A DNA stretch of 64,000 bases. Source: Escherichia coli (lineage in GTDB: Bacteria; Pseudomonadota; Gammaproteobacteria; Enterobacterales; Enterobacteriaceae). This document shows positions 1-64,000 of this stretch, piece after piece (within the stretch, counting starts at the first letter, position 1; every line of letters starts with the position of its first letter). Position numbers and translations under genes: made by a program. Location: the NCBI RefSeq assembly GCF_024298765.1, contig NZ_CP101210.1; one strand, written 5' to 3'. The notes beneath the pieces were generated by a model. It did not search any database and had not been told where the DNA came from. It saw nothing but the letters and a program-made list of their open reading frames with translations.

Positions 1-45
1 TAGCGCGCATTCTATGGAGACATGCGAGTTCATGCAACTAAAAAA
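1..45 (-). promoter_or_regulatory. Probable promoter of the thrU-tyrU-glyT-thrT-tufB operon; the tRNA genes lie outside the window
   Basis: Reverse complement reads TTGCAT (-35, 32-37) and TAGAAT (-10, 9-14) followed by GCGCGCTA, matching the thrU upstream region as I recall it. Transcription would run leftwards out of the window. Confidence 0.4.
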
Positions 46-355
46 TTGCATAATTTGTTTTATTGGTCACATTTTATGCGACGCGATGAAGAAACAGCCG
101 AATGGAGGGCAGATTAGCACACTTTTTCAACATCATTGTGCTCAACAATGCGCTCCTGCTAAACCATAATTCTTTTTATCAGATGGAATATCTGTCACAT
201 TGCTTTTCAACGATAGCTTCCTGGGAGAGATTTTTTCTTATTATTCCTCCCCATCTGGTGTTACCCTCCTGCCCATTAACCCATTCAACAGAACTGTGGC
301 GCGCCATGGCAAATATCGCTTTGCCGATAGAGCTATGACCGCCAGAAACATGCTT

Positions 356-1306
356 ATGAGTATAAAAGAGCAAACGTTAATGACGCCTTACCTACAGTTT
401 GACCGCAACCAGTGGGCAGCTCTGCGTGATTCCGTACCTATGACGTTATCGGAAGATGAGATCGCCCGTCTCAAAGGTATTAATGAAGATCTCTCGTTAG
501 AAGAAGTTGCCGAGATCTATTTACCTCTATCACGTTTGCTGAACTTCTATATAAGCTCGAATCTGCGCCGTCAGGCAGTTCTGGAACAGTTTCTTGGTAC
601 CAACGGGCAACGCATTCCTTACATTATCAGTATTGCTGGTAGTGTCGCGGTGGGGAAAAGTACAACCGCCCGTGTATTGCAGGCGCTATTAAGCCGTTGG
701 CCGGAACATCGTCGTGTTGAACTGATCACTACAGATGGCTTCCTTCACCCTAATCAGGTTCTGAAAGAACGTGGTCTGATGAAGAAGAAAGGCTTCCCGG
801 AATCGTATGATATGCATCGCTTGGTGAAGTTTGTTTCCGATCTCAAATCCGGCGTGCCAAACGTTACAGCACCTGTTTACTCGCATCTTATTTATGATGT
901 GATCCCGGATGGAGATAAAACGGTTGTTCAGCCTGATATTTTAATTCTTGAAGGGTTAAATGTCTTACAGAGCGGGATGGATTATCCACACGATCCACAT
1001 CATGTATTTGTTTCTGATTTTGTCGATTTTTCGATATATGTTGATGCACCGGAAGACTTACTTCAGACGTGGTATATCAACCGTTTCCTGAAATTCCGCG
1101 AAGGGGCTTTTACAGACCCGGATTCCTATTTTCATAACTACGCGAAATTAACTAAAGAAGAAGCGATTAATACTGCCATGACGTTGTGGAAAGAGATCAA
1201 CTGGCTGAACTTAAAGCAAAATATTCTACCTACTCGCGAGCGCGCCAGTTTAATCCTAACGAAAAGTGCTAATCATGCGGTAGAAGAGGTCAGACTACGC
1301 AAATAA
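356..1306 (+). CDS. coaA: Pantothenate kinase (316 aa)
   Basis: ORF 200..1306 contains [20 protein letters not shown]...; P-loop GSVAVGKST. Start moved to the ATG that gives the 316-aa K-12-length protein. Confidence 0.93.
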
Positions 1307-1308
1307 TT

Positions 1309-1343
1309 TTCAGGGGAGCTAATGCTCCCCTATCTTATTTTTC
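1309..1343. terminator. Bidirectional intrinsic terminator between convergent coaA and birA
   Basis: Perfect inverted repeat GGGGAGC-TAAT-GCTCCCC (1313-1330) followed by TATCTTATTTTT; also T/A-rich on the opposite strand. Confidence 0.6.
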
Positions 1344-2300
1344 CGCACTACGCAGGGATATTTCACCGCCCATCCAGGGTTTTATTATTCCATCCTGCTC
1401 AAGCAATAAAGCGCCCTGTTTGTCTATTCCACGTGAAATGCCAAATATTTCTTTATCACCAATGATAAGTTTCACTGGGCGATTAATAAAATTATCCAGC
1501 TTTTCCCAGCGCGAAAGATAAGGTGCCAATCCTTCTTGCTCGAAGAGTTCCAGCGCCGCGCGTAATTCACGTATGAGCATGGCCGCCAACGTATTACGAT
1601 CGAGATTGATTCCCGCTTCCTGCAGCGTGATCCACCCTTGATTAACGACACTCTCTTCAACACGACGCATTGCCATGTTGATCCCGGCTCCAATGACTAT
1701 TTGCGCCGCATCGCCGGTTTTGCCAGTTAGCTCCACAAGAATGCCTGCCAGCTTGCGATCCTGCAGATAGAGGTCATTAGGCCATTTAACACGAACTTTA
1801 TCTGCACCCAGCTTGCGTAATACTTCCGCCATCACGATACCGATAACCAGACTTAAACCAATCGCCGCCGCCGGGCCTTGTTCCAGACGCCAGAACATCG
1901 ACAAATATAAGTTTGCGCCAAAAGGCGAAAACCATTTCCGCCCCCGGCGACCACGGCCAGCCTGCTGGTATTCTGCAACACAGGCATCGCCCGATTTAAG
2001 CTCTCCGATACGATCAAGAAGGTACTGATTCGTGGAGTCAATAACGGGCAGCACAGTTACACTACCGCCATCCAGCTGACCCAATATCTGTTCAGCATTA
2101 AGTAACTGGATAGGCTCAGGCAGGCTGTATCCTTTACCCGGAACGGTAAAGACATCAACGCCCCAGTCACGCAGTGTCTGAATGTGTTTATTAATAGCCG
2201 CCCGGCTCATTCCTAACGTTTCACCCAACTGCTCACCAGAGTGAAATTCGCCATTCGCTAACAGCGCGATTAATTTCAGCGGAACGGTATTATCCTTCAT
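1335..2300 (-). CDS. birA: Biotin--[acetyl-CoA-carboxylase] ligase and bio operon repressor (321 aa)
   Basis: ORF of K-12 length; N-terminal HTH ([27 protein letters not shown]...) and GRGRRGRKW biotin-binding loop. Confidence 0.95.
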
Positions 2301-3325
2301 GAAATCGTCTCCACTGCGCTAACTTCACCTGATGCACCAATAAAGCGAACTTCAGGCTCAAGCCAGACATTAAATTTTTCACCCACTTTTTGTCTTACAT
2401 GATGTGCCAGTTGCACCACATCTTCGCTTTTTGCATTGTCTTCATTAATGAGGACTAACGCCTGTTGACGGTGCACCGCAGCACCACCCATTTGCATCCC
2501 TTTTAGCTGGCACTGATCGATAAGCCAACCTGCTGCCAGTTTTACTGAACCATCCGCCTGGGGATAATTTGGTGCTGTTGGAAATTGTGCCAGTAATGCT
2601 TTAGCCGTTTCGGCAGATACAACAGGGTTTTTGAAGAAACTACCGGCATTGCCATTCACTTTTGGATCAGGGAGTTTGGTGGTGCGCATATGACACACCG
2701 CATTAAATACTTGCTGTGGCGTTACGGTTGTAGGATCCAGACGAGTTAAGTCACCATACGTTAGTACAGGTTGCCACTCTTTTGGCAGACGCAGACCTAC
2801 GGCTACAATGGCGAAGCGGTCCTGGTATTCATGTTTAAAAATACTGTCGCGATAGCCAAAACGGCACTCTTTGGCAGTTAAGCGCACTAGCTTGCCTGTC
2901 GCCAGTTCAACACAGTCAACATAAGCGCAAACTCGCTGTAATTCTACGCCATAAGCACCAATATTCTGGATAGGTGATGAGCCGACACAACCAGGAATTA
3001 ATGCCAGATTTTCCAGACCAGGCATACCTTCCTGCAAAGTGTATTTTACCAGGCGATGCCAGTTTTCTCCGGCTCCTACATGTAAATACCACGCATCAGG
3101 TTCATCATGAATTTCGATACCTTTAATCCGGTTGATGATCACCGTGCCGCGATAGTCTTCCAGAAAAAGTACATTACTTCCTTCACCCAGAATAAGAACG
3201 GGTTGTCCTTCTGCGGTTGCATGCTGCCAGGCATTGAGTAGTTGTTGTTCGTCTTCGGCACATACAATGTGCTGAGCATTATGATCAATGCCAAATGTGT
3301 TCCAGGGTTTTAAGGAGTGGTTCAT
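2297..3325 (-). CDS. murB: UDP-N-acetylenolpyruvoylglucosamine reductase (342 aa)
   Basis: ORF of expected length ([21 protein letters not shown]...); 4-nt ATGA overlap with birA start. Confidence 0.95.
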
Positions 3326-3414
3326 AGCTGCTTTCCTGATGCAAAAACGAGGCTAGTTTACCGTATCTGCGGGGGGATGGCTTGTAGATATGATGACAGG
3401 AAGAGTTTGTAGAA

Positions 3415-3450
3415 ACGCAAAAAGGCCCAGTCTTCCGACCGAGCCTTCTG
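3415..3450 (-). terminator. rrnB T1-like terminator hairpin downstream of 5S rRNA
   Basis: Minus-strand transcript reads GGCUCGGUC-GGAA-GACUGGGCC followed by UUUUUG, a near copy of the canonical rrnB T1 stem-loop. Confidence 0.6.
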
Positions 3451-3459
3451 CTTAATTTG

Positions 3460-3579
3460 ATGCCTGGCAGTTCCCTACTCTCGCATGGGGAGACCCCACA
3501 CTACCATCAGCGCTACGGCGTTTCACTTCTGAGTTCGGCATGGGGTCAGGTGGGACCACCGCGCTAAGGCCGCCAGGCA
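3460..3579 (-). rRNA. rrfB: 5S ribosomal RNA
   Basis: 120-nt match to E. coli 5S rRNA (reverse complement ATGCCTGGCAGTTCCCTACTCTCGCATGGGGAGACCCCACACTACCATC...GCCGCCAGGCA), with a couple of single-base variants relative to my remembered sequence. Confidence 0.95.
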
Positions 3580-3677
3580 AATTCTGTTTTATCAACACGT
3601 CTCGTTATGACCTGTCGATTTAATCTGTATCAGGCTGAAAATCTTCTCTCTATCCGCCAAAACACCTTCGGCGTTGT

Positions 3678-6584
<2,907 letters not shown>

Positions 6585-6767
6585 CACAACCCGAAGATGT
6601 TTCACTTCAGAGTTGCGAAAATTTGAGAGACTCACGAACAACTTTCGTTGTTCAGTGTTTCAATTTTCAGCTTGATCCAGATTTTTAAAGAGCAAATATC
6701 TCAAACATCACCCGAAGATGAGTTTTGAGATATTAAGGCAGGTGACTTTCACTCACAAACCAGCAAG

Positions 6768-6843
6768 TGGCGTCCCCTAGGGGATTCGAACCCCTGTTAC
6801 CGCCGTGAAAGGGCGGTGTCCTGGGCCTCTAGACGAAGGGGAC
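6768..6843 (-). tRNA. gltT: tRNA-Glu (anticodon UUC) in the 16S-23S spacer
   Basis: Reverse complement is GTCCCCTTCGTCTAGAGGCCCAGGACACCGCCCTTTCACGGCGGTAACAGGGGTTCGAATCCCCTAGGGGACGCCA, 76 nt with encoded CCA. Confidence 0.95.
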
Positions 6844-6928
6844 GTATCAGTCTGCTTCGCAAGACGCCTTGCTTTTCACTTTCTATCAGACAATCTGTGT
6901 GAGCACTGCAAAGAACGCTTCTTTAAGG

Positions 6929-8470
<1,542 letters not shown>

Positions 8471-8830
8471 AAAAGTTTGATGCTCAAAGAATTAAACTTC
8501 GTAATGAATTACGTGTTCACTCTTGAGACTTGGTATTCATTTTTCGTCTTGCGACGTTAAGAATCCGTATCTTCGAGTGCCCACACAGATTGTCTGATAA
8601 ATTGTTAAAGAGCAGTGCCGCTTCGCTTTTTCTCAGCGGCGCGGGGTGTGCATGATACACTTTCCCGCTACAGAGTCAAGCATTTATTTTTGCTTTCTCT
8701 GCCGGAATTCTCAGGAGAACCCCGCTGACCCGGCGGCGTGTTTGCCGTTGTTCCGTGTCAGTGGTGGCGCATTATAGGGAGTTATTCCGGCCTGACAAGA
8801 GGAAATTTAAAATAATTTTCTGACCGCGCA
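8471..8830 (-). promoter_or_regulatory. rrnB leader (boxA antiterminator) with tandem P2 and P1 promoters and UP element
   Basis: Minus strand: P1 has UP element AAAATTATTTTAAATTTCCTC, -35 TTGTCA (8793-8798) and -10 TATAAT (8771-8776). P2 has -35 TTGACT (8674-8679) and -10 TATCAT. boxA TGCTCTTTAACAA lies at 8603-8615. Confidence 0.8.
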
Positions 8831-8843
8831 ACATTCAACCAAA

Positions 8844-9701
8844 TCAGTCTAAAACTGCCAGTTTTTCGAGCGTTTCGAAGCCGTAACGCTGTAAAACGGG
8901 CAATAATTGTTCAGCTTCTGGCGTCATTGCCATACAAAAGGCAATATTCGCATCGGCAGATTTTGCATCCGGGGCTTCATGTTCTAACAGCCAGGCCGTT
9001 CGGCGAGCAATCGCTGCGCCAGAATCCACCAGCCGGGTTCCCTCTGGCAGCACCTGTAACAGTTCTTCTTGTAGTAGAGGGAAATGGGTACACCCCAGTA
9101 CAACGGTATCTGGCGGCTCTTTCATTCTTAACCACGGACGCAAGATACGTTTTAGCGCATCCAGAGAAACATCTTCGCCATGCAGCTTCGCTTCAGCCAA
9201 CTCGACCATCTCTGCCGAGCCCAGCATTTCTATCTGGCATTCATTAGCGAAACGCGCGATCAGCTCATGAGTATAAGAACGTTTAACAGTTCCGCGGGTT
9301 GCCAGTAATCCGACAATGCCATTTGCCGTCAGACGTGCAGCAGGTTTAATCGCCGGCACGACACCAACAACCGGGAAGTCGAACTTTTCGCGTAATGCAG
9401 GAAGTGAAACGGTACTGGCGGTGTTGCAAGCGACCACAGCCAGCGCAAGGGGATAACGTTCTTGCACTGCGGTGACAATTGCCACCACTCGCTCAACAAT
9501 AAACTCTTCGCTTTTTTCGCCATACGGGAAAGCGACGTTATCGAAAGCATAAATGTAATGGAGATCCGGTAAGAGATGCCGGATCTCGTCATAGACCGAC
9601 AACCCACCGACGCCGGAGTCAAACACCAGCACGGTGGGACGTGGTTCAGAAGGTGTAGCTGCCAGACAAGGTGTATTCCCGTCCTGCAGTTTGGTAGCCA
9701 T
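8844..9701 (-). CDS. murI: Glutamate racemase (285 aa)
   Basis: ORF contains [37 protein letters not shown]...; start set at MATKLQ. Start overlaps the btuB 3' end by 56 bp. Confidence 0.92.
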
Positions 9702-11490
9702 AGACTGTCTCATAATCTTTGTCGAACAGGTTGGCTATTTTACCACGAACTGTCAGATGAGAGGTGACCGGATACGCAACCGCAAGATCCCACAAGCTCA
9801 CACCGCCCATTTTGACTGACTTATAGGGCCAGGATGAGTAATCCGAATCGTATCGCGATCCCAGATATTGATAAGTTACACCCCAGTCAAAATCGAACAC
9901 TTGCCAGTCGAGCTGATACTTTACTTGCTGTTTAGGACGACGTTCTAACGGTTTGTCAGTTAAGGCATTTCTGGCATCCGTATAATCGTAGCTAACGGTA
10001 TGCACCAGCGGTCCAGTCTCGAAGTTTGCTGTAGATTCAATACCCTTAATATGCACCTTTGCGTCGTTATAATATCTTTCGCAGTTTTGGGTACAATTAA
10101 TCATATCACTGATATCATTACGGTATCCTGAAATTCGCCAGTTCACTCCTGCTGTTAAGCCTTCAAACGCCCCTTCCCACTGTTTGCTTTTTTCTGGATC
10201 GAGATTCGGATTACCTTTGTAACCATATAACTGACCGAGATTTGGCGCTTTAAATGCAGTTCCATAGGAAGCGATAAAGCGATAGCCTTCAATAAACTCC
10301 CATCCCACACTGGATTGCCATGTTGTGTGGCGATCAAATTGCGAGTTGTCGTCATTACGCACCGCGCCTTCTAACGTAAAATCGCCAACTTTTTGTAATC
10401 CAGTCAGATAAATCCCCGTGTTACGCTGATCGTAACCTTTTGGCAAATATCCAGTTCCAGGAGTAGTGGATTGTTTTTGCCAGTCGATACCAGCTCCAAC
10501 ATCACCGTGACCGACTGTGACGCTATTTGTCCACTGGAGATTGTATTGTTTCATCTCATCCAGGTTAGCTGATGCGTCATAGCGTCCATAATGTGGATCG
10601 TAGTTGTAATCTTTACTATGGCTATAACTGGAAACAAGTTGAGATTGCAGTGTTTCGCCAGCGTAGCGAAGACCCGCATCCCAGCTTTGACTATAAAGTT
10701 TTCGTGTATCAATCAGCGGAGAACCAGGAGAGTACCAGGCGTCATATTTAGTTCGGTTATCATAGCCGTAGCCACGAACAAATCCGCTCCACGTATCAGA
10801 GAAGTTATGTTCAAGTTTGCCGTAGAGTGTTTTACTTAAAAAACCGTCTCTGTCTGACTGTGGCTGCATCCCAGTGTTGCCATAGGCAACGACATCAAAT
10901 CCCCTGGTATAGGCATAATCACCAAGAAGTGTTACTTGAGTATTTTCACCAATTTGTTGCTGAGTGGAAATATCGTAATTTTGATAACTATTACTTCCCC
11001 ATCCGGCTGAAATTTCAGTGCCAGTATTCTCACGGGAGGTAATAATATTTATCACACCGCCAATGGCATCTGAGCCATAAATCGCTGAACGTGGCCCACG
11101 GATATATTCGATACGCTGCACCAAAGCGATCGGAAACTGGCTCAGGTCAGCCGATCCGCTAACACCTGCTAAATTCAGACGTACACCATCAATTAAAACC
11201 AGTGCATGGTTAGAGTTCGTGCCTCGAATAAAAATAGTTGAGAGCTGACCTTCTCCTCCATTTTGTGCAATTGCCACACCAGGCAAACGGCGGAGAACAT
11301 CATTTACAGAGGAAACTTGCCATCGTTCAATATCCTCACGTGTCACGACAGTGACAGGAGCAAGCACGGCACTTAATGGTTCCTGAAAACGGTTAGCAGT
11401 AACAACGAGAGTATCCGGGCTGGTATCCTGTGCCCAAGCAGAAAAAGCTGTGACAGAACACGCCGTCAGCAGCGAAGCTTTTTTAATCAT
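9646..11490 (-). CDS. btuB: TonB-dependent vitamin B12 / colicin E / phage BF23 outer-membrane receptor (614 aa); a diverged allele
   Basis: ORF 9646..11535 contains [35 protein letters not shown]... (signal peptide, TonB box DTLVVTA) and the C-terminal beta-barrel ending SGSYTF. Start set at MIKKAS (ATG 11488-11490). Confidence 0.93.
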
Positions 11491-11731
11491 TGTAAAGCAT
11501 CCACAATAGAAGAAGGATGCCGCAGGTTTCATCAATATTACGCGATGATGAGAACCAGATGCGACGTTAGCCGGCAGGTCTTCGGGCTTGGAGGGGTATC
11601 TAAGATACTAAGAGATGATGACTTCCCACCGGATGGCAGTGTCCGCATAACGCAATCATCGCACCTTTCCTTACCGCTGCGCGTCAGCTCCAGATTCGCA
11701 CTGGATTCCCTATTAACTCACAGGACCGGCA
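11491..11731 (-). ncRNA. Adenosylcobalamin riboswitch (btuB 5' leader)
   Basis: Minus-strand sequence GCCGGTCCTGTGAGTTAATAGGGAATCCAGTGCGAATCTGGAGCTGACGCGCAGCGGTAAGGAAAGGTGCGATGATTGCGTTATGCGGACACTGCCATCCGGTGGGAAGTCATC... matches the well-studied btuB leader. The 5' end is approximate. Confidence 0.85.
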
Positions 11732-11858
11732 AGTGGATGCTACAGGTTGTAACAAGTTACTGTCCAGACGTAGCTCACAAATAGGAATTCATCAAGATCT
11801 GGACATCTGATGAGCAATCCCTACAATCGCCGCGTACTTTAATTTTTCAGGATACATC

Positions 11859-12959
11859 ATGACCCCCGAACACCTTCCAACAGAACAGTATGAAGCGCAG
11901 TTAGCCGAAAAAGTGGTACGTTTGCAAAGTATGATGGCACCGTTTTCTGACCTGGTTCCGGAAGTGTTTCGCTCGCCGGTCAGTCATTATCGGATGCGTG
12001 CGGAGTTCCGCATCTGGCACGATGGCGATGACCTGTACCACATCATTTTCGATCAACAAACCAAAAGTCGTATCCGTGTGGATAGCTTCCCCGCCGCCAG
12101 TGAACTTATCAACCAGTTGATGACGGCGATGATTGCGGGTGTGCGTAATAATCCCATTCTGCGCCACAAGTTGTTCCAGATTGATTACCTCACTACGCTA
12201 AGCAATCAAGCGGTTGTTTCCTTGCTGTACCATAAAAAGCTGGATGATGAGTGGCGTCAGCAGGCGGAAGCCCTGCGCGATGCACTGCGCGCGCAGAATC
12301 TGAATGTGCATCTGATTGGTCGGGCAACGAAAACCAAAATCGAGCTGGACCAGGATTACATCGATGAACGTCTGCCGGTCGCAGGGAAAGAGATGATCTA
12401 CCGTCAGGTAGAAAACAGCTTTACCCAGCCGAACGCGGCGATGAATATTCAGATGCTGGAATGGGCGCTGGACGTAACCAAAGGCTCAAAAGGCGATTTG
12501 CTGGAGCTGTACTGCGGCAACGGTAACTTTTCATTAGCACTGGCGCGCAATTTTGATCGGGTATTAGCCACCGAAATCGCTAAGCCGTCGGTCGCTGCCG
12601 CGCAATACAACATTGCCGCTAACCATATTGATAACGTACAAATTATTCGTATGGCGGCAGAAGAATTTACTCAGGCGATGAATGGCGTACGCGAGTTTAA
12701 CCGCCTGCAAGGAATCGACTTAAAGAGTTATCAGTGCGAAACCATTTTTGTCGACCCACCGCGCAGCGGTCTGGACAGTGAAACCGAGAAAATGGTGCAG
12801 GCGTATCCACGTATTCTGTATATCTCCTGCAATCCGGAAACGTTATGCAAGAATCTGGAAACATTAAGCCAGACGCACAAGGTCGAACGTCTGGCTCTGT
12901 TTGATCAGTTCCCCTACACGCACCATATGGAGTGCGGCGTATTACTGACCGCGAAGTAA
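11859..12959 (+). CDS. trmA: tRNA (uracil54-C5)-methyltransferase (366 aa)
   Basis: Full-length [26 protein letters not shown]...; SAM-dependent methyltransferase motifs ([15 protein letters not shown]; catalytic Cys in YISCNPETL). Confidence 0.95.
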
Positions 12960-12998
12960 AACCCATGCCGGATGCACCAGCATCCGGCATGATACCGA

Positions 12999-13358
12999 TT
13001 ACTCAGCAACTTCCTGCTTACGGTTACGCATCTTCGCGCCAATCCAGAACACCATAATGACGGAGAGTACTGCCGGGAAGAAGTTAGAGCCGATATCCGG
13101 ATATTCCGCACGAACTACCGTGCTGTACAGCAGTACGCCGAGAATAAAACAGGCAGCTGCCAGACCCGGCAAGCCTACCGGCATGGTGCGATTAAGATAA
13201 CGTTGATGCAGGCAGTAAACCGTCAGCAACAGGGAAATAATCGGGAATACAGAAAATGGCACAATGGAGCTAAACAGCGCTGCGAAAGTACCATTAATCG
13301 ATAAGCCAGCAACCAACGCCAGCAGCAGCGTACCTCTATCTTGATTTGCTTGTTTCAT
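12999..13358 (-). CDS. yijD: Small inner-membrane protein YijD (119 aa)
   Basis: Hydrophobic 119-aa ORF directly downstream of fabR; fabR stop and yijD start overlap in TAATG. Confidence 0.85.
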
Positions 13359-14005
13359 TACTCGTCCTTCACATTTCCCGGAATAATTGCGGTTTTCTCT
13401 TGTTCACGGCGATACCAGTAATAAGCCCCTTTAGAAATCATTCGCAGTTGCAGTACCAGTCGCTCTTCTAATTGCCGACGTTGTTCGACGCCGACATCCA
13501 ACGCCTCGGCCCCCGCACTGAAGACAATCGTCACCATTGCTTCGGCTTGCGCTTCAGTAAACGCACGCGGCATATGGTTTTCGAGTTCCAGATAGTCCGC
13601 AAGTTCCGCAATGAAGTGCTGAATTTCACGCGCAACGGCGGCACGAAACGCAGCGGAGGTGCCGGAGCGTTCCCGCAATAATAACCGGAAGGCGTTAGGA
13701 TTATTACCGATGAACTCCATAAATGTGGAGACCGAGGTGCGGATCACACTCCCGCCTTTGGCGATACGCTGACGCGCCTGACGCATGAGTTGGCGTAGCA
13801 TTAAACCGCTCTCATCAACCATGGTCAGACCCAGTTCGTCTACGTCGCGGAAATGCCGATAAAAAGAGGTGGGAGCAATGCCCGCTTCACGCGCCACTTC
13901 ACGCAAACTCAGGCTGGCGAAGCTGCGTTCAGCACTTAATTGGCTAAATGCGGCTTCCACCAGCGAACGGCGGGTTTTTTCTTTTTGTTGCGCTCTTACG
14001 CCCAT
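13358..14005 (-). CDS. fabR: TetR-family repressor of unsaturated fatty-acid biosynthesis (about 215 aa)
   Basis: ORF 13358..14101; start set at [20 protein letters not shown]... (TetR HTH: [20 protein letters not shown]). The 32-codon upstream extension in the ORF track is not supported. Confidence 0.85.
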
Positions 14006-14339
14006 CACGATGTCTGAATCCTTGCCAAAAGTACTGCTGGCACTATACCAGAGAATGAACATACTGGATTGCTCCAGTATTGTGAATGAACGGTAACGCA
14101 ATAAAACATATTTACTGCAATTCTTTGGCCGGTTCTTTTACGTACAACGGAAACCTGCCGCTTAAACGGAGAGTATCGTCGATAAAAATCCAATAAAACG
14201 TTCAGGTCAAAAGTAAGAAACAGACAAAGCAAAGGCCGCTCACGATATAGCCAGATAAATGACGGGGATCAATTGGCTTACCCGCGATAAAATGTTATCA
14301 TTCTGTTGCTTTTATGTATAAGAACAGGTAAGCCCTACC

Positions 14340-15740
14340 ATGCCACATTCCTACGATTACGATGCCATAGTAATAGGTTCCGGCCCCGGCGGCGAAGGCG
14401 CTGCAATGGGCCTGGTTAAGCAAGGTGCGCGCGTCGCAGTTATCGAGCGTTATCAAAATGTTGGCGGCGGTTGCACCCACTGGGGCACCATCCCGTCGAA
14501 AGCTCTCCGTCACGCCGTCAGCCGCATTATAGAATTTAATCAAAACCCACTTTACAGCGACCATTCGCGACTGCTCCGCTCTTCTTTTGCCGATATCCTT
14601 AACCATGCCGATAACGTGATTAATCAACAAACGCGCATGCGTCAGGGATTTTACGAACGTAATCACTGTGAAATATTGCAGGGGAACGCTCGCTTTGTTG
14701 ACGAGCACACGCTGGCGCTGGATTGCCCGGACGGCAGCGTCGAGACACTAACCGCTGAAAAATTTGTTATTGCTTGCGGCTCTCGTCCATATCATCCAAC
14801 AGATGTTGATTTCACGCATCCACGCATTTACGACAGCGACTCAATTCTTAGCATGCACCACGAACCGCGCCATGTACTTATCTATGGTGCTGGAGTGATC
14901 GGCTGTGAATATGCGTCGATCTTCCGCGGTATGGATGTAAAAGTGGATCTGATCAACACCCGCGATCGCCTGCTGGCATTTCTCGATCAAGAGATGTCAG
15001 ATTCTCTCTCCTATCACTTCTGGAACAGTGGCGTAGTGATTCGTCACAACGAAGAGTACGAGAAGATCGAAGGCTGTGACGACGGTGTGATCATGCATTT
15101 GAAGTCGGGTAAAAAACTGAAAGCTGACTGCCTGCTCTATGCCAACGGTCGCACCGGTAATACCGATTCGCTGGCGTTACAGAACATTGGGCTGGAAACT
15201 GACAGCCGCGGACAGCTGAAGGTCAACAGCATGTATCAGACCGCACAGCCGCACGTTTACGCGGTGGGCGACGTGATTGGTTATCCGAGCCTGGCGTCGG
15301 CGGCCTATGACCAGGGGCGCATTGCCGCGCAGGCGCTGGTGAAAGGTGAAGCCACCGCACATCTGATTGAAGATATCCCTACCGGTATTTACACCATCCC
15401 GGAAATCAGCTCTGTGGGCAAAACCGAACAGCAGCTGACCGCGATGAAAGTGCCATATGAAGTGGGCCGCGCCCAGTTTAAACATCTGGCACGTGCACAA
15501 ATCGTCGGCATGAACGTGGGCACGCTGAAAATTTTGTTCCATCGGGAAACAAAAGAGATTCTGGGTATTCACTGCTTTGGCGAGCGCGCTGCCGAAATTA
15601 TTCATATCGGTCAGGCGATTATGGAACAGAAAGGTGGCGGCAACACTATTGAGTACTTCGTCAACACCACCTTTAACTACCCGACGATGGCGGAAGCCTA
15701 TCGGGTAGCTGCGCTAAATGGCTTAAACCGCCTGTTTTAA
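14340..15740 (+). CDS. sthA: Soluble pyridine nucleotide transhydrogenase (466 aa)
   Basis: Full-length ORF with FAD-binding GSGPGG motif ([24 protein letters not shown]...); 3' end overlaps the convergent oxyR 3' end by 18 bp. Confidence 0.95.
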
Positions 15741-16640
15741 CACTTTATCGAAATGGCCATCCATTCTTGCGCGGATGGCCTCTGCCAGCTGCTCATAGCG
15801 GCTGCGCAGCGGTGAGCCAGGACGATAAACCAGACCAATGGTACGGCGTGGTTCCGGCTTAATACACGGCAAATAAACAACCCCATCGCGTTTGCGCTCC
15901 GGCGGCACAGCCAGCGCAGGCAGTAAAGTGATCCCGCTACCTGCCGCCACCATGTTGCGCAGAGTTTCCAGGCTGGTCGCGCGGAAGTGTGTATCTTCAT
16001 CCGCCCCGGCTTCAAAACAGAAACCCATTGCCTGATCGCGCAAACAGTGACCGTCTTCCAGCATCAGCAGTTTTTCCCCTGCCAGATCGGCCATCGGTAC
16101 GCATTCGCGGTTCGCCCACGGATGGTCTTCATAGATAGCCAGCAACATTGGCTCATCAAACAACGGCACTTCAATGAATGCTTCGCTCTCTTTCACCAGC
16201 GCGAGGATCACGCAATCGAGTTTGCCGCTGTCCAGTTGCGCCAGTAACTGGTGGGTCTGTGCTTCATGCAGATACATTTCCAGCTTTGGAAAGGTCTGGT
16301 GCAGCATCGGGATAATATGCGGTAGCAGGTACGGTCCAACCGTGGGAATCAGACCAATATGCAGCGGTCCGGACATCGTCTCGCCCTGCTGGCTTGCCAT
16401 CTCTTTAAGGACTTTCACCTCACGCAGCACGGTACGCGCCTGATCCACCAGCAGCATTCCCGCCTGGGTGAATAACACTTTACGGCTGGTCCGCTCCAGC
16501 AACATCACACCCAACTCATCTTCCAGCTTACGAATTTGCCCGCTAAGCGTCGGCTGGCTAACGTGGCAGGAATCTGCCGCACGCCGAAAATGGCGGTGTT
16601 CGGCCAATGCCACCAGGTACTCAAGATCACGAATATTCAT
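15723..16640 (-). CDS. oxyR: LysR-family oxidative-stress regulator (305 aa)
   Basis: ORF 15723..16685; start set at [40 protein letters not shown]. Redox cysteines present (GHCLRDQA for Cys199; [10 protein letters not shown] for Cys208). Confidence 0.93.
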
Positions 16641-16735
16641 TATCCATCCTCCATTGCCACGATAGTTCGCGGCGATAGGTAGCATAGCAACGAACGATTA
16701 TCCCTATCAAGCATTCTGACTGATAATTGCTCACA
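16641..16735. promoter_or_regulatory. Divergent oxyR / oxyS promoter region with OxyR operator
   Basis: Intergenic segment between the oxyR start and the oxyS +1; contains ATAG-type repeats (GATAGG...CGATTATCCCTATCAAGC) and a -10-like TGATAAT at 16721-16727. Confidence 0.55.
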
Positions 16736-16848
16736 GAAACGGAGCGGCACCTCTTTTAACCCTTGAAGTCACTGCCCGTTTCGAGAGTTTCTCAACTCGA
16801 ATAACTAAAGCCAACGTGAACTTTTGCGGATCTCCAGGATCCGCTTTT
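16736..16848 (+). ncRNA. oxyS: OxyS small regulatory RNA
   Basis: GAAACGGAGCGGCACCTCTTTTAACCCTTGAAGTCACTGCCCGTTTCGAGAGTTTCTCAACTCGAATAACTAAAGCCAACGTGAACTTTTGCGGATCTCCAGGATCCGCTTTTTTTT matches OxyS, including the terminal hairpin GCGGATC-TCCAG-GATCCGC and U-run. Confidence 0.9.
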
Positions 16849-16891
16849 TTTTATTCTACAGGCCCACAGCAAGAGAGCCTGATAGTAACGG

Positions 16892-18175
16892 TTACTCAAT
16901 CCGATCTTTGACAATAAAGAAGTAACACAGCGCCCCGGTGAACGTCACACAGGCCGCGATAACCAGCGCCAGATTAAACGAGTGTGTGGTATCCACGACC
17001 CAACCGGTTACGATCGGAGCAAAGGAAGCAAAAACAAAACTGCCAAAGTTTTGAATCCCGGCGATGGAAGCCACTTTTGTTTCTGACACCATCACCTGCA
17101 CCAGCCCCCATGCAGATGTTCCCGCGAAATGCACGCAGAACAGCGCCATTGAGATAAACGCTACCGCCTGGGCTGGCGAGGAAGATTGCACGACCAGCAA
17201 CGTGCCTAATGCCGACATCATCAAACCGCAGACAATCGCCGTTTTACGCGTCTTCGCCAGGTCATAGCCTTTTTTCGCCAGCCGATCGACAACAATACCG
17301 TTAACCCACATCCCGACCGCCGCCGCGAGGAAAGGAATTGCCGCCACCCAACCGGTTTTCGCCAGACTGAAACCTTGTTCGGCCTGCAAATAACCGGGTA
17401 ACCACGCGATGTAGAGCCAACCGGTATAATTGACGCCAGAGAAACCTAAAATCATCCCCCAGGTTGTCCGATGCTTAAACAGCGCCAGCCACTCGCTAAA
17501 TTGTAACTGTGGACGCGGTTTAACCGGCGCGGAGAGATATGTCCGTTCTTCCTCGGTCAGGACAAACTGCGCCCGGTTGCGATACCACGCGTACCAACAG
17601 ATCCCAACCAGAATCCCTGCTACGCCGATGATGACAAACATCGTCCGCCAGCCCCATGCCAGTTGCATCAATACAAGAGCAGGAGGCGCGATAGCCTGAC
17701 CGATAACGGTAGATGAGTTAAAAATCCCCAGCGCCGTGCCGCGTTCTTTTTGCGCATACCAGTCGGTGATCGACTTTACTCCCGCAGGCATAAATGGCGC
17801 TTCGCCAATACCCAGACCGATACGCATTAAAATAAAGTGGCTAAAAGAATTAACCATTCCTGTTAATGCCTGCATTAATGACCAGAATATTAAGCCTGCG
17901 CCTAACACTATTCGTGGGCCAAAGCGGTCTAGCAAAATACCGGAAGGAAGTTGTGAAAAACCATAAGACAGAGAAAATGCAGAAAGCAAAACACCAAACT
18001 CGGTAGCGGATAATCCTAACTCGCCACGAATTGCTTCACCTGCCACGCTCAATGACGAACGGTCGAGAAAATTAACGATCCCCGCCATAAATAATAAAAC
18101 CAGGGTCACTGTCTGAATACGACGAATCCGTTGCGGTTTATTACCCGCAACACTGGTTGACACATCAACGTCCAT
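16892..18175 (-). CDS. MFS transporter, anion:cation symporter-like (hexuronate/aldonate/sugar-acid type), 427 aa; accessory relative to K-12
   Basis: 12-TM-type hydrophobic ORF with MFS signature region (GILLDRFGPRIVLGAGLIFWSL...RIGLGIGEAPFMPAG); resembles GudP/DgoT/ExuT-type sugar-acid permeases. Confidence 0.8.
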   Translation of the reverse strand: MDVDVSTSVAGNKPQRIRRIQTVTLVLLFMAGIVNFLDRSSLSVAGEAIRGELGLSATEFGVLLSAFSLSYGFSQLPSGILLDRFGPRIVLGAGLIFWSLMQALTGMVNSFSHFILMRIGLGIGEAPFMPAGVKSITDWYAQKERGTALGIFNSSTVIGQAIAPPALVLMQLAWGWRTMFVIIGVAGILVGICWYAWYRNRAQFVLTEEERTYLSAPVKPRPQLQFSEWLALFKHRTTWGMILGFSGVNYTGWLYIAWLPGYLQAEQGFSLAKTGWVAAIPFLAAAVGMWVNGIVVDRLAKKGYDLAKTRKTAIVCGLMMSALGTLLVVQSSSPAQAVAFISMALFCVHFAGTSAWGLVQVMVSETKVASIAGIQNFGSFVFASFAPIVTGWVVDTTHSFNLALVIAACVTFTGALCYFFIVKDRIE

Positions 18176-18241
18176 TTTTAGCTCCTTGAGCGGAATTAAT
18201 CGATTTGATGAATATTCAGAAAATAATTAAGCGAACCGCTA

Positions 18242-19456
18242 TTACCAGTTCCACAATGTGCCATCTTCCAGTCGTGCGACGGGGAGATACGCCGGGTCAT
18301 ACGGATATTTCGCCGCCAGTTTCTCATCGAAAGAAATACCCAGCCCCGGTTCATCGCCTGGGTGCATATAACCTTCATCGAAGCGCCAGCTATGCGGGAA
18401 GACTTCAAGCATTTGTTCGGAATAGCCCATGTACTCCTGAACGCCAAAGTTTGGCACCCAGAGGTCAAAATGCAGCGCCGCCGCATGGCAAACAGGCGAT
18501 AAATCTGAAGGGCCATGCGAACCGGTACGTACCTGATAAAGCGATGCAAAATCGGCAATCCGTCGCATCCCGGTAATGCCGCCTGCATGGGTAATCGTCG
18601 TGCGAATATAGTCAATCAGCTGCTCTTCGATTAACTGCTTGCAGTCCCAGATACTGTTAAACACTTCACCGACCGCAATCGGCGTCACGGTATGCTGACG
18701 AATCAGACGAAAACATTCCTGATTCTCGGCAGGCGTCGGATCTTCCATCCAGAACAGGCGGTAATCTTCAATGCTCTTCCCAAAGCGCGCCGCTTCGATG
18801 GGGGTCAGGCGATGGTGCATGTCATGCAACAGATGTTCGTTAAAACCGAACTTATTACGCACCGCTTCAAATAACTTCGGCGTAAAATCGAGATACTTTT
18901 CTGAAGACCACAACTGCTCTTCTGGCCACAGGCCTTTGGTTGCTGGTTCATACGCCAGTCCTTTGCCCTTCGCCAGACCATAGGTGGTTTGCATACCCGG
19001 TACACCACACTGCACACGAATCGCCTTAAAGCCCATCTGCTGGTGCTTTGCATAGTCTTCAAGGACTTCATCAATCGTACGCCCGGTGGTGTGGCAATAA
19101 ACCATAACGCCTTCACGAGAAGCACCACCAAGCAGTTGATACAATGGCATATTTGCCGCTTTTGCTTTGATATCCCACAACGCCATATCAATGGCAGAAA
19201 TGGCTGACATCGTGACGGGGCCACGTCGCCAGTAAGCACCTTTATAAAAGAATTGCCAGATATCTTCGATACGGCTGGCATCGCGGCCAATTAGTTGTGG
19301 ACAAAGATGATCTTTCAGATAAGAAGCGACCGACAATTCGCGACCATTTAACGTGGCATCTCCTAATCCACAAAGTCCGCTTGCAGTGGTTATTTTAAGC
19401 GTAACGAAATTACGCCCTGGGCAAGTAACAAAAACATCTGCAGCAATAATTTTCAT
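18242..19456 (-). CDS. Enolase-superfamily dehydratase, ManD/RspA-like (about 404 aa); accessory relative to K-12
   Basis: ORF 18242..19516; start set at ATG 19454-19456 ([24 protein letters not shown]...) with an AGGAG RBS about 7 nt upstream. TIM-barrel region resembles mandelate racemase / D-mannonate dehydratase family proteins such as E. coli RspA. Confidence 0.8.
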
Positions 19457-19860
19457 TATTGCAATCTCCTGTGTTGTAAATAGACGTTTCAAACTTAATT
19501 TTGCGCCTACTACCATACAAGAGAGAAAGAGCGATTATTCAACCATGATCACATTAAAAATAAAAATTTCTACCGAGGAGAAAAAACACCCTCAAAAACC
19601 ACCTGAATAATTAGCTATCATCGTTAAAACAACACGTTAAATAATCACATAACAAACTCCATTAATCATTAAAAATGAACACAGCAATAGAAATGAATTA
19701 TATTCAATTAATTAAAGTATGTATTGGCTGATGTATTGAAAATATAATTTTTATGGGGAGAGTGAAGGTAAAGAAGACGCAAGAATAAAAAGGAATGTGA
19801 CAAATAATGGTTCTGGTTGGGCGTTAAATTTAAGGTCACCAGAATACTGACAAATTTCTG

Positions 19861-19941
19861 CCTGATGCGGCGTAAACGCCTTATCCGCCTACGAAGTGTC
19901 GCACTTTGTAGGCGTGGTAAGCTCCCCATTTTCAGGGGAGC
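19861..19941. repeat. REP-like palindromic element plus a perfect hairpin just downstream of argH
   Basis: GCCTGATGCGGCGTAAACGCCTTATCCGCCTAC is REP-like; GCTCCCC-ATTTTCA-GGGGAGC at 19921-19941 is a perfect 7-bp inverted repeat. Confidence 0.6.
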
Positions 19942-19953
19942 AATATAAACAAA

Positions 19954-21327
19954 CTACTCTAACCGAGCTTGCGCAAAAGCAATCGCCTGCGCCACCTGCT
20001 GCGGTGAGACGCCGCCTTTTGCAGCACGCTTGTCGAGGCACGATTGCAGCGACAGAATCGGATAGACATCTTCGCCAATCACCTGGCTGAATTTCTGCAA
20101 CTCACTGAGCGGCAGATCTTCCAACGCTTTGCCCTGACGAATGGCTTCCACCACAGCTTCACCCACAATATGGTGCGCCTCGCGGAACGGTACGCCTTTC
20201 GCCACCAGATAATCCGCCAGTTCAGTAGCGTTGGCGTAACCCTGCTGCGCCGCTTCCTGGCAACGCGGACGTTTCACCTGAATGCCGTCCAGCACCAGCG
20301 CCGCCATATGCAGGCAGTCCAGCCAGGTATCGAGCGCGTCGAACAGACCTTCTTTGTCTTCCTGCATATCTTTGTTGTAAGCCAGCGGCAAACCTTTCAG
20401 CGTCATCATCATGCCGGTTAACGCCCCCTGCACCCGACCGCATTTACCGCGAATCAGCTCCAGCGCATCCGGGTTTTTCTTCTGCGGCATTAATGATGAA
20501 CCGGAAGTCACACGGTCAGAAAGCTCCACAAACCCCGCTTCGCCGGTGTTAAAGAAAATCAGATCTTCAGCAAAACGCGACAGATGCACCATGCCGATAG
20601 CGGCAGCAGAAAGCAGTTCCAACACATGGTCACGGTCAGAAACGCTGTCGAGACTGTTACGGGTCGCCGAAGCAAAGCCCAGCCAGCCTGCTAACTGTTC
20701 ACGGTCGATTTCATAGGCCGTTCCTGCCAGTGCGCCACAGCCTAGCGGGCTGACATCCAGACGCTTAAGCGCGTCCTGCAAACGGCTTTCATCACGCGCC
20801 AGCATCTCAACGTAGGCCAGGCACCAGTGAGCGAACGTCACCGGCTGGGCGCGTTGCAGGTGAGTGTAACCCGGCATCACCGCGTCCTGATTGTTCTGCG
20901 CGGTCTCGACCAGAGCGGATTGTAACTGCCGGTTAGCCGTCAGCAACTCGCTAACGGTATCTTTGCACCACAGTTTCAGGTCAGTTGCTACCTGATCATT
21001 ACGGCTACGCCCGGTATGCAGTTTTTTGCCTAACTGACCCACTTTGTCGATCAGTTTGCCTTCCACCCAGCTATGGATATCTTCGGCGTCGCTTTCAAGG
21101 ATTTGTTGTGGCCTGGCGCGAACATCTTCCAGCAGCACGTTCAGCGCCTCTTCCAGTTGCGCCTGCTCTTCTGCGGTTAACACGCCGACCGTTACCAGGG
21201 CTTTGGACCAGGCCACAGAGCCAACAATATCCTGCTCCGCCAGACGGTAATCAAAGCGCAGTGAGTCGTTGAATTGTTTGAACCGTTGATCTGCTGCCTG
21301 GGTAAAACGCCCGCCCCAAAGTGCCAT
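19954..21327 (-). CDS. argH: Argininosuccinate lyase (457 aa)
   Basis: Full-length [37 protein letters not shown]...; fumarate-lyase signature [12 protein letters not shown]. Confidence 0.95.
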
Positions 21328-21387
21328 AACTCTGTTTCCTTATTTTGAAATTCAATGCCGGAAAGCTGCGCCTCCGGCCAACAAAAC

Positions 21388-22164
21388 TTAAGCTAAAATC
21401 CGCGTACCCATCGGCATACCGTTAAACAGTGCCGGAAGCTGTTCCGCATGACGCCAGGAGGCGATATCTACCGGACGGCCCAACGTGCGCGCAGCATCCA
21501 GCGCCGCGTTCACTTTCACAATCATGCCGTCAGTAATAATGCCCTGCTCAATCAGTTGTTCTGCTTTCGCGGCGGTCATTTCGGCAATACGTTGCCCTTT
21601 GCCGTCGAGAATGCCGCTGACGTCAGAGAGCAAAATCAGATCCGCGCCCAGCGTTGCCGCCAGCGCCGTCGCCGCCTGGTCGGCATTGACATTCATCAGT
21701 TGCCCTTCGTCTGTTACGCCAATGGAGCTGACCACCGGCAGATAACCGTTCTCCAGCAAACTGTTGATAAGCTTAGGCGAACCTGGCTGCGCCAGTCCAA
21801 CATGGCCTAACTCTTCATCAAGCTGGGTCACTTTGACGCTGTCGCCGTCACCGAGAAACAAACCTACGGCCGCAATCTGATGTTTCTTCGCCCATGCCAG
21901 CAGGGTTTTATTTGCCGTTCCCGCCAGTGCTCCGGTGATAATGTCTATCTGATCCGCAGGCGTCACCCGCAGGCCATTTTTCTTTTTCACCGGCAGATTC
22001 AGCCCTTTCATCAGCTCATCCACCACGCAACCGCCGCCGTGCACAATCACCAGCGGACGCTGATGTGACTCGCGATAATTCACCAGTGCGCTAAACAGAC
22101 GTTCCAGCGCCTCTTCACTATCCAGCAGTACGCCACCCAGTTTGATAATTAATGGATTCATCAT
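21388..22164 (-). CDS. argB: Acetylglutamate kinase (about 258 aa)
   Basis: ORF 21388..22197; start set at [24 protein letters not shown]... Confidence 0.92.
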
Positions 22165-22171
22165 TGCACCC

Positions 22172-23176
22172 TTAAATAAGAGACTGCGTTTCCGCATAGC
22201 CGAAACGAATATTGGCGCACTGCACCGCTTGTGCCGCCGCGCCTTTCAGTAAGTTGTCTTCGGTCGCCACAATAATCAGATGCTCGCCCTGAACGGCAAA
22301 ACCGATATCGCAGAATGGCAGTCCAACGACATTTTTCAGCGCCGGAACGCCTTTGTCATACAGCCGCACCAGTGGTTTATGGGCATACGCCTGCTGTAAC
22401 GCTTGCGCCACTTGCACCTGGCTCACACCCGGTTTCAGGCGGCAGGTAATGGTTTCGAGAATGCCGCGCGGGAAATTGCCCAGATGCGGGGTGAAGATAA
22501 CGTCAGCACCGAGGTGTGTGGCGATCTCTGGTTGATGGCGATGGGTAAAGACGCCATACGGTTGCAGGCTAACTTCACAAAAACTATTTGAAATCGCTGC
22601 CTTACGTCCTGCACCGCTCACGCCGCTGGTGGCGTTGATCACCGGCCACTGATTGAGGTCAAGAAGATCGGCATCAATCAACGGTTTCAGCGCCAGCTGT
22701 GCTGCCGTCGGATAACAGCCTGGCACGGCAATCAAGTTCGCTTCTTTTAATTTATTACCGCACCACTCCGCCAGACCGTAGGCTGCCTGTTCCAGCAGTT
22801 CCGGGTATTGATGGGTAAAGCCGTAATATTTTTCATAGAAGGCGACATCGTTAACACGAAACGCGCCGGAAAGGTCGAACACCACACAGCCTGCTTCAAG
22901 AAATTGCGGCGCTAAATCGTGGCTGACTTCATGGGCGGTGGCGAGAAACACCACGTCCACCCCTGGGCTAAACTCGCTGATATCCGACATCGGCTGCAAC
23001 GGCAGATCAACGATGCCTTTTAGCTGCGGATGCAAATCGGAGATTAACTTTCCCGCATCATTGCTTTGCGCTGAAACAGTCAAAGCGGTTATGTTCATAT
23101 GCGGATGGCGATTTACATAGGTCACTAGCTCTGCGCCAGCGTAGCCGCTGGCACCCACAATCAGCGTATTCAACAT
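22172..23176 (-). CDS. argC: N-acetyl-gamma-glutamyl-phosphate reductase (334 aa)
   Basis: Full-length [38 protein letters not shown]... Confidence 0.95.
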
Positions 23177-23254
23177 CGGGGCTATTCACCTTCTTATGTC
23201 TGGTTGCCAGGTTAAACGTAAAACATTCACCTTACGGCTGGTGGGTTTTATTAC

Positions 23255-23310
23255 GCTCAACGTTAGTGTATTTTTATTCATAAATACTGCATGAATATTG
23301 ATACTATCAT
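23255..23310. promoter_or_regulatory. Divergent argC / argE control region with tandem ARG boxes (ArgR operator)
   Basis: TTTTTATTCATAAATACTGCATGAATATTGATACT contains two adjacent TGAAT/ATTCA-type ARG-box palindromes between the divergent argC and argE starts. Confidence 0.65.
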
Positions 23311-23329
23311 GACCAGAGGTGTGTCAACA

Positions 23330-24481
23330 ATGAAAAACAAATTACCGCCATTTATCGAGATTTACCGTGCTCTGATTGCCACACCTTCAATAAGCGCCAC
23401 GGAAGAGGCACTCGATCAAAGCAATGCAGATTTAATCACTCTGCTGGCGGACTGGTTTAAGGATTTAGGCTTCAATGTGGAAGTACAGCCTGTGCCAGGA
23501 ACTCGCAACAAATTTAATATGCTGGCCAGTTGCGGACAGGGGGCTGGCGGTTTGTTGCTGGCGGGGCATACCGATACGGTGCCATTTGATGACGGACGCT
23601 GGACGCGCGATCCATTTACGTTGACGGAGCATGACGGCAAGCTTTACGGCTTAGGCACCGCCGACATGAAAGGCTTTTTTGCGTTTATCCTTGATGCGCT
23701 ACGCGATGTCGACGTCACGAAACTGAAAAAACCGCTCTACATTCTGGCGACTGCCGATGAAGAAACCAGTATGGCCGGAGCGCGTTATTTTGCCGAAACT
23801 ACCGCCCTGCGCCCGGATTGCGCCATCATTGGCGAACCGACGTCACTACAACCGGTACGCGCACATAAAGGTCATATCTCTAACGCCATCCGTATTCAGG
23901 GCCAGTCGGGGCACTCCAGCGATCCAGCACGCGGAGTTAACGCTATCGAACTAATGCACGACGCCATCGGGCATATTTTGCAATTGCGCGATAACCTGAA
24001 AGAACGTTATCACTACGAAGCGTTTACCGTGCCATACCCCACGCTCAACCTCGGGCATATTCACGGTGGCGACGCTTCTAACCGTATTTGTGCTTGCTGT
24101 GAGTTGCATATGGATATTCGTCCGCTGCCGGGCATGACACTCAATGAACTTAATGGCCTACTCAACGATGCGCTGGCTCCGGTGAGCGAACGCTGGCCGG
24201 GTCGTCTGACGGTCGACGAGCTGCATCCGCCGATCCCTGGCTATGAATGCCCGCCAAATCATCAACTGGTTGAAGTAGTTGAGAAATTGCTCGGAGCAAA
24301 GACCGAAGTGGTGAATTACTGTACCGAAGCGCCGTTTATTCAAACGTTATGCCCGACGCTGGTTCTGGGGCCTGGCTCAATTAATCAGGCTCATCAGCCT
24401 GATGAATATCTGGAGACGCGGTTTATCAAGCCCACCCGTGAGCTGATAACCCAGGTGATTCACCATTTTTGCTGGCATTAA
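23330..24481 (+). CDS. argE: Acetylornithine deacetylase (about 383 aa)
   Basis: ORF 23291..24481; start set at [26 protein letters not shown]...; M20 peptidase motifs ([16 protein letters not shown]). Confidence 0.92.
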
Positions 24482-24484
24482 AAC

Positions 24485-24545
24485 GTAGGCCAAACAATGT
24501 CGGATGCGATGCTTACGCATCTTATCCGACCTACACCTTTGGTGT
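24485..24545. repeat. REP (repetitive extragenic palindrome) element
   Basis: GTAGGCCAAACAATGTCGGATGCGATGCTTACGCATCTTATCCGACCTAC, palindromic REP-type sequence downstream of argE. Confidence 0.7.
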
Positions 24546-24782
24546 TACTCGAGGCGATTTTTTAACATTCCCATAAGTTACGCTTATTTAAAGCGTCGTG
24601 AATTTAATGGCGTAAATTCCTGCTATTTATTCGTTTGCTGAAGCGATTTCGCAGCATTTGACGTCACCGCTTTTACGTGGCTTTATAAAAGACGACGAAA
24701 AGCAAAGCCCGAGCATATTCGCGCCAATGCGACGTGAAGGATACAGGGCTATCAAACGATAAGATGGGGTGTCTGGGGTAAT

Positions 24783-27434
24783 ATGAACGAACAATATTCC
24801 GCATTGCGTAGTAATGTCAGTATGCTCGGCAAAGTGCTGGGAGAAACCATCAAGGATGCGTTAGGAGAACACATTCTTGAACGCGTAGAAACTATCCGTA
24901 AGTTGTCCAAATCTTCACGCGCTGGCAATGATGCTAACCGCCAGGAGTTGCTCACCACCTTACAAAATTTGTCGAACGACGAGCTGCTGCCCGTTGCGCG
25001 TGCGTTTAGTCAGTTTCTGAACCTGGCCAACACCGCCGAGCAATACCACAGCATTTCGCCGAAAGGCGAAGCTGCCAGCAACCCGGAAGTGATCGCCCGC
25101 ACCCTGCGTAAACTGAAAAACCAGCCGGAACTGAGCGAAGACACCATCAAAAAAGCAGTGGAATCGCTGTCGCTGGAACTGGTCCTCACGGCTCACCCAA
25201 CCGAAATTACCCGTCGTACACTGATCCACAAAATGGTGGAAGTGAACGCCTGCTTAAAACAGCTCGATAACAAAGATATCGCCGACTACGAACATAACCA
25301 GCTGATGCGCCGCCTGCGCCAGTTGATCGCCCAGTCATGGCATACAGATGAAATCCGTAAGCTGCGTCCAAGCCCGGTAGATGAAGCCAAATGGGGCTTT
25401 GCCGTAGTAGAAAACAGCCTGTGGCAAGGCGTACCGAATTACCTGCGCGAACTGAACGAACAACTGGAAGAGAACCTCGGCTACAAACTGCCCGTCGAAT
25501 TTGTTCCGGTACGTTTTACCTCGTGGATGGGCGGTGACCGCGACGGCAACCCGAACGTCACTGCCGATATCACCCGCCACGTCCTGCTACTCAGCCGCTG
25601 GAAAGCCACCGATTTGTTCCTGAAAGATATTCAGGTGCTGGTTTCTGAACTGTCGATGGTTGAAGCGACCCCTGAACTGCTGGCGCTGGTTGGCGAAGAA
25701 GGTGCCGCAGAGCCGTATCGCTATCTGATGAAAAACCTGCGCTCTCGCCTGATGGCGACACAGGCATGGCTGGAAGCGCGCCTGAAAGGCGAAGAACTGC
25801 CAAAACCAGAAGGCCTGCTGACACAAAACGAAGAACTGTGGGAACCACTCTACGCTTGCTACCAGTCACTTCAGGCGTGTGGCATGGGTATTATCGCCAA
25901 CGGCGATCTGCTCGACACCCTGCGCCGCGTGAAATGTTTCGGCGTACCGCTGGTCCGTATTGATATCCGTCAGGAGAGCACCCGCCATACCGAAGCGCTG
26001 GGCGAGCTGACCCGCTACCTCGGTATCGGCGACTACGAAAGCTGGTCAGAGGCCGACAAACAGGCGTTCCTGATCCGCGAACTGAACTCCAAACGTCCGC
26101 TTCTGCCGCGCAACTGGCAACCAAGCGCCGAAACGCGCGAAGTGCTCGATACCTGCCAGGTGATTGCCGAAGCGCCGCAAGGCTCCATTGCCGCCTACGT
26201 GATCTCGATGGCGAAAACGCCGTCCGACGTGCTGGCTGTCCACCTGCTGCTGAAAGAAGCGGGTATCGGGTTTGCGATGCCGGTTGCTCCGCTGTTTGAA
26301 ACCCTCGATGACCTGAACAACGCCAACGATGTCATGACTCAGCTACTGAATATCGACTGGTATCGCGGCCTGATTCAGGGCAAACAGATGGTGATGATTG
26401 GCTATTCCGACTCAGCAAAAGATGCGGGCGTGATGGCAGCTTCCTGGGCGCAATATCAGGCACAGGATGCATTAATCAAAACCTGCGAAAAAGCGGGTAT
26501 TGAGCTGACGTTGTTCCACGGTCGCGGCGGTTCCATTGGTCGCGGCGGCGCACCTGCTCATGCGGCGCTGCTGTCACAACCGCCAGGAAGCCTGAAAGGT
26601 GGCCTGCGCGTGACTGAACAGGGCGAGATGATCCGCTTTAAATATGGTCTGCCAGAAATCACCGTCAGCAGCCTGTCGCTGTACACCGGGGCGATTCTGG
26701 AAGCCAACCTGCTGCCACCACCTGAGCCGAAAGAGAGCTGGCGTCGCATTATGGATGAACTGTCAGTCATCTCCTGCGATCTCTACCGTGGCTACGTACG
26801 TGAAAACAAAGATTTTGTGCCTTACTTCCGCTCCGCTACGCCGGAACAAGAACTGGGCAAACTGCCGTTGGGTTCACGTCCGGCGAAACGTCGCCCAACC
26901 GGCGGCGTCGAGTCACTACGCGCCATTCCGTGGATCTTCGCCTGGACGCAAAACCGCCTGATGCTCCCCGCCTGGCTGGGTGCAGGTACGGCGCTGCAAA
27001 AAGTGGTCGAAGATGGCAAACAGAGCGAGCTGGAGGCTATGTGCCGCGATTGGCCATTCTTCTCGACGCGTCTCGGCATGCTGGAGATGGTCTTCGCCAA
27101 AGCAGACCTGTGGCTGGCGGAATACTATGATCAACGTCTGGTAGACAAAGCACTGTGGCCGTTAGGTAAAGAGTTACGCAATCTGCAAGAAGAAGACATC
27201 AAAGTGGTGCTGGCGATTGCCAACGATTCCCATCTGATGGCCGATCTGCCGTGGATTGCAGAGTCTATTCAGCTACGGAATATTTACACCGACCCGCTGA
27301 ACGTATTGCAGGCCGAGTTGCTGCACCGCTCCCGCCAGGCAGAAAAAGAAGGCCATGAGCCGGATCCTCGCGTCGAGCAGGCGTTAATGGTCACTATTGC
27401 CGGGATTGCGGCAGGTATGCGTAATACCGGCTAA
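24783..27434 (+). CDS. ppc: Phosphoenolpyruvate carboxylase (883 aa)
   Basis: Full-length [33 protein letters not shown]... ending ...GMRNTG; signature VLTAHPTE and [12 protein letters not shown]. Confidence 0.96.
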
Positions 27435-27448
27435 TCTTCCTCTCCTGC

Positions 27449-27477
27449 AAACCCTCGTGCTTTTGCGCGAGGGTTTT
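27449..27477 (+). terminator. ppc intrinsic terminator
   Basis: CCCTCGTGC-TTTT-GCGCGAGGG hairpin (one G-U pair) followed by TTTTCTG, 15 nt after the ppc stop. Confidence 0.7.
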
Positions 27478-27616
27478 CTGAAATACTTCTGTTCTAACAC
27501 CCTCGTTTTCAATATATTTCTGTCTGCATTTTATTCAAATTCTGGATATCCCTTCAGATATCCTTAAGGAATTGTCGGTACATTCGGCGATATTTTTTTC
27601 AAGACAGGTTCTTACT

Positions 27617-29350
27617 ATGCATTCCACAGAAGTCCAGGCTAAACCTCTTTTTAGCTGGAAAGCCCTGGGTTGGGCACTGCTCTACTTTTGGTTTTTCTCT
27701 ACTCTGCTACAGGCCATTATTTACATCAGTGGTTATAGTGGCACTAACGGCATTCGCGACTCGCTGTTATTCAGTTCGCTGTGGTTGATCCCGGTATTCC
27801 TCTTTCCGAAGCGGATTAAAATTATTGCCGCAGTGATCGGCGTGGTGCTATGGGCGGCCTCTCTGGCAGCGTTGTGCTACTACGTCATCTACGGTCAGGA
27901 GTTCTCGCAGAGCGTTCTGTTTGTGATGTTTGAAACCAACACCAACGAAGCCAGCGAGTATTTAAGCCAGTATTTCAGCCTGAAGATTGTGCTTATCGCG
28001 CTGGCCTATACGGCGGTGGCAGTTTTGCTGTGGACGCGCCTGCGCCCGGTCTATATTCCAAAGCCGTGGCGTTATGTTGTCTCTTTTGCCCTACTTTATG
28101 GCTTGATTCTGCATCCGATCGCCATGAATACGTTTATCAAAAACAAGCCATTTGAGAAAACGTTGGATAACCTGGCATCGCGTATGGAGCCTGCCGCACC
28201 GTGGCAATTCCTGACCGGCTATTATCAGTATCGTCAGCAACTAAACTCGCTAACAAAGCTACTGAATGAAAATAATGCCTTGCCGCCGCTGGCGAATTTC
28301 AAAGATGAATCGGGTAACGAACCGCGCACTTTAGTGCTGGTGATTGGCGAGTCGACCCAGCGTGGCCGCATGAGTCTGTACGGTTATCCGCGTGAAACCA
28401 CGCCGGAGCTGGATGCGCTGCATAAAACCGATCCGAATCTGACCGTGTTTAATAACGTGGTGACGTCTCGTCCGTACACCATTGAAATCCTGCAACAGGC
28501 GCTGACCTTTGCCAATGAAAAGAACCCGGATCTGTATCTGACGCAGCCGTCGCTGATGAACATGATGAAACAGGCGGGTTATAAAACCTTCTGGATCACC
28601 AACCAGCAGACGATGACCGCCCGCAATACCATGCTGACGGTATTTTCGCGCCAGACCGACAAGCAGTACTACATGAACCAGCAACGTACGCAGAGTGCGC
28701 GTGAATACGACACCAACGTGCTGAAGCCGTTCCAGGAAGTGCTGAATGACCCTGCGCCGAAGAAACTGATCATCGTTCATCTGCTGGGTACGCATATCAA
28801 ATACAAATACCGCTACCCGGAAAATCAGGGCAAGTTTGATGGCAATACCGATCATGTTCCGCCGGGATTAAGCGCAGAAGAACTGGAGTCATATAACGAT
28901 TATGACAACGCTAACTTGTATAACGATCACGTGGTTGCCAGCCTGATTAAAGACTTTAAAGCGACCGATCCGAACGGTTTCCTGGTTTATTTCTCTGACC
29001 ACGGTGAAGAGGTTTACGACACGCCGCCGCACAAAACTCAGGGGCGTAATGAAGACAACCCGACGCGTCATATGTACACCATTCCGTTCCTGCTGTGGAC
29101 GTCAGAAAAATGGCAAGCGACTCATCCGCGTGATTTCTCACAGGATGTTGATCGTAAATACAGCCTGGCGGAACTGATCCACACCTGGTCAGATTTAGCG
29201 GGCTTATCTTACGACGGTTACGATCCAACCCGTTCAGTGGTGAATCCGCAGTTCAAAGAAACTACCCGCTGGATTGGTAACCCGTACAAGAAAAACGCGC
29301 TGATCGATTACGACACTCTGCCGTATGGCGATCAGGTGGGTAATCAGTAA
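27617..29350 (+). CDS. eptC: Phosphoethanolamine transferase for LPS core (about 577 aa)
   Basis: ORF 27572..29350; start set at MHSTEVQAKPLFSWKALGWALLYFWFF... (N-terminal TM helices followed by a sulfatase-like periplasmic domain). Confidence 0.9.
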   Translation: MHSTEVQAKPLFSWKALGWALLYFWFFSTLLQAIIYISGYSGTNGIRDSLLFSSLWLIPVFLFPKRIKIIAAVIGVVLWAASLAALCYYVIYGQEFSQSVLFVMFETNTNEASEYLSQYFSLKIVLIALAYTAVAVLLWTRLRPVYIPKPWRYVVSFALLYGLILHPIAMNTFIKNKPFEKTLDNLASRMEPAAPWQFLTGYYQYRQQLNSLTKLLNENNALPPLANFKDESGNEPRTLVLVIGESTQRGRMSLYGYPRETTPELDALHKTDPNLTVFNNVVTSRPYTIEILQQALTFANEKNPDLYLTQPSLMNMMKQAGYKTFWITNQQTMTARNTMLTVFSRQTDKQYYMNQQRTQSAREYDTNVLKPFQEVLNDPAPKKLIIVHLLGTHIKYKYRYPENQGKFDGNTDHVPPGLSAEELESYNDYDNANLYNDHVVASLIKDFKATDPNGFLVYFSDHGEEVYDTPPHKTQGRNEDNPTRHMYTIPFLLWTSEKWQATHPRDFSQDVDRKYSLAELIHTWSDLAGLSYDGYDPTRSVVNPQFKETTRWIGNPYKKNALIDYDTLPYGDQVGNQ

Positions 29351-29354
29351 TTAT

Positions 29355-29470
<116 letters not shown>

Positions 29471-29574
29471 TGCCGCAATGTTTACATCTCACTCCCATCA
29501 GGCCACACTTTTCAGGTGGCCTTTTTTCATAATGCCAGTTACTGTTTTCCCGTCTACATACCTAAGGGAATAAC

Positions 29575-30426
29575 ATGTATCACGACGTCAGCTATCTGCT
29601 CTCCCGCCTGATCAACGGCCCGCTGTCCCTGCGCCAGATTTACTTTGCCAGCAGCAACGGCCCGGTACCCGATCTTGCGTATCAGGTCGATTTTCCACGG
29701 CTGGAAATTGTGCTGGAAGGTGAGTTTATTGATACCGGCGCTGGAGCAGCGTTAGTTCCCGGCGATGTGCTGTACGTCCCTGCTGGTGGCTGGAATTTTC
29801 CACAATGGCAAGCCCCCGCCACCACCTTTAGCGTGCTGTTTGGCAAACAGCAACTCGGCTTCAGCGTTGTGCAATGGGATGGCAAACAATATCAAAATCT
29901 GGCGAAGCAACACGTCGCCCGACGCGGCCCGCGCATTGGTTCTTTTCTGCTACAAACGCTCAATGAAATGCAAATGCAGTCGCAGGAGCAGCAAACGGCC
30001 AGACTTATCGTCGCCAGCCTGCTTAGCCACTGCCGCGATTTGCTCGGCAGCCAAATCCAGACCGCCTCACGCAGCCAGGCACTGTTCGAAGCTATTCGTG
30101 ATTATATCGACGAACGCTATGCCTCCGCGCTTACCCGCGAATCTGTCGCACAGGCATTCTATATTTCGCCAAATTACCTCTCGCACCTGTTTCAAAAAAC
30201 GGGGGCCATTGGTTTTAACGAATACCTGAATCACACGCGACTGGAGCACGCTAAGACGTTATTGAAAGGCTATGACCTGAAGGTAAAAGAAGTGGCGCAC
30301 GCCTGCGGCTTTGTCGACAGCAACTACTTCTGCCGTCTGTTTCGTAAAAATACCGAACGCTCGCCGTCGGAATATCGTCGGCAGTACCACAGCCAACTGA
30401 CAGAAAAACCGACTACTCCAGAATAA
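29575..30426 (+). CDS. yijO: AraC-family transcriptional regulator (283 aa)
   Basis: C-terminal AraC-type HTH (ISPNYLSHLFQKTGAIGFNEYLNHTRLEHAKTLL...); position between eptC and the frw cluster. Confidence 0.85.
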   Translation: MYHDVSYLLSRLINGPLSLRQIYFASSNGPVPDLAYQVDFPRLEIVLEGEFIDTGAGAALVPGDVLYVPAGGWNFPQWQAPATTFSVLFGKQQLGFSVVQWDGKQYQNLAKQHVARRGPRIGSFLLQTLNEMQMQSQEQQTARLIVASLLSHCRDLLGSQIQTASRSQALFEAIRDYIDERYASALTRESVAQAFYISPNYLSHLFQKTGAIGFNEYLNHTRLEHAKTLLKGYDLKVKEVAHACGFVDSNYFCRLFRKNTERSPSEYRRQYHSQLTEKPTTPE

Positions 30427-30754
30427 GATGGGTTTGCTGCGGCGCAGAAAGCACTTTGCGCACTGCGCTCATCACCCTCTGCGGCTCACGCAGGAAAGCG
30501 TAGATGCTGCATTGCACGTAGCGACAATGTTCAAATCGCTCAGCACCGGCAAGCTCGATATCCGTAATTAACAGCGCAACATCCGCCCGGCGGATATCCT
30601 CGTCCGCTAAACGATTCTCCGTTCCCAACGCGCCCTGAGTTTCAATGCTAACGCCCCACTTCTCTAACTGGCACAACTTTTCCAGCCGTTCCGCCGCCAT
30701 ATAAGTATGCGCCACGCCGCTTACGCAGGCGGTTACTGCCACCAGGTATGCCAT
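30413..30754 (-). CDS. frwD: PTS fructose-like IIB component 2 (113 aa)
   Basis: ORF 30413..30838; start set at MAYLVAVTACVSGVAHTYMAAERLE... (IIB phospho-Cys motif CxSGxAHT). Confidence 0.85.
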   Translation of the reverse strand: MAYLVAVTACVSGVAHTYMAAERLEKLCQLEKWGVSIETQGALGTENRLADEDIRRADVALLITDIELAGAERFEHCRYVQCSIYAFLREPQRVMSAVRKVLSAPQQTHLILE

Positions 30755-30755
30755 T

Positions 30756-31634
30756 TTAACCTCCCACGGTAACCTGAAATCCGGCCCGTTCTGCCATTTC
30801 ACGCATCGTTGCCACATCGGCTGACGACGGCGCAGCAACCTCTTTCATCGACCATGTTTTCCCCAGCAGGCGGTATTTCGGCTCGCCGTACTGATGAAAC
30901 GGTAACAGATGGATCTGCCTGATATTCAGCGGGATCAGCACGTCCAGCGCCTGCTGCATATTCTCCCGGCTGAGCGTGAAACCAGGGATCAGCGGTAAAC
31001 GCGGGATCACGTTGACACCCTCACTCACCAGCAAACGCAGATTCTCCAGCACGCGTTGCAGGTTCATCTTCACCACATCCCGCGCCTGAGCCGCATCCAT
31101 AATTTTTAAATCGAACAACACTTCATCGCACAATTTCGCCAGCGGTAACAGCTTGCTGGCTGGCGCGTCTCCGGCAGTTTCGATGGCGCATGACACACCC
31201 CATAGCCGCAGTCGCTGTAAAAAACGGGTCGCAAACTCCGCCTGCATTAACACTTCGCCGCCAGAAAGCGTGACGCCACCGCCGGACGTGCGAAAGAAAA
31301 TGTCATCTTTCATCACTTCCCGTTCCAGAGCGTCAAGACTGATATCGCGGCCAATCCGTTCAAATGCCCCGGAGGGGCATTCATCCGCATCACGCAAACA
31401 TTTCGCGCAGTGCAGACATTTCGCCTCTCTGCGCACCGTCTGGATTTTGCCGGAGATCGACTCCGGATTAGCACACCATGGGCAAAGATGCGGACAGCCT
31501 TTAAAAAAGACCACCGTACGAATGCCCTCGCCGTCATTCAGTGAATAACGCTGAATGTTGAAAATGCGCGCCACATCATCGCGGCGCGTTTCCACAACGT
31601 TACAGCTGATGCGCTGTCCGGCGGATGATGTCAT
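30756..31634 (-). CDS. pflC: Pyruvate formate-lyase 2 activating enzyme, radical SAM (about 292 aa)
   Basis: ORF 30756..31703; start set at MTSSAGQRISCNVVETRR...; radical-SAM cluster motif GCPHLCPWCANPE. Confidence 0.85.
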   Translation of the reverse strand: MTSSAGQRISCNVVETRRDDVARIFNIQRYSLNDGEGIRTVVFFKGCPHLCPWCANPESISGKIQTVRREAKCLHCAKCLRDADECPSGAFERIGRDISLDALEREVMKDDIFFRTSGGGVTLSGGEVLMQAEFATRFLQRLRLWGVSCAIETAGDAPASKLLPLAKLCDEVLFDLKIMDAAQARDVVKMNLQRVLENLRLLVSEGVNVIPRLPLIPGFTLSRENMQQALDVLIPLNIRQIHLLPFHQYGEPKYRLLGKTWSMKEVAAPSSADVATMREMAERAGFQVTVGG

Positions 31635-33897
31635 CCTGGATCTCCTTCGACAGTTCGACAAAGAAGGCGCTGTATCCGGCAACGCGCACCACCAGCCCGG
31701 CATAATCTTGTGGGCGCTGTTGCGCTTCCCGCAACGTGTCGGCGTTCACCACGTTAAACTGAATATGCTGCAACTTAAGCTGGGTAAACGCCCGTAAGAA
31801 GTCGGCCAGTTTGCGTAATCCCGCTTCACCTTCCAGGGTCGCCGGAGTGAATTTCACGTTCAGCAACGTACCGTTAGACAGCAGCGTATTATCGAGCTTA
31901 CTGACTGATTTCAGTACCGCCGTTGGCCCTTGTGCATCCTGACCCAGCATGGGTGACAAGCCACCGTCTGCCAGTTGTTCCCCGGCAAAACGACCGTCTG
32001 GCGTCGCGCCAACCACCGATCCCAACGGGACGTGGGCAGAAACGGTATACGATCCCGGCGTGAAGTAGCCGCCGCGCGGGTTCTGGTATTTTTCCACTTC
32101 TTTGCAGTAGTGGCGTAACAGTTCGGCGCTAATGTTATCCACCTCGTCGATATCGTTACCGTATTTCTCGAAGCGGTTAATTAAGCGAGCGCGGACTTTT
32201 TCGCCTTCTGGCGTGGCGAAGTTGGCTTTTAATACCGACAGCAATTCGTCAAAACTTAAACGCTGTTGATCAAAAATCATCCCTTTCAACGCATGGAGAG
32301 AATCGCTCAGGTTGGCGATACCGATCCCCTGTACGCCGGAGAAGTTATAACGCGCGCCGCCATCGGTAATATCGCGACCTTTTTCCAGACAATCGCTGAT
32401 AAAAGACGAGAGTAGCGGTACAGGAGCCCAGTCGCGATGGCCGATATCACAAATATTGCTGCCCTCAACCATCAGGGTGATGTAGTGGCTGATCTTGGCG
32501 CGGATCTGTTCCAGTAAACCTTCATAAGTCAGCGCAGCGTTGCCTTCATTTTCATGCAGGCAGATTTCCATCACTTTCAGCAGGTTAAACATCGCGATGT
32601 CATGCAAGCCGTAGGTTCTGCCGGGAATAGATAATTCCACACAGCCCACTACGGAATAGTCGCGCGCATCTTCCAGCGAAACGCCACGGTTGAGGAACGC
32701 TGGCACCACCACTTCATCGTTAAAGATTTGCGGAATACCGGTGCCGAGGCGAATGGTTTCTGCGGTTTTCATCAGGAACGGCGTGTCGATCAAGGCGTTA
32801 GTGCGCACGCCGAGGTTCGGTTGCGGTAATTGCACGCTTTGATAAGCGTCAAGGCAAAGGAACGAAAGCACGTTCACCGCGCTACGTCCGTTCTCGGTTA
32901 ACCCGCCGAGCAGTGCGGTATAGCCGGTAGGGAAACCTGCGAAATAACGCGCGCTACTGGTGGAGCGCAACAGCACGATGTCGTTGCATTTCACCCATAA
33001 AGATTCGAGCAGTTCTTTCAGGAATGCCGGATCTTCGTCCTGGGTTAATGATGCCTGATAGAACGGCAACATATACTGGTCGAAGCGCCCCAACGATAGC
33101 GAACTGGCGTTGGATTCGTATTGCAGAATGATGTTCATGTACCAGAATAACTGGCACGCCTGCCAGAACGTCTGCGGCTTATGTTCGGCGTTATGGCGGG
33201 AGATCTCCGCAATGGTCAGCAGTTCTTCGCGACGCTGGCCATCAGTGCAGCTTGCCGCCATCGTTTCCGCCAGTTCGGCGTAACGCAAAATATGTTTCTG
33301 CGAGGCTTCCAGCAGTAACAGCGCTGCCTGATAAAAGTGATTCTCCGGCTGTTGCTGACAATGTTGCTGCATCTGTGCCACCAGCTCCCCCAGCCCGTGA
33401 TTCAGCAGGCGCGGGTAATCAATAATAATGTGCCCCTGGCCTTTATCCGTCTGGTTGATGCTGAAAATCTGCGTGCTGGTCGCGGCTTTTACTTCATCCG
33501 TCATCTGCCCGTTGATGAAATCTTTCATCGAACGTTTTTCCCAGTACGGGAACAACTCTTCGCGGTAGATACGTTTATCTTCTTCGCTGATAGCAAAGCG
33601 GTCCTGCGGACGCGTCGGGAATTGATCCAGCTCTTTCAGCAGCCAGTAAGGGTCCATTTCCGGCGACATAATCCCGGCGCGCGGTTTTACGGTGCGGTTA
33701 CCGGCAATCAGTTCTTCATCACGAATCGAAATTTCAACGTGTTCAAGGATATACGCTGTTGCTTTCGCCCGACGCATTATCACCGGCTCCCCTTCGGTTT
33801 GCCGATGGCTGGCGGTATAAAGCAACGCCCGCTCCAGCGAGATTTCACGGGTATTGGCAAACAGTGCAGTTTTGAGGCGAGAGATACGATTCGTCAT
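31600..33897 (-). CDS. pflD: Formate acetyltransferase 2 / glycyl-radical enzyme (765 aa)
   Basis: Full-length ORF MTNRISRLKTALFANTREISLERALLY... with the C-terminal glycyl-radical motif VVRVAGYSAFF; overlaps the pflC start. Confidence 0.93.
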   Translation of the reverse strand: MTNRISRLKTALFANTREISLERALLYTASHRQTEGEPVIMRRAKATAYILEHVEISIRDEELIAGNRTVKPRAGIMSPEMDPYWLLKELDQFPTRPQDRFAISEEDKRIYREELFPYWEKRSMKDFINGQMTDEVKAATSTQIFSINQTDKGQGHIIIDYPRLLNHGLGELVAQMQQHCQQQPENHFYQAALLLLEASQKHILRYAELAETMAASCTDGQRREELLTIAEISRHNAEHKPQTFWQACQLFWYMNIILQYESNASSLSLGRFDQYMLPFYQASLTQDEDPAFLKELLESLWVKCNDIVLLRSTSSARYFAGFPTGYTALLGGLTENGRSAVNVLSFLCLDAYQSVQLPQPNLGVRTNALIDTPFLMKTAETIRLGTGIPQIFNDEVVVPAFLNRGVSLEDARDYSVVGCVELSIPGRTYGLHDIAMFNLLKVMEICLHENEGNAALTYEGLLEQIRAKISHYITLMVEGSNICDIGHRDWAPVPLLSSFISDCLEKGRDITDGGARYNFSGVQGIGIANLSDSLHALKGMIFDQQRLSFDELLSVLKANFATPEGEKVRARLINRFEKYGNDIDEVDNISAELLRHYCKEVEKYQNPRGGYFTPGSYTVSAHVPLGSVVGATPDGRFAGEQLADGGLSPMLGQDAQGPTAVLKSVSKLDNTLLSNGTLLNVKFTPATLEGEAGLRKLADFLRAFTQLKLQHIQFNVVNADTLREAQQRPQDYAGLVVRVAGYSAFFVELSKEIQDDIIRRTAHQL

Positions 33898-33947
33898 GAG
33901 GAACTCCTGTGGGAAAGCGAACCCGCCCTTGCGGGCGGGATAAGAAC

Positions 33948-34268
33948 TTAAGCGGTTTGTGCCAGGTGAGCTTCAATTTTGCTCATAATGGCGTCAGCAC
34001 GTTTTACTGCGTCGCTGATGTTGACACGCACGATAGTCTTGCCAGCAAAACGCTCTTCAAATTTGATGCCGATATCTTTGGTCAAAATCACCATATCGGC
34101 GCTTGCCACGTCTTCCGCAGTCAGTTCATTTTCCAGACCAATCGACCCCTGGGTTTCTACTTTCACTTCCCAGCCTTTCGCTTTCGCGGCGCTTTCCAGC
34201 GCCTCTGCCGCCATATAAGTATGGGCAACACCTGAAGGACATGCGGTTACTGCGATAATTTTCGTCAT
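33948..34268 (-). CDS. frwB: PTS fructose-like IIB component 1 (106 aa)
   Basis: MTKIIAVTACPSGVAHTYMAAEALE...; paralogous to frwD. Confidence 0.9.
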   Translation of the reverse strand: MTKIIAVTACPSGVAHTYMAAEALESAAKAKGWEVKVETQGSIGLENELTAEDVASADMVILTKDIGIKFEERFAGKTIVRVNISDAVKRADAIMSKIEAHLAQTA

Positions 34269-34282
34269 GGCTCGTTCCTCAA

Positions 34283-35362
34283 TTAATTAATTTCAAAATC
34301 CAGATCCAGGTCGTCTTCCTTCTCTTCAGTTGAAGACCCATTTTTACGCGCCAGACTTTTCAGCACGTTCACGCAGACTGCCGTCACAACCGCCCCGACA
34401 GCCACTGCCGCGATGTAACCCAACTTACCTTCAACCACCGGCAGCACAATCAGACCACCCCAGCCTGCATAGCACTGCGCACCGACCAGCGCCGCAGTTA
34501 CCGCACTACAAACTGAACCGACCATGATGGAAGGAATGACACGCAGCGGATCGGCAGCGGCGAAAGGAATCGCCCCTTCAGTAACGCCAACACAGCCCAT
34601 CACCAGTGCCGCCTTGCCGGTTTCGCGCTCTTCTGCGGAGAAATTTTTACGACCAATCAGCGTCGCCAGCCCCATCCCCAGCGGTGGAACACAAATCCCA
34701 ACAGCGGCAATAGCCACCACGGTATAAACACCCTGAGCAACGCAAATCAGCATGAAGGCATAGGCCACTTTGTTAACCGGGCCGCCCATATCGAACGCCA
34801 GCATCAGACCCATGATCACCGCCAGCATAACAATGCTGCCCTGCTGCATCCCCTGAAGCCACTGGGTCAGGCTGTTGGTCAACGCCCCCACCGGCTCGCC
34901 CAGCCCCCACATCATGACGCCAGCGGTAATCAGTGTGCCGACGATTGGAATGATGAAGATTGGCATCACCGAGCGCAGAACTTTATGCACCGGAATTTTC
35001 TTCAGGTAATGCACCACGATGCCGCCGATAATCCCGGCGATCAGCGCACCAAAGAAGCCCGCGCCAAAGCTGTTACCAACCCAGGCACCGATAGCGCATG
35101 GAGCCAGCGCAGAACGTTCTGCAATGGAATAACCGATGTAAGCGGCGAGGAAAGGCACCATCAGCGTCAAACCTGCAACGCCGATATCAAACAGTTTTTT
35201 CAGATTCGGATCGGCTACGGCATCCGGCACTGCGCCTTTGCCATACAACATGACGGAAACCGCCAGCAAAATACCGCCCGATACCACGAAGGGAATCATG
35301 TGTGAAACGCCCGTCATTAAATGCTGACGGGTATTTTTCAGGATCTGCACCAACTCATTCAT
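34283..35362 (-). CDS. frwC: PTS fructose-like IIC permease (359 aa)
   Basis: Polytopic membrane ORF MNELVQILKNTRQHLMTGVSHMIPFVVSGG... Confidence 0.9.
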   Translation of the reverse strand: MNELVQILKNTRQHLMTGVSHMIPFVVSGGILLAVSVMLYGKGAVPDAVADPNLKKLFDIGVAGLTLMVPFLAAYIGYSIAERSALAPCAIGAWVGNSFGAGFFGALIAGIIGGIVVHYLKKIPVHKVLRSVMPIFIIPIVGTLITAGVMMWGLGEPVGALTNSLTQWLQGMQQGSIVMLAVIMGLMLAFDMGGPVNKVAYAFMLICVAQGVYTVVAIAAVGICVPPLGMGLATLIGRKNFSAEERETGKAALVMGCVGVTEGAIPFAAADPLRVIPSIMVGSVCSAVTAALVGAQCYAGWGGLIVLPVVEGKLGYIAAVAVGAVVTAVCVNVLKSLARKNGSSTEEKEDDLDLDFEIN

Positions 35363-35670
35363 AAGCTGCTCCCGGGCTTGCGAAAGCCCATGTCCATATT
35401 TTTGATGGAAGAAACAATAGGCAATCGCAGGCGGAGCAAACAGTGGATAAAAAGGCCATTTACTGGACTTTTGTAATATCAGTACAAAAATGCGATCCGC
35501 CTCATAACTTGCGATAATCCGGAAGCATGCCGCAAAACGGCGTCTTGTGAGACGCGTCGCAAATTGACGGTTACATTACATTTGTCCAGCTTTTGGCAGA
35601 TTTGTCACATGGCAGGCCGTTACCGTGCGCTCTTATCCTGTAAACAGAAAACCGTACCGGGAGAAAGGCA

Positions 35671-38172
35671 ATGGCCCTGATTGTGGAATTTATTTGTGAG
35701 CTACCTAACGGCGTCCATGCGCGTCCGGCAAGCCACGTTGAAACGCTGTGTAATACTTTTTCATCACAAATTGAGTGGCATAACCTGCGCACTGACCGCA
35801 AGGGCAACGCCAAAAGCGCCCTTGCGCTGATTGGCACCGATACGCTGGTGGGCGATAACTGCCAGTTACTGATTTCCGGGGCCGACGAACAGGAAGCGCA
35901 CCAGCGTTTAAGCCAGTGGCTGCGCGATGAATTCCCCCACTGCGACGCACCGCTGGCGGAAGTAAAATCTGACGAACTGGAACCACTGCCGATTTCACTG
36001 ACCAATCTGAATCCGCAAATTATCCGTGCTCGCATCGTGTGCAGCGGTAGCGCAGGCGGCATTCTGACGCCGATCTCTTCTTTAGATCTCAATGCGCTGG
36101 GTAATCTTCCCGCAGCCAAAGGCGTTGACGCCGAACAATCCGCACTGGAAAACGGTCTGACGCTGGTACTGAAAAACATAGAGTTTCGTCTGCTGGATAG
36201 CGACGGTGCTACCAGCGCGATTCTGGAAGCGCACCGATCCCTGGCTGGCGATACTTCCCTGCGCGAACATTTACTGGCAGGTGTCAGCGCCGGATTAAGC
36301 TGCGCCGAAGCGATTGTTGCCAGTGCGAATCACTTTTGCGAAGAGTTCGCCCGTTCCAGCAGCAGCTACCTGCAAGAACGTGCCCTGGACGTACGCGACG
36401 TCTGCTTCCAGTTACTCCAGCAAATCTACGGTGAGCAACGCTTCCCGGCACCGGGCAAACTGACGCAGCCCGCCATTTGTATGGCTGATGAACTGACCCC
36501 CAGCCAGTTCCTCGAACTGGATAAAAATCACCTCAAAGGTCTATTACTGAAAAGTGGCGGCACCACCTCACATACGGTGATCCTTGCCCGTTCGTTCAAC
36601 ATTCCGACGCTGGTAGGTGTGGATATTGATGCCCTTACTCCGTGGCAGCATCAAACGATTTATATCGACGGCAACGCAGGGGCGATTGTGGTTGAGCCAG
36701 GGGAAGCCGTGGCCCGTTATTATCAGCAAGAAGCCCGCGTACAGGACGCCCTGCGTGAGCAACAGCGTGTCTGGCTGACCCAACAAGCCCGTACCGCTGA
36801 CGGTATCCGCATTGAAATTGCCGCTAACATCGCTCACTCCGTGGAAGCGCAGGCCGCATTCGGCAATGGTGCGGAAGGCGTTGGTTTATTCCGCACTGAA
36901 ATGCTCTATATGGATCGCACCAGTGCACCGGGCGAAAGCGAGCTGTACAACATTTTTTGTCAGGCGCTGGAGTCCGCCAACGGACGCAGCATTATTGTGC
37001 GCACTATGGATATTGGCGGTGACAAACCCGTTGATTATCTGAATATTCCCGCAGAGGCAAACCCGTTCCTCGGTTATCGCGCGGTGCGTATTTATGAAGA
37101 ATACGCGTCGTTGTTTACCACACAACTACGGTCGATCCTGCGCGCCTCTGCTCACGGCAGCCTGAAAATCATGATCCCGATGATCTCCTCAATGGAAGAG
37201 ATCTTATGGGTGAAAGAAAAACTGGCGGAAGCCAAACAGCAACTGCGTAACGAACACATTCCGTTTGATGAGAAGATTCCACTCGGCATCATGCTGGAAG
37301 TGCCGTCGGTGATGTTCATCATCGATCAATGCTGCGAAGAGATTGATTTCTTTAGTATTGGTAGTAATGACCTGACGCAATATCTACTGGCAGTGGATCG
37401 CGATAACGCTAAGGTGACTCGTCACTACAACAGCCTGAATCCAGCATTCTTGCGGGCGCTCGATTACGCCGTGCAGGCGGTGCATCGCCAGGGCAAATGG
37501 ATTGGTCTGTGCGGTGAACTGGGAGCGAAAGGTTCCGTGCTGCCGTTGCTGGTCGGTTTAGGGCTGGATGAACTCAGCATGAGCGCACCATCAATTCCGG
37601 CGGCGAAAGCGCGGATGGCGCAACTTGATAGCCGTGAGTGCCGCAAGTTGCTCAACCAGGCAATGGCCTGCCGTACTTCGCTGGAAGTGGAACACCTGCT
37701 GGCGCAATTCCGCATGACCCAACAAGACGCACCGCTGGTCACCGCCGAGTGCATCACACTGGAAAGCGACTGGCGCAGCAAAGAAGAAGTGCTCAAAGGC
37801 ATGACCGATAACCTGCTGCTGGCGGGCCGCTGTCGCTATCCGCGTAAACTGGAAGCCGACTTGTGGGCGCGCGAGGCCGTTTTCTCTACCGGTCTGGGCT
37901 TTAGTTTTGCCATTCCCCACAGCAAATCAGAACACATTGAGCAATCCACCATCAGCGTGGCGCGTCTGGCAGCGCCGGTGCGCTGGGGCGATGATGAAGC
38001 GCAATTCATCATTATGTTAACCCTGAACAAACATGCTGCGGGCGATCAGCACATGCGCATTTTCTCGCGCCTCGCTCGTCGCATCATGCACGAAGAATTC
38101 CGTAACGCGCTGGTTAACGCCGCCTCTGCCGACGCTATCGCCAGCCTGCTGCAACATGAACTGGAACTGTAA
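35671..38172 (+). CDS. ptsA: Multiphosphoryl transfer protein: HPr-like, enzyme I-like and EIIA-like domains fused (833 aa)
   Basis: N-terminal HPr-like domain (GVHARPA), central PEP-utilising enzyme I domain, C-terminal IIA-type domain. Confidence 0.9.
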
Positions 38173-38183
38173 AAGGAAACATC

Positions 38184-38846
38184 ATGGAACTGTATCTGGA
38201 CACCGCTAACGTCGCAGAAGTCGAACGTCTGGCACGCATATTCCCGATTGCCGGGGTGACAACTAACCCGAGCATTATCGCTGCCAGCAAGGAGTCCATC
38301 TGGGAAGTGCTGCCGCGCCTTCAAAAAGCGATCGGTGATGAGGGAATTCTGTTTGCTCAGACCATGAGCCGCGACGCGCAGGGTATGGTGAAAGAAGCGA
38401 AACGCCTGCGCGACGCTATTCCGGGCATTGTGGTTAAAATTCCGGTAACCTCTGAAGGTCTGGCAGCAATTAAAATGCTGAAGAAAGAAGGCATTACTAC
38501 GCTGGGAACCGCAGTGTACAGCGCAGCGCAAGGATTACTGGCGGCGCTGGCTGGAGCCAAATACGTTGCTCCATACGTTAACCGCGTAGATGCCCAGGGC
38601 GGTGACGGCATTCGTACTGTACAGGAGCTGCAAGCGCTGTTGGAAATGCATGCGCCAGAAAGCATGGTGCTGGCTGCCAGCTTTAAAACACCACGTCAGG
38701 CGCTGGACTGTTTACTGGCAGGATGTGAATCCATCACCCTGCCCTTAGATGTAGCGCAACAAATGCTCAACACCCCTGCGGTAGAGTCAGCTATAGAGAA
38801 GTTCGAACACGACTGGAATGCCGCATTTGGCACTACTCATCTCTAA
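38184..38846 (+). CDS. fsaB: Fructose-6-phosphate aldolase 2 (220 aa)
   Basis: [33 protein letters not shown]..., transaldolase-like fold of K-12 length. Confidence 0.93.
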
Positions 38847-38856
38847 AGGAGCAATT

Positions 38857-39960
38857 ATGGACCGCATTATTCAATCACCGGGTAAATACATCCAGGGCGC
38901 TGATGTGATTAATCGTCTGGGCGAATACCTGAAGCCGCTGGCAGAACGCTGGTTAGTGGTGGGTGACAAATTTGTTTTAGGTTTTGCTCAATCCACTGTC
39001 GAGAAAAGCTTTAAAGATGCTGGACTGGTAGTAGAAATTGCGCCGTTTGGCGGTGAATGTTCGCAAAATGAGATCGACCGTCTGCGTGGCATCGCGGAGA
39101 CTGCGCAGTGTGGCGCAATTCTCGGTATCGGTGGCGGAAAAACTCTCGATACTGCCAAAGCACTGGCACATTTCATGGGTGTTCCGGTAGCGATCGCACC
39201 GACTATCGCCTCTACCGACGCACCGTGCAGCGCATTGTCTGTTATCTACACCGATGATGGTGAATTTGACCGCTATCTGATGTTGCCAAATAACCCGAAT
39301 ATGGTCATTGTCGACACCAAAATCGTCGCTGGCGCACCTGCACGTCTGTTAGCGGCGGGTATCGGCGATGCGCTGGCAACCTGGTTTGAAGCGCGTGCTT
39401 GCTCTCGTAGCGGCGCGACCACCATGGCGGGCGGCAAGTGCACCCAGGCGGCGCTGGCACTGGCTGAACTGTGCTACAACACCCTGCTGGAAGAAGGCGA
39501 AAAAGCGATGCTTGCCGCCGAGCAGCATGTAGTAACCCCGGCGCTGGAGCGCGTGATTGAAGCGAACACCTATTTGAGCGGCGTTGGTTTTGAAAGCGGC
39601 GGGCTGGCGGCGGCTCACGCGGTGCATAACGGCCTGACCGCTATCCCGGACGCGCATCACTATTACCACGGTGAAAAAGTGGCATTTGGTACGCTGACGC
39701 AGCTGGTTCTGGAAAACGCGCCGGTGGAGGAAATCGAAACCGTAGCTGCACTTAGCCATGCGGTAGGTTTGCCAATAACTCTCGCTCAACTGGATATTAA
39801 AGAAGATGTCCCGGCGAAAATGCGAATTGTGGCAGAAGCGGCATGTGCAGAAGGTGAAACCATCCACAACATGCCTGGCGGCGCGACGCCAGATCAGGTT
39901 TACGCCGCACTGCTGGTAGCCGACCAGTATGGTCAGCGTTTCCTGCAAGAGTGGGAATAA
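38857..39960 (+). CDS. gldA: Glycerol dehydrogenase (about 367 aa)
   Basis: ORF 38818..39960; start set at [24 protein letters not shown]...; iron-containing ADH family GGGKTLD motif. Confidence 0.93.
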
Positions 39961-39974
39961 CCTACTCCAAACTC

Positions 39975-40125
39975 CCGGCTTGTCCGGGAGTTTGAACGCA
40001 AAATTGCCTGATGCGCTACGCTTATCAGGCCTACGCAATCTCTGCAATATAGTAAATTTACGTACTTTTGTAGGCCGGATAAGGCGTTCACGCCGCATCC
40101 GGCACGCTGTGCCAGTAATCTGAAA
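39975..40125. repeat. BIME / REP cluster
   Basis: GCCTGATGCGCTACGCTTATCAGGCCTAC ... GTAGGCCGGATAAGGCGTTCACGCCGCATCCGGCAC. Confidence 0.8.
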
Positions 40126-40235
40126 CTTCCACCTTGTTCGGGTGTTTTTTTATCCGCTTCTGGACATTTTCTCCACAGAACAATCGTTAGCCCGGAAGGT
40201 CGAATCTGTGACTCTTATTTTCACGGACGAAACAG

Positions 40236-40853
40236 ATGAAAGCTTCACTGGCGTTATTCAGTCTTCTGACGGTATTTACCAGTTACTCCTTAAAATCTCC
40301 CGCCGTTCCACCAACCGTGGTACAAATCCAGGCCAACACCAATCTTGCCATCGCAGACGGCGCCAGACAGCAAATCGGCAGCACGCTATTTTACGATCCG
40401 GCGTATGTGCAGCTTACCTATCCTGGCGGTGATGTCCTGCAAGAACGCGGCGTATGTTCCGATGTGGTGATCCGTGCATTGCGCAGCCAGAAGGTCGATT
40501 TGCAGAAACTGGTGCACGAAGATATGGCGAAGAATTTTGCTGCGTACCCGCAAAAATGGCAGTTAAAGCGCCCGGACAGCAACATCGATCACCGCCGGGT
40601 GCCTAATCTGGAAACCTGGTTTACCCGCCACGATAAAACACGCCCCACCAGCAAGAACCCCAGTGACTATCAAGCGGGCGATATTGTCTCCTGGCGATTA
40701 GATAACGGGCTGGCACATATTGGGGTGGTGTCAGATGGCTTCGCCCGCGACGGTACGCCGCTGGTGATACATAACATTGGCGCAGGCGCGCAGGAAGAAG
40801 ATGTACTGTTTAGCTGGCGGATGGTGGGGCACTATCGGTATTTTGCTAAATAA
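40236..40853 (+). CDS. yijF: DUF1287-family exported protein (205 aa)
   Basis: ORF with N-terminal signal peptide MKASLALFSLLTVFTSYSL...; position between gldA and yijE. Confidence 0.85.
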   Translation: MKASLALFSLLTVFTSYSLKSPAVPPTVVQIQANTNLAIADGARQQIGSTLFYDPAYVQLTYPGGDVLQERGVCSDVVIRALRSQKVDLQKLVHEDMAKNFAAYPQKWQLKRPDSNIDHRRVPNLETWFTRHDKTRPTSKNPSDYQAGDIVSWRLDNGLAHIGVVSDGFARDGTPLVIHNIGAGAQEEDVLFSWRMVGHYRYFAK

Positions 40854-40879
40854 GAGATCTCCCCACATGAAGAAAAAAT

Positions 40880-41785
40880 TCAGATCCTTTTTACACTGAC
40901 GGCTTCTTTTTTCTTACGGCTCACCAGCGCCAGTGCCAGTACAATCAGCACAATACCGCTACCTTCAACTGCCCCCGGATTCTCACCGAGCAGCCACCAG
41001 GAAAAGAGTACGCCGCAAACGGGAACGGCCAGTGTGCTTAAGCTGGCAATACTGGCAGGCAAGTTTTTCAATACAAACAACCATAAGCTCCACGCCAGCG
41101 CTGTCGCCAGAATCGCACTGTAGGCCAGCGCCCAGAACACGGTGGGTTGCCAGTCAATTTCACGTTGCGGCACCAGTAAAGCGACCACGCTCATCACCAG
41201 CGCCGCATACAGCATCTGCCAGGATGTTAGCGACAATAAATCCACGCGCGGATGGCGGGCATACAGACGTTTAGCAACAATCGCGCTCGCCCCCCAACTC
41301 ACACCGGAGAGGATTGCCAGCATGGCGCTTTTCATCGAAGAGAAATCGAGTTGCCACGGCTGCAACACCAAAAATAAGCCGAAAGCGGCAATCAGAATCG
41401 CGAAATATTGTCCGCGTCGCAGGCGTTCACCGAGAAACAACGCGGCGAAAATTACCACCCAGAACGGCATGGTATAGCTCAGGATTGCCACCTTCCCCGC
41501 TCCTCCGCTGACCAGCGCCCACTGCGCCAGGCCGACCATCCCGCAGGTTTGTAACAGGGCAATGGCTAAGGTGTATTTAAACGGTGTCGGGCGCATTCCG
41601 CGACCACGTAATAAAAGGACGATGAATAAAACGAGAGCGCCGAAAATGCAGCGTAAGGCGGTAAAGTCGAAGGCACCGATGTAGCTGGTGACTTGCTTCA
41701 TGAAAATCCAGCTATAACTCCAGATAAGTGTGAGCACAACCAGGCCACTGATTGCCAGTGGGTTGCTCTTTCCTGCGGCAGACAT
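40880..41785 (-). CDS. yijE: EamA/DMT-family inner-membrane transporter (about 301 aa)
   Basis: ORF 40880..41818; start set at [26 protein letters not shown]...; duplicated EamA domains. Confidence 0.85.
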
Positions 41786-41878
41786 GAGAGATCCAGTGTG
41801 TAGTTTTCCTGTGGACACTATACGCCGGTAAAGAAACTTCAGCGACTGCCTGAAAGGCAGTCGCTGAAGAAGGTCAGA

Positions 41879-44113
<2,235 letters not shown>

Positions 44114-44344
44114 TTATAATTGAATTAATCCACGGATGCGATAGTTGAGATCTTACATATTGTTGGTTAAAGAGATGTAGATCAAATTGATCGTAATTAA
44201 GACTTTTTGATTATGTCCGATTTAGGATAAATGCTTTATAAAAAAGGGTTTTAGATTTGTATCCTTCAAGTAATGAGGGAGAAAACAAGGCTGATAACCT
44301 TATTTTCCCGCCCTCATTTCGAGGCAGCATTTTGTGCTCTGTTT

Positions 44345-44378
44345 AAAATTTGTGATCACTGTGTGATTTTCACAAAAG
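44345..44378 (-). terminator. Candidate metF 3' hairpin / weak terminator
   Basis: Minus-strand transcript just after the metF stop: UUUGUGA...UCACAAA arms enclosing a smaller UGUGA-AAA-UCACA repeat and a GTGATCAC palindrome, followed by UUUUAAAC. Confidence 0.3.
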
Positions 44379-44387
44379 GCACACTAT

Positions 44388-45281
<894 letters not shown>

Positions 45282-45314
45282 TTACCTCATCAATCGCTTA
45301 TCGTTATATGTTGT

Positions 45315-45348
45315 GTTGTGCACATCTATCCGTTTAGACGTCCAGATG
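45315..45348 (-). promoter_or_regulatory. metF operator: tandem MetJ boxes
   Basis: Minus strand reads ACATCTGGACGTCTAAACGGATAGATGT, tandem 8-bp repeats resembling the AGACGTCT met-box consensus, 40-70 nt upstream of the metF start. Confidence 0.6.
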
Positions 45349-45659
45349 TAAAGATGAAGGAAAAGCCGAAGGGCGTCAACCGAAAAATAACCAATGATGG
45401 TGAGGAAAAATCAGGGAAGATGAAAAAAACTCATCTTAATTAGAGGCGATAAAAGATTTCTCTATAGCACAATCCACCTCGCACGTTTTGACTCATATTC
45501 TGACAACACAGCGACACCTGGGCTAATTCGAAAAACAACGTCCTGCCACCGGATGGTGATGCTAAGGCATCTGATTCGGCCTGCGCCCTCGCGTAGGCCG
45601 AATACAGGATCTGCGCAATCAACGGGTAACAAACAGTTGAGTCAATTCAGTGCGCACTT

Positions 45660-47213
45660 TTATTTGATATCCTTCACGCGCATACCGTTGAGCTGTTCAT
45701 CCGTAATGGTGTTGCCCGCTTTGAAGTAATCAACCACCGCGTGATAAACGTAATAACCGCCCGTTGTGTTACGCGCTTTCCCTTCGGTAAAGGCGGTAAA
45801 ACCATCTCCACCATCAGCAAGGAAACTCTGAGTAGCAATGTGATAAACCGTCGCATCTTCAATGGGTTTGCCATTCAGAGCCAGTGTGATTACCCGCTGA
45901 CCAACCGGCTTGCTGCTGTCGTACTTCATTTCCAGGCCTTTCGATACCTGTAAAACGCCATTGCTTAAACTTGCGCCGTGTTCCATCAGACTGCGTAATT
46001 GTTTACCCGTGAGTTCCATCGTCACCAGTTCGTTGGGGAACGGGAACGTACTGATGACGCCGCCCATCGTGATCGCCCCTGCGGGGATCTCATTGCGAAT
46101 GCCGCCAGAGTTGGTTAACGCCAATTGGGTGTTTTTACCCGCCGCTACCAGTAAAGCGTCAGCCGCCAGGTTCCCGAGGGAAGCCGATTCACCATAGGCA
46201 CGTTTTAATTCAACCGGCGATTGCGCCACCGTTTGTTGCACCACTTCATCAAGCTTTTTATTCCAGCCGTCGATCACCTGTTTCGTTTGTGGATCGGGCT
46301 TCCACTCGTCAGCGTAAATGGTTTTAAGCTCGAAGTTTTTCACCGTAAAATTATGCGGCTTCTCTTTGTAGTCGAGAACCAGTTTGCCCACATCAATCCC
46401 GCCGCTGTCAGTGGAGAGGATGAGCGTATTGCCGACTTTAATCGGTTCCGGCGTACCCACATGTGCATGTCCGGTGATCAAAATATCCAGCCCTTTCACC
46501 TGACTTGCCGTCTGAATATCTTTATCCAGCGCGCGACGCACATCTGTGCCTCCCATACTGGACTGGCGGGCCGGAACACCTTCATGGATCAGGGCGACGG
46601 TCAAATCAACCTTGCCTTTAAGTTCATCGATATAACGTTGTAGCCATTTAATTTCATCACGCGCCTCAATACCCACTCGCGTGGCAGCAGATACTGTGTC
46701 ATTAAAGGCAAATACACCGTGCAAACCTATAACGCCTATTTTCACACCGTCTTTTTCGATGATGGTATAGGGCTTATCCCAGAATGATTTACTGCTGTTC
46801 TGATAAAAAACATTGCCCTGCACAATCGGGAATTTTGCCTGACTCAACTGTAATAATGTGTTGTCCCAGCCGTGGTCAAATTCATGGTTGCCTATCGTGA
46901 CGGCATCAAACGGCATAGTATTCATAATATCGATAATAGCCTTACCTTTGGTCAGGCTGCTGATATATGGCCCGGTAAAATAGTCGCCCGCATCAAAAAA
47001 CCATGTCGCTTTATTTTTTGCTTTTTCTTGCTTAACCAGCGTAGTGATATTTGCCCAGCCGCCAATATCCCGTTTACCGTCAGCGATCCACGGCACTTTA
47101 TAAGGTTCTACATGCGCATGGAGGTCGTTGGTATAAATAATAGTGACATCTTTAGCGCAAGCCCAGAACGGCAGTGTTAATGCGATACCCGCAGCAAGTA
47201 TTTTAATTTTCAT
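45660..47213 (-). CDS. Secreted bifunctional metallophosphatase / 5'-nucleotidase, UshA/YfkN-like (paralog 1, about 517 aa); accessory
   Basis: ORF 45660..47219 starts on TTG; first ATG is at 47211-47213. Signal peptide [20 protein letters not shown]|KD. Calcineurin-like motifs [27 protein letters not shown], plus a C-terminal 5'-nucleotidase substrate-binding domain. Confidence 0.85.
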
Positions 47214-47345
47214 AAACAATCCCTTTCAGTGAGATAAAGGATTGCTACATTACGTTCTGAAAGACTTATTTATGTGAGAGTAATCACATCTGCAGGGGAT
47301 AGTTGCCGGACAAAATCAACGACCTTGTGAAATCGTTGGTGATAT

Positions 47346-48470
47346 ATGTCGACTCTGTTTACGATTAATGCCTGTAAAACGTTCGGTTGCCGAAATTTGG
47401 GATTGGCCTCATCGGAAGATTACAGTTGGCCAGACTATAAACTGGGTTATCCGGCACTGCACTGTCGGGCATGTGGCAGTTACCCGCCGTTGTTTGACGA
47501 GCAACAATTTCGTGACTGGTTGTCAGTTCACTTATCTACGTGGGCCTCGGAGAAGGGTCATTTCTGCCCGGTATGTTATGGCACAGACATGATTTGTTAT
47601 GGTCACAATCCACAGGGTTCGCAACGCATTCAATGCCGTAACTGCAAAAAAGTCTGGACGCCTAAACAGTATCAGAAAGAAATTACGCATCCCCAGGCCA
47701 TTGAAACCGTTCAACTGTTCATACCCTTTCAAGGGGCCAGCGCAGTACAAAAACTGTATGTTTTAGTCAGTCTTGACGCCACTCGTGGCAACATTCTTCA
47801 TCTCTCCACGAATTATACGCAACATCAGACAGGAGACAGTCTGCGGTACAGTTACAAGGGCAACACAGAACCAACTATGCACCATCGCGATATCGTGCAG
47901 AAGGTAGATATGCGTGAAGCGCAATTCTTGCGCCGGAGCCAGTTCGATGAAATTCAGTATGGCAGTGCTGTACTCAAGCGCAACGGTAAGGGAGCCATAC
48001 TACGCCCGGTTATCACGGCACACGGGCATTTCAGAATACTGAAAATCCGCTATCCAGATGTCAAAACGCATATTATTTCACACGAATGTTTTCTAAGAGG
48101 CGCAATTATTACAGCCTGGGCAGATCAGTTCCGCCAACAACAAGGTGAACTTTGGTTCGTAGAAGAAGAAATCAGTGACAGTAACGCTGATACGCCCTGG
48201 CATTTTAAGGGAACGACATACCATGGTTGGTGGCAAAATCAGTGGCAGCGCTGGGAGCAGGGGAATAACTGCAAGATGGTCTGCCTACTCACGGGAGCCA
48301 GCTTAGAAAGGGGCGCAAATGTTTCTCTGGCAACCAGTCGTTGTTTTATCACATGGCTGACAGACCAACACGACTTTACCCAAAGCGCGTTATTATCCGC
48401 AGGTCGCGTAACGCAAATGCTGACCTCACTGGCGTTAAAATACAATGAATCGCTCACTCCATCTTGTTAG
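47346..48470 (+). CDS. Cysteine-rich hypothetical protein with two N-terminal zinc ribbons (374 aa), the second InsA/IS1-like; function unknown
   Basis: CxxxxC...CxxC (C10, C15, C40, C43) and CPVC-x19-QRIQCRNCKKVW (C74, C77, C97, C100). The second fits the IS1 InsA pattern CPxC...QRYxCxxCRKxW. No recognisable domain in the C-terminal 260 aa. Divergent from paralog 1. Confidence 0.6.
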   Translation: MSTLFTINACKTFGCRNLGLASSEDYSWPDYKLGYPALHCRACGSYPPLFDEQQFRDWLSVHLSTWASEKGHFCPVCYGTDMICYGHNPQGSQRIQCRNCKKVWTPKQYQKEITHPQAIETVQLFIPFQGASAVQKLYVLVSLDATRGNILHLSTNYTQHQTGDSLRYSYKGNTEPTMHHRDIVQKVDMREAQFLRRSQFDEIQYGSAVLKRNGKGAILRPVITAHGHFRILKIRYPDVKTHIISHECFLRGAIITAWADQFRQQQGELWFVEEEISDSNADTPWHFKGTTYHGWWQNQWQRWEQGNNCKMVCLLTGASLERGANVSLATSRCFITWLTDQHDFTQSALLSAGRVTQMLTSLALKYNESLTPSC

Positions 48471-48699
48471 TCAATACACTCGACAAACGACCATAAATTA
48501 AGAGAGATCACTACCTTTCATTTAATTAAATATATAAATGTATGACCGTGAAATATAATCATGGTCAATGTTTAATTAATAACATTATTTGTTACTAAGA
48601 TCACATAATACTTTTCTGAACTATGCTTACATAAAATAAGACACGATGTGCCTTTTATTTAAATAATTCAACAAATGTAACACACCCTATCCAGGAGGG

Positions 48700-50253
48700 A
48701 TGATGAAAACTGTATTTACAACATTATCAGTCATATTCGGCGTGATATTTTCTCACAGTGTTCTAGCTCAGGACGTTACTATTTATTATACGAATGACAT
48801 TCACGCACATGTCAATCCGGCAAAAATCCTCGCTGTTGATAAGAACAGACTTATAGGTGGTATGGCTAATATTGCAGGCATCGTTAATGAAGCGAAGAAA
48901 AAAAGCAAAGATGTGTTTTTCTTTGATGCAGGCGACTATTTTACCGGGCCGTATATCAGCACCCTGACCAAAGGTGAAGCTATTATTGATATCATGAACA
49001 CTATGCCCTTTGATGCGGTGTCTGTTGGTAATCACGAGTTCGATCACGGTGTGCCCAATATGGTGTCTCAGTTATCAAAAGCAAAATTTCCCATTCTGCT
49101 GGGAAATATCTACTACACCGATACGAATAAACCAGTTTGGGATCATCCGTGGACCATTATCGAAAAAGATGGTTTAAAGATTGGTGTGATTGGATTGCAT
49201 GGCGCATTCGCTTTCTATGATACAGTCGCGGCAAAAGCACGTGAAGGCGTAGAAGCCAGAGACGAAATTAAATATTTAAATAAAGCACTTGCAGAATTAA
49301 AAGGCAAAGTCGACATTACCGTTTTGCTAATTCACGAAGGTGTCCCGGCGCGTCAATCAAGCTTTGGTAGTAAAGATGTGGAGCGGCTACTACAGGCAGA
49401 TATTGAGACAGCTAAAAAAGTGAATGGTGTTGATGTCTTAATTACCGGTCACGCACATGTCGGAACACCGCAACCAATAAAAGTTAATAACACATTAATT
49501 GTATCTACCGATGCATACGGCACCAACATCGGAAAACTTGTGCTTGATTACAATCCGAAAACGAAGAAAATTGATAGTTATAATGGTGAGTTAATCACCA
49601 TCTTTGCAGATCAATTTAAACCTGACACCATCGTTCAAAATACTATTGATAAATGGAGTGCAAAGCTTAACAAAATAACACAGGAAGTTGTCGGCCATTC
49701 TCCCGTAGTTTTAACACGTGAGTATGGTAGTTCCTCTTCTACCGGCAACCTTATTCTTGATGCAATGATGGAAAAAACACCTGATGCCGTTGCCGGATTT
49801 CAAAATAGCGGTGGGATTCGAGCTGATTTTCCTAAAGGCGATATCACACTGGGAGATGTTATTAGCACATTCCCCTTTAATAATGACCTCATCGAGATGG
49901 ATTTGACGGGCCGCGATCTCAAATCATTGATGACGCATGCAACCAATCTAACTAACGGTGTGTTACAAGTTTCTAAAAGTGTTGCGGTTGTCTATGACAG
50001 CAAAAAACCCCTCAACCAACGGTTAATCTCTTTCACCATTAACGGCAAACCTGTGGAAGATAATCAAACATATCGTATTGCCACGCACTCCTTTTGTGCC
50101 AGTGGTGGTGACGGTTTTGAAGCATTTTTGAATGGAAAAAATGTGAAGACGATACCGGGAACAACCTCGGCGGAATCTATCATCGATTATTTCAAAAATC
50201 ATAAACCTGTCACCCCAGACTTAACTAAACGAGTCATGGACGTCGCCAAATAA
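48700..50253 (+). CDS. Secreted metallophosphatase / 5'-nucleotidase, UshA-like (paralog 2, 517 aa); accessory
   Basis: AGGAGG RBS at 48693-48698; signal peptide MMKTVFTTLSVIFGVIFSHSVLA|QD; same motif set ([27 protein letters not shown]). The most divergent of the three paralogs, with visibly AT-richer codon usage. Confidence 0.85.
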   Translation: MMKTVFTTLSVIFGVIFSHSVLAQDVTIYYTNDIHAHVNPAKILAVDKNRLIGGMANIAGIVNEAKKKSKDVFFFDAGDYFTGPYISTLTKGEAIIDIMNTMPFDAVSVGNHEFDHGVPNMVSQLSKAKFPILLGNIYYTDTNKPVWDHPWTIIEKDGLKIGVIGLHGAFAFYDTVAAKAREGVEARDEIKYLNKALAELKGKVDITVLLIHEGVPARQSSFGSKDVERLLQADIETAKKVNGVDVLITGHAHVGTPQPIKVNNTLIVSTDAYGTNIGKLVLDYNPKTKKIDSYNGELITIFADQFKPDTIVQNTIDKWSAKLNKITQEVVGHSPVVLTREYGSSSSTGNLILDAMMEKTPDAVAGFQNSGGIRADFPKGDITLGDVISTFPFNNDLIEMDLTGRDLKSLMTHATNLTNGVLQVSKSVAVVYDSKKPLNQRLISFTINGKPVEDNQTYRIATHSFCASGGDGFEAFLNGKNVKTIPGTTSAESIIDYFKNHKPVTPDLTKRVMDVAK

Positions 50254-50293
50254 AATCTCATTTATCAGTCAATTTATTTAACAAGGAATGCGA

Positions 50294-61871: not shown

Positions 61872-62831
61872 GTGGCACAACGAGATTATGTACGCCGCAG
61901 CCAACCGGCACCTTCGCGGCGAAAAAAGAGCACCTCACGGAAAAAGCAACGAAATTTGCCTGCGGTTTCTCCCGCTATGGTCGCTATTGCTGCCGCCGTT
62001 CTTGTGACCTTTATCGGTGGTCTGTACTTCATTACGCATCACAAGAAAGAAGAGTCCGAGACGCTGCAAGGCCAGAAAGTGACCGGAAACGGACTACCAC
62101 CAAAACCAGAAGAACGCTGGCGCTACATTAAAGAGCTGGAAAGTCGCCAGCCGGGTGTGCGTGCGCCCACAGAACCTTCTGCCGGTGGTGAAGTGAAAAC
62201 GCCGGAGCAGCTGACACCAGAACAACGTCAGCTTCTTGAACAAATGCAGGCCGATATGCGCCAGCAGCCAACGCAGCTGGTTGAAGTTCCGTGGAATGAG
62301 CAGACGCCGGAACAGCGTCAGCAAACGCTACAGCGCCAGCGTCAGGCACAGCAATTAGCGGAGCAGCAACGCCTGGCTCAGCAGTCGCGTACGACTGAAC
62401 AAAGCTGGCAGCAGCAGACGCGTACGTCGCAAGCCGCACCGGTACAGGCGCAACCGCGCCAGTCTAAACCGGCTTCTACTCAGCAGCCGTACCAGGATCT
62501 GCTGCAAACCCCTGCGCACACGACCGCGCAGTCGAAGCCGCAGCAAGCTGCGCCGGTTGCTCGTGCCGCTGACGCGCCAAAACCGACGGCGGAGAAAAAA
62601 GACGAACGCCGCTGGATGGTGCAGTGCGGTTCGTTCAGAGGCGCGGAACAGGCAGAGACGGTACGTGCTCAGCTGGCGTTTGAAGGCTTTGACTCGAAAA
62701 TCACCACCAACAATGGCTGGAATCGTGTGGTCATTGGCCCGGTGAAAGGCAAAGAGAACGCAGACAGCACCCTCAATCGCTTGAAGATGGCGGGTCATAC
62801 AAACTGCATTCGGCTCGCCGCCGGGGGTTGA
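61872..62831 (+). CDS. ftsN: Cell-division protein FtsN (319 aa)
   Basis: GTG start; single TM segment, Gln/Pro-rich linker, C-terminal SPOR domain (WMVQCGSFRGAEQAETVRAQLAFEGF). Confidence 0.93.
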   Translation: MAQRDYVRRSQPAPSRRKKSTSRKKQRNLPAVSPAMVAIAAAVLVTFIGGLYFITHHKKEESETLQGQKVTGNGLPPKPEERWRYIKELESRQPGVRAPTEPSAGGEVKTPEQLTPEQRQLLEQMQADMRQQPTQLVEVPWNEQTPEQRQQTLQRQRQAQQLAEQQRLAQQSRTTEQSWQQQTRTSQAAPVQAQPRQSKPASTQQPYQDLLQTPAHTTAQSKPQQAAPVARAADAPKPTAEKKDERRWMVQCGSFRGAEQAETVRAQLAFEGFDSKITTNNGWNRVVIGPVKGKENADSTLNRLKMAGHTNCIRLAAGG

Positions 62832-62888
62832 AACCCTCAAAATCCCCCCCATCTATAATTGCATTATGCCCCGTACTTTTGTACGGGG
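62828..62888 (+). promoter_or_regulatory. hslVU sigma-32 heat-shock promoter with 5' leader hairpin
   Basis: TTGAAA (62828-62833), 13-nt spacer, CCCCATCT (62847-62854); then perfect hairpin CCCCGTAC-TTTT-GTACGGGG at 62869-62888. Confidence 0.7.
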
Positions 62889-62923
62889 TTTGTACTCTGT
62901 ATTCGTAACCAAGGGGTCAGCTC

Positions 62924-63454
62924 GTGACAACTATAGTAAGCGTACGCCGTAACGGCCATGTGGTCATCGCTGGTGATGGTCAGGCCACGTTGGGCAATAC
63001 CGTAATGAAAGGCAACGTGAAAAAGGTCCGCCGTCTGTACAACGACAAAGTCATCGCGGGCTTTGCGGGCGGTACTGCGGATGCTTTTACGCTGTTCGAA
63101 CTGTTTGAACGTAAACTGGAAATGCATCAGGGCCATCTGGTCAAAGCCGCCGTTGAGCTGGCAAAAGACTGGCGTACCGATCGCATGCTGCGCAAACTTG
63201 AAGCACTGCTGGCAGTCGCGGATGAAACCGCTTCGCTTATCATCACCGGTAACGGTGACGTGGTGCAGCCAGAAAACGATCTTATTGCTATCGGCTCCGG
63301 CGGCCCTTACGCCCAGGCTGCGGCGCGCGCGCTGTTAGAAAACACTGAACTTAGCGCCCGTGAAATTGCTGAAAAGGCGTTGGATATTGCAGGCGACATT
63401 TGCATCTATACCAACCATTTCCACACCATCGAAGAATTAAGCTACAAAGCGTAA
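62924..63454 (+). CDS. hslV: ATP-dependent protease subunit HslV (176 aa)
   Basis: [39 protein letters not shown]..., N-terminal Thr nucleophile after Met. Confidence 0.96.
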
Positions 63455-63463
63455 GGATCTCCC

Positions 63464-64000
63464 ATGTCTGAAATGACCCCACGCGAAATCGTCAGCGAAC
63501 TGGATAAGCACATCATCGGCCAGGACAACGCCAAGCGTTCCGTGGCGATTGCTCTGCGTAACCGCTGGCGTCGCATGCAGCTCAACGAAGAGCTGCGCCA
63601 TGAAGTGACCCCGAAAAATATCCTGATGATCGGCCCGACCGGTGTCGGTAAAACTGAAATCGCCCGTCGTCTGGCTAAGCTGGCGAATGCGCCGTTCATC
63701 AAAGTTGAAGCGACCAAATTCACCGAAGTGGGCTATGTCGGTAAGGAAGTGGATTCTATTATTCGCGATCTGACCGATGCCGCCGTGAAAATGGTACGTG
63801 TCCAGGCTATCGAGAAAAACCGTTATCGCGCTGAAGAACTGGCAGAAGAACGTATTCTCGACGTACTGATCCCACCGGCTAAAAACAACTGGGGACAGAC
63901 CGAACAGCAGCAGGAACCGTCCGCTGCTCGTCAGGCATTCCGCAAAAAACTGCGTGAAGGCCAGCTTGATGACAAAGAAATCGAGATCGATCTTGCCGCA
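63464..64000 (+). CDS. hslU: ATP-dependent protease ATPase subunit HslU (5' part only; continues beyond the window)
   Basis: ATG 63464; [40 protein letters not shown]...; Walker A GPTGVGKT. No stop within the window. Confidence 0.93.

What the first reader, a model, noticed from the sequence alone, without database searches (positions are those of the whole stretch)
47346..48470. Cysteine-rich 374-aa protein with tandem zinc ribbons, one InsA/IS1-like: possible domesticated transposase-derived regulator
The N-terminal 110 residues carry two four-cysteine ribbons. The second (CPVC...QRIQCRNCKKVW) fits the zinc-finger pattern of IS1 InsA and related IS zinc-ribbon domains remarkably well. The remaining 260 residues show no motif I recognise: no obvious DDE triad, no HTH. 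I saw no terminal inverted repeats flanking the gene. It is transcribed divergently from nucleotidase paralog 1 across a 132-bp intergenic region and sits upstream of the paralog 2 / paralog 3 / Tsx-like genes, a typical arrangement for a local regulator. It could also be a decayed mobile-element gene that delivered the island, or a genuinely novel protein.
Basis: partly seen in the sequence, partly recalled or inferred. Interest (0 to 1): 0.7.

Follow-up and report, generated by a model that had tools for sequence, protein, structure and literature searches.

The report
Domesticated IS1-like transposase, likely regulator
This uncharacterised E. coli gene encodes a former IS1-type "jumping gene" enzyme that has lost its mobility and its catalytic residues. 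It has probably become a DNA-binding regulator that works with CRP to control neighbouring genes for scavenging nucleotides and nucleosides.

Summary
The ORF is real: 47346-48470, + strand, 374 aa, with two conserved four-cysteine zinc ribbons. It lies in the E. coli metF-metL accessory island and is annotated only as "hypothetical/cytoplasmic protein".

**Not mobile.**
- No acidic residue is conserved on β1 or after β4.
- There are no terminal inverted repeats.
- 1841 of 5426 complete E. coli genomes each carry exactly one copy.
- dN/dS is 0.10-0.18.

**Linkage.** In about 40 loci from Enterobacteriaceae, Vibrionaceae and other γ-proteobacteria, the gene sits beside 5'-nucleotidase, nupC-deo, tsx or phosphatase genes.

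**Candidate operator.** A 19-nt ACCAAC-type motif travels with the gene. Its centre lies 50.5 ± 1 bp from a CRP-like site. In E. coli the motif is at 47322-47340 and the CRP consensus at 47273-47288.

**Best reading.** This is a domesticated IS1-like transposase acting with CRP as a local regulator of nucleotide scavenging. DNA binding, direction of regulation and effector are untested. The E. coli clade lacks the InsA-like HTH found in most relatives.

The parts
47346..48470 (+). CDS of the 374-aa protein: an IS1-like transposase-derived family, short form without HTH
   Evidence: ORF. Annotated as hypothetical/cytoplasmic protein WP_000105531.1. Full-length homologues reach 19-28% identity. 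dN/dS is 0.10-0.18.
47373..47474 (+). Zinc ribbon 1 (C10, C15, C40, C43), specific to this family
   Evidence: The four Cys are conserved in all aligned sequences that have the region. The model shows a beta-hairpin here at pLDDT about 96. No known family matches it.
47565..47645 (+). Zinc ribbon 2 (C74, C77, C97, C100), InsA/IS1-like
   Evidence: Pfam and NCBIfam sub-threshold hits. Family-level hits. hhalign to InsAB' residues 4-87 gives 96.4% probability, E 1e-9.
47697..48467 (+). RNase H-like (DDE-transposase) fold, residues 118-374, with a four-strand beta insertion (268-314). The catalytic D, D positions are not conserved.
47315..47340 (.). Candidate operator: palindrome ATCAACGA-N10-TCGTTGGT. 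On the - strand the 19-mer ACCAACGATTTCACAAGGT (47340->47322) is in register with the family-wide ACCAAC motif. It ends 5 nt before the gene's ATG.
   Evidence: It is a unique exact match in the 64-kb window, where 0.03 are expected. It is invariant in 7 enteric loci from 6 lineages. Its centre (47331) is 50.5 bp from the CRP site centre, as in the long-form loci.
47273..47288 (.). CRP-type site TGTGAgagtaaTCACA (perfect consensus half-sites)
   Evidence: Pattern search with 0 mismatches. The site is conserved with 0-2 mismatches at the same position in all 7 enteric loci.
47250..47262 (-). Invariant block TTACGTTCTGAAA. Inferred to be the -10/leader region of the nuc1 promoter if CRP sits at -41.5.
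   Evidence: Invariant in 7 enteric loci. The promoter assignment is inference from spacing only.
45660..47213 (-). 5'-nucleotidase paralog 1 (metallophosphatase plus 5'-nucleotidase C domain, with a signal-like N-terminus). It is the conserved partner gene of the two-gene module.
   Evidence: ORF and annotation. A nucleotidase is divergent from the family gene with a 132-138 nt gap in 7/7 enteric loci.
48700..52850 (+). nuc2 (48700-50253), nuc3 (50288-51913) and tsx-like (51990-52850). These are accessory to the island and absent from the minimal module in about 1170 E. coli genomes and in Citrobacter.
   Evidence: No ACCAAC-type element lies upstream of them. There is a CRP-like site with 1 mismatch at 48590-48605.

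Best explanation
The gene encodes a domesticated, immobile descendant of an IS1-family transposase. It keeps the InsA-type zinc ribbon, has a second family-specific ribbon in front of it, and keeps the RNase H-like catalytic fold without a DDE triad.

The family most likely acts as sequence-specific transcription factors for nucleotide and nucleoside scavenging genes, together with cAMP-CRP. The protein would bind an ACCAAC-type element whose centre lies 50.5 bp upstream of a CRP site. That is about -92 if CRP sits at -41.5, the position the distal CRP occupies in CytR-type nucleoside promoters.

In E. coli the element is a palindrome of two ACCAAC-type half-sites (47315-47340), which suggests dimer binding. 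It lies upstream of the CRP site of the divergent nuc1 promoter and directly over the gene's own 5' leader. The protein would therefore control nuc1 and autoregulate. The former catalytic domain would serve as the sensor or oligomerisation domain.

Shown: origin, fold, loss of mobility, gene linkage, and the cis-element with its geometry.
Inferred: DNA binding by this protein, activator versus repressor, and the effector.
For: **Origin**
- hhalign of the family profile against IS1 InsAB' covers residues 4-87, the ribbon plus HTH (96.4%, E 1e-9).
- NCBIfam transpos_IS1 gives sub-threshold matches reaching model position 140 in P0164.

**Immobility and function**
- There is one copy in each of 1841 E. 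coli genomes and no inverted repeats.
- No conserved acidic residue sits on beta1 or after beta4.
- dN/dS is 0.10-0.18.

**Linkage**
- 7/7 enteric loci are divergent from a 5'-nucleotidase.
- 19 Vibrionaceae/Psychromonas loci have a nucleotidase directly upstream on the same strand.
- Motilimonas, Agarivorans, Gynuella and one metagenome contig have the gene divergent from xapX-nupC-deoCABD or tal-add-deo operons.
- One lineage has it divergent from porin, AphA-like phosphatase and PDEase_II genes.

**Cis-element**
- A PWM built only from Vibrio nucleotidase promoters gives the top hit of the whole 15-kb locus within 100 bp upstream of the family gene in L012, L035, L037, L038, L039 and L040. 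All but L035 (a truncated V. hepatarius copy) are independent deo-linked loci.
- The spacing to a CRP-like site is 50.5 bp in 24/26 loci and within +/-1 bp in the rest.
- The same register holds in all 7 enteric loci.
- Across all 669 kb held, 34 of 38 motif-plus-CRP pairs have spacing 49.5-51.5, and all 34 lie next to the family gene or its operon.

**Co-variation of protein and site**
- Long forms have an InsA-like HTH and an asymmetric site, ACCAAC...GGTAAC.
- The enteric short form lacks both the HTH and the GGTAAC half. It has two inverted ACCAAC halves instead.

The enteric intergenic region is 80-84% identical across genera whose proteins are 57-70% identical.
Against: - No experiment shows DNA binding or regulation.
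- The E. coli clade lacks the HTH that IS1 InsA needs for DNA binding. Its binding would have to rest on the zinc ribbons or the C-terminal domain.
- The 19-mer could be the site of another factor that merely co-occurs with the gene.
- In Vibrio the gene is co-transcribed downstream of the nucleotidase. That fits an autoregulated operon, but it also fits a non-regulatory partner protein.
- The C-terminal domain has strongly conserved polar residues (R197, H228, H246, E247, R251), which could mean catalysis rather than sensing.
- The link to IS1 is sequence-based only for the N-terminal 80 residues. The catalytic domain shows no significant sequence similarity to InsB.
- Within Vibrionaceae the promoters are orthologous, so those 19 loci are not independent observations.
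Confidence: 0.65

Rival explanations
1. The protein is transposase-derived but is not a transcription factor. It uses the remodelled RNase H-like site (H228, H246, E247, R197) as an enzyme or as a nucleotide- or nucleic-acid-binding protein in cytoplasmic nucleotide metabolism. The ACCAAC element is bound by some other factor.
For: Polar residues in the former catalytic domain are invariant or nearly so. The gene sits in an operon with the nucleotidase in Vibrionaceae. The E. coli clade keeps its function-linked synteny despite losing the HTH.
Against: Two zinc ribbons plus, in most members, an InsA-type HTH are DNA-binding modules. The partner enzymes carry signal peptides and would be periplasmic, while this protein has none (sequence). 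The motif follows the family gene across unrelated target operons, and the site changes form together with the protein's domain content. No enzyme family matches by sequence.
Confidence: 0.2
2. The protein is a co-factor that acts mainly through protein-protein contact with CRP or RNA polymerase, or with a CytR-like repressor. Its own sequence-specific DNA reading is weak or absent.
For: The distance between the element and the CRP site is rigid at 50.5 bp. CytR/PurR-like GCAAACGnTTGC boxes lie between the motif and the CRP site in five Vibrio promoters. The E. coli form has no HTH.
Against: The ACCAAC core is conserved (C3 A4 A5 C6 are invariant or nearly so) and has a defined orientation, which argues for direct base reading. 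The enteric loci show no LacI-type box.
Confidence: 0.1
3. The gene is an ordinary or decaying IS1-family insertion sequence gene that delivered the island.
For: Sub-threshold IS1 and InsA matches. Some database entries for homologues are auto-named 'IS1 family transposase'.
Against: Scores are far below the curated cutoffs (22.4 against 100 bits). There are no inverted repeats and one copy per genome. The DDE positions are not conserved. The ORFs are intact under purifying selection across genera. The partner gene is the same at three different chromosomal sites. There is no insA/insB frameshift organisation.
Confidence: 0.02

Closest known systems
IS1 transposase InsAB' and its repressor InsA (E. 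coli IS1)
   Same: The N-terminal CxxC...CxxC zinc ribbon followed (in long-form relatives) by an HTH aligns to InsAB' residues 4-87. The C-terminal RNase H-like fold is closest to IS1 transposases. InsA itself is a DNA-binding repressor that binds the IS1 ends (established knowledge).
   Different: It is a single ORF without a frameshift. It has an extra N-terminal ribbon and a four-strand beta insertion. No DDE triad is conserved. There are no inverted repeats, it is single-copy, and it is syntenic with host metabolic genes. The E. coli clade has lost the HTH. The motif PWM does not significantly match the IS1 inverted repeats.
Domesticated DDE transposases acting as transcription factors in eukaryotes (for example FHY3/FAR1 from Mutator, CENP-B/pogo-derived proteins)
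   Same: The concept is the same: the transposase DNA-binding domain is retained, the catalytic fold is kept but its triad is degenerate, and the protein is recruited to host gene regulation (recalled from memory, not tested here).
   Different: This case is bacterial, derives from the IS1 family, and is coupled to CRP with a fixed promoter geometry.
TldR, TnpB-derived RNA-guided transcription factors in bacteria (PMC10705468, found)
   Same: It is a bacterial transposon-encoded nuclease domesticated into a nuclease-dead transcriptional regulator.
   Different: TldR derives from TnpB (RuvC fold, guided by omega RNA). The present family derives from a DDE transposase, and no RNA partner was seen (no Rfam hit).
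CytR/CRP-controlled nucleoside catabolism promoters of E. coli (deoP2, cdd, tsx, nupG)
   Same: The target functions are the same: nucleoside uptake and catabolism, and tsx. The promoters depend on a CRP site, with a second protein bound about 50 bp upstream. Some Vibrio promoters also carry a LacI-type box between the two.
   Different: At the distal position there is an ACCAAC-type element instead of a second CRP site. The regulator is unrelated to LacI/CytR. The positions relative to the transcription start are inferred, not mapped.

Membership tests
IS1 family transposase (NCBIfam NF033558; ISfinder IS1 family) | Full-length match above the curated cutoff (100 bits) | tested here: not met
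   22.4 bits, covering residues 74-135 against model positions 1-62 only. The best family member scores 35.5 bits.
IS1 family transposase (NCBIfam NF033558; ISfinder IS1 family) | N-terminal InsA-type zinc ribbon followed by an HTH | tested here: inconclusive
   The ribbon is present. The HTH is present in long-form relatives but deleted in this protein, with a gap between residues 112 and 113.
IS1 family transposase (NCBIfam NF033558; ISfinder IS1 family) | Conserved DDE catalytic triad on an RNase H-like fold | tested here: not met
   The fold is present. No column in beta1 exceeds 17% D/E, and none after beta4 exceeds 11%. Only E247 is invariantly acidic. The residue mapping comes from secondary-structure order, not from superposition.
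IS1 family transposase (NCBIfam NF033558; ISfinder IS1 family) | Terminal inverted repeats and target-site duplication around the gene | tested here: not met
   There is no inverted repeat pair bracketing 47346-48470. The real IS1A in strain CT30 has its 23-bp inverted repeats.
IS1 family transposase (NCBIfam NF033558; ISfinder IS1 family) | Mobility: multiple copies and variable locations within a species | tested here: not met
   There is exactly one place per genome in 1841 E. coli genomes, at the metF-metL site in the loci inspected.
Pfam Zn_ribbon_InsA (PF03811) | Significant match of the CxxC...CxxC ribbon to the profile | tested here: met
   This protein alone gives i-E 0.0072. In the family, 8/54 members reach <=0.001 and the best is 1.4e-7. 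The profile-sequence alignment to InsA gives E 1e-9.
RNase H-like / DDE transposase-integrase fold superfamily | beta1-beta2-beta3-alpha-beta4-alpha-beta5-alpha topology with structural similarity to known members | tested here: met
Sequence-specific bacterial transcription factor (local regulator) | Conserved linkage to a target operon across taxa | tested here: met
   Nucleotidase, nupC-deo, tsx or phosphatase genes are adjacent in all loci with enough flank, except one truncated copy.
Sequence-specific bacterial transcription factor (local regulator) | A conserved candidate operator that co-occurs with the gene | tested here: met
   The 19-nt ACCAAC motif is the top PWM hit next to the gene in independent lineages. 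It has a fixed 50.5-bp spacing to a CRP-like site.
Sequence-specific bacterial transcription factor (local regulator) | Demonstrated DNA binding and an effect on transcription | not testable with these tools
   This needs EMSA or footprinting, ChIP-seq and reporter or RNA-seq experiments.
Anti-phage defence systems (PADLOC) | Match to a known defence protein model | tested here: not met
   0 families at E<=1.

The most novel reading that the evidence does not exclude
An IS1-type DDE transposase was domesticated early in gamma-proteobacteria into a new class of ligand-sensing transcription factor. The zinc ribbon (with or without the HTH) still reads a transposon-end-like ACCAAC site. The dead active-site pocket (T121, R197, H228, H246, E247, R251) has become the effector site for a nucleoside or nucleotide. 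The protein takes the place of the distal CRP in CytR-type promoters, contacting CRP or RNA polymerase at a fixed 50.5-bp geometry to switch on extracellular nucleotide scavenging. As far as I could find, this would be the first DDE-transposase-derived transcription factor family described in bacteria.
Probability: 0.3. Interest if true: 0.85.

Novelty: new variant of a known kind. Interest (0 to 1): 0.72.

Why it matters
**Evolutionary interest.** Domestication of DDE transposases into regulators is textbook in eukaryotes. I could find no such case described in bacteria in the library searched; the nearest concept was the TnpB-derived TldR. This family would be a clean bacterial case. It has a traceable ancestor (IS1), a defined loss of the catalytic residues, a natural domain-loss variant, and a matching change in the candidate DNA site.

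**Practical value.** It assigns a testable role to a "cytoplasmic protein" present in a third of complete E. coli genomes, and in many Enterobacteriaceae and Vibrionaceae. It predicts a precise operator and a CRP-dependent promoter architecture. It also points to an unrecognised control layer over periplasmic nucleotidases, Tsx/NupC uptake and deo catabolism. These functions bear on growth on extracellular DNA, nucleotides or NAD in the gut and in marine habitats.

Tried and rejected
- **Operator derived from IS1 ends.** The motif PWM scanned over a real IS1A gave a best score of 6.8, reached by 85 of 500 shuffles. The inverted repeat itself (GCCAACTTACTGATTTAGT) scored 4.1. Only a CCAACTTA resemblance exists, so this is not supported.
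- **Sequence homology of the C-terminal domain to InsB.** hhalign gave E 0.21 and probability 0.3%. NCBIfam on six isolated C-terminal domains gave nothing relevant. The link to IS1 for this domain therefore rests on fold only.
- **Solved-structure relatives by sequence.** Only spurious cysteine-pattern hits appeared: papillomavirus E6 and C2H2 finger arrays.
- **Defence-system or phage role.** PADLOC gave no hit. PHROGs gave only the ribbon region.
- **RNA element in the island.** No Rfam match at E<=1.
- **Further operator copies upstream of nuc2, nuc3 or tsx.** None were found. The palindrome is unique, half-site hits are at chance level, and the position 50.5 bp upstream of the nuc2 CRP-like site has no ACCAAC (read).
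- **IHF, PhoB, CytR, ArcA, CpxR or OmpR consensus as the identity of the 19-mer.** I compared these by eye from memory. None fits both halves. This was not a formal test.
- **Literature.** Six searches found no study of this protein or family. One paper describes the island as GR31 without discussing this ORF.
- **Technical failures.**
  - The first homologue search timed out.
Active-site residues could not be superposed and pocket geometry could not be measured.
Full report
**1. What is there**

The window is E. coli chromosome. The finding lies in an accessory island of lower G+C between metF (44388-45278) and metL (53068-55500). The island was described as genomic region GR31 in ExPEC/APEC strains, but only its nucleotidase and tsx ORFs were discussed (PMC12928451).

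The ORF at 47346-48470 (+) encodes 374 aa. RefSeq annotates it as "hypothetical protein" or "cytoplasmic protein", WP_000105531.1. It is divergent from a 5'-nucleotidase (45660-47213, -) across 132 bp. Two further nucleotidase paralogs and a tsx-like gene follow it.

Two four-cysteine ribbons are present and conserved in the family (C10/C15/C40/C43 and C74/C77/C97/C100). No inverted repeats flank the gene. No known domain covers residues 110-374 by sequence.

**2. The family**

An exhaustive HMMER search of 1.84 billion cluster representatives found only 123 proteins at E<=0.001. The word-index search found full-length homologues in Escherichia, Citrobacter, Klebsiella, Enterobacter, Kluyvera, Pluralibacter and Pseudocitrobacter at 61-82% identity.

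More distant full-length members are 400-520 aa long and 19-28% identical. They occur in Vibrio, Photobacterium, Enterovibrio, Aliivibrio, Psychromonas, Motilimonas, Agarivorans, Gynuella, Proteus, Serratia and Salmonella. None has a studied function. Sources call them "cytoplasmic protein", "hypothetical protein" or, automatically, "IS1 family transposase".

**3. Origin from an IS1-type transposase**

- *N-terminal region, by sequence.*
  - For this protein alone the ribbon-2 match is weak: Pfam Zn_ribbon_InsA i-E 0.0072, NCBIfam IS1_IS1595_Zn 23.2 bits against a cutoff of 28, and transpos_IS1 22.4 bits against 100.
  - At family level it is clear. Eight of 54 members reach E<=0.001, with a best of 1.4e-7.
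  - I took the real InsAB' sequence from an IS1A copy in strain CT30. hhalign of the family alignment against it gives 96.4% probability and E 1e-9 over 82 columns, covering InsAB' residues 4-87. That is the zinc ribbon plus the InsA helix-turn-helix.
- *The HTH.*
  - Long-form relatives carry a three-helix unit here. In the V. mimicus-type protein it spans 108-123, 128-135 and 139-161, in a model at pLDDT 88.
  - The E. coli clade has this segment deleted, between residues 112 and 113.
- *C-terminal region, by fold.*
  - The AlphaFold2 model built on the family alignment is confident (pLDDT 93.8, pTM 0.93).
  - Residues 118-374 have RNase H-like topology with a four-strand insertion.
  - At sequence level this domain is not detectably related to InsB.

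**4. It is not a mobile element**

- The canonical catalytic positions are gone. No column of strand beta1 (118-128) has more than 17% D/E, and none after beta4 (217-224) more than 11%. The conserved residues there are T121 (T/S in 51/54) and P221.
- The only strongly acidic columns are E247 (54/54 D/E, just after beta5), D201 and D144. This mapping uses secondary-structure order. I could not superpose coordinates.
- The gene is single-copy in each of the 1841 of 5426 complete E. coli genomes that carry it.
- It has no terminal repeats and no insA/insB frameshift arrangement.
- ORFs are intact, with dN/dS 0.10-0.18 between E. coli, Citrobacter, Klebsiella and Enterobacter.

**5. Conserved linkage to nucleotide and nucleoside scavenging genes**

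| Lineage | Arrangement |
|---|---|
| 7 enteric loci (two E. coli lineages, Citrobacter, Klebsiella sp., E. hormaechei, Pluralibacter, one unnamed) | Divergent from a 5'-nucleotidase with a 132-138-nt gap, although the pair sits at three different chromosomal sites |
| About 1170 E. coli genomes, and Citrobacter | The island is just this two-gene module |
| 19 Vibrionaceae/Psychromonas loci | A 5'-nucleotidase lies immediately upstream on the same strand |
| Motilimonas, Agarivorans, Gynuella, one metagenome contig | Divergent from xapX-like/nupC-like/deoCABD or tal-add-deoCABD operons, and flanked by tsx-like, add, tatD or Bmp-type nucleoside ABC transporter genes |
| One lineage (P0142) | Divergent from porin, class-B acid phosphatase and class-II cNMP phosphodiesterase genes |
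| A deeper branch (P0159) | Next to a sulfatase/phosphodiesterase gene, tsx and a nucleotidase |

**6. A cis-element that travels with the gene**

*Enteric loci.* The enteric intergenic region is 80-84% identical across genera whose proteins are only 57-70% identical. It contains:
- a perfect CRP consensus, TGTGAgagtaaTCACA (47273-47288);
- an invariant palindrome, ATCAACGA-N10-TCGTTGGT (47315-47340). It is unique in the window, where 0.03 matches are expected, and it ends 5 nt before the ATG.

*Vibrio promoters.* Upstream of the Vibrio nucleotidase operons I found a 19-nt motif with consensus ACCAACACAAATGGTAACT. C3, A4, A5, C6, A9, G14, A17 and T19 are invariant or nearly so.

*Independent test.* A PWM made only from the 17 Vibrio sites gives the top hit of the entire 15-kb locus within 100 bp upstream of the family gene in L012, L035, L037, L038, L039 and L040, and the second-best hit in L036. 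All of these except L035, a truncated V. hepatarius copy, are deo-linked loci that did not contribute to the PWM. The motif is AT-rich and these are intergenic regions, so the chance level is higher than region size alone suggests.

*Fixed geometry.*
- The centre of the 19-mer lies 50.5 bp from the centre of a CRP-like TGTGA-N6-TCACA site in 24 of 26 long-form loci, and at 49.5 or 51.5 bp in the other two.
- The same holds for L005, for L024 and for a second site in L006 upstream of an MFS transporter gene.
- In all seven enteric loci the minus-strand 19-mer ACCAACGATTT-N5-GGT (window 47340->47322) sits in exactly the same register, 50.5 bp from the CRP site.
- Across all 669 kb of sequence held, motif hits with a CRP-like site 18-89 bp downstream show spacings of 50.5 (27), 51.5 (6), 49.5 (1) and anything else (4). 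Every composite is next to the family gene or its operon.
- The Vibrionaceae promoters are orthologous and so not independent. The deo-, porin- and enteric-linked promoters drive different genes and are independent.

*Protein and site change together.* Long forms have the HTH and an asymmetric site, ACCAAC...GGTAAC. The enteric short form has neither the HTH nor the GGTAAC half. It has a second, inverted ACCAAC half instead.

**7. Most likely mechanism**

*Shown:* transposase ancestry, dead triad, immobility, linkage, and the composite element.

*Inferred:* the protein binds the ACCAAC element through the ribbon(s), plus the HTH in long forms. If CRP sits at -41.5 of the nuc1 promoter, the element is centred near -92. 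In E. coli CytR-type nucleoside promoters that is where the distal CRP binds (established knowledge, recalled). Five Vibrio promoters even carry a LacI/CytR-type GCAAACGnTTGC box between the two sites.

In the divergent arrangements (E. coli, Agarivorans, Gynuella) the same site overlaps the regulator's own leader, which suggests autoregulation. The palindromic enteric site suggests a dimer. The conserved polar cluster in the former catalytic domain (R197, H228, H246, E247, R251) is a candidate effector or interaction site.

I cannot tell activator from repressor. The geometry leans slightly towards co-activation with CRP.

In this window only nuc1 and the gene itself carry the element. nuc2-nuc3-tsx have only a one-mismatch CRP-like site at 48590-48605.

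**8. Comparison with what is known**

The protein works like IS1 InsA (a zinc-ribbon DNA binder) and like eukaryotic domesticated DDE transposases. It is not a member of the IS1 transposase family by any operational criterion: score cutoff, triad, inverted repeats and mobility are all tested and not met.

The closest bacterial concept I found is TldR, a TnpB-derived regulator (PMC10705468). TldR has a different fold and is RNA-guided. I found no paper on this family, and it has no Pfam family for its C-terminal domain.

**9. Verdict**

This is an uncharacterised but widespread family that is best explained as a domesticated IS1-like transposase acting with CRP on nucleotide and nucleoside scavenging genes.

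| Claim | Confidence |
|---|---|
| Transposase ancestry and immobility | about 0.9 |
| Full regulatory model | about 0.65 |

The main weaknesses are the lack of any experiment, the missing HTH in the E. coli form, and the possibility that another factor reads the motif.

Noticed in passing
window 47346-48470 compared with L041 (E. coli p4A) 7001-8131: The gene is a mosaic between E. coli lineages. Identity is >=94% from metF through nuc1, the intergenic region and the first ~45 nt of the gene. It is 85-93% over the zinc-ribbon part (47388-47687) and only 67-80% from ~47688 onward. nuc1 has dS 0.088 while the family gene has dS 1.1. A recombination breakpoint therefore lies inside the gene. The divergent C-terminal allele goes with the presence of nuc2-nuc3-tsx.
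   Followed up: partly
L014 (E. coli CT30) 1709-2439, corresponding to window ~47346: An IS1A element is inserted at the very 5' end of the gene in strain CT30, separating it from its leader and operator. This is a natural mutant. In strain 2014C-3338 nuc1 is annotated as frameshifted.
   Followed up: no
window 47224-47263 (- strand leader of nuc1): An invariant inverted repeat, CTTTCAG...CTGAAAG, can pair in the nuc1 leader and sequester its Shine-Dalgarno sequence (-15 kcal/mol, z -2.3). It is identical in 7 enteric loci, so covariation cannot be tested. It may be translational control, or simply promoter sequence.
   Followed up: partly
window 48590-48605: A CRP-like site, TGTTActaagaTCACA (1 mismatch), lies upstream of nuc2 without an ACCAAC element 50.5 bp upstream. 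The accessory nuc2-nuc3-tsx operon may be CRP-dependent but independent of this protein.
   Followed up: partly
L019, L023, L026, L027, L033 (Vibrio and Thaumasiovibrio nucleotidase promoters): A LacI/PurR/CytR-type palindrome, GCAAACGnTTGC, lies between the 19-mer and the CRP-like site. In L016 it lies just after the CRP site. The layout resembles CytR sandwiched between two activators.
   Followed up: no
L037 4986-6778; L039 5340-6827; L036, L038, L040 ~6620-6795: In deo-linked loci the composite element points at an operon that starts with a 56-62-aa XapX-like membrane peptide and a NupC-type nucleoside transporter, ahead of deoCABD. L012 keeps only a decayed xapX-like remnant.
   Followed up: partly
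L011 5062-8023; AFDB hits Q8Z9N7, A0A8X6EQK0, G5PXM9: A deeper branch of the family (P0159, and Salmonella 'putative cytoplasmic proteins' at 22-25% identity) sits next to sulfatase/phosphodiesterase genes and has no ACCAAC-type PWM hit. The family may regulate other periplasmic hydrolases too.
   Followed up: no
L035 (Vibrio hepatarius DSM 19134) 6903-7716: A truncated copy matches only query residues 99-440 over 716 nt. It has the 19-mer plus CRP-like site directly upstream and no nucleotidase, and it looks like a deletion derivative of the operon.
   Followed up: no
E. coli genome search: Two of the 1841 E. coli matches are on plasmids rather than chromosomes. I did not inspect them.
   Followed up: no

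What the first reader, a model, noticed from the sequence alone, without database searches (positions are those of the whole stretch)
48471..48699. Strongly AT-rich 229-bp region with palindromes upstream of the paralog 2 / paralog 3 / Tsx-like gene string
This spacer is by eye roughly three-quarters A+T, far above the surrounding coding DNA. It contains an imperfect palindrome TGACCGTG-N9-CATGGTCA (48543-48567) and ends in a strong AGGAGG RBS. Such AT-rich tracts are typical H-NS-bound, xenogeneically silenced promoters. The palindrome is a candidate operator, possibly for the adjacent zinc-ribbon protein or for CRP/CytR, although the match to the CRP consensus is poor.
Basis: partly seen in the sequence, partly recalled or inferred. 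Interest (0 to 1): 0.4.

Follow-up and report, generated by a model that had tools for sequence, protein, structure and literature searches.

The report
AT-rich spacer before nucleotidase/Tsx operon
This is an ordinary AT-rich gap between genes in an accessory E. coli islet: it most likely holds the end-of-gene hairpin of the upstream transposase-like gene and the catabolite-controlled promoter of a nucleotide-scavenging operon, and nothing in it looks like a new kind of element.

Summary
Window 48471-48699 is 71.6% A+T, in the top 0.3% of 229-bp windows. The palindrome TGACCGTG-N9-CATGGTCA is at 48543-48567 and AGGAGG at 48693-48698.

The spacer lies in the metL-metF islet (GR31 of ExPEC), which is present in 658 of 5426 complete E. 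coli genomes. It lies within a ~5.5-kb mosaic segment (~47600-53067) of unknown donor. That segment carries two 5'-nucleotidase paralogs and a Tsx-like channel.

A promoter role is plausible but weak by sequence, and H-NS binding could not be tested. The palindrome matches no CRP, CytR or Fur consensus and recurs nowhere else. It sits 72 nt after the stop of the zinc-ribbon gene, where six of ten orthologues in other genomic contexts carry a shared terminator hairpin, so it is most likely that gene's 3' hairpin. Its loop also holds a perfect TATAAT, which keeps an operator reading alive.

A better CRP candidate lies 25 bp downstream (TGTTA-N6-TCACA, 48590-48605). It is a perfect consensus in one metagenome allele, and it parallels a perfect, genus-conserved CRP site in the divergent promoter region 1.3 kb upstream.

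The spacer evolves at about the neutral rate and contains a degenerate ~138-bp tandem duplication. Interest is low.

The parts
48471..48702 (+). AT-rich intergenic spacer between the zinc-ribbon gene (znr) stop and the RefSeq start of 5'-nucleotidase paralog 2 (nt2)
   Evidence: 71.6% A+T. No ORF of at least 20 aa. No Rfam match at E up to 10. Single copy per genome in 658 E. coli genomes and absent from plasmids.
48543..48567 (+). Core palindrome/hairpin TGACCGTGA-AATATAA-TCATGGTCA. The extended stem runs 48535-48574.
   Evidence: Class B alleles read TGACTGAA..CACAGTCA: one C-G to T-A compensatory pair, G.T to G-C, two inner pairs lost, loop invariant. It lies 72 nt after the znr stop, like the hairpins after znr orthologues.
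48554..48559 (+). Perfect -10-like hexamer TATAAT in the hairpin loop
   Evidence: Best sigma70-like score in the spacer (-35 TATATA, spacer 17), but the spacer's best score ranks only 55th of 456 comparable windows. Invariant in all 12 alleles.
48590..48605 (+). CRP-like site TGTTA-CTAAGA-TCACA (9 of 10 core positions)
   Evidence: One of only 3 sites with up to 1 mismatch in 64 kb. 1.3% of shuffles of the spacer contain one. TCACA is invariant in the alleles that cover the site; left-half position 4 is T, C or G, and allele L052 has the perfect TGTGACTAAGATCACA. It lies in the 51-nt run with no A/B difference.
48638..48654 (+). Second small hairpin AAGACAC-GAT-GTG(C/T)CTT followed by TTTTATTTAAAT, 46 nt before the start codon
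   Evidence: Perfect 7-bp stem in Rb50-type alleles (dG -6.5). A.C mismatch in the window allele. Not kept in class B.
48638..48667 (+). Only promoter-like site reported by the consensus scan (AAGACA-18-AATAAT, 9/12)
   Evidence: Two sites were found in 1.9 kb against 4.6 expected, so it is not evidence by itself.
48693..48698 (+). Shine-Dalgarno AGGAGG of nt2
   Evidence: Conserved in all alleles.
48492..48615 (+). Copy A of a degenerate ~138-bp tandem duplication. Copy B is 48630-48752 and includes the SD and the first codons of nt2.
   Evidence: Direct repeats D1-D3 in register at 137-139 bp. Local alignment score 56; 1 of 1000 dinucleotide shuffles reaches it.
48703..50253 (+). nt2, periplasmic 5'-nucleotidase-family paralog (signal peptide ...VLA/QD)
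   Evidence: Pfam Metallophos + 5_nucleotid_C. RefSeq CDS. E. coli relatives are 96-100% identical and the next relatives at most 75%.
50294..51913 (+). nt3, second 5'-nucleotidase-family paralog
51990..52850 (+). Tsx-like nucleoside channel, last gene of the string. G+C-rich hairpins follow at 52948-52967 and 53032-53056, before the metL stop at 53068.
   Evidence: Pfam Channel_Tsx 1.5e-69. NCBIfam PRK15106. Hairpins.
47346..48470 (+). znr, zinc-ribbon 'cytoplasmic protein': two N-terminal Cys4 ribbons plus an RNase H-like (DDE transposase/integrase) fold
47273..47288 (.). Perfect CRP core TGTGAGAGTAATCACA in the divergent nt1-znr control region
   Evidence: 0.08% of shuffles contain a perfect core. 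Nearly all of the 25 aligned loci from ten or more genera keep it (a few have one change in the left half).
47600..53067 (.). Mosaic 'long-form' segment: 3' three-quarters of znr + spacer + nt2-nt3-tsx-like + terminators
   Evidence: Identity to short-form E. coli falls from ~92% to ~75% at about 47600. Junctions TACAA|TGAATCG at about 48449 and CACTACAA|CAACTG at 53067 relative to short-form loci.

Best explanation
The spacer is a composite, ordinary intergenic control region of an accessory islet.

Its 5' half carries the 3' stem-loop of the upstream transposase-like zinc-ribbon gene.

Its 3' half carries the promoter and leader of the nt2-nt3-tsx-like operon. The elements are a CRP-like site at 48590-48605, weak sigma70 elements, a small hairpin with a U-run, and a strong SD. 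Expression is inferred to be cAMP-CRP dependent. That would couple the operon to the nt1/znr pair, which is served by a perfect CRP site 1.3 kb upstream, in the way K-12 nucleoside-catabolism genes are coupled.

The extreme A+T content reflects foreign or mosaic origin and near-neutral drift, including a decayed 138-bp duplication of the promoter/start region. It makes H-NS occupancy likely, but H-NS binding is not shown.

Shown here: composition, coordinates, gene content, mosaic origin, allele variation, motif statistics, and the position of the hairpin relative to orthologues. Inferred: promoter activity, CRP dependence, termination, and H-NS binding.
For: Operon context: two co-oriented 5'-nucleotidase genes and a Tsx-like gene with 34- and 76-bp gaps. 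No terminator-like site was found on the + strand between 50200 and the hairpins after 52850.

CRP: only 3 sites with up to 1 mismatch in 64 kb, and two of them lie in the islet's two control regions. Chance is 1.3% for the spacer site and 0.08% for the perfect site. The upstream site is kept in nearly all of the 25 aligned loci. TCACA is invariant in the alleles covering the site, and one allele is a perfect consensus. In genomes where nt2/tsx/nt3 homologues follow nt1 on the same strand, no separate site is needed.

Hairpin as znr 3' element: it was flagged terminator-like on the + strand. Its G.U pairs favour the + strand RNA (-14.6 against -9.7 kcal/mol). Among ten znr orthologues outside metF-metL, six share one AAGGGTTCATG..CATGAACCCTT terminator hairpin, five of them 26-75 nt after the stop and one at 191 nt; another has a different strong hairpin at 62 nt. 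The window hairpin is at 72 nt.

Foreign origin. The islet is present in 12% of complete E. coli genomes and is listed as GR31 in PMC12928451.

Near-neutral evolution: 9.1% divergence between allele classes A and B, against 4.8-10% at third codon positions of the flanking genes.
Against: No convincing sigma70 promoter. The consensus scan finds one 9/12 site, and my PWM scan ranks the spacer's best site 55th of 456 windows.

The CRP-like site is not at a canonical -41.5 or -61.5 distance from any of the -10 candidates I could name. Its left half varies (T/C/G at position 4).

The hairpin tail (AAUGUUUAAUU) is a poor U-tract. The class B allele folds weakly (-7.4 kcal/mol, z -1.4), so termination may be inefficient or lost.

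The hairpin shares no sequence with the orthologous terminators, so the argument rests on position only.

There are no expression, TSS, CRP or H-NS data for this locus.
Confidence: 0.5

Rival explanations
1. First reader's model. The spacer is an H-NS-silenced xenogeneic promoter. The palindrome is a repressor operator, possibly for the adjacent zinc-ribbon protein, that occludes a -10 element.
For: The arms bracket a perfect, allele-invariant TATAAT at 48554-48559. A palindrome with 4 or more G/C pairs is found in only 2.45% of shuffles. One arm pair changed in a compensatory way, keeping symmetry. The zinc-ribbon protein has a transposase-type fold with zinc-ribbon domains of the kind that bind DNA ends in IS1/IS1595 elements (the analogy to InsA is from my own knowledge). 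The composition fits H-NS targets.
Against: The motif occurs once in the window. It is absent from the conserved nt1-znr control region and from other loci carrying znr. Five of 21 A/B differences fall in the 16 arm bases, and two inner pairs are lost, which is unlike a constrained operator. I estimate by hand (not computed) that the single compensatory pair has roughly a 15-20% chance of arising anyway. The -35 is poor. TATAAT is expected about 0.5 times per strand in DNA of this composition. znr exists in many genomes without this spacer. No H-NS data were available.
Confidence: 0.15
2. There is no separate promoter. nt2-nt3-tsx-like are transcribed by read-through from the CRP-dependent znr promoter. 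The spacer is a long intercistronic region whose hairpins attenuate or process the transcript.
For: znr and nt2 are co-oriented. Both hairpins have weak terminator features. The znr promoter region has a conserved perfect CRP site. Promoter-like matches in the spacer are no better than background. The 3' part of znr and the operon arrived as one segment.
Against: A 232-bp gap with its own CRP-like site and a strong SD is atypical for an intra-operon spacer. znr orthologues elsewhere end with a proper terminator. In short-form loci znr is a stand-alone gene converging on metL.
Confidence: 0.2
3. The spacer is largely non-functional: drifting AT-rich DNA left by recombination and an old duplication. 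Under this reading the palindrome, TATAAT and the CRP-like site are chance features.
For: Divergence equals the synonymous-like rate. The longest conserved run is not significant (p = 0.09). The whole spacer RNA is not unusually structured (z -1.7). Palindromes of this size are common in such composition (87% of shuffles). The degenerate duplication shows decay.
Against: The downstream operon needs some promoter or read-through path. The CRP-like site (1.3%) and the G/C-containing palindrome (2.45%) are each individually unlikely. The SD is conserved.
Confidence: 0.15

Closest known systems
CRP/CytR-controlled promoters of E. coli K-12 nucleoside genes (tsx P2, deoP2, udp, cdd, nupG); established knowledge, not tested here
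   Same: The spacer lies upstream of a Tsx-family channel and nucleotide/nucleoside-processing enzymes. It has a TGTGA-N6-TCACA-type site, and a second, perfect CRP site serves the neighbouring divergent genes.
   Different: No CytR (TGCAA/TTGCA) motif. No tandem CRP pair. The position relative to a start site is unknown. The spacer has only one matching place per E. coli genome, so it is not a copy of the K-12 tsx region. Binding has not been tested.
H-NS-bound AT-rich promoters of horizontally acquired genes (xenogeneic silencing)
   Same: 72% A+T over about 230 bp, and at least 68% over about 400 bp, inside an accessory, mosaic segment that is 58% A+T.
   Different: Occupancy and derepression are unknown. 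The patch is short. The nucleation motif is not enriched.
Intrinsic-terminator hairpins after znr orthologues (AAGGGTTCATG-N6-CATGAACCCTT + TTTTAA)
   Same: A 9-bp stem and 7-nt loop, 72 nt after the stop; the shared hairpin lies 26-75 nt after the stop in five of six loci. An A/T-rich tail containing TTTAATT.
   Different: No sequence similarity in the stem. Weaker U-tract. Degraded in class B alleles.
IS1 InsA / IS1595-type transposases and their end-binding, self-repressing zinc-ribbon domains (analogy, from my own knowledge)
   Same: Znr has sub-threshold IS1/IS1595 zinc-domain hits and a DDE-type RNase H fold.
   Different: Znr is syntenic across genera and not flanked by recognisable inverted repeats. 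In my manual reading of the model, the second catalytic Asp appears to be replaced (..ITAHGHF..). No link between Znr and the palindrome was found.

Membership tests
CRP (cAMP receptor protein) binding site | 16-bp core TGTGA-N6-TCACA | tested here: met
48590-48605 matches 9 of 10 core positions, and allele L052 matches 10 of 10. 1.3% of shuffles contain such a site.
CRP (cAMP receptor protein) binding site | Centre at about -41.5, -61.5 or -71.5 from a mapped start site | tested here: inconclusive
   No start site is known. The -10 candidates TATGCT (48622) and TAAAAT (48632) would put the centre near -37 or -46 (and reading).
CRP (cAMP receptor protein) binding site | CRP-cAMP binding and crp-dependent expression | not testable with these tools
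   Needs EMSA/footprinting and a crp mutant.
CytR operator | TGCAA/TTGCA (GTTGCATT) repeats next to or between CRP sites | tested here: not met
   No occurrence in 48471-48702.
H-NS-silenced xenogeneic promoter | A+T well above the genome average, in acquired DNA | tested here: met
   71.6% against 48.8%. Mosaic segment present in 12% of genomes.
H-NS-silenced xenogeneic promoter | H-NS occupancy (ChIP) and derepression in hns mutants | not testable with these tools
   CFT073 ChIP data exist (PMC9765446), but the stored table is cut before metL/metF.
Palindromic repressor operator | Inverted repeat overlapping core promoter elements | tested here: inconclusive
   The arms flank TATAAT, but whether that hexamer is a promoter is unknown.
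Palindromic repressor operator | Motif recurs at co-regulated promoters, or is conserved with its regulator | tested here: not met
   Unique in the window and absent from the nt1-znr region and other znr loci. The arms are the most variable part of the spacer.
Rho-independent terminator | G+C-containing stem-loop just downstream of a gene | tested here: met
   9 pairs, 4 of them G-C, loop of 7, 72 nt after the znr stop. dG -11 to -14.6 kcal/mol.
Rho-independent terminator | U-tract immediately after the stem | tested here: inconclusive
   The tail AAUGUUUAAUU passes the tool's permissive rule, but it has only three consecutive U, starting 4 nt after the stem.
Rho-independent terminator | Structure kept across alleles | tested here: inconclusive
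   Class B keeps a perfect 6-bp stem through one compensatory pair but loses two pairs (-7.4 kcal/mol, z -1.4).
Known RNA families (riboswitch, leader, sRNA) | Match to an Rfam covariance model | tested here: not met
   No match at E up to 10 within the spacer; the scan covered 47000-49200 on both strands.

The most novel reading that the evidence does not exclude
Znr, a catalytically decayed IS1/IS1595-like transposase kept next to a periplasmic nucleotidase gene across Enterobacteriaceae, might have been domesticated as a sequence-specific DNA-binding regulator. The TATAAT-bracketing palindrome would then be its operator on the acquired nt2-nt3-tsx-like operon. That would make this a transposase-derived repressor governing extracellular nucleotide scavenging in ExPEC.
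Probability: 0.06. Interest if true: 0.55.

Novelty: new member of a known kind. Interest (0 to 1): 0.2.

Why it matters
The islet (three UshA-like periplasmic nucleotidases plus a Tsx-like channel) is typical of B2/F-type ExPEC, APEC and AIEC strains. Its function and regulation are unstudied. Knowing that it is probably wired to cAMP-CRP, and perhaps H-NS, would say when these strains scavenge extracellular nucleotides. The spacer itself adds no new principle. Its value is as a concrete, testable promoter map for an uncharacterised accessory operon.

Tried and rejected
1. Rfam scan of 47000-49200: nothing within the spacer.
2. Small ORFs of at least 20 aa in the spacer: none.
3. Repeat-family or mobile-element reading: one copy per genome in 658 E. 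coli genomes, and no plasmid carries the spacer.
4. Fur box (13/19): 26% of shuffles do as well. CytR half-sites: none.
5. H-NS nucleation motif TCGATAAATT: non-discriminating.
6. Paralogy between the nt1 and nt2 promoter regions: the alignment is not significant, 151 of 1000 shuffles. The shared TTTC(A/T)GAAC next to both CRP sites is therefore only an anecdote.
7. Homology between the spacer and the nt1-nt2 spacers of genomes with the alternative gene order: not significant; the best case is 13 of 300 shuffles.
8. Co-evolution of Znr with the palindrome: rejected. The class B Znr N-terminal differences come from a recombination patch resembling another Escherichia lineage.
9. Phylogenetic footprinting beyond E. 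coli: impossible. nt2 has no relative between 76% and 95% identity. The nearest Znr relative (Pseudocitrobacter, 82%) is a short-form locus without the spacer. A metagenome scan gave only two class B alleles.
10. Literature: the locus is listed only as GR31. Guessed locus-tag searches were useless. The H-NS ChIP table is truncated before the locus.

Full report
**Where the window is.** The window is an E. coli chromosome. The order is yijE, katG (41879-44098, -), metF (44388-45278, -), then an islet, then metL (53068-55500, -). The islet contains:
- a 5'-nucleotidase-family gene nt1 (45660-47213, -);
- a divergent 374-aa zinc-ribbon 'cytoplasmic protein' gene znr (47346-48470, +);
- the AT-rich spacer;
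- two further 5'-nucleotidase paralogs, nt2 (48703-50253) and nt3 (50294-51913);
- a Tsx-family channel gene (51990-52850).

The same arrangement at the same site occurs in 658 of 5426 complete E. coli genomes, always once and always on the chromosome. Examples are APEC O2-211, UM146, ABU 83972, LF82 and IAI39. A 2026 comparative paper lists it as 'GR31 metL..metF' and only speculates about nucleoside processing. Nothing is said there about regulation.

**Checking the observation.**
- 48471-48699 is 71.6% A+T against 48.8% for the window. Only 0.29% of 229-bp windows are as rich.
- The palindrome is at the stated coordinates. It extends to a 40-nt stem-loop, 48535-48574, with dG -14.6 kcal/mol and z -4.3 as + strand RNA.
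- Palindromes of that size are the rule in DNA of this composition: 87% of shuffles contain one. One with four or more G/C pairs is seen in only 2.45% of shuffles.
- AGGAGG is at 48693-48698. RefSeq starts nt2 at the second ATG (48703), so the spacer is 232 bp.

**Origin of the spacer.** I found Znr homologues and fetched 37 loci from one genome per species.
- The conserved unit is the divergent pair nt1/znr. It sits between metF and metL in Citrobacter, Klebsiella, Kosakonia, Phytobacter, Pseudocitrobacter, Salmonella arizonae and many E. coli. In these 'short form' loci the znr 3' end abuts or overlaps the metL 3' end.
- The window is a 'long form'. Relative to short-form loci, about 4.6 kb is inserted between TACAA|TGAATCG (about 48449) and CACTACAA|CAACTG (53067, the metL stop).
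- Identity to short-form E. coli falls from about 92% to about 75% at about 47600 inside znr. The foreign segment is therefore about 47600-53067, and the spacer lies inside it.
- nt2 has E. coli relatives at 96-100% identity and then nothing above 75%, so the donor is unsampled.
- In other genomes (L011, L012, L013, L034) nt2, tsx or nt3 homologues (not all three in every locus) lie downstream of nt1 on the other strand. The module has been reshuffled, and here nt2-nt3-tsx has been uncoupled from the nt1 promoter.

**Internal anatomy.**
- The spacer holds a degenerate tandem duplication of about 138 bp. Copy A is 48492-48615. Copy B is 48630-48752, which includes the SD and the first nt2 codons. 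Three short direct repeats lie in register at 137-139 bp. The local alignment score is reached by 1 of 1000 dinucleotide shuffles.
- There is no ORF of 20 aa or more and no Rfam match.
- The whole spacer is not unusually structured as RNA (z -1.7).

**Allele comparison.** Twelve E. coli alleles fall into two classes, about 9% apart.
- Divergence across the spacer is 21/232 = 9.1%. That is the same as third-codon-position divergence of nt2, nt3 and tsx (4.8-10%), so overall the spacer drifts nearly neutrally.
- The longest run without a class A/B difference is 48564-48614. It is not significant (p = 0.09).
- Five of the 21 differences fall in the 16 arm bases of the palindrome. Class A reads TGACCGTG..CATGGTCA and class B reads TGACTGAA..CACAGTCA. 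One pair changed C-G to T-A, the G.T became G-C, and two inner pairs were lost. The loop AAATATAAT is invariant.
- The class B hairpin is weak (-7.4 kcal/mol, z -1.4).
- By a rough hand estimate, one compensatory pair among this many changes has a 15-20% chance, so it is suggestive only.
- The strong divergence of the Znr N-terminus in class B is a recombination patch resembling another Escherichia lineage. It is not co-evolution with the palindrome.

**What the palindrome is.**
- It does not fit CRP. There is no CytR half-site anywhere in the spacer. A Fur-box match of 13/19 is matched by 26% of shuffles.
- The pattern TGACYR-N11-15-YRGTCA occurs once in the 64-kb window. It is absent from the nt1-znr control region and from the regulatory regions of the other loci. 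This argues against a regulon-type operator.
- Two observations pull in different directions.
  1. The loop contains a perfect TATAAT (48554-48559). This is the best sigma70-like element in the spacer, although its -35 is poor and the spacer's best score ranks only 55th of 456 windows. That keeps an operator-over-the-promoter reading possible.
  2. I examined the DNA downstream of ten znr orthologues that do not abut metL. Six of them (L010, L011, L013, L029, L030, L034) carry one shared terminator-type hairpin, AAGGGTTCATG-N6-CATGAACCCTT followed by TTTTAA. In five it lies 26-75 nt after the stop; in L010 it lies at 191 nt. L033 has a different strong hairpin at 62 nt.
- The window hairpin sits 72 nt after the znr stop. 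It has a 9-bp stem, a 7-nt loop and an A/T tail, was flagged terminator-like on the + strand, and has G.U pairs that favour the + strand RNA (-14.6 against -9.7 kcal/mol).
- I therefore rank 'znr 3' hairpin / weak terminator' above 'operator'. The caveats are that its U-tract is poor and that the argument rests on position, not sequence homology.

**A better CRP candidate.**
- TGTGA-N6-TCACA with up to one mismatch occurs three times in 64 kb.
- One is a perfect site at 47273-47288, midway between nt1 and znr. Nearly all of the 25 aligned loci from ten or more genera keep it; a few have one change in the left half. Only 0.08% of shuffles of that region contain a perfect core.
- Another is TGTTACTAAGATCACA at 48590-48605, in the AT-rich spacer, 25 bp after the palindrome. 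1.3% of shuffles contain such a site.
- Its right half is invariant in the alleles that cover it. Position 4 of the left half is T, C or G. In a metagenome allele (L052) the site is the perfect consensus TGTGACTAAGATCACA.
- From established knowledge, K-12 tsx, deo, udp, cdd and nupG are all cAMP-CRP activated. A CRP-dependent promoter in front of the uncoupled nt2-nt3-tsx string would restore co-regulation with nt1.
- I could not place the site at a canonical distance from a convincing -10. This step is inference.

**H-NS.** The composition and the acquired context fit known H-NS targets, but I found no direct evidence. The published nucleation motif is uninformative here. The CFT073 H-NS/StpA ChIP table (PMC9765446) is held only up to a point before metL/metF.

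**The zinc-ribbon protein.**
- AlphaFold2 on a 50-sequence alignment gave pLDDT 93.5.
- Pfam and NCBIfam give sub-threshold hits to InsA and IS1/IS1595 zinc-binding domains.
- The protein is syntenic across genera. By my manual reading of the model against the usual DDE layout, it seems to lack the second catalytic Asp (..ITAHGHF..).
- It therefore looks like a domesticated transposase. That makes DNA binding plausible, but nothing links it to the palindrome.

**Verdict.** This is an ordinary AT-rich intergenic control region of an accessory operon: a 3' hairpin of the upstream gene, a probable CRP-dependent promoter and a strong SD, in drifting mosaic DNA. The promoter and H-NS idea is reasonable but unproven. 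The palindrome-as-CRP/CytR/Znr-operator idea is not supported. Interest is low (0.2), and the novelty class is a new member of a known kind.

Noticed in passing
[not shown]
   Followed up: partly
window 47273-47288: A perfect CRP core, TGTGAGAGTAATCACA, lies midway between the divergent nt1 and znr genes. Nearly all of the 25 aligned loci from ten or more genera keep it. A conserved CAAAAT about 30 bp downstream fits a class II promoter for znr.
   Followed up: partly
window 47250-47263 and 47310-47342: Two further blocks of the nt1-znr region are conserved across genera. One is TTACGTTCTGAAAG. The other is CAAAATCAACGACCTTnnGAAATCGTTGGTG, which contains the inverted repeat CAACGA/TCGTTG directly before the znr start codon. 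It may be a translational or autoregulatory element.
   Followed up: no
window ~47400-47650 and ~47600-53067; L002, L004, L007: The locus is a recombination mosaic. Class B (IAI39-type) alleles carry a 77-84%-identity patch in the znr 5' part that resembles Escherichia sp. MOD1-EC7003. Long-form strains differ from short-form E. coli by about 25% from about 47600 onward, while nt1 is 98% identical.
   Followed up: partly
window 48445-48449 and 53063-53067: The extra 4.6 kb of the long form is bounded by the same 5 bp, TACAA. On the left this encodes the conserved Znr ..YN. On the right it is the complement of the metL ..L-stop. It could be a target-site-like duplication or microhomology.
   Followed up: no
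L010, L011, L013, L029, L030, L034 (downstream of znr); L011, L013 (nt1-nt2 spacer): One palindromic element, AAGGGTTCATG-N6/7-CATGAACCCTT, recurs both after znr and after nt1. In L011 and L013 it therefore brackets the nt1-znr pair in genomes where the module is not at metF-metL. It may be a shared terminator or a relic of mobile-element ends.
   Followed up: no
L002 10691-11536 (IAI39): RefSeq annotates the Tsx-like gene of IAI39 as a pseudogene missing its C-terminus, although my tblastn aligned residues 1-286 at 98% identity.
   Followed up: no
window 19436-19879: This is the only patch in the window more AT-rich than the finding (74% A+T). It lies between two minus-strand ORFs (18242-19516 and 19954-21327).
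   Followed up: no
window 51914-51989: The nt3-tsx-like gap is also about 70% A+T, and the window holding the nt3 3' end and the gap (50200-53100) has weak promoter-like matches on both strands. The channel gene may have its own promoter.
   Followed up: no

What the first reader, a model, noticed from the sequence alone, without database searches (positions are those of the whole stretch)
62828..62888. hslVU sigma-32 promoter followed by a perfect 8-bp leader hairpin
A sigma-32 promoter (TTGAAA-N13-CCCCATCT) is immediately followed by CCCCGTAC-TTTT-GTACGGGG. This is a very stable stem-loop at the start of the hslVU mRNA, of the kind that protects heat-shock transcripts from 5' decay or modulates translation.
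Basis: partly seen in the sequence, partly recalled or inferred. Interest (0 to 1): 0.25.

Follow-up and report, generated by a model that had tools for sequence, protein, structure and literature searches.

The report
Known hslVU heat-shock promoter and leader hairpin
This is the textbook E. coli heat-shock promoter of the hslVU (clpQY) protease operon followed by a conserved RNA hairpin that has already been shown experimentally to stabilise the message, so it is real but ordinary.

Summary
TTGAAA (62828-62833), a 13-nt spacer and CCCCATCT (62847-62854) are followed 14 nt later by CCCCGTAC-TTTT-GTACGGGG (62869-62888). This lies in the 92-nt spacer between ftsN and hslV. The window is E. coli: the 301 bases compared differ from K-12 MG1655 at one position, inside ftsN.

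The hairpin plus downstream leader matches Rfam RF02401 "ClpQY_promoter" at 63.6 bits (gathering score 42). Lien et al. 2009 (PMC2681174) showed three things. Expression depends on RpoH, a point mutation in the -10 element abolishes heat induction, and the stem-loop stabilises the mRNA. Deleting or disrupting the stem speeds decay; swapping its arms restores stability.

My comparison of 43 Enterobacteriaceae leaders agrees. Five G-C pairs are invariant and two inner pairs show compensatory changes. There are 25 G·U cells on the sense strand against 1 A·C cell, and 27 different loops. The -10-to-hairpin distance is 14 nt in 42 of 43.

Three rivals fail: an ftsN terminator, a DNA operator and an RNA thermometer.

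Nothing is new. One loose end remains: the published "71-nt" transcription start falls inside the -10 element. Every plausible start still lies upstream of the hairpin.

The parts
61872..62831 (+). ftsN coding sequence; its stop codon TGA (62829-62831) lies inside the -35 hexamer
   Evidence: ORF list; RefSeq annotation under 100%-identical E. coli matches; MG1655 annotation
62828..62833 (+). -35 element TTGAAA of the sigma-32 hslVU (clpQY) promoter
   Evidence: Sequence; motif search finds 1 match against 0.02 expected; TTGAAA in 42 of 43 Enterobacteriaceae sequences, TTGGAA in the other; assigned as the RpoH -35 by Lien 2009
62847..62854 (+). -10 element CCCCATCT of the sigma-32 promoter, within a run of seven C (62844-62850)
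   Evidence: A published C-to-T mutation in this element lowers expression 1.7-fold and abolishes heat and RpoH induction. The spacer is 13 nt in 40 of 43 species
62854..62859 (+). TATAAT hexamer overlapping the sigma-32 -10 (sigma-70/sigma-38-like); not part of the proven mechanism
   Evidence: Sequence. TATAAT in 20 and TATACT in 20 of 43 species. Lien 2009 report no effect of rpoS loss or of mutating the putative RpoS -10. It lies 19-20 nt from TTGAAA and was not called by the sigma-70 scan
62853..62863 (+). Zone containing the transcription start. Published +1 is 71 nt upstream of GTG (= 62853); the start expected 6-8 nt after the -10 is 62861-62863
   Evidence: Lien 2009 citing Chuang 1993; coordinate arithmetic; the expected spacing is inference from general knowledge of sigma-32 promoters
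62869..62888 (+). Leader RNA hairpin CCCCGUAC-UUUU-GUACGGGG (8 bp, or 9 with the G62868·U62889 pair); the mRNA-stabilising element
   Evidence: Fold results; 96.4% of cells paired across 43 species with 2 compensatory pairs; strand-asymmetric G·U pairs; published deletion, disruption and arm-swap mutants
62869..62926 (+). Match to Rfam RF02401 ClpQY_promoter (hairpin plus conserved leader through the GTG start)
   Evidence: cmscan 63.6 bits against gathering score 42, E = 1.6e-13, full-length model 1-57
62911..62916 (+). Shine-Dalgarno sequence AAGGGG of hslV, not sequestered by the hairpin
   Evidence: Sequence; invariant in the alignment, though it was part of the search pattern; pairing probability about 0.5, unchanged from 30 to 50 C
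62924..63454 (+). hslV (clpQ) coding sequence, GTG start
   Evidence: ORF list; RefSeq annotation
63464..64000 (+). 5' part of hslU (clpY), which runs off the window end
   Evidence: Sequence: ATG at 63464 ten bases after the hslV stop. The name follows from the established hslVU operon order in E. coli; it was not searched separately

Best explanation
The segment is the RpoH (sigma-32) heat-shock promoter of the E. coli hslVU (clpQY) operon. Its -35 hexamer overlaps the ftsN stop codon. RNA polymerase with sigma-32 starts transcription a few bases downstream of CCCCATCT. The first structured element of the transcript is then a very stable GC-rich hairpin (62869-62888), beginning roughly 6-16 nt from the 5' end. 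This hairpin acts at the RNA level as a 5' stabiliser: it slows decay of the hslVU message and so raises HslV/HslU output. It does not act through its sequence, through temperature sensing, or by occluding the ribosome-binding site.

Shown by published work: RpoH dependence, the role of the -10 element, and the stability effect of the stem. Inferred: that protection works by impeding 5'-end-dependent attack (RNase E/RppH type), as for ompA.
For: Identity. The region is 100% identical to E. coli chromosomes and present in 5425 of 5426 genomes. It differs from K-12 MG1655 at 1 of 301 positions, inside ftsN.

Curated family. Rfam RF02401 ClpQY_promoter matches at 63.6 bits against a gathering score of 42.

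Experiments in PMC2681174. The clpQ::lacZ fusion is heat-induced, and this is lost in rpoH but not rpoS mutants. A -10 C-to-T mutant is no longer induced. The 40-bp leader deletion, the delta-IR and delta-L constructs and the stem-disrupting S-IR construct give low mRNA and protein. Delta-IR mRNA decays faster after rifampicin. The arm-swapped R-IR stem restores mRNA levels.

My comparison of 43 distinct Enterobacteriaceae leaders, found with a pattern that excludes the hairpin. CCCCG/CGGGG is invariant. Pair 6 is C-G in 21, U·G in 16 and U-A in 4. Pair 7 is A-U in 32 and G-C in 10. Overall 96.4% of cells are paired, against 29-63% when the 3' partner is slid. There are 27 different loops of variable length (3 to about 9 nt). 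There are 25 G·U cells on the sense strand against 1 A·C cell. The -10-to-hairpin distance is 14 nt in 42 of 43.

The hairpin's pairing probability is 1.00 from 30 to 50 C.
Against: The exact +1 is unsettled. The published '71 nt' start maps to 62853, inside the -10 element, which cannot be right for that promoter. I could not retrieve an independent start-site dataset.

If the start is at 62861-62863, 5-7 nt are left unpaired at the 5' end. That is more than the 0-4 nt considered optimal for ompA-type protection.

The stability experiments used pBAD constructs carrying vector-derived 5' sequence, not the native 5' end.

The nuclease involved was never identified; the authors found no RNase E or RNase III motif.

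Covariation rests on few independent events. The A-U to G-C change is confined to the Klebsiella/Raoultella group.
Confidence: 0.88

Rival explanations
1. The hairpin is primarily the intrinsic terminator of ftsN, or an attenuator in the hslVU leader. It sits 37 nt after the ftsN stop codon and in E. coli is followed by UUUGUACU.
For: A GC-rich 8-9 bp stem sits just downstream of a convergently ending gene. The E. coli tail has 5 T in 8 if counted from the 8-bp stem.
Against: The terminator scan did not call it. The T-rich tail is confined to Escherichia. In 43 species the first four bases after the stem are CCTG, CCCC, CTTG or CGCT in 31, and TTTG in only 3. The curated Term-seq 3'-end lists for MG1655 in three conditions contain no sense-strand 3' end in the ftsN-hslV spacer. 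Removing the stem lowers, rather than raises, downstream mRNA.
Confidence: 0.06
2. The perfect palindrome is a DNA operator for a dimeric regulator sitting just downstream of the start site.
For: It is a perfect 8+8 palindrome at about +7 to +26, a classic repressor position.
Against: The half-sites are not symmetric in most species. There are 25 T/G cells (G·U in RNA) against 1 A/C cell, an asymmetry that only makes sense for sense-strand RNA. The spacer between arms varies in length and sequence, with 27 loop variants. An arm-swapped stem with a different DNA sequence works under a heterologous promoter.
Confidence: 0.03
3. The hairpin is an RNA thermometer or translational modulator, like the ROSE or fourU elements of other heat-shock genes.
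For: It is a heat-shock operon with a structured leader.
Against: The stem ends 22 nt upstream of the Shine-Dalgarno sequence and does not pair with it. The stem's pairing probability stays at 1.00, and Shine-Dalgarno accessibility is unchanged, from 30 to 50 C. The authors state there is no thermosensitive segment. Transcriptional fusions and mRNA levels are affected, not only translation.
Confidence: 0.02

Closest known systems
Rfam RF02401 ClpQY_promoter, the clpQY (hslVU) 5' UTR stem-loop of Lien et al. 2009, Open Microbiol J 3:29 (PMC2681174)
   Same: It is the same element at the same locus. The match covers the full model at 63.6 bits, and the sequence is identical to K-12 across the promoter and leader.
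   Different: Nothing. The window copy is the E. coli type sequence.
ompA and papA 5'-terminal stabilising stem-loops of E. coli
   Same: Each is a stable hairpin near the 5' end of an mRNA that prolongs half-life through its structure rather than its sequence. The authors themselves draw this comparison.
   Different: In ompA the hairpin sits within a few nt of the 5' end, and RNase E 5'-end dependence has been demonstrated (general knowledge). For hslVU the distance to the 5' end is uncertain (about 5-16 nt) and the nuclease is unidentified.
Canonical sigma-32 promoters (dnaK P1, groE, ibpA): consensus TTGAAA-N13-15-CCCCATnT
   Same: Perfect match to both hexamer blocks with a 13-nt spacer; RpoH dependence is published.
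   Different: The -35 hexamer overlaps the stop codon of the upstream gene, and a TATAAT hexamer overlaps the -10. Neither is unusual enough to matter.
RNA thermometers of heat-shock genes (ROSE, fourU, the rpoH mRNA)
   Same: Structured leader of a heat-shock gene.
   Different: No Shine-Dalgarno sequestration and no melting in the physiological range. Not a member.

Membership tests
Rfam RF02401 ClpQY_promoter | Covariance-model score at or above the curated gathering score (42 bits) | tested here: met
   63.6 bits, E = 1.6e-13, model positions 1-57 of 57, window 62869-62926 +
Rfam RF02401 ClpQY_promoter | Located in the 5' leader directly upstream of hslV/clpQ | tested here: met
   The match ends on the hslV GTG (62924-62926); RefSeq annotates hslV there
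Sigma-32 (RpoH) promoter | -35 TTGAAA and -10 CCCCATnT separated by about 13-15 nt | tested here: met
   TTGAAA-N13-CCCCATCT at 62828-62854; 1 match against 0.02 expected; conserved in 43 Enterobacteriaceae leaders, with spacer 13 in 40, 14 in 2 and 15 in 1
Sigma-32 (RpoH) promoter | Transcription depends on RpoH and is heat-induced | not testable with these tools
   Published: lost in rpoH mutants, kept in rpoS mutants; the -10 C-to-T mutant is not induced (PMC2681174)
Sigma-32 (RpoH) promoter | Mapped +1 at the proper distance (about 6-8 nt) downstream of the -10 | tested here: inconclusive
   The published '71 nt upstream of GTG' corresponds to 62853, inside the -10. No independent start-site dataset could be retrieved
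5'-proximal mRNA-stabilising hairpin (ompA/papA type) | Stable stem-loop conserved as a structure, not as a sequence | tested here: met
   deltaG -14.5 kcal/mol; 96.4% of cells paired; 2 pairs with compensatory change; 27 loop variants; 25 G·U cells against 1 A·C cell
5'-proximal mRNA-stabilising hairpin (ompA/papA type) | Disrupting the stem shortens mRNA half-life; restoring pairing rescues it | not testable with these tools
   Published: delta-IR and S-IR give low, fast-decaying mRNA; the arm-swapped R-IR resembles wild type
5'-proximal mRNA-stabilising hairpin (ompA/papA type) | Hairpin within a few unpaired nucleotides of the 5' terminus | tested here: inconclusive
   0-7 unpaired nt depending on the assumed start (62853 to 62868). 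The -10-to-hairpin distance is fixed at 14 nt in 42 of 43 species
5'-proximal mRNA-stabilising hairpin (ompA/papA type) | Protection is against 5'-end-dependent RNase E/RppH decay | not tested
   No data found; the authors saw no RNase E or RNase III motif
Rho-independent terminator (of ftsN) | GC-rich stem immediately followed by a U-tract, with a transcript 3' end there | tested here: not met
   Not called by the scan; the tail is not T-rich outside Escherichia; no sense-strand Term-seq 3' end
RNA thermometer (ROSE/fourU) | Shine-Dalgarno or start codon sequestered in a helix that melts between 30 and 42 C | tested here: not met
   The stem is 22 nt from the Shine-Dalgarno sequence; pairing probability is 1.00 at 30-50 C and Shine-Dalgarno accessibility is flat; the authors report no thermosensitivity

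The most novel reading that the evidence does not exclude
The palindromic hairpin may be used on both strands. On the sense strand it is the hslVU 5' stabiliser. Read on the antisense strand, it may define or protect the 3' end of an antisense transcript that runs out of hslV toward ftsN. Term-seq records a 3' end 5 nt past the stem on that strand, and none on the sense strand. If real, this antisense RNA could interfere with the sigma-32 promoter.
Probability: 0.12. Interest if true: 0.3.

Novelty: already known. Interest (0 to 1): 0.07.

Why it matters
It matters little beyond correct annotation. The element is one of the few bacterial protease operons with a demonstrated 5' stabilising hairpin. 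It sets HslVU levels, which affect turnover of SulA, RcsA, sigma-32 and LpxC. Two small open points remain: the exact +1, and which nuclease the stem blocks. Neither would surprise a specialist.

Tried and rejected
1. Independent start-site and 3'-end datasets.
- Nonaka 2006, Thomason 2015 and Missiakas 1996 are not held.
- The Cappable-seq GTF was truncated before this locus.
- The Conway 2014, Rend-seq and 3'-UTR-valve papers have no supplements held.
- The Kim 2012 supplements do not mention hslV.
- Only the Adams 2021 Term-seq tables were usable.

2. Sigma-70 promoter reading. The scan finds no sigma-70-type promoter in 62500-63200. The TATAAT at 62854-62859 is 19-20 nt from TTGAAA. Published mutation of the putative RpoS -10 had no effect.

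3. Extended leader helix. The window fold pairs 62860-62867 with 62892-62901. The consensus fold of 43 species does not keep this pairing, so I do not claim it.

4. anti-hemB. The Rfam hit (15.5 bits against a gathering score of 49.5) is noise.

5. "Perfect hairpin beyond chance" as an argument. Rejected, because perfect 8-bp hairpins occur about 7 times by chance in 64 kb.

Full report
**What is in the sequence**

Reading 62400-64000 and listing ORFs shows the order priA, cytR, ftsN (61872-62831), hslV (GTG at 62924, ending 63454) and the start of hslU (ATG at 63464).

The finding's coordinates are exact:
- TTGAAA is at 62828-62833. The ftsN stop codon TGA (62829-62831) lies inside it.
- The spacer is 13 nt.
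- CCCCATCT is at 62847-62854, within a run of seven C (62844-62850).
- After 14 nt (ATAATTGCATTATG) come CCCCGTAC 62869-62876, TTTT 62877-62880 and GTACGGGG 62881-62888.
- G62868 and U62889 can add a ninth pair.

**Is it more than chance?**

The sigma-32 pattern TTGAAA-N12-16-CCCCATNT occurs once in the window, against 0.02 expected.

The hairpin's perfection is not an argument on its own. Perfect 8-bp stems with 3-8-nt loops give 28 register hits in the window, against 6.8 +/- 2.7 in Markov simulations. The leader folds only moderately better than shuffles (-24.4 kcal/mol, z = -2.1). What makes the hairpin real is its context and conservation.

**Identity of the locus**

The 301 bases around the site are 100% identical to many E. 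coli chromosomes. They are present in 5425 of 5426 complete genomes, annotated as ftsN and hslV. Against K-12 MG1655 there is one difference in 301 bases, at 62780 inside ftsN. Promoter and leader are identical to K-12. The coordinate mapping is: window position = 4185211 minus the MG1655 coordinate.

**It is a curated, published element**

Rfam RF02401 "ClpQY_promoter" (type Cis-reg) matches 62869-62926 on the + strand. The score is 63.6 bits against a gathering score of 42, covering the full model.

The source paper is Lien et al. 2009 (PMC2681174). It shows the following:
- clpQ::lacZ fusions and the native clpQY mRNA are heat-induced. Both depend on rpoH and not on rpoS.
- A C-to-T change in CCCCATCT lowers expression 1.7-fold and abolishes induction.
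- A 40-bp leader deletion lowers beta-galactosidase activity and mRNA.
- Under a pBAD promoter, removing the inverted repeat (delta-IR) or the leader (delta-L), or replacing the 3' arm with T's (S-IR, -10.1 kcal/mol), gives low mRNA and low ClpQ.
- Delta-IR mRNA decays faster after rifampicin.
- A stem with swapped arms (R-IR, GGGGCATG-TTTT-CATGCCCC, -24.6 kcal/mol) restores mRNA and function.

The authors conclude that the structure, not the sequence, stabilises the message. They report no thermosensitive segment and no Hfq effect.

**Independent comparative test**

I searched one genome per species with a 21-base pattern covering only the Shine-Dalgarno-to-start region. The pattern is AACCAAGGGGTCNGCTCGTGAC, which excludes the hairpin. 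It returned 49 loci from Escherichia, Salmonella, Citrobacter, Klebsiella, Raoultella, Enterobacter, Kosakonia, Trabulsiella and Intestinirhabdus.

I aligned 43 distinct leaders, window included. Results for the 9-pair helix:

| Feature | Result |
|---|---|
| Cells forming standard pairs | 96.4% (29-63% when the 3' partner is slid by 1-3 columns) |
| Pairs 1-5 of the 8-bp stem (CCCCG/CGGGG) | invariant G-C |
| Extra pair outside the stem (G62868 with U62889 in the window) | G-C in 38, G·U in 4 |
| Pair 6 | C-G 21, U·G 16, U-A 4 |
| Pair 7 | A-U 32, G-C 10 (compensatory) |
| Loops | 27 different sequences, variable length |
| Non-Watson-Crick cells | 25 G·U on the sense strand, 1 A·C |
| -35 to -10 spacer | 13 nt in 40 of 43 |
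| -10 to hairpin distance | 14 nt in 42 of 43 |

The G·U asymmetry is expected only if selection acts on the sense-strand RNA.

One caveat applies. The compensatory changes represent few independent events; the G-C variant of pair 7 is confined to the Klebsiella/Raoultella group.

**Rivals**

*An ftsN terminator or hslVU attenuator.*
- The stem lies 37 nt after the ftsN stop codon, and in E. coli it is followed by TTTGTACT.
- The terminator scan does not call it.
- The T-rich tail is confined to Escherichia. Elsewhere the tail starts CCTG, CCCC, CTTG or CGCT.
- The uncut Term-seq tables of Adams et al. 2021 list no sense-strand 3' end in this spacer in three growth conditions.
- Deleting the stem lowers downstream mRNA rather than raising it.

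*A DNA operator.* This is contradicted by the asymmetric half-sites, the variable spacer and the functional arm-swap.

*An RNA thermometer or translational control.*
- The stem ends 22 nt before the AAGGGG Shine-Dalgarno sequence.
- Its pairing probability is 1.00 from 30 to 50 C.
- Modelled Shine-Dalgarno accessibility does not change with temperature.

**Mechanism, and what is shown versus inferred**

Shown in the literature:
- initiation dependent on sigma-32;
- mRNA stabilisation dependent on the stem.

Shown here:
- family membership;
- structural conservation with sense-strand polarity;
- fixed spacing from the promoter;
- absence of terminator and thermometer features.

Inferred: the stem protects against 5'-end-dependent decay, as the ompA and papA stabilisers do.

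The weak point is the 5' end. The paper's "71 bp upstream of the translational start" corresponds to 62853, which lies inside the -10 element. The paper's own primer F5 (CATCTATAAT...) begins at 62850. With the usual 6-8-nt gap after the -10, the start should be near 62861-62863. That would leave 5-7 unpaired nt ahead of the stem. I could not retrieve an independent start-site dataset.

**Verdict**

The feature is already known, and interest is low.

Noticed in passing
window 62864 (- strand); MG1655 4122347 (+): The only curated Term-seq 3' end in the ftsN-hslV spacer (Adams et al. 2021, supplementary file 1) is on the strand antisense to hslV/ftsN. It lies 5 nt past the palindromic hairpin as read on that strand (...GUACGGGGCAUAA), with no U-tract. 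This suggests an antisense transcript from within hslV whose 3' end is set or protected by the same palindrome.
   Followed up: partly
window 62853 vs 62861-62863: The published hslVU start site ('71 bp upstream of the start codon') maps inside the sigma-32 -10 element CCCCATCT (62847-62854). It is about 8-10 nt upstream of where a sigma-32 start is expected. The authors' primer F5 begins at 62850, giving 74 nt rather than 71. The literature +1 looks imprecise.
   Followed up: partly
window 62844-62859: A run of seven C feeds into the -10, and a perfect TATAAT (62854-62859) overlaps it. Across 43 species the hexamer is TATAAT in 20 and TATACT in 20. A heat-evolved E. coli strain (BM28) carries a 2-bp deletion in this C run, which its authors propose shifts hslVU toward sigma-70 control (PMC10044804).
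   Followed up: partly
L022 4370-4496 (Citrobacter amalonaticus S646); L030 about 1170-1470 (Intestinirhabdus alba): Two species carry insertions (about 122 and about 295 nt) at the same point, right after CCCCATCTATAG. This is between the sigma-32 -10 and the hairpin, so inside the 5' leader. The L022 insert is a dispersed intergenic repeat in E. coli (median 7 places per genome, about 83% identity, unannotated). It looks like an ERIC/IRU element (GTGAATCCCCAGGAGC...GTGACTGGGGTG); that name is from memory. In both species the hairpin is no longer 5'-proximal and is weakened (L022, A·G mismatch) or remodelled (L030).
   Followed up: partly
window 62828-62833 / 62829-62831: The ftsN stop codon TGA is embedded in the -35 hexamer TTGAAA. 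The last ftsN codons (GCC GGG GGT TGA) therefore form the upstream edge of the hslVU promoter. The GGGGGTTGAAACCC block is nearly invariant across genera.
   Followed up: no
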